This document shows positions 1 to 64,000 of a stretch of 64,000 bases of DNA, in pieces. The DNA comes from a virus (taxonomy: Duplodnaviria > Caudoviricetes). The translations under genes were made by a program, and so were the position numbers. The stretch covers positions 40,796 to 104,795 of IMG/VR virus record IMGVR_UViG_3300012983_000035; one strand, written 5' to 3'. The notes below the pieces were generated by a model. The model made no database searches, had not been told where the DNA came from, and saw only the letters and a program-made list of their open reading frames with translations. Every line of letters starts with the position of its first letter. Within the stretch, counting starts at the first letter, position 1.

Positions 1-10261: not shown

Positions 10262-11047
10262 ATGTTGAAAGTGTTTGATAAACTCATCGACAAAAATCCA
10301 AACATTGATTATTGTATAGGTACTATAATCAATGAGTATGATATCAAACGAGCACATCCAACAGCGTGCTACTTTATTTTTGGCAAAGAGATGTACGATA
10401 AATTAATGAATATGAACAAACTTGATTGTAATATTCTCATCGGTAAAATGATGAAAGAAGATAAAACTCTTTACCCTAAAATAGAAAAACAAATGTTACG
10501 GTTTATGAATATGTTTTGCGAGGCAAATAATATAGATGAAAAGAATTTTGTATCATCTACTCGCGATTCAATGGTGCTTGTAAATAAGAAACCTATTAAA
10601 ACTGAATTCGAAAATGGTTATCTTAGGTTCGTAAACAAAGAAGGAGAATATACTTCATACATACGTATCGATAATTTGGAGGTGTTATTTGATAGTATGA
10701 GTGGTAATCTTAGAATAAAAGGTATAGATGAAGAATATGTAAAAGCTAATCAACCTTTTATAAGATTATTTAAACAGATGCTTATGATACTGGAATCTTC
10801 TAAGACGACTCCTATGCCAGTTTGTATGAGGAAGATCCAACAAATAAGAGAAAAATATCTTAATTCTAAAGATCCTAGAATGTATGCTTGTCTTACTAGA
10901 AATAATAGGTATGAATATATAATTGATGGTGAAAAAGTTGAATCTGAAGCTTATCTTGAAGAAAAAGATGGAATTCAACTCATAAAACACTCTAATTATA
11001 TAAACCTCATTATGCCCCTAATTAAGATATACTTTAGGCCACATTAA
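10262..11047 (+). CDS. Small divergent family-B DNA polymerase palm-like protein
   Basis: INEYDIKRAHPT resembles PolB motif A (DxxSLYP); STRDSM resembles motif C; no exonuclease domain; 261 aa. Confidence 0.5.
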   Translation: MLKVFDKLIDKNPNIDYCIGTIINEYDIKRAHPTACYFIFGKEMYDKLMNMNKLDCNILIGKMMKEDKTLYPKIEKQMLRFMNMFCEANNIDEKNFVSSTRDSMVLVNKKPIKTEFENGYLRFVNKEGEYTSYIRIDNLEVLFDSMSGNLRIKGIDEEYVKANQPFIRLFKQMLMILESSKTTPMPVCMRKIQQIREKYLNSKDPRMYACLTRNNRYEYIIDGEKVESEAYLEEKDGIQLIKHSNYINLIMPLIKIYFRPH

Positions 11048-11130
11048 GGGTACTTAGAGAAACGTACACTTTTTAGACATAATTATGCACAAATGTTTTA
11101 TGTGCAATTCTTATAACAGAGAGGTAAGCA

Positions 11131-14100
11131 ATGATTGTTATAAAACGAGATGGTAGTAAATCTGAGTTTGATAAAGAAAAGATATTTACTGCTATATCTA
11201 AAGCGAACGATTCGATTACAAAGAAAGCAAACAAGATCACTAAAAAAGAAATAGAAGAAATAACGGATGAGATTGCTAAAGCTTGTGAAGATATTAAATC
11301 TGATAAAAATCGAACTGTAGAAGCAATCCAAGATCTTGTTGAAGAAAAGCTAATTGAACGACAAAAGGTTAAATTAGCTAGAAATTATATTGCTTATAGG
11401 GAAGAAAGAACAAGGATTCGTAATAGAAGTAATACCCTATATAAAGACGTATTTTCTAAAGCATTTGCTAAAAATATTGAAAATCAAAATGCAAATGTTG
11501 ATGAAGCATCTTTTGGTGGAAGAAAAGGTGAAGCTGCTAACGTAATGCTTAAACGTTTAGCTTTAGATGAAGTTATATCTGAGAAATATAGAAAGAATCA
11601 TGAAGAAAATCGTATTTATATTCATGATCTAGATTCTTATCTTCTTGGCATGAGCAATTGTTTAAGCGTTCCATTTGATAAGATTCTTGCTAATGGTTTT
11701 AATACTAGACAGACAGATGTTAGACCTGCTAGCAGTATAAGTACAGCTTTCCAACTTGTAGCGGTAATCTTCCAATTACAATCTTTACAACAATTCGGTA
11801 AACCAAAGAGTATCTGCCGAATCAAAACCTTGTGAACTCACAAATGTGAGGTGTTTCTTTATGTAAATAGAGAAGCTAACGGTCAACTAAATCGAAAGAT
11901 TAAGGTGGTAAGAGAGCCTAAGTCCTATTTATAGGATACGGTAATACCGTGTTAAGAAGATATACTATTATTCTCTTAATGTATCGACTATCGAAAGCAT
12001 AGCTAAGAAGAAATATCTTAGTGAAGAAGCGAGTAGAGTACACGATTAGATGAAACTCCTACGTGGAAGTGCAAGGATGTATATGTGTTTATATACATAA
12101 GATATAGTCAGGCTTTATAGAAATATAAAGGATAGAACTGGGATGTTCTGCTACACACCTTGACACAACTATGGTTCCGTATGTAAGAAAAAGTTTTTTC
12201 AAACATTACATGACTGTTATGGATATTGTTCCATTTGTTAAAGAATCGTGGTTGGATAAAAGCGTTAATAAAAACTCATCAAAAGATATATCTATTGATG
12301 ATGAAATATATAAAGGTAAAAAATGGTTTAACTTTATCAAACGATATGTTTGGAATAAAGCAATGAAATTGACTGTAAGGGAATTGAACCAAGCTATTGA
12401 GGGAATGTATCATAACCTTAATACCTTACAGTCGCGTTCTGGTGCGTTTAATCGCCTAGTAGCATAGAGATATGTTACCGTAAACGGGCAAAATCGGTGA
12501 AGTCTAAGTGATTTTATATCATATGATAATACCGAGGTAACTTGAGATATTGCGAATAGGATCTTAAGTACCGTAGAGCGTAGGAGATGAATAAATATAA
12601 TTCTCCCAAGAGTGTCCGTCACCAGATATTATAGATATCTGTGAGTTGGAATGATTACCAACAATACCTAACGTTAAACGAGGGTGAAAATGTACGCCGA
12701 GCTTATAGGAAACTATAAGAACTAGAGGATAAAAAGCCTTTAGGATAACAAATCTGAATCAGTTGCCTTTTACTTCAATTAACTATGGTCTCTGTACTTT
12801 AACAGAAGGACGCATGGTTACAAAAGCTCTCTTAGAGGGCAGTTTAAAAGGTGTTGGTAAATTCCATAAAACACCTATCTTCCCTTGTGGAATATTCCAA
12901 TATAAACAAGGGGTAAATGATAAACCTGGTACTCCTAATTATGATTTAAAGAAACTTGCTATCAAATCTACTGTTAGACGTTTGTATCCCAATTACGCAA
13001 ACTGTGATTGGTCTGTAAACGATTCTGCTATTGATTATGATAGAGTTACAAAAAGAGAAATCATTAGGAATATTAGAGATAATGATAAAGATACATATGA
13101 TAAACTTGTAAAATTCTTTACTGAACATTACGACATTTGTAAATATCTTCGTCTTGAATTAGTTGATAGTGGAACTGAAATTGGAATAATCGATGAAGTT
13201 CAACCTGATGAAGACATGGGAACCATAAAACCTGTGGCCTAGAACAGTGATGTTCTATGGAAAAACTTGCCTAAACATGGGAACGCTTGTGTTATTTACG
13301 TTCGAACACAAGTCAATCGTGTGTTAAATTTGATATCGTATTAAAATAAAATGTCTCCTTGACGTATTTGTAGAAGGGGATGTATATTATGAAAGAAGAG
13401 ATATGGAAATCTGTTAAGAACCATGAAGATTACTATGAAGTTAGTTCAGATGGGCGAGTTCGTAGTAAAATTAGTGGTAAGATCGTTGTTGGAGATGTAA
13501 ATGCGGTCGGTTATAAACGAGTCACTTTATATGTGCCGAAAAAAGAAAGAGTGTTTGTTCATAGATTAGTAGCATCGCATTTTGTAGAAGGTGAAAATGA
13601 TGGGTTAGTTGTGAATCACGTTGATGGTTGTAAAACTAATAATTCTGCTGAAAACCTTGAATGGGTTACTAGATCTGAAAACGATAAACACGCGTTTCGT
13701 CTTGGTTTAAGACACCCTAATCCACCAGAATATAAACATAAATACATTTTATATTCAAGAGATACAGGTGAGGTCTTAACACATTATACAACATCCATAG
13801 ATTCAGCAACAGATTTGAATGTGACTAGATCTAGAGTTTATAACAGAGCCAATAAAGATCAGAAATTTGGACCTAATGGTAATTTAGGTTTGATATTAGA
13901 AACTGATAAGACTATTGATGATCTTATAAATTCTGGAATTCTTAAATCTGAAACTGAACCGGTTACTCCATACGATATTAATAAAAACTAAACGACTATC
14001 GAAAGCATAGCTAAGAAGAAATATCTTAATGAAGAAGCGAGTAGAGTAGAATCAAGTGATTCGAAACGGCAAGGGTCTCACAGAGGTTAATACAATGTGA

Positions 14101-15586
14101 GATCGTGATATAGTCTAACCTGGATAGTGATATCCAGAATAGTTACAATTTGTGACTTAACGTAAGTGTAACGAGCTTGCGGAATAACTCTGAAGAAGGG
14201 GTTGTAGAACGTATAATGGAGCAGATGTTAATTTTAGTAAATCTTTCGAATACAATTTGGAATTGGCAGCTAGTGGAGAAACAGATTTATCAAAATATGA
14301 CGATTGTGTTTCAGCTGCGTTGAAAGATGGGCGAGGAAATATTGCCCCTAATACAATAATTTTACCTACCGCAGCAATGGAATGTAAAACAGGTAAAATC
14401 AAGTTATCGGACGATCTTATCGAAAACTTTATGTTATATCTTGATCAATTGATTCATGAAGCAAAAGATGAATTGATTGAACGATTTGAATATATTTGTT
14501 CACAATCAGAAGCAGCAGCAAAGTTTATGTATGAGAATAGAACTTTCGTAGGATATATTCCTAGTGAGGGTATAAGATCTGCATTACGACATGGGACTTT
14601 GGTTATTGGACAAATTGGTTTAGCTGAGACTTTAAATATTCTTATTGGAAAAGATCACACTACTTCTGAAGGAATGGAATTAGCTAAACGAATTGAGAAC
14701 CTTTATAAGAAAAGATGTGCTCAATTTAAAACAGAGTATAGCTTAAACTTTGGTGTGTATTATACGCCTAAAATCTGTGGGCGTCATATGAGTAATCATA
14801 TGTATAAAACTACGTTAAACGGGCTGAATGTAATAAATTGGTAAGAAAGGCTAAACTTTAATAAAAGCAAGCTAACCCCGTAGGATAGAACAATATGAGT
14901 TCTGTTCTCTAACGACTATCGAAAGCATAGCTAAGAAGAAATATCTTAGTGAAGAAGCGAGTAGAGTAGAATCAAGTGATTCGAAACGCGTAGCTCCAAT
15001 AGATTAGTAACAGATTTATTGGATGATTATATAGTCTAATCCTCTTTTAAATATCGGGAAACCGAAGGTATAATAAAAGGCAGAAAATCTATGCTATACA
15101 TCTATGACCAAGTTTAAGAAAGCTTATGGTGAGATTGAAAATGTAAGCGATAGAAAATACTTTACAAATAGTATGCATGTTCCAGTATGGAAACAAATGT
15201 CACCTTTTAATAAGATTGACATTGAATCTGAATTAACAGGTTATTCTTCTGGTGGATGTATAACTTATGTAGAGGTTGATGAAAACGCTGCTAGAAACGA
15301 AACAGTTGTTGAACAAATTATCGATTACGAAATGAAAGAAAAGGATATCCCATATGCCGCTGTGAATTTGCCTAATAAGACTTGTAGAAAATGTGGTTAT
15401 TCAGGTAAAATGGCAGGTGTAAATGGTGATGTTTGTCCTACATGTGGATCTAGTGAGATCGATGAATTAGGACGTATCACAGGTTATTTATTTGGAACGG
15501 TTAACCAAGCTAACGCAGGTAAACAAGATGAATTTAAAGATCGTGTAGATCATACTGATTCATTGGTTGGATGGGCTAGACATTAA
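11131..15586 (+). CDS. nrdD: Anaerobic (class III) ribonucleotide reductase, 5 exons: 11131-11799, 12141-12443, 12757-13226, 14199-14769, 15080-15586 (839 aa spliced)
   Basis: ATP-cone (VIKRDG), IYIHDLD, QQFG|GCSATHLD, SRSG|NQLPFTSINYG, TM|GCRT, YYTP|AENLC, YFTNS, CxxC..CxxC and glycyl-radical GRITGYL; exons sum to 2520 nt in frame. Confidence 0.95.
11800..12140 (+). mobile_element. Group I intron 1 in nrdD (ORF-less, 341 nt)
   Basis: 5' exon ends in U; P1 ttcggt/gccgaa with U.G pair; P7 GACTA(11986)/TAGTC; terminal G at 12140. Confidence 0.92.
12444..12756 (+). mobile_element. Group I intron 2 in nrdD (ORF-less, 313 nt, variant P7)
   Basis: Exon ends GGT; ends in G at 12756 restoring SG-NQLPFTS; P7 GCGTA/TACGC instead of GACTA/TAGTC. 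Confidence 0.88.
13227..14198 (+). mobile_element. Group I intron 3 in nrdD (972 nt) carrying a homing endonuclease
   Basis: P1 ccat/gtgg with U.G; splits the ATG of TMGCRT; P7 GACTA/TAGTC; terminal G at 14198. Confidence 0.93.
13389..13991 (+). CDS. Intron-encoded NUMOD4-HNH homing endonuclease
   Basis: EIWKSV..YEVSSDGRVRS (NUMOD4); VHRLVA..VVNHVDGCKTNNSAENLEWVTRSENDKH (HNH); SD AAGGGG at 13374-79 favours ATG 13389 over 13380. Confidence 0.92.
   Translation: MKEEIWKSVKNHEDYYEVSSDGRVRSKISGKIVVGDVNAVGYKRVTLYVPKKERVFVHRLVASHFVEGENDGLVVNHVDGCKTNNSAENLEWVTRSENDKHAFRLGLRHPNPPEYKHKYILYSRDTGEVLTHYTTSIDSATDLNVTRSRVYNRANKDQKFGPNGNLGLILETDKTIDDLINSGILKSETEPVTPYDINKN
14770..15079 (+). mobile_element. 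Group I intron 4 in nrdD (ORF-less, 310 nt)
   Basis: P1 acgcct/gggcgt with U.G; P7 GACTA/TAGTC; terminal G at 15079 restores YYTP-AENLC. Confidence 0.93.
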
Positions 15587-15593
15587 ATAACAT

Positions 15594-15629
15594 AAACCTC
15601 TCCTAGATAAAACTAGGAGAGGTTATTTT
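15594..15629 (+). terminator. Rho-independent terminator after nrdD
   Basis: aacctctcctag-ataaaa-ctaggagaggtt then atttt. Confidence 0.85.
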
Positions 15630-15651
15630 CACTATTTTAAAAGGAGATTAC

Positions 15652-16071
15652 ATGAAAAAGTTATTTGCATCGTTGGTTGTTATTATTTTAGTAACATTTA
15701 CTGTTACTTCACAATCTTTAAGAAACCCACAATTTTTAAATTCTGTCTCAGATAGAGTTCAACAGGATGGAAACAAATCTGTTATAAAAAATTTCAATTA
15801 TACGGATATTAATGAAACTTTAGTAGACGCTGAGATTGTATTTTATGAAGATTATAATTCTGCTATATTTAGATTTATAATTCCTAAGACAATGAAATAT
15901 GATGAAGGTGATATTGAGGTTATGTTTAAACATCTTGTGGAAACTTGGATTGAAGATCAAGAACACAGATATTATACATATACTGTCACTAATAGAAAAT
16001 CATTTTTTAGTAGAAAGGACAAAGATGGAAACAAAGTTACAATTAGAGAATTCAAAGTGTACTTTGGATGA
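15652..16071 (+). CDS. Secreted hypothetical protein
   Basis: AAGGAG SD; MKKLF + hydrophobic signal peptide. Confidence 0.7.
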   Translation: MKKLFASLVVIILVTFTVTSQSLRNPQFLNSVSDRVQQDGNKSVIKNFNYTDINETLVDAEIVFYEDYNSAIFRFIIPKTMKYDEGDIEVMFKHLVETWIEDQEHRYYTYTVTNRKSFFSRKDKDGNKVTIREFKVYFG

Positions 16072-16084
16072 TAAAATTAAAAAT

Positions 16085-16696
16085 ATGAGATATGCTGGTA
16101 TTATTGTTGATGATATAGTTGATTCGTTTAATGGTATCAGTTTATCTTTTTGGACACAAGGTTGTCCATTTCATTGTAAAGGTTGTCATAATCCACAAAC
16201 TTGGGATCCATCTGGAGGATTACCTATCCCAGAAGATATCGATGAGTTTATTAAAGATAAACTTCATGCTAATGGGATAATTAGAAATTTTTCTATTCTT
16301 GGTGGAGAACCGCTATATGATGATAATGTCAAATTAGTTAGACATCTAGTAGAATTAGTGTCAAAGTTTTCTCCTAGTTCTAAGATTTATCTTTGGACAG
16401 GATATAAGATTGAAGATCTTATTGATAGAGCTGTTCATGAACGAGAGTTTGATTCTAATGATGATTTGTACGTAGTTTTATCTAAAGTAAATTATCTTAT
16501 AGATGGACAATATGAAGAAGAGAATAGAGATACTATAAATTTGATGTTAAGAGGTTCGTCTAATCAACGCATTTTTGAACGTTATGATAGAAAGATTTTA
16601 AAATACTTTACTGTTTGTGATTTTTATTATAAAGATATAACTAAAGAAGTTGACAACTCGAATAAAATTAGATTCAATATTAAATGTACAAGATGA
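16085..16696 (+). CDS. nrdG: Anaerobic RNR activase (radical SAM)
   Basis: MRYAGI..D...G..SFWTQGCPFHCKGCHNPQTWD, ILGGEPL, WTGY, LIDGQY, RGSSNQR. Confidence 0.93.
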   Translation: MRYAGIIVDDIVDSFNGISLSFWTQGCPFHCKGCHNPQTWDPSGGLPIPEDIDEFIKDKLHANGIIRNFSILGGEPLYDDNVKLVRHLVELVSKFSPSSKIYLWTGYKIEDLIDRAVHEREFDSNDDLYVVLSKVNYLIDGQYEEENRDTINLMLRGSSNQRIFERYDRKILKYFTVCDFYYKDITKEVDNSNKIRFNIKCTR

Positions 16697-16828
16697 TTTT
16701 TAGTTATTTGGGATAATTGATTGTATATTATAATTGTGTATGGGAGGACACTATGAACAATTCAAGTTGAATAAACTCTTTAAATTCCAATTATATTAAT
16801 ACAATTGATTATTTAAGGAGATTAAAAC

Positions 16829-17383
16829 ATGTTGTGTGGAAATGAAAAATTATTGGTTGAGATTGTTGAAGATGGATATTTTAAATCTATGACATTGGAT
16901 GATGCTTATGAATTTGTTAAGCAAGGTAAAACAATAAATGTTCAGATTTATAATATATGGAAAAGAACAAAACTGACTTTAGTAGATAAAAGTGCTTTGT
17001 ATAAAAATAAAAAGACATTTTGTAAAATCGTAATAGCAGTTAGTAAAAATGTCCACTATATTGAAAAAGACAGTGAAATTCCATCTTATTTTGAAGATGG
17101 AACTATCGTGTTCATTAAATCTCAACGAATACGTAAAAACACACCGATATTGTTTAACCCTACTACAATGTGGTTAGACAGAAAAGATATTGCTAGTTGT
17201 TACGCTGAATCTGTTGAAAAAGTAAATGTTGATGACATTGATGCTAACTTTTATAAACTTGAAGTAGCTGATGTTGGAAAATTATACTTGGATAATTCGT
17301 ATATTGAATTGTCAGATGGATTCTTGATTAAATCTGATGGTACATTTGAATTTGAACCTGAAGATGAAGAAATGACTGCATAA
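16829..17383 (+). CDS. Stand-alone degenerate Hint/intein-like domain protein
   Basis: LCGNEKLLV (block A-like), VEKV..FYKLEV (block F-like), YIELSDGFLIKS (block G-like, no His-Asn). Confidence 0.5.
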   Translation: MLCGNEKLLVEIVEDGYFKSMTLDDAYEFVKQGKTINVQIYNIWKRTKLTLVDKSALYKNKKTFCKIVIAVSKNVHYIEKDSEIPSYFEDGTIVFIKSQRIRKNTPILFNPTTMWLDRKDIASCYAESVEKVNVDDIDANFYKLEVADVGKLYLDNSYIELSDGFLIKSDGTFEFEPEDEEMTA

Positions 17384-17395
17384 AAAATAAAATAG

Positions 17396-17425
17396 ATAAC
17401 CCGGATTTGTCCGGGTTATTTTTTA
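17396..17425 (+). terminator. Rho-independent terminator
   Basis: ataacccgga-tttg-tccgggttat then T-run. Confidence 0.85.
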
Positions 17426-17520
17426 TAAAATAATAATTACATGTACATTATATTGATTAGAATTTGTTAGTATATGATTTTTTATTTAAACTAAAATATC
17501 ATGTATATATTCTAATTATG

Positions 17521-18005
17521 AATAAAGTGGTGAATTGTGGATAATACAACCCCTCCCACCCAATCTATAATTTCACATACTTTATTAGTCAGAACAAGCA
17601 TAAGTGTAATTCTGGATGTTTACATTTATAAAGCTTGTTCTGATATTTTTTGCGAACGTTGCGTTGGTGCAATATGTGTGTTTCGGATTCATATCGTAGA
17701 TGTACGAATTTATCCACATTATAAAATGCTATATAGAAAGTTCGAATCTTTCCGTTCGCGTGTCTAAAAACAACGTTAATTGTAAACAGTAATAAGTATA
17801 TTTGTATACGTCCTAATTATATTTATGAAGTATCATCAGATATAATTTCTTGGACATTGTATAATTCCGATATATCTTATTAAAAATGTCATATATGTTA
17901 GTTTTTAGAAAAGTCTTGTCTTACTATAAGACTGTTGGTATTGAGGAAGTTTAAGTCGTATTTTCGATTTATTCTTCCTCAATATTCAATCATGGTCTTT
18001 TTTTT
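17521..18005 (+). ncRNA. Putative ~480-nt structured non-coding RNA containing a tRNA-like domain
   Basis: Consecutive long hairpins (17521-17586, 17589-17643, 17763-17909, 17935-17990); promoter-like TATATTCT at 17506; U-run at ~17998-18005. Confidence 0.6.
17652..17760 (+). ncRNA. tRNA-like element with expanded anticodon/variable region, no encoded CCA
   Basis: Acceptor stem GCGAACG/CGTTCGC (7 bp), T-arm GAAAG-TTCGAAT-CTTTC, mini D-arm GCG-TTGG-TGC, discriminator G; 109 nt. Confidence 0.6.
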
Positions 18006-18030
18006 GTTTAAAAAATGAAGGGTTAATGAT

Positions 18031-18780
18031 ATGGGTAAGTTTTATATAAAGCCTAGTGATGAGAGTGAAAATGGCGTTGTTAAACTAGAATATGATAAAA
18101 ATAATATTATTCATTTGGATGATATTCCTGATATCGATTTTGATATGAAGATGACATCAGTTAATGAAAAATATTACAAGTATGTAACAAAGATGTGTCG
18201 ACATACACCAGAATATAGAGATTTTATTCAGTTTATGAAACATAACTTGAATGTAGATCATTGTTCATTTTATGAAGGATATTCTATTAAGAATGGTTTC
18301 ACAATTGAATTACATCACGCTCCATTTACATTGTATGATTATGTGGAAGCCTGCTGTACAAAATCTATGTATAGAAATGGGTGGGTTGAAACATTTAAGA
18401 TATGTGAAGAAGTAATAGCTCTACATTATAGATTTATGGTTGGTTTGACTCCTCTTAATCCAACAGCTCACAAATTAGTGCACTCAGATGTACTTCCTGT
18501 ACATCCTAAGATTGTAATTGGTGATTGGAAATCTTTTTATGGAGAATATAGTGCTTGGTTGAGCGAATCCGCTATAAAGAAATATGAAGATGCTGTCGCT
18601 ATGGAGAAAAAGACTGAGGTTCCTGGTGTTCCTAAAATATTAGAATATGCTCCTACTATTCTTAAGACTAATCTACCTAGACTTACGGAAAAAGATTTGG
18701 ATAAGATGGTTATTGAAAACAAGATAAAGATGTTAGAAGCTAACCAACAGAAATTACAGGAGGATAAAAATGGTATTTAA
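18031..18780 (+). CDS. HNH-like protein (paralog of 25937-26626)
   Basis: R.TPEY..FI.F.K...C...IELHHAPFTLYD...L.PTAHKLVH. Confidence 0.55.
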   Translation: MGKFYIKPSDESENGVVKLEYDKNNIIHLDDIPDIDFDMKMTSVNEKYYKYVTKMCRHTPEYRDFIQFMKHNLNVDHCSFYEGYSIKNGFTIELHHAPFTLYDYVEACCTKSMYRNGWVETFKICEEVIALHYRFMVGLTPLNPTAHKLVHSDVLPVHPKIVIGDWKSFYGEYSAWLSESAIKKYEDAVAMEKKTEVPGVPKILEYAPTILKTNLPRLTEKDLDKMVIENKIKMLEANQQKLQEDKNGI

Positions 18781-19399
18781 TATTATTATTTTAACATTGG
18801 TTATTTTATTAGCAGTTGCTATGTTTTTCATTTATATAAAGATGCCAAAACAAATAGTTAGTAAAAAGACTGTATTTGATGATACAAAAGATTATTTACA
18901 TGTGATAAATTCGTTTATAAGAAATGAATTTTTATTTGAATTGAAAAAATGGATAATGCAGTCTAAATCTGTGACCAATGTGGCTAATGGTGAAAATAAA
19001 TTCTACACAGAATTAACTGATGATGAAATTTTACAACAAAAATTATCAAAAATAACTGCGTTAATTATAACTAAGATGTCATCAGATGTTAAAAATGCTT
19101 TTTATAGATTATATTCTACTAGTTTTTCGTATTATGGTTCTGATGACGATGAACCTACTACCGATAAAGATACTTTGTATATTTACGTTGCAAGATTGCT
19201 TGCATTATATGTAAGTAGAATAGTTACTGAATTAACCACTTTAATGACAAAATTCCCAGATATCTCACAAAGTGAAATAATGAGCGATTACATTATAGAA
19301 ATTAATAATGAACTCTACATCTATAATGAGACATATGTAATAAATTTAAACACAGTAGATGAAAATAACTTCACACAAAAAACACAACATATGTCTTAG
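18770..19399 (+). CDS. Membrane-anchored hypothetical protein
   Basis: AGGAGG SD; N-terminal TM helix. Confidence 0.7.
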   Translation: MVFNIIILTLVILLAVAMFFIYIKMPKQIVSKKTVFDDTKDYLHVINSFIRNEFLFELKKWIMQSKSVTNVANGENKFYTELTDDEILQQKLSKITALIITKMSSDVKNAFYRLYSTSFSYYGSDDDEPTTDKDTLYIYVARLLALYVSRIVTELTTLMTKFPDISQSEIMSDYIIEINNELYIYNETYVINLNTVDENNFTQKTQHMS

Positions 19400-19432
19400 A
19401 CTTGGATTTATTAATTAAGGAGAAAAATATAA

Positions 19433-20992
19433 ATGGTTAATGGAACTATAGGAAGTAAATTGATGAATCGCCTTTTTAAAATGGGTGATCCTTTGGGAGG
19501 AGATAATGAGTTTATCCAATTCCCAGCTATACCGACAAAATATACTGTGTATAATGTATATTCTGGAACAATGGTAGAAGGCGTAAATGGAATGCCAGTT
19601 TTAAATGGTGGTCTGTTTGCACGATTATGCAATATTATCGGTGAATCTGGGTGTGGTAAAACTTCTGTTTTGATTGGTAAAGTTACATCATCTGTTGATT
19701 ATATTTGGAACAGATTTGGTCCAGGATATTCAGAAATATTTTACTGTGATCCTGAGAATAATACTCCTCCAAACCGTTTTATGAGTTTGGCTAGATGGTC
19801 TCCAGCAGATTTTATGAATAAATGTAATTATTCTAATAAACCTATTTCGTTGGTAGAACTAGCTAATATGATTTTAAAGATATATAATATTAAAACTACA
19901 TGTAAGAAAGATTATCTTTTGCCATCTGGATTACGTGATGTTGATGGTAGAGAAATCATGTTCTTGGCACCAACTTACATCTGTATAGACTCAGTTGCAC
20001 AGGTAAATCCAAATGGTGTAGAAGATCTATTACAGTTGGATAAGGCAGGGGAAGTTAAAGATAACGATAAACTTGGTTCCAATATGGAAGCTGCATTAGA
20101 TGCTAAAGCTTGGACTATCTTCGTTAGAAAAATTAAACCTTACCTTGATGGTGCAAATATTGGTCTTTATTGTATCAATCATAAAACAAAAGAAATGAAA
20201 GTAGGAATGTTTGATAAAGAAACTCGATATCTTCCGTTCTTAGGTATGGGTGAGAAGATTAAAGGTGGAAAAGAATTTATTTATCAGTCATTCAATATCT
20301 TTGATCTATCGTCTGGTGAAAAACTTAATGATAGAAACCCAATATATGGTCCAGATGTAAACGGATTCGTAGCAAATGCTTCTTTTGTTAAAAATAAATA
20401 TAATATCGAAGGAGCAAAATTCCCTATGGTATTTGACATGTCAAGAGGCTATATGCCAGAATTATCTGACATGGAATATTTGTGGCAGAAGAAGTTCGGA
20501 ATCCAAGGTTCAGTTAAACTAGCTTTGGACGTTTTACCTGAGATCCAGTTTACTAGACGTACACTTCTTGAAACTATTGAGGAATATCCTCAGTTGGCAA
20601 GAGCATTAGCATTTACTGCTAAATATCGAGCAACCCAAGAAATGATTTATGGTAATAAAAACATTTTACCATTGACTGAGCTTGGAACAAATGTTCCGCT
20701 TGAACAGCGTTTAGCTATGATTTATGCTTATACTGAATCATATTCGCCAAAAGACGATGTTGGAGAAATGTATACAAATTTCTCACAACTGGCAAATGAA
20801 AATAAACATTATTTCTGTTTCAATTTGCATGATGGATATTATAACAACAATATTATTTCTGAACCAAACGTTAAGGTCATCAGTAATGGATACACACCTA
20901 TTATTGGTAAAGGTGTTACACCTTTTGATAATGATGCTGAAAAAGTAGTTGGTTCAAAATATGTTATAGCTAATGAATATATAACTGCGTAA
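19433..20992 (+). CDS. uvsX: RecA/UvsX-like recombinase with C-terminal extension
   Basis: Walker A GESGCGKT, Walker B ICIDSVA, CINH, GGKEF. Confidence 0.8.
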   Translation: MVNGTIGSKLMNRLFKMGDPLGGDNEFIQFPAIPTKYTVYNVYSGTMVEGVNGMPVLNGGLFARLCNIIGESGCGKTSVLIGKVTSSVDYIWNRFGPGYSEIFYCDPENNTPPNRFMSLARWSPADFMNKCNYSNKPISLVELANMILKIYNIKTTCKKDYLLPSGLRDVDGREIMFLAPTYICIDSVAQVNPNGVEDLLQLDKAGEVKDNDKLGSNMEAALDAKAWTIFVRKIKPYLDGANIGLYCINHKTKEMKVGMFDKETRYLPFLGMGEKIKGGKEFIYQSFNIFDLSSGEKLNDRNPIYGPDVNGFVANASFVKNKYNIEGAKFPMVFDMSRGYMPELSDMEYLWQKKFGIQGSVKLALDVLPEIQFTRRTLLETIEEYPQLARALAFTAKYRATQEMIYGNKNILPLTELGTNVPLEQRLAMIYAYTESYSPKDDVGEMYTNFSQLANENKHYFCFNLHDGYYNNNIISEPNVKVISNGYTPIIGKGVTPFDNDAEKVVGSKYVIANEYITA

Positions 20993-21061
20993 ATTTGAAA
21001 TTGAAATATAATATGTACCTTGGATAAAACCAAGGTACATATTTTTATAGGAGGAACAACT

Positions 21062-21232
21062 ATGGATGAAATTTATTGTGAACCTGATTTTGATAAAGCA
21101 AATGAAACGATAGCTGAAATTAGAGAAAGTATGTTGACTGATGAAGATAGAAAACGAATAGAGGAAAAACGAAACACATTTCTACAATCTTTAACAGATG
21201 ATGATCTTAGAGATATGGGTAACAATTATTAA
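21062..21232 (+). CDS. Small acidic hypothetical protein
   Basis: AGGAGG SD before ATG 21062; 56 aa. Confidence 0.65.
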   Translation: MDEIYCEPDFDKANETIAEIRESMLTDEDRKRIEEKRNTFLQSLTDDDLRDMGNNY

Positions 21233-21281
21233 AAATCTATTATCTCTTTTACATTAAAATAGCCAATTTTATATTTAGATA

Positions 21282-21289
21282 TATATTAT
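21282..21289 (+). promoter_or_regulatory. Putative early (virion RNAP) promoter TATATTAT (representative site)
   Basis: Also at 16724, 30104, 32700, 43669, 52361, 56627, all intergenic and upstream of an SD; similar to phiKZ early TATATTAC. Confidence 0.55.
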
Positions 21290-21315
21290 TTAGATGAATA
21301 ATATGGAGGTAATTC

Positions 21316-23622
21316 ATGGTAACACAGCAACAACTTGAGGAGATTAATGCTGAGTATCCTAACGAAGATGCGTATAAAATAATGGGAGGGTTAAACTTAT
21401 CTTTACCACAGTTTCTTTCTGGAAACAGAGGAGTAATGGCAAATCAATTCTTTGAACACATGATCCCTTTAATTAATCCAGAAATAAACACGATGCCTAC
21501 TGGTTTTGAAAAAGTGTATGGAAAATATACCGATTCATACAAGACAGCTGACGCTGATTACAAAGTATTAGCTGTTGTTCCAAAATTTTCTATAACTGGT
21601 AGATTCAAATATGTATATCTTTTGCAAAATATTTTGACAAAAGTTTATACTATTGTTGAAATGTCACACTACGAGTGTCTATCAGAAGATCAAGGATATC
21701 TTAGACCATACACATCTGGTGACAATTATGTGCCAGGAGACACAATTAAGAAAGGTTCACTTCTTTATAAGAGCAATAATCATGATGAATATGGAAACTA
21801 TAGATACGGGTTAAACTTAAATGCTTGTTTCATTTCATTGGCAGAAAATGAAGAAGATTCTATCATTATTTCTGATGAATGTTATGAAAGAGCATCGTTC
21901 TATAATTTCAAACAAACTCCTATAGTTTTGAATAAGAATCAGAAATTGCTTAATTTATATGGTGATGATAAGTTTTACAAGTGTTTTCCTGATATTGGTG
22001 AACACGTTAAAGACGGTATTCTTTATGCTAAAAGAAACGTCAATTATGACAATGCTGCTGCTGAATTAACTGACGCAGCATTAAGAAGAATAGTTTCATC
22101 CGATGAAGTGTGTAGAGGCGAAGGATATGTGGCCGATATAGATATCTTTATCAATGATGTTTCTGAGTTCGAAGATAGCGGATGTAATACCCAGTTATTG
22201 AAATATTATTCCGCTTCTATGGAATATCATCAGAAAATATTTAATTTGTTAGATCCTATTGTAAATGCTAAAACGAACAATCATGTTCAATATACTCATG
22301 AATTAAGAGTAGCATACGATCATGCTGTAGTTTATCTTGATAAAAATCAAAATAGAAAATGGATAAACAACTCCAATTCAGAGTTTGAATTTGCATATAT
22401 TGTTATAACTACTTACGAAAAGAAAAGTGCATTCAATGGATTTAAGATGACAGACTTGTTCGGTGGAAAAGGTGTAGTATCTTGTATTTGGCCTAAGGAA
22501 AATATGCCTAGAGACGAATACGGAAATGTTGCAGATATTATTCTATCTCCACCAGGTGTACCTGGTCGTGGAAATCCAGGTCAGTTATACATGTGTGAAT
22601 ATAACTTTATTTCTGGTGAAGTATGTAAGAGAATTCAAAAACTTCCAACACTCCAACAGAAAATCAGCCTTTTAATAGAATTTGCCAATGATGTTAATCC
22701 TGAAGAAGGAGAGGCATTATACGCATTCTTATCACAAAAGACCGATGAAGAAAAGATGTATTTCTTTGAAGATATGTATAAGACTGGTCTGTTGGCTATT
22801 GAAAAGCCTTTTGGAGGAACAATTTCTCTTGAAAATCTAGATTATCTTTATACGAAATATAAAGTTAAACCTGGTAAAATCACAATGAAGAGAGAATTTA
22901 AAGATCCTTTCACAGGTTTGAAAATAGATAATATGGATGCACCTGCTATAACAGGATCAATTTCTGGAAGTAGTAAAGAATTCTTAAAACCTATATCAGA
23001 CGTACTTGATAAAGGAGCTACACCTTATGACACAAATAAGAAAGAAAAATATGTGTTTAAGGAAAACGGTTTAGCACCTATGATGACCCAAGATGGTAGA
23101 ATTGAATATACTACTATTAATAATGAACGGGCAAATCTTGTACCAGTTAAAGCTGAAATAAATAAAGATGGATTCTTGGTTAGAACCTATCAAAGTGAGA
23201 AAAATGTAATTATTGGTAAAAAATATTACGTTATTTTGAAACAGAATCCGGATGATAAATTTTCAGCAAGATCATTAGGTTCAACAAATCAAGTTGGTAT
23301 TCCTAATAAACCTAGTAAACAAGTTAATATGATGAGTCCATATTCTAAATCAGCAATTAGAAATGGTGAAATGGAATCAGACAATTTATTTACTCGATTG
23401 GATCCAGATATTGTTCATAGATATATGGCAACACATTCTACTAACCCATACATGATAGAGATGCTTGGTAAAATGTTGTTAACAAAAGATCCGCTCCAAG
23501 TACATGATTTGGAATTGGACGATGATGAAATTTACGACGATGTTCCAGCCGTAATGTTTCACTCGTACCTTTATAGCATAGGTATAGAAATTCAACCTAT
23601 ATACAAAAAAGAGAAACTTTAA
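21316..23622 (+). CDS. Phage multisubunit RNA polymerase beta subunit, C-terminal part (probably non-virion RNAP)
   Basis: NRGVMANQ, EDSIIISD, FKMTDLFGGKGVVS (cf. GDKM..RHGNKGV), MPRDEYG..ADIILSPPGVPGRGNPGQ, IRNGEMESD. Confidence 0.9.
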   Translation: MVTQQQLEEINAEYPNEDAYKIMGGLNLSLPQFLSGNRGVMANQFFEHMIPLINPEINTMPTGFEKVYGKYTDSYKTADADYKVLAVVPKFSITGRFKYVYLLQNILTKVYTIVEMSHYECLSEDQGYLRPYTSGDNYVPGDTIKKGSLLYKSNNHDEYGNYRYGLNLNACFISLAENEEDSIIISDECYERASFYNFKQTPIVLNKNQKLLNLYGDDKFYKCFPDIGEHVKDGILYAKRNVNYDNAAAELTDAALRRIVSSDEVCRGEGYVADIDIFINDVSEFEDSGCNTQLLKYYSASMEYHQKIFNLLDPIVNAKTNNHVQYTHELRVAYDHAVVYLDKNQNRKWINNSNSEFEFAYIVITTYEKKSAFNGFKMTDLFGGKGVVSCIWPKENMPRDEYGNVADIILSPPGVPGRGNPGQLYMCEYNFISGEVCKRIQKLPTLQQKISLLIEFANDVNPEEGEALYAFLSQKTDEEKMYFFEDMYKTGLLAIEKPFGGTISLENLDYLYTKYKVKPGKITMKREFKDPFTGLKIDNMDAPAITGSISGSSKEFLKPISDVLDKGATPYDTNKKEKYVFKENGLAPMMTQDGRIEYTTINNERANLVPVKAEINKDGFLVRTYQSEKNVIIGKKYYVILKQNPDDKFSARSLGSTNQVGIPNKPSKQVNMMSPYSKSAIRNGEMESDNLFTRLDPDIVHRYMATHSTNPYMIEMLGKMLLTKDPLQVHDLELDDDEIYDDVPAVMFHSYLYSIGIEIQPIYKKEKL

Positions 23623-23631
23623 GGAGTTAGC

Positions 23632-24306
23632 ATGTTTCAAAATCAAATTACTTCAGCAACAGAAATGTTGTTATCATTGAGAGAAAAAGACGACTTTAGA
23701 ATCTCAATGTTCAAAGACGTTATGTTCTCAGATGACATTGGTGGACTTTGTGAAAACAGGGTATTCAAGGGCATTGGTAAAGACGATTCAGATGTAACTT
23801 TACCTAAAGCTAAACCTAATGATATTATGACATACATGATGGTATCTGATCAAAGTGCAATCAGAATGTCAATTGAAAATAATATCAGAAATATCCAGAA
23901 TCTAAAAGCTGCCGGTAAGATGGAATCAGGATCCGACGTATGGGTTCTTTTGTTTGAAAATCCAAATGAAAAGGATGAAGATCAGAATATTAGAACATCT
24001 GTTTATTGTAATCCTACATCTGAAGATTGTGGTTCTCTTATTAAAGGTGACCGTGAAGTATTAGCTTGCTTCTTTGTATCAATCTATTCTTTCAAACAAG
24101 CTGATGGAAACAATAGATATTCTGCCGATTGGACGATGTTATCTCCTGGTGACCCATCATGCATCAATGAATATAATAAAACTATTGTTGAAGCCGAATG
24201 TAATGTGTTGAAAAACATGTTCTGGTTAGATTTCAATAAAGAATTCCAGAAACATTCTGAAGAGATAATGAACAAAGTTAATGTTGTAGCAGCTATCGAT
24301 ATGTAG
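23632..24306 (+). CDS. Hypothetical protein
   Basis: AAGGAG SD; 224 aa; followed by terminator hairpin at 24317-24348. Confidence 0.75.
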   Translation: MFQNQITSATEMLLSLREKDDFRISMFKDVMFSDDIGGLCENRVFKGIGKDDSDVTLPKAKPNDIMTYMMVSDQSAIRMSIENNIRNIQNLKAAGKMESGSDVWVLLFENPNEKDEDQNIRTSVYCNPTSEDCGSLIKGDREVLACFFVSIYSFKQADGNNRYSADWTMLSPGDPSCINEYNKTIVEAECNVLKNMFWLDFNKEFQKHSEEIMNKVNVVAAIDM

Positions 24307-24420
24307 TAAGTGTAATATCTAGGAGGTTTTATCCTCCTAGATTTTTTTATTATTTGTTCTATAAATATAATAAAAATGACATTAGAATGATTCAAATAGC
24401 TGTAAAAATGGAGTTTAATT

Positions 24421-25932
24421 ATGAATATTTATAATTCTGAAGATAAACTCGTTAAACGAATAGATTCAATAAGTGATGATATGGCTAGATTTATATCTAA
24501 AGAAGGTTGTAATCAGTTCCCGACAGTCTTATTTTTAATAAACAGAATGTTTGTAAGTGATGAAATAAACCTTATAACGGATCTTAATTTAGGTATAAAA
24601 CTTAAAAAAGGCGATAATTACTATTGGTATAAATCTAGTAGTTTTTATGAGAATCTACAAGACGTAATAAAATATATTTTACCAAATACAAAACTGTTTG
24701 TTACTAAAACGTCACCTATTAGTGATATCAAACGTATCTTTAATATAGATGGTATAAAAAATTATTTTTTGACTAGCAATAAGTTGTATTATGGGTCTAT
24801 TGATAATTATTATGAGATACCATTTGGTTTTAATGATATTGGTGATATTTTAAATATATTTACTATAAAAGAGAACACAGATTGTATTCTAACTAAACAC
24901 AATATTTATTTTATAGATATATCAAATAAAACAGTTAGTAAAAAATATTCTGATGATTCTGTTACATTTAAAGATATATGTTATAGTGGAGATACTGTTG
25001 TTTTAGCAACAAGTAAAAGAGGTAAAGTTTTAACAGGTTTGTCCACAGGAAACTTAACATACGATTATGATTTAGAATATTATTTCAGTATTGTACCTAG
25101 TATTGATCCAGATGGATTAGACATAAGTACTACTAATACAAATGGTATGCCGCCTGATGAAAATGTTGATAGATGTTTTATTTCTGGTGATTACATATAT
25201 ATCGGTAATTCAACCACAATAGCAAAATTTAAATTAGGTGAATCTTCGGATTATGGGGTTAAAGCAGATGTAAACGTTGATTTACATAGATGTAAAGGAA
25301 ATAGCGAGATTATCTGTAAATCTGTTATATCCGTTACACCTTCTATACCTATTGTACCTGGTGAAAATATACAAATTAAATCGACATATACATTTAAAGG
25401 TAAAACTATAACCACGATCGATAAAACTTATACTGATTTATTAGTGGAAGATGATGCAATTTTTGCTATATCTGGTTCAACAATAGATTGTTATAATAAT
25501 GGTGGAACAACACCATTGTTTACATTTAATACATCAAATGGTTTTGATTCTATAAAAGATTTGGCATTTGATATAAATGACAATATCATTATTTTATCAA
25601 ATTCTAATAAATTGTATGAGACTATTAAAATAAACGATGCTGCTTATCCTATAAAGTTTTTACCTATAAAGTTCATATTTGATGAAGATAAAGATACTAA
25701 AGTTTTGAATTGTGAAAACAAGACATTGTCTATTAGAGAAATGATATTGTGCTCACTTTCATCAACAAAATATGATTCTGTATTGGGTAAATCTAATGGA
25801 CAAAAAGCTACGTTCATGTGTATATACGTAAAGAAATCAAACGTACAAACTTTCATCTATTTTGGTAACGATAATCGTCAAGAGAAAGCGATTGCTGTTA
25901 AAAAATGCTGTGATGCGTTTGATATAGGGTAA
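24421..25932 (+). CDS. Putative structural protein (beta-propeller-like)
   Basis: Late motif at 24379; GGAG SD; beta-rich 503 aa. Confidence 0.5.
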   Translation: MNIYNSEDKLVKRIDSISDDMARFISKEGCNQFPTVLFLINRMFVSDEINLITDLNLGIKLKKGDNYYWYKSSSFYENLQDVIKYILPNTKLFVTKTSPISDIKRIFNIDGIKNYFLTSNKLYYGSIDNYYEIPFGFNDIGDILNIFTIKENTDCILTKHNIYFIDISNKTVSKKYSDDSVTFKDICYSGDTVVLATSKRGKVLTGLSTGNLTYDYDLEYYFSIVPSIDPDGLDISTTNTNGMPPDENVDRCFISGDYIYIGNSTTIAKFKLGESSDYGVKADVNVDLHRCKGNSEIICKSVISVTPSIPIVPGENIQIKSTYTFKGKTITTIDKTYTDLLVEDDAIFAISGSTIDCYNNGGTTPLFTFNTSNGFDSIKDLAFDINDNIIILSNSNKLYETIKINDAAYPIKFLPIKFIFDEDKDTKVLNCENKTLSIREMILCSLSSTKYDSVLGKSNGQKATFMCIYVKKSNVQTFIYFGNDNRQEKAIAVKKCCDAFDIG

Positions 25933-25936
25933 CAAT

Positions 25937-26626
25937 ATGAAAGGTGATGTATCTAAAACAGACCTATTGAATCTAAATAGTGTCGAAAAAGATAATGGAA
26001 ATATTGTAGTTGGACGTACAGGGTATGAGAAATTTATACATCTTCCTTTAAATAAAAAGGATAAATATTTTATGAATCCGGTAGATTTTATAAAATTTAT
26101 AAAAGATGTAGAATCTTTAGTTAGGAAATCTAAAGAGTATTCTCGATATATTGCTTATCTAAAAAACGAAGTAGGTTTGCGAAGTTGTGCATTGTTTCAC
26201 AATATAGATGATAGTGTTGCTCCAATTGAAATGCATCACGGTCCTATTTTTACATTGTACGACATATCTGAGATACAGATTGCACACATGTTCGTTCACG
26301 GCGAAGCAATAAATTCAATGTCTGTTGCAAATAATGTGTTGAAAGACCATTTTGATAATATAATCCAAGTAACGATGCTTTGTGAAATGGCACATAAAGG
26401 TGTCCACAGTTTTGCTAAAACTAAAGATTCAAAATTCTTTCTATCTGCTGACGGTTCATTTGGAGATTTTAGAAAATTTGTTGAAAAATATAAAGATTCT
26501 TTAACGGTTCAACATGTTGCTAAAATAAAGAACTATTTTAAATTGTATAATGAATATTCTGAAACTAAAAATAGTTCACCAATGTTTGAGGCAGTTATGA
26601 CAATGTGGCAAGATAAATTTAAATAG
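25937..26626 (+). CDS. HNH-like protein (paralog of 18031-18780)
   Basis: RKSKEY..YI.YLK...C...IEMHHGPIFTLYD...LCEMAHKGVH. Confidence 0.55.
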   Translation: MKGDVSKTDLLNLNSVEKDNGNIVVGRTGYEKFIHLPLNKKDKYFMNPVDFIKFIKDVESLVRKSKEYSRYIAYLKNEVGLRSCALFHNIDDSVAPIEMHHGPIFTLYDISEIQIAHMFVHGEAINSMSVANNVLKDHFDNIIQVTMLCEMAHKGVHSFAKTKDSKFFLSADGSFGDFRKFVEKYKDSLTVQHVAKIKNYFKLYNEYSETKNSSPMFEAVMTMWQDKFK

Positions 26627-26641
26627 AATTAGGAGAGTAAA

Positions 26642-29146
26642 ATGAATATAGAATCAGTATTGCTTTCCAAAAATAGAGATGCTTTTAATCGTGTTATTGA
26701 TATTATGAGAAGTTTGATTGTAAAGAATGAAGCTGAGGCTGAAGCTGCTGAAAGTGTAGAAACTGCTGATGCTTATGATAGATATTCTTATGCAGTAGAA
26801 GGTACAGATTCTGTACTAGATTACAATTTAAGTATAACTGATTTACTTGAAGCCGGATTTACAGAATCCAGTGCAAAAGAATATATGGTTTATCCTAAGA
26901 AACTTCAAACTTTATTAATGTATAATAACGATAATGCTAAAGCTTTGATATCTAAAAAAAGAAAAGAAAGAATAGATGCTTATGTTGAAAATAATGTTTA
27001 TTATAGACCATTCTGCGGATTGCCACAAGATGAAAGTCAATATATACCAATAACAAATAGTGACAAAGTATCTGATAGTGATCCTGACATTATATATTTG
27101 CATGAAGTGAATTATGTGTCTTATCCTAAAACATATAACCGTCTGTTCTACGAACGAGATATCGATAAAGTATATGAAGATTTTGATTATTTGTATCTTA
27201 CGTTTTTGGAATCTCCTATGAAACCATATGAGATTAGAAATAAGAAACAATTTGACATATGTTATTATGATAAGAACGCGTTGAATGCTAATGAATATGA
27301 TTATTTTTTCGAAGCATATAATATAGCTAGAAATGAAATAATGTCGTTAGATTATATATCGGCTTTTGAGAAAACATATTCTGCATATTCGAATACGATG
27401 TTTATGTTTATATTATATTACACGTTCAATCTTTATTGTGCAAAATCTATGGAAAGATATTCTGTCAGAGATTACACAGATGATGAGATATATGATATAT
27501 TGGATTCAAATGGATTAAGTAAACTTAAAACTCTTGATATGGGTTTATTGAAACGTGTAGTTAAGAATCTACCTAATATTAAAGCAAATATAGGTACTAA
27601 TAAAATTATTGATATTATCTTTGATATAGTTGCAGATAAAACATTGACTGTAAAACGATATTATTTGCAAAAGAAATATAATATAGACGCATTAGGTAAC
27701 ACTGTTGTGTTTAAAGATAATGGTTTATATTCCAATCAAGTTGATTTAATCTTCCAAGAAAAAACGATTAAACAAGGTGATAACGCTACATTTACCCAAG
27801 ATGGTCAATATGATTACATGGATATTGTAATACAAGATGATACTTGGGGAGCAACACATGATATCACTATAGATCAGAAGGAAAAGATTAAGACAGAGAT
27901 GAAAAAGCAATTACTTGAGGCAGATTTTTCAAGTATTATGACTAAATACATAGGTATAAGTAAAATTATAGATATGTATGTTAAAACCATTGATGCTAAT
28001 GATAAATTAGGGATCTTATATCAGTTGAATGATCTTCGTGGAAATTTTTTAAAAGACGATATGGTTCTATATAATGGTACGGAAGTTCATGCTTTGTCCA
28101 TATATGCTGCTTGGTGTTTAATGTATGGGACATTAAACGGGTTAACTGACCCGGATTATATAATAAAAAATGTAAGCACTATTGAAGGTATAATGAAACT
28201 TAGACGAAATAGTGATATACCTAATGAAGTTGATAGGATGCGAGATACAGTTATTGATCTTGGAAACGGATACAACAAAACTTTAGGAGATTATCTTAGT
28301 GATAAAGAAATATCAGAATATTTAGTAGGTTTCAATTTTGATGCTACTACTCCTATAGAAGACATTGTGTCGCAATATGATGAAAATTATGAAATAATAG
28401 AACGAATAAAGAACAACTTGAATAAGCAGTCTAATTATGATGAATATGTTGTGTGGGAAACAATACTTAAAGCAAACAACACAAGTGCAAATATAAATGC
28501 TTTATTTGGTGGTTTTAATACTTATTCTTCATATATAAGAACTTATGATCCGGAGTTCTATAAATATATAGAATCTATATCATCAGGTGTTGAAAGAGAT
28601 ACATTGGTGACTGTTGTAAAAACATTGAAAGATTCTTTTTCAGGGTATATTAGAGAAAAATCTAATTCTACGATAGATATGATCATTGATGAAGAAGATG
28701 CCGCAGGCGAGCAGAGTCTTGAAGATATAAGTATCTTATTAAATCAGTTTATGTCTTGTTATGACCAACTGTTATCACAAGAGTTTCATGTAGGGTATGA
28801 TGATCCTGATGAAAACTCGTTAGTTTTATTATATGCTTCATTTAGAGATATATTTATTTTATCTTCCTCAGAATTTTTAGAATTGAAAGATTCTATTATT
28901 TTGGACAAAATTAAAACATTTGTTGATGAAGATTATTTGGAATTAATTCATAAAATCACTGATAACATTAGTGATGAGAAATATGAAGATCTTTCTTTGG
29001 ATTACGAATTTATATCAGACTTCATGAAAGAAATCTTCAGAGAATATATAGAAATATATTATATCAAACAAAGAGATATAATCAAATCTAAACCAAGTTG
29101 TAAACTTGTTCTTGAACACGAAATTGTTAATATAGAGGAGTTATAA
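26642..29146 (+). CDS. Putative baseplate/virion structural protein
   Basis: AGGAG SD; 834 aa in late operon; YVENNVYYR and IGTNKII segments. Confidence 0.5.
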   Translation: MNIESVLLSKNRDAFNRVIDIMRSLIVKNEAEAEAAESVETADAYDRYSYAVEGTDSVLDYNLSITDLLEAGFTESSAKEYMVYPKKLQTLLMYNNDNAKALISKKRKERIDAYVENNVYYRPFCGLPQDESQYIPITNSDKVSDSDPDIIYLHEVNYVSYPKTYNRLFYERDIDKVYEDFDYLYLTFLESPMKPYEIRNKKQFDICYYDKNALNANEYDYFFEAYNIARNEIMSLDYISAFEKTYSAYSNTMFMFILYYTFNLYCAKSMERYSVRDYTDDEIYDILDSNGLSKLKTLDMGLLKRVVKNLPNIKANIGTNKIIDIIFDIVADKTLTVKRYYLQKKYNIDALGNTVVFKDNGLYSNQVDLIFQEKTIKQGDNATFTQDGQYDYMDIVIQDDTWGATHDITIDQKEKIKTEMKKQLLEADFSSIMTKYIGISKIIDMYVKTIDANDKLGILYQLNDLRGNFLKDDMVLYNGTEVHALSIYAAWCLMYGTLNGLTDPDYIIKNVSTIEGIMKLRRNSDIPNEVDRMRDTVIDLGNGYNKTLGDYLSDKEISEYLVGFNFDATTPIEDIVSQYDENYEIIERIKNNLNKQSNYDEYVVWETILKANNTSANINALFGGFNTYSSYIRTYDPEFYKYIESISSGVERDTLVTVVKTLKDSFSGYIREKSNSTIDMIIDEEDAAGEQSLEDISILLNQFMSCYDQLLSQEFHVGYDDPDENSLVLLYASFRDIFILSSSEFLELKDSIILDKIKTFVDEDYLELIHKITDNISDEKYEDLSLDYEFISDFMKEIFREYIEIYYIKQRDIIKSKPSCKLVLEHEIVNIEEL

Positions 29147-30040
29147 ATGAAACATACTATACCGTTAGATAATGATAAAAATGTACAGCGTTCTTTTTAC
29201 GAAGATGGATTTAGTGTAGAAGATCTTTGTTCATGCGGTACAAAAACAAGAGTTATGATCAAAGATTCTAAAACAGGAAAAGTATTGTTCGATGGTCACA
29301 ATACCACTGTTCTAGGTGGTCGTTTGCACCTTCTAGAAAAATCATTTGGTATTACACCTGATATTACACAACATCTTACATTGAATACTATTATGGGTAT
29401 TGAACATTCTGAAACAAATAGAGTTTTCCAGAATAAGATCGATAGAGATGCTATTTACTTTATGGCTGGAAAGGGAGCTTCATCAGTTGCTGTTCCAGGT
29501 AAAGTTTTCTCTCCTAAAAATTATGAAACAAAACTTTATGATGCTATTCCATTCCGTATGGTACCAGTATCAAATGACTTGTCGGCATCCGAACAAGAAC
29601 AATATCGTTTGAGAAAGATTGTTTCTTATGGTGGAGTAGATTATGCTGCATATTATGCTAAGAAATTTGATGCTGGTGTAATTAACCTAGAATACAATGA
29701 TGCAGCTTATTCTCCACTTGAATCAGATACTGTTCCTGTAGATGAAAACGATTCTTCACATAGACTTGCTGGTGGATCAGTGTTAGCTTATATCCAGTTT
29801 ACATTGACTATTACTGAAGAAGAACTTAAAGAATATTTCCGTATTACTAATGGTTCTCTTTCTGGAGCAGTAATGAATGAAATTGGTTTGGTTCTTGGTG
29901 CTGATCTCGCAAATACTCTTGACAATGGTAGAAAAGAATTAAGTAATGCTGAATTATTTGCTAAAATTGTTTCTTCTAACGTAGCAATGGATTCAGATTC
30001 TGTTTCTCGTATCGTTGAATATCGTGTATATGCTCGATAA
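29147..30040 (+). CDS. Putative tail/baseplate structural protein
   Basis: HNTTVLGGR...IPFR...YYAKKF...NEIGL pattern typical of tail/baseplate modules; terminator at 30050-30083. Confidence 0.55.
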   Translation: MKHTIPLDNDKNVQRSFYEDGFSVEDLCSCGTKTRVMIKDSKTGKVLFDGHNTTVLGGRLHLLEKSFGITPDITQHLTLNTIMGIEHSETNRVFQNKIDRDAIYFMAGKGASSVAVPGKVFSPKNYETKLYDAIPFRMVPVSNDLSASEQEQYRLRKIVSYGGVDYAAYYAKKFDAGVINLEYNDAAYSPLESDTVPVDENDSSHRLAGGSVLAYIQFTLTITEEELKEYFRITNGSLSGAVMNEIGLVLGADLANTLDNGRKELSNAELFAKIVSSNVAMDSDSVSRIVEYRVYAR

Positions 30041-30125
30041 TAATTAAACAATGTAACACAGGTTAAATCCTGTGTTACATATTTTAGTATTATTTTTATT
30101 ACATATATTATGAAGGAGTTTAAAA

Positions 30126-30755
30126 ATGAATATACTTGAAAAAATAGAATCTAGACAATTTAATCCTGGTGATTATGTTGCACATTTCAAACACATTAAT
30201 TTATCGGATAATAACGATAACCCTATGAAATATCTATATCAGGTAGAAACTATAGCTAGAGATTGTGACAATCCTAATAAAGCTATTGTGATATATCGAC
30301 AACTGTATTCGGAAGGCGATTTAAAAGAAGGAACTGTATGGGCTAGACCTTATAAAGATTTTGTATCAGAAATATCACCATATAAATATTTTGACAATGT
30401 TGTAAGTAAATATGGATGTAAGGTTAAAGTTTTTGTAGGGGTTGATACAGATGATAAAAATGTATTATCTAGTTATCCTAATCGATATGTTTTGGTTGAA
30501 AATGGCACTCATATATTTGTGTATTCTGATATTTTTCTGGATTTTACACAAATTGAAATGTGCATTAGAAGACACATTGTTAAAGATGAAGAGTTTGCTG
30601 AAAGTAGGATTAAATCATATCATGATCTTTTTAAGAACTTTTCAACACAATATAGATTTAGAAAAGTTTCTAGCAATTATGTTAAACGGTGTAGTGAACT
30701 AGTGTTCGCTTTACAAGAAGCTAAATTATTGACTGAATTTGATAAAACGGAATAA
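30126..30755 (+). CDS. DUF1653-like protein
   Basis: HFKH...YQV..IA.D.....VIYRQLY...WARPY.DF.SE...QYRF. Confidence 0.8.
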   Translation: MNILEKIESRQFNPGDYVAHFKHINLSDNNDNPMKYLYQVETIARDCDNPNKAIVIYRQLYSEGDLKEGTVWARPYKDFVSEISPYKYFDNVVSKYGCKVKVFVGVDTDDKNVLSSYPNRYVLVENGTHIFVYSDIFLDFTQIEMCIRRHIVKDEEFAESRIKSYHDLFKNFSTQYRFRKVSSNYVKRCSELVFALQEAKLLTEFDKTE

Positions 30756-30888
30756 CTTATAGCACGGGTAAAATGCCCGTGTTTTTTTTCATTTAAACTA
30801 AAAAATAAACTAGTTAATATATATGTGATAGAAAGGTATAAAGATCTTTCTTAAATTAATATAATAATTGGCTGTGGGAGGTCCAACA

Positions 30889-31239
30889 ATGAAAAAGAAC
30901 GATAAGCTTTTTCTAATGATTGCAGCAGTTGTAGCTGTAATCCTAGTATGTTTTGCACTTGTTAAGGGGTGCGAAAATGTAACAACTTGCTACGAAATGC
31001 GAGACGACAAAATGAGTCTCGTTAGAGGAGTAAGGGAAGGTCTCTATAGAGACGGAGATTATAAATGCGTCGAAAAAGATGCATATATGGTAGAATTGTT
31101 CCCATATGGATGTGTGGACAAGAATGATAAAGGGATTTATGATTATATGGTGGAATCTGATCGTTTGATCAAAGTCACCTGGTATAATGATAGTAGAACA
31201 GAAGTAAAATATACAGAATACTTCTCAGTATATTATTAA
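30889..31239 (+). CDS. Membrane-anchored or lipoprotein-like hypothetical protein
   Basis: GGGAGG SD; MKK + hydrophobic stretch ending in VKGC. Confidence 0.65.
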   Translation: MKKNDKLFLMIAAVVAVILVCFALVKGCENVTTCYEMRDDKMSLVRGVREGLYRDGDYKCVEKDAYMVELFPYGCVDKNDKGIYDYMVESDRLIKVTWYNDSRTEVKYTEYFSVYY

Positions 31240-31336
31240 TAGAATTATAACTGGTTGGAAAGGATTCTGACCAGTTATTTTTTCTTCAAAAACATCATAT
31301 TGTATTATTGTATAAAAGTATTAGGAGGAATTTAAT

Positions 31337-32071
31337 ATGGGAAAGAAATATATTTATACACATTGTAATTCCAATAGAAATGAGTTCTATACACAAGTAA
31401 ATAATGAGAGAGATCCTTATATTAATTGTTTTCCAACCAGTATGATAAATTGGGCTAAAGTCAATAAAATAAAATTACCTGATCCAATGGATTCTTCTAA
31501 ATCTGGTGGATATAAACAACCAGAGGATCAGTTTGATTGGTTTATGCATAATAATGAAGAAGTTATGGCATATGTTAATAATCTTAGATCTAGTACTCCT
31601 TGGATTAGAGAATACATTGATCATAATGGTGGAGATATTAGGGAACTTTGGGATGTTGAGGTATACGCTTTTAATAAATGGGTAGGCAAAGATGTAGCTA
31701 AAGTGAATTATAATCTATCTGTTAAAGATATTCTATATGAAATTCAACGAGGTAGAGCAATAGTTACTAGTGGACGTTTTTGTGAATTTTCACATGCTAT
31801 AACTATAGTTGGTTTTAAAGCTGAATTTGAATCTGTTGTCGCTGATAAAAATATAGATTTAATTGGCGACAATCTCTCATATGAAGTAGATGATAATAGA
31901 ATAGTTTTAAAAGAGTTTATACATCTCGATTCATACGGTAATCCAAATAAAAACTATAAACCAATTGGTGTAGATGGTTTTGATGTAATTATGGATAAAG
32001 AAAAGTTTTTATCTTGCATAAATAAAGGTGATTCTGAAAAACCAATTTATTATGGAATAGTTCTTTTATAA
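31337..32071 (+). CDS. Peptidase C39-like protein
   Basis: YTQ.NN...CFPTSM, HAITIVGF, HLDSYG; paralogous to the 8221 N-domain. Confidence 0.75.
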   Translation: MGKKYIYTHCNSNRNEFYTQVNNERDPYINCFPTSMINWAKVNKIKLPDPMDSSKSGGYKQPEDQFDWFMHNNEEVMAYVNNLRSSTPWIREYIDHNGGDIRELWDVEVYAFNKWVGKDVAKVNYNLSVKDILYEIQRGRAIVTSGRFCEFSHAITIVGFKAEFESVVADKNIDLIGDNLSYEVDDNRIVLKEFIHLDSYGNPNKNYKPIGVDGFDVIMDKEKFLSCINKGDSEKPIYYGIVLL

Positions 32072-32149
32072 AAATATAGCATATTATACATATAATTAGT
32101 ATAGTATTAGTTACGAAATACAAATATTTTTATAAGAGAGGTAATTGTT

Positions 32150-32578
32150 ATGACTGAAGAAAAACAATTAATCGAAAACCATGACTGTGATTCTTGTGCA
32201 TGTAAACGTGTAATCTTGAACACAACTAACCCTGTTGAAAAAGAAGATGGTGATGTATTTGAACGTATCAGTACAATGGTTAACAATACTGATCAACTTC
32301 TTAAGATCCCAGCTCCAGAAGCTTTCTCAGATAAAGATAGAGAAGCTTATTTCAAAGCCGTTATTGATAAACACAATGAAGCTCGCTGTTTATTATCAGA
32401 ATGGTGGACATCGATGATTAAGAAATATGGTATTCCTAATTTCTCTAAATTTGATGCATTTAATTGTGTTTTCTATTATTGTGAAAATGAAGACGGTACT
32501 GCTAATGTGTCTGGTGAATACATTCCAAAAGATAGCGAATGTGATTGTGAAGACGGATGCTGCGGTTGTAAGAAATAA
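32150..32578 (+). CDS. CXXX-repeat peptide modification system accessory protein-like
   Basis: SEWWTSMIKKYG..SKFDAFNCVFY resembles the WW..M..KY...F..C.IY signature; Cys-rich termini. Confidence 0.55.
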   Translation: MTEEKQLIENHDCDSCACKRVILNTTNPVEKEDGDVFERISTMVNNTDQLLKIPAPEAFSDKDREAYFKAVIDKHNEARCLLSEWWTSMIKKYGIPNFSKFDAFNCVFYYCENEDGTANVSGEYIPKDSECDCEDGCCGCKK

Positions 32579-32728
32579 TATTTCTTAATTATTCTTAAAC
32601 AAATGAACTGCTCCTTGTTTGGAGCAGTTTTTATTTTTTATATATCAAATAACGTTATAATACGTGTTGTATGAATGGGTTTATCTATTATTTGGATTAT
32701 ATATTATATAATTGATATGGAGGAACCT

Positions 32729-32959
32729 ATGAGAGAACATCATGATTTTGGAAAACGAGCAGTAATTAATACTGAGAATTCTATTATGCGTAGAATAATG
32801 ATAAAACGATTTATATTATCAAACACAGTAGAGTCGAATAAGATCCCCATAGATGAAGAAATGGAAACTGAATTTGATAACCTGTGTGATACATTCGGAT
32901 GTGTTGGTCCTGAAAAAGATAGATTGAAAGATAAACTTCAACCTATGTTACGTAGATAA
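32729..32959 (+). CDS. Small hypothetical protein
   Basis: GGAGG SD before ATG 32729; early motif at 32700. Confidence 0.65.
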   Translation: MREHHDFGKRAVINTENSIMRRIMIKRFILSNTVESNKIPIDEEMETEFDNLCDTFGCVGPEKDRLKDKLQPMLRR

Positions 32960-32990
32960 TAAAAACGGTTAATGGGAGAATTATATAACG

Positions 32991-35450
32991 ATGGCAAAGA
33001 AAAGTAAGAATGAAGAGATCGAAGTAGATGTTGCTAGAGATTATAATGAAGATATCGATATGATTGATGCTGCTAGACGAAATATCTTCAGATATGCTCT
33101 TGAGACATTTACTCGTGCGTTCCCAAGTGCATATGATGGGTTAAAACCTGTTCATCGTAGGATCTTACATTCTATGTACGAGAACAAGTATTTTAATTTT
33201 ACAAAGGTAGCTGCTATCAGTGGTGGCGTTCTGCTAGCAAGTCATCCGCATGGTAGCAGCTCTGTTGAAGATGCTCTAGTACGTATGGCACAACCTTGGG
33301 TAATGAATTATCCTTATATCGAAGGTAAAGGAAACTTTGGTACACAGGATGGAGATGGTGCAGCAGCAGCACGTTATATTGAAGCTAAGTTATCTCAATT
33401 TGCTAGAAAAGTTATCTTTGATGATTTAGATGACGTTTCAGTTAATTATATTGATAACTATAATTTCACTAGAAAGATTCCGGATTATTTCCCTACTCGT
33501 ATACCATTGGTATTAGTTAATGGTATTGATGGTTTGGGTGAAGCATTCCGTGTATCTATTCCACCTCACAATTTAAATGATATAGCTGATATTTGTATCA
33601 AATATATTAAGAATAAGAATATAGCTAATGAAGTTCTCGTCGATGGATTATTCCCTGATTTCCCAACTGGCGGAGAAATAACAAATGGAGAAGCATTAGT
33701 TAAGTTTTATAAAGAAGGTGTTCCTACTAGTATAAATATTAGAGGTAAAGCTAATCTTGATAGAGATACGAATACAATCGTTCTTACAGAATTTCCATAT
33801 GGTGTAGATCGTGATAACGTTATGATAGCTGTTATTGATGGCATTAAGAATAACAATATGATTCTTAGTGGAATTGAAATCGATAGCATTCAAGACGTAA
33901 ACTATCATGATGATAGTGCTAACGAAGGCACACATTTGTCTATTGGAAAAAGTAGTAAGAAAAAGGATAAAACATACGAATACCGCTGTAAGAAAGACAG
34001 CAGTATGGTTGAAATTTTGAATGAAATGTATAAGGTTACTCCATTTAAAAGCAGCTTTGTACTTTCATTTATGATAAATCAAAATGGATATCCAGTATAC
34101 GTTACTGTTAAGGATATTGTCGAGCAATGGTATAAAATTCGTTTCGATAGTAAACGTCGAAAGCACACGTCTAACATTTCCGACAGCGTTAACAGAAAAC
34201 ACGTATACGAAGGAATCTTAAGTGCTTATCCTAAAATCGAAGATATAATCAAAATAATTAGATCTTCAAAAGGTGATAGAGACGCGATTATCACTGAATT
34301 AAAGGATAAGATCGGGTTAACAAAAGTCCAAGCAAAAGGTATAGCAGATATGAGTTTAATCTCATTGTCTGGATTAGGAAAACAGGAGTTAAAGAACAGA
34401 ATAGCTTCGCTTGGAAATATCATTGATGAAAACGAATATGCGTTAACACATATCGATGATATAATAATTTCTGAACTTGAAGAACTTAAGCGTATGTTCG
34501 GTAGACCAAGAAGAACAACTATCACAATGAATTTAAGTGAACATATTTCATCTAAGATTGAAATATCAAAAGGTTCATTTATATGGAGTAGAACTTCTAT
34601 CGGATTGTACGATGCAAATGGTGTAAAAGATTCTAGAAATATTCTAACAGGACTTAAAGCTGTTAAGCTTTTTGGTAGAAACGTACGAGAAATAACGGGC
34701 GGTGTAGCCTTGAAAAACAACCCGATAGGTTTTGTAGTATGTTACGATAATGGTGGAATTAATAGAATTGAAATGAGCACATTTAGAGTTCTCAATGCGT
34801 GGTTCGAGATTACACAACAAGAACCTTTTATAACGTGTGCTACCCCTATATACGATGAAGACGATGTTTTGATTTGTATGACTAATGATAACAAAATTAA
34901 ACGCTTAAGTGTATCTGAAGTTAAGGGGAAACGAATTTTAAACACAGGGTCTGTCATAAAGAGCATATATTGCTACAATGAAGACTTGTGTAAAGGATGT
35001 GAAAACGTCCTTATGGTTAGTTCCTCTGGTACATATAACATGTGTCAGATTGATGATATACCTGTGCTTGGAAGAACTGCTTCTGGCGTTAAAACCGCAT
35101 TTGATGATACAGATAGATCTAGTGTAACGATTTTGTGTGTTCATGAAGAAGTATTTGATAGTGATAGAGTTGTTGTAACAACATATGATTCATCAGATAA
35201 TCAGAATTACATAACAAATATTCCGTTATCAGATTTAAAATTGTCATCCAGAACAGTTAAACCGAAGGTTTTGGGTGTTCCTAAAACACACATTGTTACA
35301 AGTGTGAATTTGATAGATGTATCAGACAGAGATACCCAGCTTTGTATGATAGGAAAATCATCTACATCAAGTTTAAATATAAGCAATTTCAAAAAGCCTT
35401 ATGAGGATAAAAGATTGTTTATAACTGTAACAAGTTCAACACAAATCTAA
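32991..35450 (+). CDS. gyrA: Type IIA topoisomerase subunit A (GyrA/ParC-like) with pinwheel CTD
   Basis: DGLKPVHRRIL, HPHG, GNFG..DGDGAAAARY (catalytic Tyr), IPPHNL, PDFPTGG, GRTASGVK. Confidence 0.92.
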   Translation: MAKKSKNEEIEVDVARDYNEDIDMIDAARRNIFRYALETFTRAFPSAYDGLKPVHRRILHSMYENKYFNFTKVAAISGGVLLASHPHGSSSVEDALVRMAQPWVMNYPYIEGKGNFGTQDGDGAAAARYIEAKLSQFARKVIFDDLDDVSVNYIDNYNFTRKIPDYFPTRIPLVLVNGIDGLGEAFRVSIPPHNLNDIADICIKYIKNKNIANEVLVDGLFPDFPTGGEITNGEALVKFYKEGVPTSINIRGKANLDRDTNTIVLTEFPYGVDRDNVMIAVIDGIKNNNMILSGIEIDSIQDVNYHDDSANEGTHLSIGKSSKKKDKTYEYRCKKDSSMVEILNEMYKVTPFKSSFVLSFMINQNGYPVYVTVKDIVEQWYKIRFDSKRRKHTSNISDSVNRKHVYEGILSAYPKIEDIIKIIRSSKGDRDAIITELKDKIGLTKVQAKGIADMSLISLSGLGKQELKNRIASLGNIIDENEYALTHIDDIIISELEELKRMFGRPRRTTITMNLSEHISSKIEISKGSFIWSRTSIGLYDANGVKDSRNILTGLKAVKLFGRNVREITGGVALKNNPIGFVVCYDNGGINRIEMSTFRVLNAWFEITQQEPFITCATPIYDEDDVLICMTNDNKIKRLSVSEVKGKRILNTGSVIKSIYCYNEDLCKGCENVLMVSSSGTYNMCQIDDIPVLGRTASGVKTAFDDTDRSSVTILCVHEEVFDSDRVVVTTYDSSDNQNYITNIPLSDLKLSSRTVKPKVLGVPKTHIVTSVNLIDVSDRDTQLCMIGKSSTSSLNISNFKKPYEDKRLFITVTSSTQI

Positions 35451-35545
35451 TAAATATTTTGTAGGAAGATTCTATCTCTCATTTCGCGTCATGAGATTTA
35501 GAAATCTTTCCTCAAAGTATTTTATTTTTTATAGCGAGGTGCGTT

Positions 35546-35713
35546 ATGTGTGACGATCCTACAAAAGGAACCGCTAATAGTCAGGTCATAAGTGCGTATG
35601 ATCCTAATAATCCAGATTTTAGTCCGGAGAAAGATTGTCCCCAAGCTAGGGGCGCGGCTTATAATTATGATATCATGAGTAATGATAACAAGCCAATTGA
35701 GGAGAATAAATGA
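35546..35713 (+). CDS. Small hypothetical protein (55 aa, not in ORF track)
   Basis: GAGG SD; MCDDPTKG...IEENK*; ATGA overlap with next ORF. Confidence 0.55.
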   Translation: MCDDPTKGTANSQVISAYDPNNPDFSPEKDCPQARGAAYNYDIMSNDNKPIEENK

Positions 35714-35817
35714 AAAATATAATTAAAATATTGCCGTACATATATCTAATTATACTTTTCATTATATTTATAGTAAATCTGTTTATATTGTGGACAGAAA
35801 ATAAACGCAAGAAATAG
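35710..35817 (+). CDS. Small single-TM peptide (35 aa)
   Basis: GAGGAG SD; MKNIIKILPYIYLIILFIIFIVNLFILWTENKRKK*. Confidence 0.6.
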   Translation: MKNIIKILPYIYLIILFIIFIVNLFILWTENKRKK

Positions 35818-35838
35818 TTTTAGTGAGTGGAGGAAAAA

Positions 35839-36156
35839 ATGGATTATTTAATCCTTGTTATTATCTTTTTGATAATCTTTGTTGTGATTTCATTTATTTC
35901 AAATTTAATCACAAGTGTTATTATTAGTAGAAAAGTGAATCGTCTTATTGATTTGACTGGGCCATTGGGTTCAAAGTTAAACGATATCGAATTTCGTAAT
36001 GTAGATGTTTTAAGACGTATCGATAGACGTTGTGATGCAATTGATCAAAGAACTAAAGCTCATCTGAATAAAAAGAAACCTCAGAATAAGCATAAGAATG
36101 TGAAAAATAAGACGATACAAAATAATTTCAATAAATCATCATATTCAGAGGATTAA
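35839..36156 (+). CDS. N-terminal TM protein with basic tail
   Basis: GGAGG SD; TM helix then K/N-rich C-terminus. Confidence 0.65.
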   Translation: MDYLILVIIFLIIFVVISFISNLITSVIISRKVNRLIDLTGPLGSKLNDIEFRNVDVLRRIDRRCDAIDQRTKAHLNKKKPQNKHKNVKNKTIQNNFNKSSYSED

Positions 36157-36157
36157 T

Positions 36158-36703
36158 GTGAAAAGAAAAATATTATCTTTAATTCTTTTGTTTACAATGT
36201 TTTTACCGATATTCTCCAATGAAGTTATACGGATTAACATTGGTGACGAAATATATGAAAGAGAATACCCCGATACAGTAGAAGAATATAGAAAATTGGT
36301 TGATGGGTTAGTAGATATGTACAATGATCTTAATTCAGATTATTTGATATATCTAGATAATGACGAAAGAAGTTCTGATGAATTGAGAAATCTTATAAGT
36401 GCTCTTGAAAATGATAATAATAGATTAAAATCTGATATTTATAAACTTTCAGACGAATATGCTGCTTATAAGAAAAGCGTAGATAAATTACTAAAAACGA
36501 ATTCTAAATTTACCTTATTTACTTCTATCGGACCTGCTATTTCTAATAAAAGTGGAATAGGAATACAATCTGATTTTATATTTGATTTTAGATTATTTAG
36601 AAATTTGCATTTTGGTTTAAACGCAGGTTTGAGTGTATATAATAATAATGAGGTGCTAATAGAAGGTCGTTTTGGCCTGGTGTTAGGATATTCTATTTAT
36701 TAA
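36158..36703 (+). CDS. Signal peptide + coiled coil + C-terminal beta-strands (outer-membrane-anchor-like)
   Basis: MKRKILSLILLF...; heptad region; four amphipathic strands ending FGLVLGYSIY. Confidence 0.6.
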   Translation: MKRKILSLILLFTMFLPIFSNEVIRINIGDEIYEREYPDTVEEYRKLVDGLVDMYNDLNSDYLIYLDNDERSSDELRNLISALENDNNRLKSDIYKLSDEYAAYKKSVDKLLKTNSKFTLFTSIGPAISNKSGIGIQSDFIFDFRLFRNLHFGLNAGLSVYNNNEVLIEGRFGLVLGYSIY

Positions 36704-36724
36704 ATATATTATTGGAGGTAAGTA

Positions 36725-37876
36725 ATGGAACAAGCAAAAGAATCCGTTACAAAAAGCCGATTTAAGATCGGTTTAGTTGGAGTTGGACAGGGAGGTTCAT
36801 CGGTAGCACAGTCAGTTGCAAAAGGTCTTGGGATTGACTATAAAAACGTAGTGTCAGTAAATTTAAGTGATGCCGATTTACAGGGAACAAGACTTATCCC
36901 TAAAGAAAACCAGATCCTTCTCGACAAAAATCGTTTTGGTGCTGGTAAAAATCGCGAAGTGTCTAAATCTTATGCTCTTGAGAAAAAGGATTTTCTTAAA
37001 GAGAAATTAAGTGCACTCCTAGGAAAAGATACAGGTATTAATTTGATCTACGTTATCTACAGTATCGATGGAGGTACAGGATCAGGAATTGGACCTTATC
37101 TTACAGCTCTTATGGAAAGTGATGGATTTGATAAATCAAACGGATGTATCACTTGTGGTTTACCGATTTTACCAGATCAGAATGCAGGTAAAATTGGATT
37201 GGAAAATGCTATTAAAGCATTGAACGAAATCAGTAATCTTTCAAAAGGAAAGGTTGCTAGATTTATGCTTATTGACAACAACCATTCTTCAGAAATCAAG
37301 GACGATGTTGTTAGATGGCAGTCTGTCAATGCAGAAGTAGTTCGAATGCTTAAGAGATATTTGTTAACAAGCTATATCTCACAGACTTCGAATTTGGATT
37401 TCGAAGATCGTTTTGTTGCAATGCGTGTACCTGGCTGTCATGCCCTTTGTACATTCAATCCAACAGAAGAATTTCCATCAGCAATGTCACCATTTGTATT
37501 ACCAGAAGGTGCACGTGTAGATAGAATGGCTTCTGAAATTCCTGAAGGATGCTCAGAAGTTCGTGGAAAACTCATTGCTAATATTGGATGTAATGTTGAT
37601 GAACCAAATATGGTTGGTTACTATGATCCGAACGAAGAGGGAGCAATTCCTATAGTACATTTAGCAGGTTTCTCAAATCTATCTAAAATTACAGAGAGAT
37701 ACCAAGGATGGTTCTCTGAAATCCGTCAGCGTGCAGAAGCAGCAGCAAAAGTAGATGCTTCAAAAGGTACTGGTTTCGCTAGTATTAGTGAAAACGACAA
37801 ATGGCTTGAATCACAGTCAGAAACAAGAACAACTTGTTCTGATGAAGATTTATTCAATTTGCTGGGAAACAATTAG
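36725..37876 (+). CDS. phuZ: Tubulin/FtsZ-family protein (PhuZ/TubZ-like)
   Basis: GVGQGG, GAGKN, SIDGGTGSGIG tubulin signature, LIDNN, NLDFED. Confidence 0.88.
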   Translation: MEQAKESVTKSRFKIGLVGVGQGGSSVAQSVAKGLGIDYKNVVSVNLSDADLQGTRLIPKENQILLDKNRFGAGKNREVSKSYALEKKDFLKEKLSALLGKDTGINLIYVIYSIDGGTGSGIGPYLTALMESDGFDKSNGCITCGLPILPDQNAGKIGLENAIKALNEISNLSKGKVARFMLIDNNHSSEIKDDVVRWQSVNAEVVRMLKRYLLTSYISQTSNLDFEDRFVAMRVPGCHALCTFNPTEEFPSAMSPFVLPEGARVDRMASEIPEGCSEVRGKLIANIGCNVDEPNMVGYYDPNEEGAIPIVHLAGFSNLSKITERYQGWFSEIRQRAEAAAKVDASKGTGFASISENDKWLESQSETRTTCSDEDLFNLLGNN

Positions 37877-37984
37877 TGCCTCAGGAAACAAGATCTGTGC
37901 GTAAGCGTAAAATAAACATAGGTCTTGTTTCTATTTTTATTTAAACTGGTATTAAAACTAGTTAATATTATAGTGGAGGCAAAT

Positions 37985-38611
37985 ATGGCTAAAACAAAAT
38001 ATTCAGGAACAATTATTGTTCTTGACAATAAACTAAGTACATTCGGAGCAGATAGAAGTTCTTTAGAGTGTATGAAAATTTTCAAAAATGGAAAAGTAAC
38101 TGTAGTTGGTACATCTTTTGAAAATATAAATAAGGAAACAAGTTGTGTTCCAGTTAGATTAACTCTTGATCCAAAAGATGAAAGTCAAGACTGGACTAAA
38201 TACGGAAGCCCTATTGAAGAAATCAGCTTTGGGAATATCGTTAGATATTTCCCAATATCTACATTTAAATTTGATAAATCTAATAAGAAAGAAACTATTA
38301 CACTTTCTTATCCAGATTTTGAAATCGATTTACAGGTTGCTTATGAATCTCAGCCTGTAGATAACACAGTATACACAGAACCAGAGTCTAAGGAGGACAA
38401 TATTATGTGTGAAAATGAAACAGTAGAATCCGTTGTAGAAACTGTAGAAGCAACAGCAGTGGAACAGAAAAAGAAATTGCCTAAATGGGCAATTGGAGCA
38501 GCAATCGGCGCAGCTGTGGTGACAACAGCTGCTATCGTCACAGGAGTTATTCTTAAGAACAAGAATAAAGATAAAGACTGCGGCGAATGCACAGAAGAAG
38601 TTGCTGAATAA
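37985..38611 (+). CDS. Hypothetical protein with C-terminal TM; possible internal in-frame start at 38405
   Basis: GGAGG SD at 37975; second AGGAGG SD at 38391; terminator at 38614-38648. Confidence 0.7.
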   Translation: MAKTKYSGTIIVLDNKLSTFGADRSSLECMKIFKNGKVTVVGTSFENINKETSCVPVRLTLDPKDESQDWTKYGSPIEEISFGNIVRYFPISTFKFDKSNKKETITLSYPDFEIDLQVAYESQPVDNTVYTEPESKEDNIMCENETVESVVETVEATAVEQKKKLPKWAIGAAIGAAVVTTAAIVTGVILKNKNKDKDCGECTEEVAE

Positions 38612-38718
38612 AATAAAAGGGTGGAATTTATCCACCCTTTTATTTTTTTATATTTTGACATTAAAATGACTAAAATTTATAATTGATATAGAAATATATA
38701 ACTCTATGGAGGAAATGT

Positions 38719-40143
38719 ATGGCAAACTTAACCTCAGTAACAGGTTTCTACTATCAGATAGGTAGCATAGATTATCCTTTAAACTTTTCACCAGACGATA
38801 AGTTTGGTTTTGACAGTGAAGGACAAGAAAACGCAGTTTTCAAATATTCTATAAATGATGTGGAAAAAGCTGTAACTAGATGTAGAACTTTAACAAAAAG
38901 AGCAGCTTATAACCCAGCAAACACAAGCATTATCTTAGCAGATAACTCAGAAGGTTTGCTAACAAATGTTGATATTAATTCTGATGATTCTTCTACTGAA
39001 TTGGAAGCATGGAATGCCGCTTTTAAGATCATGGAGTATCTTTATAACAATCAGTCTTCATCAGGAAATAACCCATTAACATCAGGTTATATTTCTTATG
39101 GCGATGAAATGTTAGGTAATCCATCTAATAACAATGAACACTATGTTCCAAACTATGTTGTTAACTCATTGGCGGTTCAAGGTTCTACTCACCAACAACG
39201 TTTACAGTGGGCTAGATTCTCTGTATCAGGATTCACAGGAACAGGAAACGTAACATTCTTCATTTACTTTGATGCTGATGCTTTTGTTGAACGATCTGAA
39301 AATGTATCTTATAAGGTATATAGATACGAGGATATTGATTCTCCAAACGATCAAATCTCAGCAGGAGAATTCAAATCACAGATTATCAGTAAACAATTCG
39401 ATATTCTTTCTTCTGGTAAATATAAAACATGGGGAGAATTAGTAGTAGATAAAGTTCTTTCAGATACAGAAACTATAGAAGAACAGTTCTTTATTTATTC
39501 ATCAGTTATGGTCGAATTAACTGACGATATAAAGAAGACACAAGTTAAATCTTATCTTCTTGATAAATATCCTGAAGATATGACTTATCTTAGATACACA
39601 TATCCTACACTTTTCTCTGAAAACGAAATCAGAATTATCCCTGTGTATGACAATAGTGTTGAAACTACAACTGGAAATGCTCACATAGTTCATCCTTTAT
39701 CTATTTTAAAACTTTCTTCAGTATTAACTCAGTTTGGTTTCTCTATACAATCAACAAACTCTGATTATAGACCTACTGAAATATTCTATGTTGGTCCAGG
39801 AGCAGGATGGAATCCAGGAAATGAATTTAGATTTAACTTCCCATTGATTGCTGTTGAAGTAGATACTGCATCAGGTATTGTTTTACCTATTTCAAAACGT
39901 TTCCCATCATATCGTCCAATTTATGGTGAAAATGATGGTGGAGAAGCAGCTGAATTCCACTTTATCTTGATTGTAATTCTTGGATATCTAATGGGATTGA
40001 ATCAAGCATTAACAGATGAATTTAAGAGACAGTATAGTGTAAATGATAAAGTAGATGACGTTATAAAACGTAAAGTTGTAACATTTACATTCTCTGGTAA
40101 CATTTGGACTATATATGGACCATTAACTGCTGCTACTGCTTAA
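38719..40143 (+). CDS. Putative virion structural protein
   Basis: Late motif at 38658; GGAGG SD; YPTLFSENEIRIIPVY segment. Confidence 0.55.
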   Translation: MANLTSVTGFYYQIGSIDYPLNFSPDDKFGFDSEGQENAVFKYSINDVEKAVTRCRTLTKRAAYNPANTSIILADNSEGLLTNVDINSDDSSTELEAWNAAFKIMEYLYNNQSSSGNNPLTSGYISYGDEMLGNPSNNNEHYVPNYVVNSLAVQGSTHQQRLQWARFSVSGFTGTGNVTFFIYFDADAFVERSENVSYKVYRYEDIDSPNDQISAGEFKSQIISKQFDILSSGKYKTWGELVVDKVLSDTETIEEQFFIYSSVMVELTDDIKKTQVKSYLLDKYPEDMTYLRYTYPTLFSENEIRIIPVYDNSVETTTGNAHIVHPLSILKLSSVLTQFGFSIQSTNSDYRPTEIFYVGPGAGWNPGNEFRFNFPLIAVEVDTASGIVLPISKRFPSYRPIYGENDGGEAAEFHFILIVILGYLMGLNQALTDEFKRQYSVNDKVDDVIKRKVVTFTFSGNIWTIYGPLTAATA

Positions 40144-40155
40144 TGAGGAGTTTGT

Positions 40156-41007
40156 ATGGCATCTGATTTAAAGGTACAGTCATGCTATCATATAAAACTC
40201 GTTAATCCATGGTTAGATAAAGAATACAACGTTCGAATAACAGGTATAGCAAATATAAATACTTTGACTGAACTTGATCCTGCTGCTAATATTAAAAAAG
40301 AATTTTTTAATAATTACAATATCCCTATTAGCAAGTATCTTTTATTGATAACTAATTCTACTTTGATTTACGTTTGTCAACCGATAAAAGAGTACGATCC
40401 TGTTGTCTTTGATGAAGATAAAAAAGTATTTATTCCTGAAACTTTAATCGACTATTCTGAAACTTTTGAATATATTGAAGCTAAAAGATATGCTTTTGAT
40501 GTATCTACTGGAGTTAAAAGCTTTAATAATATTCTTGATGAAAATGATTTCTTAGAGACAGCAACAGAGTCAATAAGAAAATCTGTGAATAATATAGATC
40601 ATTTCGTTGCGGATAGTTTATCTGTTAGAGTACATACAACAGATGTTTTAACAACACAAGATAAGCTTGATGATATTGAAACTGAAAGATCTAGAATAGT
40701 CGATAATAAGAATATGGCGTTGAAACAAAATAAAGATAATGTAGAGGCAATGGAACGCAATTTGTATAGTAAAACTAAAGAAGCTGAACGTTCTTATAAA
40801 AAGTATGAAGATGCTAGAGAACAAATAGTTTCACAAATGAATTCTATAAATGCACTACAAGCTTTAAATGAACAAGAAAACTTTAATCTAACTAAGATAA
40901 AGAATAATATGATAGAAATAATAAATAAAATTAGGGATGGAGAATATTCTCCTGAATCATTCCCTACATTTGATGAACTTTACGACGAAGTTGTAAATGG
41001 TAAATAA
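40156..41007 (+). CDS. Putative virion protein with C-terminal coiled coil
   Basis: GAGGAG SD; heptad-rich C-terminus. Confidence 0.55.
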   Translation: MASDLKVQSCYHIKLVNPWLDKEYNVRITGIANINTLTELDPAANIKKEFFNNYNIPISKYLLLITNSTLIYVCQPIKEYDPVVFDEDKKVFIPETLIDYSETFEYIEAKRYAFDVSTGVKSFNNILDENDFLETATESIRKSVNNIDHFVADSLSVRVHTTDVLTTQDKLDDIETERSRIVDNKNMALKQNKDNVEAMERNLYSKTKEAERSYKKYEDAREQIVSQMNSINALQALNEQENFNLTKIKNNMIEIINKIRDGEYSPESFPTFDELYDEVVNGK

Positions 41008-41011
41008 AAAA

Positions 41012-41043
41012 TAAACACGGAGGTTTTATCCTCCGTGTTTTTA
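41012..41043. terminator. Bidirectional terminator between convergent genes
   Basis: aaacacggagg-tttt-atcctccgtgttt flanked by A and T runs. Confidence 0.8.
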
Positions 41044-41063
41044 ATTTTGTAATAGATTATATA

Positions 41064-41525
41064 TTAATCTATTGAAGCAACGCCGAGTTTAGTACAAACA
41101 AGTGTATCTAAAATTTCAGCATTAGCTCCACCTGTAGTTTTAACTTCGTTTAAGAGGATGTTTAGATCATTTTCGTGTTTAGCGATAATTTTAGACATGA
41201 TTTCATTTCTAGCATTATCAATATTAACGAATTCGTCATACATTAAAGTATCATCGTCTTGGATTTTGTTAAGCAATGCTTCGAATTTTACATTTGCAAA
41301 GTGACGTTTAATAGCATCTTGTGCAATTCCCATGTTATTAACATCTGCGATGTCTTTATGAGCCATTGATTCAGTTGATCTAGCAAATGCGTCAGCATCA
41401 CTAATAATAGCAGAAGCTGCTTCCCAAGAAAGTTCGTTTTTAGAAACAAGTTCTTCAACAGATTCTCTTGAGAGAACTCCTGGCATCTTTTTAGAGATAT
41501 ATGACAATACGTTGGATTTAGACAT
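41064..41525 (-). CDS. Putative internal head protein
   Basis: AAGGAG SD on - strand; late motif at 41560-41570; S-x-E sites (SRES, SWEA, STES). Confidence 0.55.
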   Translation of the reverse strand: MSKSNVLSYISKKMPGVLSRESVEELVSKNELSWEAASAIISDADAFARSTESMAHKDIADVNNMGIAQDAIKRHFANVKFEALLNKIQDDDTLMYDEFVNIDNARNEIMSKIIAKHENDLNILLNEVKTTGGANAEILDTLVCTKLGVASID

Positions 41526-41618
41526 AGTCGAACTCCTTATAGTAATTAAATTTGTTATCTATATCTATGTTTTAATATATCAATTAACAAATATTTGAGT
41601 TGATTTTTGGAGGTATTT

Positions 41619-43658
41619 ATGAAAATTTCACAAATGTGGAAAGAAAAAATGATATCAACTTTGACTGCATTTTATGGTGCATCATCACTAAATATTCAGG
41701 CACTAGAAAAAGAATTAGATCGAATAATTTTAGAAAAACAAGATCAATTCCCTGAATTATTTATGAGAAATCTTTACACGGGTAAAAATATATCGGTTCC
41801 ATTGGATGATTTGTTGGATATAGTTAAACAAGAGGATCTTTGTATACTTGCAAATAATACGTTAACTTATTCTTATAGAAAAGTTAAATCTCCTATTCCA
41901 ACTATTCTTATGGAAAGTAAAAAAGAACGAAATGTTCATAAAGATAAAGCAAAAGAGTTTGACTCACAAATATCTAAACAAAAGTCAGAAGGAACTTTTG
42001 TTGAAGGATGTGAACTTCAACTTAAATATTTGCTTGAAGAAGCATTACAACTTAAAGTTAAGCAGTTTATGAATTCAATTTATGGCGTTCAAGGACAGAA
42101 AGGATCCATGATTTATAATCCTGATACAGCGACTGGTGTAACTTCACAAGGGCGTCAGTTGATATCTGAAATGTTGTGGGCATTTGAACGTTTCTTATAT
42201 GGTACTTTACACTTTTCTAGCTTTGGAGAATATGCATCGTTTATAACAAATATATCTGAAAATGTGCATTATGATTCCCCGTTACTCAAGTATATAACTT
42301 ATGTGCCAAGCAGAAAAGACTGTATAGATATTATGGCAAATCAAATAAATAGAATAACTGCTGTGGATAAAATTCTTGATAAAGTGGAATTATCATTGTA
42401 TAAATTTGTAGATTCTATGAATTCAACAGAAAGGATTTATTTCTATTATAAAAACAATCTATTTAATCTATTGACAAAGAATCCTAAGATATTTGCATTG
42501 ATAGAACAAATATTATCTGATCCAACTGAATTCATGGCTTCTGGAGATGATACGCCAAAAATATATCTCCCAATTTTCGATGAATTATACAAGATTCTTG
42601 ATGAATTTGTTATCATGAATATAACTACACCAAACAGAGTATTTAAATATCAAAACAAACGACGTAGAGGAATTATTATATCGGATACAGACTCTGTTAT
42701 TATGAACTTGAATCCTATAGTTCAAAATATCTATAAAATGCATAAGATGTATAATGGTTTACCTATGACAGGTAGGTCAGCAGCATTTGAAGATGAAAAG
42801 ATGGATTTTAAAATAATCAATCTTGTTTGTAACTTGTGTGGTCACGTTACAGACGTTGTTGGAGATTTGTTAATTAAAAATGCAAATTGTCCAGAAGAAC
42901 TTAGAAGTTGGTGTAATATGAAAAACGAGTTCTTGTTTAAACGTGTTATCATGTATAAAGGCGTTAAAAAGAATTATGTTTGTCACGTTAGACTTCGAGA
43001 AGGAAAATTCAAAGATGACATTTCTACAACAGGTATCAAGATGAATTCATCTACAATTAATCCTATGATTAAAGATAAGATGATAGATATTATAGAAAAT
43101 GATATCTTGAAATGTGAGCATGTTGATCCTATAAATGTATTTAGAAAACATAAGGATCTTGAACGTTTTATAATTCAACAGGTAAAGTCTGGTGATTTTA
43201 CATTTGGTAAGAAAGCTAGATTCTCTGGTATGAAAGGGTATAAAACAAGTGTGTATCAGAATAATGCTGGTAGGTCTTGTTTGATATGGAATCTTTTGAA
43301 CCCTCTAAGTAAAATTAATACTGGAGATTATTGTTATATATTTAACACAGTATTATATAACAAAGCTTCTATTGAGCCTCTTAGAAATACTTATCCTGAA
43401 ATATATGATAAGTTGATTTCTGAAGTTTTTGAAAACTCAAAAATGCCAGAATTAGCTAAGTATGGTCTTAAGAGTATAGCTATACCAATATCGGCTTCTG
43501 TCAATAAGATTCCTGATTGGATTATTCCATATATCGATTATAAAACATTAACGAATACTCATCTTCAACCATTGATATCTTTGTTGCCATCTATCGAATT
43601 TAAGACAAGTAAATTCTCTGGTAATAAAAGTACATATTCTCCACTAATCTCATTCTAA
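41619..43658 (+). CDS. Split family-B DNA polymerase, C-terminal (motif B/C) subunit, phiKZ/AR9-type
   Basis: K..MNSIYG (motif B), TSQGRQLIS, IISDTDSV (motif C), MKNEF, KKNY; no motif A or exonuclease. Confidence 0.88.
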   Translation: MKISQMWKEKMISTLTAFYGASSLNIQALEKELDRIILEKQDQFPELFMRNLYTGKNISVPLDDLLDIVKQEDLCILANNTLTYSYRKVKSPIPTILMESKKERNVHKDKAKEFDSQISKQKSEGTFVEGCELQLKYLLEEALQLKVKQFMNSIYGVQGQKGSMIYNPDTATGVTSQGRQLISEMLWAFERFLYGTLHFSSFGEYASFITNISENVHYDSPLLKYITYVPSRKDCIDIMANQINRITAVDKILDKVELSLYKFVDSMNSTERIYFYYKNNLFNLLTKNPKIFALIEQILSDPTEFMASGDDTPKIYLPIFDELYKILDEFVIMNITTPNRVFKYQNKRRRGIIISDTDSVIMNLNPIVQNIYKMHKMYNGLPMTGRSAAFEDEKMDFKIINLVCNLCGHVTDVVGDLLIKNANCPEELRSWCNMKNEFLFKRVIMYKGVKKNYVCHVRLREGKFKDDISTTGIKMNSSTINPMIKDKMIDIIENDILKCEHVDPINVFRKHKDLERFIIQQVKSGDFTFGKKARFSGMKGYKTSVYQNNAGRSCLIWNLLNPLSKINTGDYCYIFNTVLYNKASIEPLRNTYPEIYDKLISEVFENSKMPELAKYGLKSIAIPISASVNKIPDWIIPYIDYKTLTNTHLQPLISLLPSIEFKTSKFSGNKSTYSPLISF

Positions 43659-43714
43659 CTTTTATTTATATATTATAATATTGTATTATTAGAAAGAGAT
43701 ATTGGAGGAAATCA

Positions 43715-44986
43715 ATGTTAATACGACCTGCTATTAAAGATAAAGATATTTCTACCAACGCAGCTAGCTTAAATCAAATCTCAAACGAATTGATGATCCA
43801 TGATGTATCTTCATTCAATGGAGCTTATACACATGGTGGTTATTATGATATATTTGCTAAAGCTACACAAATAATAGATTCGGTGGTAGTAGGGTTTCCT
43901 AGAGATACAAACGTTAGCGATTACATGACAGCATCTGTAAATAGACGATCTTATGTAAGATATGTTTATAATTACATGGTATTTATGAGTAGTGCATATA
44001 AAGATTTAAAAGATAGAATATCACATGGTACATTTCATCTTTTAAATGCAGTCGCATCAGGGTTTACAGATGCTAAACCTTTACCAGATTATTATACTTT
44101 TGGTGTTGAAAAATCTAACAAAAAAGTTCATTCTTTTTCAACATCTGTATTTACATCTGACCAAAGTTTAATTACAACTATAGGAAATCCTATATCTGAA
44201 TTGTCACACGTTAGATTAGATATTCCTAAACCAACAGATTTTAAAGTTAATGAGATTTGTGAGACCGATGTGATATCTTTACTTTCTGACATGGATTGGA
44301 GAGTGGAGCATGGTAGAACACCATATTATGTATTAGGTGAATCTCTTGTTAATGGTGTTGGCGGAGGGACTAAATTGACAAAATTTAGAGTAATAGAGAA
44401 TCCTATACTTGATAAAATGGATGATGAAGAGTATAAACGACAGATACGATCGTCGTTGCCTTGTTACGATTCTAATGATCCGGTTTTAGGAAATCTATTA
44501 AAGACATTGGAAATAAGACTATCTATTAGAAATATGATAGTTGATATGGTCAAAACTTATTATACAAGTTGTTTTAAAGAGTTTACATTAGTTTATAGAA
44601 CAGATTATAAATCCGGATATAGATCAGCTATTAGTCCTATAAATAAAATGATAGACGGATTCACAGTTGATAATATGGATAAGATGCGAAATGATTTTAT
44701 TAGAAAATGTAAAATCTTAGAATCTAAATTCGATGAACCTATAGACGTAATTTATTATGTAAATGAAATTGAAACAATTTGTAAGGTTAAGTTATTAAAA
44801 AGTAAGTGTGAAGAGACAAAAAGAATGACTAATTCAGATTCTCTTCACGATTATATACTGGAATCCATTCATAGCAAAGACGTAAAACAATTCAAGCATG
44901 ATATGGATTTAGATACAATAGATTTTTATTCGTATCACGATAATGATAATTATCGAGTATCACATCGTGGTAAACAAATAGGTTAG
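43715..44986 (+). CDS. Hypothetical protein
   Basis: Early motif at 43669; GGAGG SD; 423 aa. Confidence 0.75.
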   Translation: MLIRPAIKDKDISTNAASLNQISNELMIHDVSSFNGAYTHGGYYDIFAKATQIIDSVVVGFPRDTNVSDYMTASVNRRSYVRYVYNYMVFMSSAYKDLKDRISHGTFHLLNAVASGFTDAKPLPDYYTFGVEKSNKKVHSFSTSVFTSDQSLITTIGNPISELSHVRLDIPKPTDFKVNEICETDVISLLSDMDWRVEHGRTPYYVLGESLVNGVGGGTKLTKFRVIENPILDKMDDEEYKRQIRSSLPCYDSNDPVLGNLLKTLEIRLSIRNMIVDMVKTYYTSCFKEFTLVYRTDYKSGYRSAISPINKMIDGFTVDNMDKMRNDFIRKCKILESKFDEPIDVIYYVNEIETICKVKLLKSKCEETKRMTNSDSLHDYILESIHSKDVKQFKHDMDLDTIDFYSYHDNDNYRVSHRGKQIG

Positions 44987-45003
44987 TTATAAGGAGTTTA
45001 AAT

Positions 45004-45804
45004 ATGGCTAAATATGGTAATAGCAACAAACCAAAAAGAATTTCTTACACATTGGGTACATTGTTTTCTAGTGAAAAGAATGGAGCTGAATATCAGTTCG
45101 TTAAGATTGGATTCTATGATAGCAAAATGACACTCAATTTTTGTAAAGGAAAATCAGGTGGAGCAAGTAAAATGATTGAATCGTTTGTACATTTTGATTA
45201 TGAAACGTCATGTGCGTTATCAAATGTATTAGATTCAATTATCAGAGATAGAGTTGGTTCATATAGAGCTGGTGATCCATATAAGTTATTTAACTGTGGA
45301 TATTCTATCAGATATATGGATTCAGATAGCAATCAGTTAAGAACTCTTGGAAATCTTATTATCTACTCTGAACAGTTAGCCGATTCAGGTAAGAATGCAG
45401 TTGTTATTAAATATAACGACGGTAAAGAAGAGTTTAAAATTATGCTAAGTTCACCTTGGCTTGAGGACTCATTCTCATTTGGTGAAGAAGACGCATTTAT
45501 TAAAGCCGAAATTGATATATTTGACCAAAGACTATATGCATTTGCATACCTTATGTCAAATGTAATTAAGAATTGGCCTGTATTGGTTCAGCAAGATATC
45601 TTAGCAAGATATAACTTAAATAGATTGACAGCTATTGCTGAAAAACTTGGAATCGGATATGGCAACGGAAATGGGGGTAATTATAACGACAGTAATTACA
45701 GAAGCAATAGAGGAGGAAACAATAATGAGAGACAGTTGCCTCCTGCACCCGAACCTGAACCTGCATCTGCTGGTGGAGATTTTCCAGGAGATGAACCATT
45801 CTAA
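45004..45804 (+). CDS. Putative single-stranded DNA-binding protein
   Basis: G/N-rich linker and acidic C-tail ending DFPGDEPF; terminator at 45822-45856. Confidence 0.5.
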   Translation: MAKYGNSNKPKRISYTLGTLFSSEKNGAEYQFVKIGFYDSKMTLNFCKGKSGGASKMIESFVHFDYETSCALSNVLDSIIRDRVGSYRAGDPYKLFNCGYSIRYMDSDSNQLRTLGNLIIYSEQLADSGKNAVVIKYNDGKEEFKIMLSSPWLEDSFSFGEEDAFIKAEIDIFDQRLYAFAYLMSNVIKNWPVLVQQDILARYNLNRLTAIAEKLGIGYGNGNGGNYNDSNYRSNRGGNNNERQLPPAPEPEPASAGGDFPGDEPF

Positions 45805-45873
45805 TATTTTAGCATAGCAATATAACCACTCTTATAATAGAGTGGTTATTTTTTTATTTGAGGAGGAATCTAT

Positions 45874-46428
45874 ATGGGAAATAAAACTAAGATCCCACAA
45901 GAAAGAGCAAATATGTATAAAGAATTGTTGGGAGAGCAAAAAGGCGATAAAGTCACTATCACAGGAAATAGAGATAGAAAAAAAGATACATCAGCTTTTG
46001 TTGCGAATATTTTTACTACTATTTTAGCAGCATGTAAATGGATAGCAGTGTTAATTCCATTTATAGCTTTAATTACATATTCTGTAATTGAGTCTGTGTC
46101 ATATTTTAAATATAATTTATATATTGTATCAGATAGAACGTTCTCCGAAATATTTTCATTGTTTTTTGATTATATCGTAGTTTTATTTAAACCATTGGTT
46201 GTGACAATATTGTTTATCGCGATTGCACTGGTGATCTTCAATTTTATAGAATTCTTGTATTATTTGATTTTATACGTATATTCTTCTCGTAAAGCAGATA
46301 AACTATATAAAGAATCAAATAGTACGCTTGAAGCTATATCTAATAAGTTGGAAAAAGAAGATAAAGATAATCCAATAGATTTTTCAGAAACAAATGATAA
46401 AAATTGTGTAAAAAGTGATAATCGGTGA
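45874..46428 (+). CDS. Membrane protein (2-3 TM)
   Basis: GAGGAGG SD; hydrophobic segments. Confidence 0.7.
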   Translation: MGNKTKIPQERANMYKELLGEQKGDKVTITGNRDRKKDTSAFVANIFTTILAACKWIAVLIPFIALITYSVIESVSYFKYNLYIVSDRTFSEIFSLFFDYIVVLFKPLVVTILFIAIALVIFNFIEFLYYLILYVYSSRKADKLYKESNSTLEAISNKLEKEDKDNPIDFSETNDKNCVKSDNR

Positions 46429-46434
46429 TGCGTT

Positions 46435-47481
46435 ATGAAATTTGTTTCTTTTTATGAATATATAAATACACAAAATGCTGATAAATTCAATATTAAATTT
46501 ATACAATTTAATGGTAGAAATAATTGGTTTTATAATAAACGTATAAATTTGTGTAGACCTTTTTTATCTGAAAAAGAAGAAAGGATAACGTGGGAAAATT
46601 TCACAACCGCACAAAGTGAAGATGCTAAAAATGTATATAGAAATTTGATAGTTGAGCGGTATCTATGGTTGGCAATCAGATTATTGCATTATTTGCAATA
46701 TGGTACTGATAATTCTAAATTTATGACAGAAGACGAAGCATATAGTTATTTACAAATAACTCTAATAAATTGTGTAAATGGTTTCGATCCAAAACAAGAT
46801 GTTAATTTTTATACATATTATATTGCTGCTGTGAAAAATAATAGACCAAGATATTGTGCTGATAGTATTGGTACATTGAGTAGTAGAACTATTTATATGG
46901 CTTTTGAGGTATTTAAATATGCTCAAATAAATAATGGTGAAGACCCGATATATAAGTATAATACAGCTATCGATCTAAAACGCATTTTAAATATAAATTG
47001 TAGTGATTCTATAAGTTGTTCAAAGTTTATAGATATGATAAAATCATACATATTTACTACATCGTTAAATGTGCCTTCTTTACTAGATGAAGAAATTGAA
47101 ATTGTAAATTTATTAGAAGATAAAAATTATTATAATCATGAAATAGATGTTAATTTTTCTCATAAGATTAAAGTTCTTAAAAAGAAATTAACAGATATCC
47201 ATTATTGGGTAGTAAGAGAATATGATGATTATGATGAAAAAGCGTATAACAGATTGTATAAACGTCATTCTGATGGCGTAGATGCTATAATTACTCGTTG
47301 CGGATATATATATGATGAATGTAATGACAATTATTGCAAGATAGCGGATATCATAACGTTTGAAGAATTTGCTAATATGAAAGGTAAAACAAGACAACGT
47401 ATACATCAAATGTATCAAATTGAACTTGATTTTATTAACAAATATTTAGACGATAATTATTTGCGTGATTTGTTATTGTAA
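46435..47481 (+). CDS. Sigma70-family RNA polymerase sigma factor (divergent)
   Basis: RNLIVERYLWLA (2.1), LINCVNGFDPKQDVNFYTY (2.2-2.3), SLNVP (3.2), TFEEFANMKGKTRQRIHQM (4.2 HTH). Confidence 0.8.
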   Translation: MKFVSFYEYINTQNADKFNIKFIQFNGRNNWFYNKRINLCRPFLSEKEERITWENFTTAQSEDAKNVYRNLIVERYLWLAIRLLHYLQYGTDNSKFMTEDEAYSYLQITLINCVNGFDPKQDVNFYTYYIAAVKNNRPRYCADSIGTLSSRTIYMAFEVFKYAQINNGEDPIYKYNTAIDLKRILNINCSDSISCSKFIDMIKSYIFTTSLNVPSLLDEEIEIVNLLEDKNYYNHEIDVNFSHKIKVLKKKLTDIHYWVVREYDDYDEKAYNRLYKRHSDGVDAIITRCGYIYDECNDNYCKIADIITFEEFANMKGKTRQRIHQMYQIELDFINKYLDDNYLRDLLL

Positions 47482-47494
47482 GGAGATAAAATAA

Positions 47495-49624
47495 ATGTTT
47501 ATTGAGGAAGATATTGTCATAAAAGATACAAGCTTTGATAACGTTATCAAAGTGTTTGAGAAGAATATACAAGATAATTACAATAATTATAAAAATTGTT
47601 CTGATGCTGATGAATCTAAATTATATATTGATGCTATAAAAGATACTTTACATAAGATTTCACAACATTGTACTAAAATTTTAAATGAACTTGAAGTGAG
47701 TGGTTTAAGTTCATCAGACGGTTATGATTTGTATTCCAAGAGATACAATGATACACTTAAAAGAATCAATACAATTACAATGACACCAGATGATTTAAAC
47801 GTTACAGCTCCTGTTTCTAATGAAATGATTAATGAAGACGGTGATAATGTTAAAATTGAATCTGAAGTTTTGCCAGCAAGAAGAACTAAGAAAAAACGTC
47901 CTGTTGTAGAAGTTGAAAGTGCTATAGAGTTTAACGATGATGTCAATGAACCAGAACCAGTAAAAACTGAACCTAAACTTACACAACAAAAAGAAGTACA
48001 AGCTGTTTCATCTGCTGGAGAGTTTACTTACGATGAAGTAAGAAATGAAACAAACTCCAATGAAATTTACAAATCAGATAAACCTGAAATTAAAGAAGCA
48101 GTTCATACTGACGATTTAGTAAGACCAGCACATATTACATCTATACCAAAAGCACAGATCGAAGAACCAAAAGAAACTGTTGAATCTGAACCTAAACTTC
48201 CACAACCAAAAGAAGAAGCAAATGTTGGTAAAAAAGACGAGATTGTTGAAGAAGATGGAATTGAAATTGAATCTGAAGATACTGCTAAAATTATAATCGC
48301 AGAAGATAAACCTTCTGAAGAAGAAGAAACTGAAATTGATGAAGACGATTATCTATCTGATGGACCTATTGTTAACGATGATGTTGACATGGAATTATCA
48401 AAGGAAGAATTAGACAATGTAGAGATCTTTGATAAAGATTCTGAAGAAAATATTGATGATAACACTGACGATGGATCAAACACTATTGATGCTGATAAAA
48501 CATATTATGAAACAAGTAAGATTATATCCCGTAAAAGAGAAAACCCAATGTTTAAAACATTGGCTAAACTTGATAACACAAAATATGATCTAGCAAAAGT
48601 ATCAGTGTTTGATTACGATGGATCAGATGAACAGTTTAGAAAGGAATATATTCTTTCTAGAAATAACATGATGGCTGCTCCTAGGGTTTCACGTATAGCT
48701 CTTCTTATGAGCGGACACTATGAAGAAATTTCAGCATATGGTAGTTTTGACTTCGGTACAATTTCAAGACGCTTGACCGATGATGGTTTAGATTTTGTAG
48801 ATAGAGAAGTATTCTTGTATAACTCTATTTACTCTCACGTTATGTATTGTTCTTATGCTAAATCCGTTCCAGATTTCGATACATGGTGTAAAAATATCTA
48901 TTATCCTGATGCTAATTCTCTATTCTTTGGTGTATACGATGCTAACTCAGTTGGTGTCAACAATTATCTAGCAGAGTGTCCAATGTGCGGAAAGCAAATG
49001 GTAATTCCTAGAGAAAATAAAGACTTAGCAGTTGCTGTATCAAATGTGTTTAAGAAAGATGAACTTACTACATTTATCACATATAAAGATATCATGAAAC
49101 GCGATAACTCACCAATGTATAAATGGGCTAGAGATACAACTATTCGTAAACAGTTAAGAAATACAAAGTATATCATCGATTATGGTGTACCTACATTGTA
49201 TGATTATCTAACAACAATAGCTACGATGAGAAGAATTGCGGCTAATAAAGAAATTGATATCGATTTATCATCAGTTGAAAGTTTCAGTGATCCAGAAACA
49301 GCATTACGTATTTATCATTATATGTATATTAAACGTATTGGTGTTCCAAGTATCGTTCAAGGAACTAATAAAATCAAGTTCATAGGTTTAACATCTAAAG
49401 CTGATATTATTGAGTTCTTGAATAACCTTGATATTAACGACTGGTCTCAACTGATAAATGATAATGAAATTTCAGAATTCATTACAAAATCTGCATGTGA
49501 TTATTATATAGCAGATGCTAAATGTAATGATAACAAATGTGGTCATGTAATTAAACATTTGTTATTTAATCCTAAGAAGGCAGTGTTTTTCAAGATTGGG
49601 GAAGTCAGAGCAAATCTGAGTTAA
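47495..49624 (+). CDS. Baseplate-hub/tail assembly chaperone-like protein with acidic low-complexity N-half
   Basis: CPMCG and CNDNKCG Zn motifs, YGVPTL, ends near VFF; E/D-rich region ~47800-48500. Confidence 0.55.
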   Translation: MFIEEDIVIKDTSFDNVIKVFEKNIQDNYNNYKNCSDADESKLYIDAIKDTLHKISQHCTKILNELEVSGLSSSDGYDLYSKRYNDTLKRINTITMTPDDLNVTAPVSNEMINEDGDNVKIESEVLPARRTKKKRPVVEVESAIEFNDDVNEPEPVKTEPKLTQQKEVQAVSSAGEFTYDEVRNETNSNEIYKSDKPEIKEAVHTDDLVRPAHITSIPKAQIEEPKETVESEPKLPQPKEEANVGKKDEIVEEDGIEIESEDTAKIIIAEDKPSEEEETEIDEDDYLSDGPIVNDDVDMELSKEELDNVEIFDKDSEENIDDNTDDGSNTIDADKTYYETSKIISRKRENPMFKTLAKLDNTKYDLAKVSVFDYDGSDEQFRKEYILSRNNMMAAPRVSRIALLMSGHYEEISAYGSFDFGTISRRLTDDGLDFVDREVFLYNSIYSHVMYCSYAKSVPDFDTWCKNIYYPDANSLFFGVYDANSVGVNNYLAECPMCGKQMVIPRENKDLAVAVSNVFKKDELTTFITYKDIMKRDNSPMYKWARDTTIRKQLRNTKYIIDYGVPTLYDYLTTIATMRRIAANKEIDIDLSSVESFSDPETALRIYHYMYIKRIGVPSIVQGTNKIKFIGLTSKADIIEFLNNLDINDWSQLINDNEISEFITKSACDYYIADAKCNDNKCGHVIKHLLFNPKKAVFFKIGEVRANLS

Positions 49625-49680
49625 AGCAAAGTACTGACGGTATAGAAATTAGAAGTCAAGAAGATGAGTATAAAACTGAT

Positions 49681-50010
49681 ATGTCTGTAGCATTTGTTGA
49701 GAAAATGGATATGATACTTCGTCTTTTTGACGGCGACATATCGCTAACCGAATTGTTAGCATTTGATGTTCCATCTCAACGAGCAATGGTACAGGCACGT
49801 TTAACTAATCTTAGAAGATCACAAGAGGCATTTGAAAATGGAAAAGTCGATGCTTATTCTAGACGATATGCTTCTACTATGGGAGTTGGAGGGGGATCTT
49901 CTACTTCTATTTCGTACAGTGCTTCTTCTCCTAGTTCAGAATCGAACACAGGTCAGGGAAAAGATATAATTGATAGAAGTAATTCTATGAATGCAAAAGA
50001 CTATTTTTAA
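49681..50010 (+). CDS. Small protein; possibly -1 frameshift extension of upstream gene
   Basis: Frame open from 49576; weak SD before ATG 49681. Confidence 0.6.
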   Translation: MSVAFVEKMDMILRLFDGDISLTELLAFDVPSQRAMVQARLTNLRRSQEAFENGKVDAYSRRYASTMGVGGGSSTSISYSASSPSSESNTGQGKDIIDRSNSMNAKDYF

Positions 50011-50032
50011 AATAAACCAATGGAGTTAGACA

Positions 50033-50407
50033 ATGAATATTTGCAATTATGTAAATAACATTGCTGAAAAAATAATGGCCTATGGTGGTAATAGTTCGGA
50101 CGTTTTTAATTCAAACGTGTCAGATGCGATAATTAAATGTTTCAATATAATGAGCTCTTATGCGTCTAATAAGAATTTAAAAACAGTCCCAACGCCTTTT
50201 GCTGTAGTTGGAAAAAACAATGACGGTGCATCTGAAGACGGTTTAAATTTCGCATCTTTGAAATTTAGTTCAGAAGATAATTTAGATTTATCTTTGTTAG
50301 GACAAATTATACATAACCTAGGTTATACAGATTCCGTAAATGTTGAATCATTCTCAACTTGCACTATATTGGAAGTTTATGTGCCACTAGCATTCAGCAA
50401 TAATTAG
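50033..50407 (+). CDS. Hypothetical protein
   Basis: GGAG SD; 124 aa. Confidence 0.7.
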   Translation: MNICNYVNNIAEKIMAYGGNSSDVFNSNVSDAIIKCFNIMSSYASNKNLKTVPTPFAVVGKNNDGASEDGLNFASLKFSSEDNLDLSLLGQIIHNLGYTDSVNVESFSTCTILEVYVPLAFSNN

Positions 50408-50418
50408 GAGAATTATAA

Positions 50419-60964: not shown

Positions 60965-61510
60965 ATGGGAAATCCATGGATTAAATCTTGGAATGGAAAC
61001 ATGCTTATCGTAGGACAAGTATATCAAGTAAATGGAAACTTTTATACATATGCCGGTGATTTTCAAAAAATGGAAGATGTGCCACGTATGATTTGTTGCT
61101 TTACTATTGGTGACGAGTTTAGGGTAAGACATTCTGTTCCGAATTTTAATGTCCCAGTGCAAAAGGTAATACGCAGAAATAGACCAGATGATGATAATCC
61201 TATTAATACGGATATCAAAGATACGGATAATTCTTTGATGGTCATGATCAAAACAGGTCTTAAACACAAGGGTGTTACAAGAGGAGATTTTAAGAATTCT
61301 TATGATAAGGATTCTGATATGCACAATGCTCTATGGAGAATAGAGAACGAAGACAAACTATCGTGGGACAGATTTACTGATTTATGTAGAAGATTTGGCT
61401 TACATTATAGCTTATCTCTATATGATGAGGTCGGCACTATTGAAGAAATAGATACAGGTCCAGGAGAAGGAGGAATTCAAAATGCTGATAACGGATCTAA
61501 TGCCAAGTGA
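60965..61510 (+). CDS. Hypothetical protein, possible C-terminal HTH
   Basis: GAGG SD; helical C-domain. Confidence 0.65.
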   Translation: MGNPWIKSWNGNMLIVGQVYQVNGNFYTYAGDFQKMEDVPRMICCFTIGDEFRVRHSVPNFNVPVQKVIRRNRPDDDNPINTDIKDTDNSLMVMIKTGLKHKGVTRGDFKNSYDKDSDMHNALWRIENEDKLSWDRFTDLCRRFGLHYSLSLYDEVGTIEEIDTGPGEGGIQNADNGSNAK

Positions 61511-62060
61511 AAAAATTATACCTGTTGATGTAGATGTGATTGCTGAAAAATTTAAACTTTTTGTAGCAAAAATGTTTTCATCTTTCATATTTAACAAGCA
61601 ATATTCTAAGATCGTTATGTCATGTCACAACTCCTCTGATAAAGGATTGTTTCTAGCTGAACAAGAAGCCGTTGACAAATCTAACGAAATAATACGCCAA
61701 TTGAATATTCAGGATATAAGAGTATGTATAATAGCTTTGTCAAATAATACAGTAGATCCTATGATTATATTTGAATTGAAAACAGATAATGCTGTCAATT
61801 TTATCGTAAATCAAATGGATGATTTTGAAAATTATATCAAAAATAACGTTACTCGATTTAGCGACAAACAAATACAGACTCTGTTGGATAGATTTGATGG
61901 AAGTTTGAGTACAACTGAATTGGCTAATTTTATGGAATTGTTACTTGAGACGATTAGTAAAGGCCATTATAAGGTAATATGTCCGAGTCCAATTTCATTA
62001 GACAAGTTAAATAATATGCTTATGACTAAAATCTACGATATAGAAATGTGCGATAAATGA
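61482..62060 (+). CDS. Hypothetical protein
   Basis: AGGAGG SD; terminator at 62066-62102. Confidence 0.7.
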   Translation: MLITDLMPSEKIIPVDVDVIAEKFKLFVAKMFSSFIFNKQYSKIVMSCHNSSDKGLFLAEQEAVDKSNEIIRQLNIQDIRVCIIALSNNTVDPMIIFELKTDNAVNFIVNQMDDFENYIKNNVTRFSDKQIQTLLDRFDGSLSTTELANFMELLLETISKGHYKVICPSPISLDKLNNMLMTKIYDIEMCDK

Positions 62061-62158
62061 TATTTAAATCAGCCGAGCTTATTGCTCGGCTGATTTTTTT
62101 TTACATAGAACATCATATTGATTATTATCATAATTTTAATATTATATGGAGACTAAAT

Positions 62159-63100
62159 ATGAATCTGACAAATTTAACATCAGTTTCAATAGTCGCAGTT
62201 TCAATATTGGGAACGGTTATAATTGTATTTTTTATTTTGCTTATTGTCCACGTTAAACGTTCTGGAGGGAAAGCTTCAGGTAGTGTTTCTGATGGTAAAC
62301 ATTCTGTTTCATTTACTTTAGAGAATGACGATGATACAAAGAGTAAACGAAAAAATAAGAAAAGTGACAACAAACCATATAGCATGACTAAAAATCAAAC
62401 TAGAGAGTTTTTGAAATCTGAATTATTAAGAACCCACAAATTCTTTACATTAACTACAAATAGATACACTAGAACATTTCACGAATTTTCAATTTATAAC
62501 AAACTTTGTGCTAAGCATGTTAAGAATGAAAGTCAAGAAGTAATAAACTTTAAAAAATTGGTTGCTGGAAAATATCTTCACGAATGTCTTTTTAAGTATT
62601 TTTGTGATTCATTAACTGAATGGATTGAAAATATGAAAAGGGATTGTGACGAGAAACTTGCTAACGGTGATGATGAAGACTTGGACGATTTTATTCCAGT
62701 TTCATATTATTCTTGTTTAGAATCTTTTTTAAATTATAAAGAAGAAACTACCAAATTAGCAAAGAGTATAAACTTTGAATTTATGGATAAAATGGTTAAA
62801 GGTATTCCTGATAAATTTATAGATATTCTTAATGATTGGAGTATGAAAAATATAAATGTAGTCAGTTCATCATTGAATGTTGTAATATATTCTACTACAG
62901 CAAGCGATTGGTTTAATCATGTTAAAGAAATACTTGACATTTATGACATAGTATTTGCGCTCATTCTTAATGACATTGATGCTACTTTGATAATATTGAA
63001 TGGTGAGATGAAAAAATATGTTGAAGATTTGTTAGGAAGACCAGTTTCATCTGTTACAGATGAATTTGATCCAGCTAAAGAAGAAGATTCTTGGAGGTAG
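62159..63100 (+). CDS. N-terminal TM protein upstream of the M23 peptidase
   Basis: Late motif at 62110; GGAG SD before ATG 62159; TM helix. Confidence 0.65.
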   Translation: MNLTNLTSVSIVAVSILGTVIIVFFILLIVHVKRSGGKASGSVSDGKHSVSFTLENDDDTKSKRKNKKSDNKPYSMTKNQTREFLKSELLRTHKFFTLTTNRYTRTFHEFSIYNKLCAKHVKNESQEVINFKKLVAGKYLHECLFKYFCDSLTEWIENMKRDCDEKLANGDDEDLDDFIPVSYYSCLESFLNYKEETTKLAKSINFEFMDKMVKGIPDKFIDILNDWSMKNINVVSSSLNVVIYSTTASDWFNHVKEILDIYDIVFALILNDIDATLIILNGEMKKYVEDLLGRPVSSVTDEFDPAKEEDSWR

Positions 63101-63103
63101 GAT

Positions 63104-63691
63104 GTGAGATACTCTTTTCCTGTAGAAAACTGTGAGATTACACTTAGATTTAATGAAAAATCTGCACACGATTCTTCTCATATTCATGGAGCATTGGATT
63201 TTGGAGCTAAGGTTGGTACACCTATTTTAGCCCCAGAAGACGGGTATATTTTTGGTTGGCAAAGCGTAAGACCTAAAGATCAGCAATATTGGCCAAATTT
63301 ACCTAATGTACACGATCATAAAAATTTCGCGTTTTCTAATTATTTTTACGATATGTATGGCGGAGTAACATTTTTAGAATCAATAGATGGTACTAGAACT
63401 CATTTATTTTGTCATTCATATGCAAATCAGATATTGAATAAGATATTTGATAGACGTTATAAATATTATGTAGAACAAAAAGAAGATAATAGATTTCCTA
63501 TATTCGCTGTGTATACTGAAAAAATTAGAGTATCAAAAGGCGATATTATAGGATATGTCGGAGCAGCAGGTTATTGTGTTCCTATAGGTTCTCGTGGTGC
63601 ACATTTGCATTGGGAAATTCATCCTGGTTTAAATATGTATAGCGAATATGAGGACAGAATTGATCCTGAGAAATTTTTGGAAATACAATGA
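63104..63691 (+). CDS. M23 family peptidase (putative endolysin)
   Basis: HGALD (HxxxD), GTPILAPEDG, GDIIGYVG, AHLHWEI (HxH). Confidence 0.88.
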   Translation: MRYSFPVENCEITLRFNEKSAHDSSHIHGALDFGAKVGTPILAPEDGYIFGWQSVRPKDQQYWPNLPNVHDHKNFAFSNYFYDMYGGVTFLESIDGTRTHLFCHSYANQILNKIFDRRYKYYVEQKEDNRFPIFAVYTEKIRVSKGDIIGYVGAAGYCVPIGSRGAHLHWEIHPGLNMYSEYEDRIDPEKFLEIQ

Positions 63692-63705
63692 TAAGAATCA
63701 ACTTA

Positions 63706-63740
63706 AATTAGTGCGGGGCATTGACCTCGTGCTAATTTTT
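63706..63740. terminator. Terminator between convergent genes
   Basis: aaattagtgcgggg-cattga-cctcgtgctaattt. Confidence 0.7.
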
Positions 63741-63742
63741 TA

Positions 63743-64000
63743 TTATCGGCCTGTGGCCGAACAAGAAGAAGATGAACAATGGCTACCAGGTTTATTTTCT
63801 ACCCAACTAGAACATATTTTATAACACAGATCAATACAAGAACCTTCATTACATGAATTATGGCAATTAGTAGCAGAGCACGAAGAACCAGAATATGAAC
63901 ATATAGCCGTTGTACAACCAAAATTACAATTATTATAACAATTACTAGATGTACAAGTGTCCGGATTAGATATAGTAGTAGCTTCACAAGTTCCACCACA
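63743..64000 (-). CDS. 3' end of a Cys-rich CxxxC-repeat protein (5'-truncated by window edge)
   Basis: Open frame ...CGGTCEA..CTSSNCYNNCNFGCTTAIC..CHNSCNEGSCIDLCYKIC..CSSSSCSATGR*; 15 Cys in 85 aa. Confidence 0.8.
   Translation of the reverse strand, partial: CGGTCEATTISNPDTCTSSNCYNNCNFGCTTAICSYSGSSCSATNCHNSCNEGSCIDLCYKICSSWVENKPGSHCSSSSCSATGR

What the first reader, a model, noticed from the sequence alone, without database searches (positions are those of the whole stretch)
17521..18005. ~480-nt multi-hairpin non-coding RNA upstream of an HNH-like gene
Seen: a gene-free region after a terminator, with late (17445) and early-like (17506) promoter motifs. It is tiled by long stems: 17521-42/17563-86, tcagaacaagc/gcttgttctga (17589-17643), a tRNA-like domain, tctaaaaac/gtttttaga (17763/17901) and gtattgaggaag/cttcctcaatat (~17938-17985), ending in a U-run. 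Inference: a large phage ncRNA, conceptually like GOLLD/ROOL-type RNAs, which often associate with tRNAs. Adjacency to the HNH-like ORF at 18031 may be coincidental.
Basis: partly seen in the sequence, partly recalled or inferred. Interest (0 to 1): 0.72.

Follow-up and report, generated by a model that had tools for sequence, protein, structure and literature searches.

The report
Phage small-RNA and tRNA-mimic island
The gene-free 650 bases are real non-coding RNA, but not one giant RNA: they are the shrunken tRNA island of a jumbo phage, holding a ~130-nt small RNA whose hairpin loop copies an uncatalogued small RNA of Treponema (the probable host), a tRNA look-alike with a swollen anticodon arm, and some lineage-specific hairpins.

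Summary
The + strand folds far better than shuffles (z -9.8), and the one ORF in the gap is not conserved in frame.

Comparison with more than 12 related phage loci shows a modular locus, not a single GOLLD/ROOL-like RNA. In relatives the same gap is a tRNA/tmRNA island: one has 8 tRNAs plus a tmRNA.

Only two modules recur across lineages:
1. A long hairpin with a near-invariant C-rich apical loop (CCCCUCCCACCC), placed just after an AR9-type early-promoter-like motif. Its stems covary. In the window, HP1 plus the terminator-like HP2 form a unit of about 130 nt (17520-17651).
2. A tRNA-like element (17652-17760) with a 7-bp acceptor stem, a T arm, and an anticodon loop replaced by an extended arm. 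It fails the Rfam tRNA cut-off.

The C-rich loop is also the loop of a conserved ~80-nt chromosomal sRNA of rumen and gut Treponema. That sRNA has no match in Rfam at gathering score. A model built from it hits 13 of the related phage loci.

The likeliest mechanism is pairing with GGGAGG-type ribosome-binding sites. This is inferred, not shown.

An earlier report of this scan (e1-5641824) reached the same Treponema link on another phage genome. No expression data could be obtained.

The parts
17389..17427 (+). Intrinsic terminator of the upstream gene (16829-17383); marks the 5' border of the island
   Evidence: GC-rich hairpin plus T-run. It is the only piece upstream of 17996 that still aligns with relative L003.
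17502..17514 (+). Early-promoter-like motif (GTATATATTCTAA), about 7 nt before HP1
   Evidence: Resembles the 13-nt feature annotated 'early promoter' in phage AR9. Identical in L023. A T[AG]TATATT motif lies 44-62 nt upstream of the C-rich loop in 9 lineages. Function as a promoter is inferred.
17521..17586 (+). HP1: 22-pair hairpin presenting the C-rich loop (loop 17543-17562, core CCCCUCCCACCC at 17550-17561)
   Evidence: Fold. CCCTCCC occurs once on the + strand in the 104.8-kb record. Best hit of phage model R1 in the window (17.8 bits, E 0.19). Positional orthologues in more than 10 lineages have different stems and the same loop.
17587..17651 (+). HP2: composite hairpin (11-bp perfect outer stem, inner stem, loop with UCUGGAUG) followed by UAUUUUUU; probable terminator of the sRNA unit
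   Evidence: 89% identical in L023. A T-run lies 87-99 nt after the loop motif in W, L023, L003, L042, L051 and L057. The CUGGAUG loop motif is shared with L023 and L003.
17652..17760 (+). tRNA-like element: 7-bp acceptor stem, weak D arm, 'anticodon' stem carrying an inserted hairpin of about 35 nt, long variable region, canonical T arm; no encoded CCA
   Evidence: Rfam tRNA gives 12.9 bits against a cut-off of 29. Compensatory C-G to U-A change in the acceptor stem and U-A to C-G in the 'anticodon' stem versus L023. The positional counterpart in L007 scores 44.7 bits with a 46-nt insertion in the anticodon loop.
17761..17911 (+). HP3: long-range hairpin closed by UCUAAAAAC/GUUUUUAGA; interior is lineage-specific
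   Evidence: The closing stem is kept in L023, but 97 bases of this block are deleted there. No counterpart in other lineages.
17912..17934 (+). HP4: short 8-bp hairpin
   Evidence: 87% identical in L023.
17935..18005 (+). HP5: 15-bp stem (GAGGAAG / CUUCCUC) with an inner hairpin, then a spacer and a U8 run just before the ribosome-binding site of gene 18031
   Evidence: 98% identical in L023, the best-conserved module of that pair. An analogous purine-rich/CU-rich hairpin sits at the same place in L003. Its role (leader or attenuator of 18031, or the 3' end of a processed RNA) was not resolved.

Best explanation
The gap is the reduced tRNA/tmRNA island of an AR9-like jumbo phage, probably of rumen or gut Treponema. 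It encodes several separate RNAs.

Unit 1 (about 17520-17651) starts just after an early-type promoter-like motif. HP1 displays the loop CCCCUCCCACCC, and HP2 with its U-run ends the transcript. The loop copies the apical loop of a conserved chromosomal Treponema sRNA.

The likeliest action (inferred) is base pairing of CCUCCC(A) with GGGAGG-type Shine-Dalgarno sequences. Those sequences sit at the first gene after early-promoter-like motifs in these phages and presumably in host messages. Pairing would repress or time their translation.

Unit 2 is a tRNA-shaped RNA (17652-17760). It keeps the acceptor/T-arm 'top half' read by RNase P, RNase Z and the CCA-adding enzyme, but has no usable anticodon loop. 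It most likely acts as a processing handle that separates the flanking RNAs, or as a tRNA decoy.

HP3 to HP5 are lineage-specific. They may be a processed 3' RNA or the leader of gene 18031.
For: Shown:
- Strong strand-biased folding.
- The region is non-coding.
- In relatives the same gap holds 8 tRNAs plus a tmRNA in L025 (Rfam 93.4 bits) and a tRNA-Gln plus tRNA-like modules in L024.
- One C-rich hairpin and one T-loop/acceptor module occur per locus in six lineages, in either order.
- The hairpin stems covary: 93.5% of cells are paired against 52% in shuffles, and the covariation score is 0.655 against 0.141, with 0 of 500 shuffles as high. Slid controls give 29-45% (the per-lineage pair table is).
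- The same 16-nt loop tops a ~80-nt sRNA with its own promoter-like motif and terminator in at least 37 spirochaete genomes. These are mostly Treponema MAGs from rumen, horse and gut. The gene is syntenic between a PEGA-domain gene and a class A PBP gene.
- Host model R2 hits 13 of the phage loci: L029 at 34.9 bits (E 3e-9), 11 loci at E <= 0.003, plus L004 (E 0.046) and L007 (E 0.09).
- A second motif, CCUGAUGG, is shared by the host sRNA with L003 and L029; L057 has a one-base variant, CUUGAUGG.
- Compensatory changes in the tRNA-like element between W and L023.
- The L007 counterpart passes the Rfam tRNA model with a 46-nt insertion in the anticodon loop.

Inferred:
- GGGAGG ribosome-binding sites lie 10-25 nt after early-promoter-like motifs at W 16742 and 30876, L003 1831 and 7600, L024 940, L026 6264, L028 6746/7627 and L004 8734.
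Against:
- W's own HP1 is a divergent member. Host model R2 aligns only the 12-nt loop core (8.7 bits, E about 1), and phage model R1 gives E 0.19.
- The only perfect complement of the loop in one Treponema genome is the sRNA gene itself. Near-matches are barely above the control count: 41 against 26.
- Only 4 of 13 GGGAGG/GGAGGG sites in the phage record look like ribosome-binding sites.
- Twelve invariant loop bases are more than Shine-Dalgarno pairing needs, which also fits a protein-binding site.
- W versus L023 gives 10 broken pairs against 14 structure-preserving changes on the MFE structure, so parts of the predicted fold are probably wrong.
Confidence: 0.6

Rival explanations
1. The C-rich loop is a protein-binding surface, not an antisense seed. 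The phage RNA would act as a decoy or extra copy that titrates or recruits whatever host factor binds the Treponema sRNA. That factor might be a KH-type or other C-rich-RNA binder linked to the neighbouring cell-wall genes.
For: 12-16 loop bases are invariant while the stems change freely. No long complementary target exists in a Treponema genome. The host gene is fixed next to PBP1A, PEGA and M23 cell-wall genes.
Against: No candidate protein was identified. C-rich loops are a known Shine-Dalgarno-pairing device (own knowledge: RsaE/RoxS, RNAIII). GGGAGG sites sit right behind early-promoter-like motifs in these phages.
Confidence: 0.22
2. Decaying remnant: the island is a dying tRNA cluster. 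The tRNA-like element is a pseudogene and the hairpins are leftover terminators without a function of their own.
For: W has no callable tRNA. W's element scores 12.9 bits on RF00005. Low-threshold ARAGORN assigns different 'anticodons' to W and to L023. The HP3 interior is dispensable. Relatives show every grade from full tRNAs to aberrant ones.
Against: The loop is kept letter for letter across lineages whose flanking protein is only about 50% identical. Stems covary. There are compensatory changes in the acceptor and 'anticodon' stems. The promoter-like motif is conserved at a fixed distance. The loop matches a host sRNA.
Confidence: 0.1
3. One large structured ncRNA of about 480 nt, of the GOLLD/ROOL type.
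For: z -9.8 for the whole stretch. It is adjacent to tRNA-type elements. Relatives of the L003 group carry a 1.8-2.2-kb non-coding block at the same place. That block is more conserved than the flanking gene and shows no codon periodicity.
Against: No Rfam hit even at E 10. There is an internal terminator-like HP2 with a U-run. Module order is inverted in L004 and L019. Compact relatives hold only two modules. 97 nt of HP3 are deleted in L023. There is no sequence similarity between lineages outside the loop.
Confidence: 0.05
4. Cis-acting leader: the whole stretch, or its 3' part HP3-HP5, is the regulated 5' UTR of gene 18031.
For: Same strand and no canonical terminator before 18031. HP5 and the tail are 95-98% identical in L023. 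An analogous hairpin precedes the gene in L003. In L016 the tRNA-like 3' end abuts the start codon.
Against: The C-rich hairpin family occurs in other phages with no homologue of this gene in the stretch fetched. The gene occurs without the gap in AR9, phiR1-37, L031 and L034-36.
Confidence: 0.15

Closest known systems
Unnamed chromosomal sRNA of rumen/gut Treponema
   Same: Same loop core (13 of 16 bases identical in W; all 16 in several relatives), presented on a long hairpin directly after a promoter-like motif and followed by a terminator.
   Different: W's stem is AT-rich and twice as long. Its loop is 20 nt with a different 5' part. The host HP2 (UGCC-UGAUG-GGCA) is replaced by a larger hairpin with UCUGGAUG. 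R2 does not score W significantly. The genomic setting is a phage tRNA island rather than upstream of PBP1A.
C-rich-loop regulatory sRNAs of Firmicutes (RsaE/RoxS, RNAIII hairpins, LhrC). Own knowledge; also named by earlier finding e1-5641824.
   Same: Unpaired C-rich motif in a hairpin loop that can pair with Shine-Dalgarno sequences; the RNA ends at its own terminator.
   Different: No sequence or Rfam relationship. One loop rather than several. Phage-borne. Targets untested.
RNAC and RNAD of the phage T4 tRNA region (PMC3014915; PMC9697503)
   Same: Small stable RNAs of unknown role encoded inside a phage tRNA cluster.
   Different: No similarity was tested or seen. T4 RNAC and RNAD are classed as late RNAs, whereas here the promoter-like motif resembles an early one.
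GOLLD / ROOL large ncRNAs (Rfam)
   Same: Phage-associated, near tRNAs, many hairpins.
   Different: No match. There is no conserved multi-domain core across relatives. The locus is modular.
Bacterial Y RNAs (YrlA), which are tRNA mimics (PMC4201824)
   Same: tRNA-like T arm and acceptor-type helix combined with a long extra helix.
   Different: The topology differs: here the 5'/3' ends form the acceptor stem and the extension caps the anticodon arm. No Rfam hit. No TROVE/Ro60 gene in the 38% of the genome that is held.

Membership tests
tRNA (Rfam RF00005) | Score at or above the curated gathering cut-off (29 bits) | tested here: not met
   W 17696-17760 scores 12.9 bits, E 3.1. Default ARAGORN finds nothing in the window or the whole record. 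The L007 counterpart does pass (44.7 bits).
tRNA (Rfam RF00005) | 7-bp acceptor stem and a 5-bp T stem with a UUCRANY loop | tested here: met
   GCGAACG/CGTTCGC 7/7 and GAAAG-TTCGAAT-CTTTC 5/5. C6-G67 becomes U-A in L023.
tRNA (Rfam RF00005) | 7-nt anticodon loop with a conserved anticodon | tested here: not met
   The loop is replaced by a hairpin of about 35 nt. Low-threshold ARAGORN calls Arg(tcg) plus a 27-nt 'intron' in W but Ser(gga) plus 13 nt in L023.
tmRNA (RF00023) | G3:U70 pair, tag reading frame, Rfam/ARAGORN call | tested here: not met
   W has G3-C70, is 109 nt with no tag frame, and has no hit. A true tmRNA sits at this locus in L025.
GOLLD / ROOL | Match to the Rfam covariance models | tested here: not met
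   No hit at gathering score, or at E <= 10 on 17350-18100. None in L003 or L004 either.
GOLLD / ROOL | A conserved multi-domain core shared by relatives | tested here: not met
   Only two modules recur. Their order varies, HP3 is deleted in L023, and nhmmer finds no similarity between lineages.
   W loop core CCCCUCCCACCCA is unpaired, with 22 enclosing pairs.
   W gives only a local 12-nt match (8.7 bits, E about 1). Its positional orthologues L029, L024 and L033 score E 3e-9 to 0.003; L004 (0.046) and L007 (0.09) score more weakly.
   W has UCUGGAUG in the HP2 loop, not CCUGAUGG. L003 and L029 have the host form and L057 a one-base variant, CUUGAUGG. A terminator-like U-run is present.
Y RNA (YrlA) with Ro60 | Neighbouring or co-occurring TROVE/Ro60 gene | tested here: inconclusive
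   No PF05731 match, but only about 38% of the genome is held.
HNH / beta-beta-alpha-Me nuclease (for the neighbouring gene 18031-18780) | Family HMM match or a clear fold match, with conserved His/Asn/His | tested here: inconclusive
   Pfam gives none; it matches PHROG 12252, which has no known function. The PDB profile search gives none. H95, H96, H147 and H151 are invariant and N143 is nearly invariant in 52 sequences. The AF2 model has pLDDT 88. The top three VIA matches are T5 SciA (Z 5.5, rmsd 4.5, 109 aligned), GVE2 HNH (Z 5.1, rmsd 4.1, 88) and Vibrio endonuclease I (Z 4.8, rmsd 4.2, 124). All are below the level that excludes chance.

The most novel reading that the evidence does not exclude
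Jumbo phages of Treponema have captured or convergently copied the recognition loop of a core host sRNA that sits upstream of the host's class A penicillin-binding-protein gene. They express it from an early promoter, next to a tRNA mimic that serves as a processing handle. This would let them take over the host sRNA's regulon, or titrate its partner, during infection. That would be RNA-level mimicry of a host regulator, and it would also reveal a widespread, uncatalogued spirochaete sRNA family.
Probability: 0.3. Interest if true: 0.75.

Novelty: new variant of a known kind. Interest (0 to 1): 0.6.

Why it matters
Phage-encoded small RNAs are poorly charted, and cases where a phage copies the active loop of a host sRNA are rare.

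This locus links three things:
- an uncatalogued Treponema sRNA family. It had no Rfam match at gathering score in 7 loci, and searches of the held paper library for the loop sequence and for Treponema sRNA terms turned up nothing relevant.
- phage copies of its loop in at least 15 phage lineages, several on contigs of 130-280 kb.
- aberrant tRNA look-alikes that keep only the half of a tRNA read by processing enzymes.

The link also gives a host prediction (Treponema) for an uncultured rumen and gut jumbo-phage clade. It offers a testable route to the function of the host sRNA. It also shows how a phage tRNA island can be reduced to regulatory RNAs.

The same link was already reported by this scan on another phage genome (e1-5641824). 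This window is therefore a second, independent instance, not a first discovery.

Tried and rejected
- **Rfam.** Nothing at gathering score on the whole window. Only terminator-like and microRNA noise at E <= 10 on 17350-18100.
- **blastn against phage records.** No match for the gap or for the L003 block.
- **Exact scan for the T-arm/acceptor string in viral contigs.** Nothing.
- **The search for related loci with single flanking proteins.** Nothing for the 18031 and 16829 products alone. It succeeded with the recombinase and with alignments.
- **tmRNA reading of the tRNA-like element.** Rejected: no G3:U70 pair, too short, no tag frame.
- **Intron-containing tRNA.** Rejected: a 27-nt insert has no known bacterial splicing route, and the 'anticodon' differs in L023.
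- **CRISPR-repeat mimic, type III antitoxin repeat, G-quadruplex/i-motif.** Considered from the sequence only and dropped. The loop is conserved rather than the stem, it is single-copy, and it has only three C tracts.
- **Search for a long antisense target.**
  - In the phage record the best hits are a terminator stem at 8140 and coding sites.
  - In a Treponema genome there is no perfect complement other than the gene itself.
- **nhmmer of the L003-type 1.8-kb block against the other lineages.** Nothing.
- **Enclosing-pair shuffle test of HP1.** Weak for AT-rich stems: W scored 13 of 300. It was replaced by the covariation count.
- **Foldseek of the 18031 model against the PDB.** Nothing at E <= 0.001.
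- **Literature searches for the loop sequence and for Treponema sRNAs.** Nothing relevant.

Full report
**What is there**

Window 17384-18030 is a 647-base gap. Upstream is a 184-aa ORF (16829-17383) that ends at a clean terminator (17389-17427). Downstream is a 249-aa ORF (18031-18780; PHROG 12252, no Pfam family).

The + strand of 17521-18005 folds at -136.7 kcal/mol against -86.1 +/- 5.2 for shuffles (z -9.8). The - strand gives z -6.0.

In 150-nt windows the signal sits at 17500-17650 and 17875-18024. Flanking coding DNA is unremarkable.

The only sizeable ORF in the gap (17537-17767) loses 10 bases in a 94%-identical relative, so it is not coding. Rfam finds nothing.

**Where the window comes from**

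The window lies in a 104.8-kb IMG/VR contig estimated at 38% complete. The product of 18031 has distant homologues in the jumbo phages AR9/PBS1, phiR1-37 and Staphylococcus jumbo phages.

Neighbouring genes are NrdD and NrdG upstream, then a recombinase and an RNA-polymerase beta-type subunit downstream. The same order holds in relatives.

**Relatives**

I collected more than 20 syntenic loci from viral contigs, metagenomes and the protein index.

- The gap upstream of the PHROG-12252 gene varies from 0 to about 3.5 kb.
- In L025 it holds 8 tRNAs and a tmRNA (ARAGORN and Rfam; tmRNA 93.4 bits).
- In L024 it holds a tRNA-Gln plus several aberrant tRNA-like modules.
- More distant relatives (L031, L034-36, AR9, phiR1-37) have no gap.

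So the site is this clade's tRNA/tmRNA island. The window carries a reduced version with no callable tRNA.

**Two recurring modules**

In a 2.6-kb upstream stretch each lineage has exactly one CCCYTCCC motif and one GGTTCRANYC T-loop. Their order is inverted in L004 and L019, where the whole island is only about 230-310 nt.

Outside these two modules the lineages share no detectable sequence. In the closest relative, L023, 97 bases of the HP3 block are deleted, while HP5 is 98% identical.

This argues against one conserved large RNA.

**Module 1: the C-rich-loop hairpin**

In W, L023, L003, L004, L007, L016, L019, L024, L029 and L033 the motif is unpaired in the apical loop of a long hairpin, and the stem sequence differs in every lineage. 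In L028 it sits at the 5' edge of a larger loop.

A scan of viral contigs for the loop found further hairpins on other AT-rich contigs (L042, L051, L057, L067, L082/L104, L107, L113). Three of these contigs are 129-276 kb. The fetched stretches hold no PHROG-12252 homologue. One hairpin lies after two tRNA-Glu genes.

I built a small covariance model (R1) from five of them and counted pairs on its alignment.

| Measure | Observed | Control |
|---|---|---|
| Cells forming a standard pair | 93.5% | 52% in shuffles; 29-45% with slid partners |
| Cells with a change on both sides | 85 | 25.5 in shuffles |
| Covariation score | 0.655 | 0.141; 0 of 500 shuffles as high |

The caveat is that this alignment was fitted to the model. 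The window's HP1 is the top R1 hit in the window, at 17.8 bits and E 0.19.

A T[AG]TATATT motif, like the AR9 'early promoter' feature, lies 44-62 nt upstream of the loop in nine lineages. A T-run follows 87-99 nt downstream in six of them, including W at 17646-17651, directly after HP2.

I therefore read 17520-17651 as a self-contained sRNA of about 130 nt.

**Link to a host RNA**

Thirty-seven of them carry the motif in a hairpin loop followed by GCCTRAT. Of the 27 such loci whose titles I checked, 26 are Treponema or other spirochaete assemblies, mostly MAGs from rumen, horse faeces or gut. One is labelled Anaerovoracaceae.

There the motif is the 16-nt loop of a 76-82-nt unit:
- a promoter-like motif;
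- HP1, with 11 pairs, 8 of which show compensatory changes;
- a small hairpin UGCC-UGAUG-GGCA;
- a covarying terminator.

The gene lies between a PEGA-domain gene and a class A PBP gene in about 15 of 20 species. It has no Rfam match at gathering score in seven loci.

A model of the host RNA (R2) hits the phage loci L029 (34.9 bits, E 3e-9), L107, L057, L067, L082/L104, L024, L051, L113, L042, L010 and L033 (E <= 0.003), and more weakly L004 and L007. L003 and L029 also carry the host's CCUGAUGG element after HP1, and L057 a one-base variant.

The window's own copy is more diverged: a 20-nt loop, an AT-rich stem and UCUGGAUG in HP2. R2 aligns only its 12-nt core, at E about 1. Its membership therefore rests on synteny with scoring relatives plus the shared loop in a hairpin.

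**Module 2: the tRNA-like element**

W 17652-17760 has a perfect 7-bp acceptor stem, a perfect T arm, a weak D arm and an 'anticodon' stem. That stem carries a hairpin of about 35 nt where the 7-nt loop should be.

It scores 12.9 bits on RF00005 against a cut-off of 29. Against L023 the acceptor pair C6-G67 becomes U-A and one 'anticodon'-stem pair U-A becomes C-G. The 'anticodon' that ARAGORN would assign differs between the two.

The positional counterpart in L007 passes RF00005 at 44.7 bits with a 46-nt insertion exactly in the anticodon loop. Acceptor stems differ in every lineage.

So the acceptor/T-arm top half is maintained and the decoding part is not. That fits a processing handle for RNase P or RNase Z, or a tRNA decoy, both by inference. 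It is not a tmRNA: there is no G3:U70 pair and no tag frame. Its topology differs from YrlA Y RNAs, and no Ro60 gene is seen in the part of the genome held.

**Mechanism**

The loop CCUCCC(A) is complementary to GGGAGG-type ribosome-binding sites. In these phages such sites are few. They tend to sit 10-25 nt behind early-promoter-like motifs, at the first gene of a transcript: W 16742 and 30876, L003 1831 and 7600, L024 940, L026 6264, L028 6746/7627 and L004 8734.

This supports translational control of early messages, phage or host, but it is circumstantial.

A Treponema genome holds no other perfect complement of the loop, and near-matches are barely above control. Twelve or more invariant bases also fit a protein-binding site. 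I therefore keep a decoy or protein-binding rival at about 0.2.

**The neighbouring gene**

His95, His96, His147 and His151 are invariant, and Asn143 is nearly invariant, in 52 homologues.

The AF2 model (pLDDT 88) has as its three best structural neighbours T5 SciA, GVE2 HNH endonuclease and Vibrio endonuclease I, at Z 5.5, 5.1 and 4.8. Those values do not exclude chance. Foldseek and sequence searches give nothing.

The gene is not functionally tied to the RNAs.

**Earlier notes of this scan**

First-reader notes on this genome had already named the anti-SD-like loop, the tRNA mimic and the two GGGAGG sites. I checked these.

After I had found the Treponema link myself, a word search showed that a follow-up report on another rumen jumbo phage, e1-5641824, had reached the same conclusion. 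This is a repeat observation on different DNA, not independent proof of function.

**Verdict**

The interpretation as one GOLLD/ROOL-like RNA is not supported.

The locus is a modular ncRNA island made of a host-sRNA-loop mimic, a tRNA mimic and lineage-specific hairpins. Its function is inferred and its expression is untested.

Noticed in passing
L003:2461-4255 (also L008-L014): At the same site, relatives of the L003 group carry a 1.8-2.2-kb block without credible ORFs. It varies less than the flanking protein gene (8-34 against 33-55 variable sites per 100 nt) and shows no 3-base periodicity. It has no Rfam hit at E <= 1 and no similarity to other lineages. It may be a very large structured RNA or a string of diverged RNA genes.
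   Followed up: partly
L025:1395-1770 and L025:1-3286: A relative (63% protein identity) has a full tmRNA (Rfam 93.4 bits; tag ending ...LQAVA) and 8 tRNAs at this locus. This shows what the window's island has lost.
   Followed up: yes
L024:2247-2406: A 160-nt module with a perfect T arm and a G3:U70 acceptor stem (GGGCTTG/CAAGTCC), called neither by ARAGORN nor by Rfam. It could be a miniaturised tmRNA-like or alanine-identity tRNA mimic.
   Followed up: no
L029:2953-3027: ARAGORN at 90% threshold calls a tRNA with anticodon UUA (ochre-suppressor type) next to the C-rich hairpin. L026 and L028 have tRNA-like genes with 4-nt or 2-nt 'anticodons'.
   Followed up: no
L179:5702-5781 and 36 other spirochaete loci (L115-L234): A conserved ~80-nt Treponema sRNA with no Rfam match at gathering score (7 loci tested). 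It usually lies between a PEGA-domain gene and a class A penicillin-binding-protein gene, with an M23 peptidase gene one further upstream in L179.
   Followed up: partly
window 13380-15586: The anaerobic ribonucleotide reductase gene nrdD appears to be in pieces: only the C-terminal 160 aa (15104-15586) matched NRDD. In relative L029 an HNH_3 homing-endonuclease ORF sits between NrdD fragments, which suggests intron or intein-type interruptions.
   Followed up: no
window 16722-16770: An early-promoter-like motif (TGTATATTATAAT) is followed by a strong GGGAGGA ribosome-binding site and a 5-codon mini-ORF (MNNSS), 60 nt before the 184-aa ORF at 16829. In L003 the same GGGAGG site directly serves the homologous gene.
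   Followed up: partly
L016:1725-1916: Here the tRNA-like element is 190 nt long, and its 3' acceptor strand ends two bases before the start codon of the PHROG-12252 gene. Cleavage at the tRNA-like 3' end would leave a nearly leaderless mRNA.
   Followed up: no
G000:C1 about 700-730 (outside the window, about 40 kb upstream): A run of 11 or more C (G on the other strand) lies near the start of the contig, in an otherwise 30% GC genome. It may be an assembly artefact or a terminal feature.
   Followed up: no
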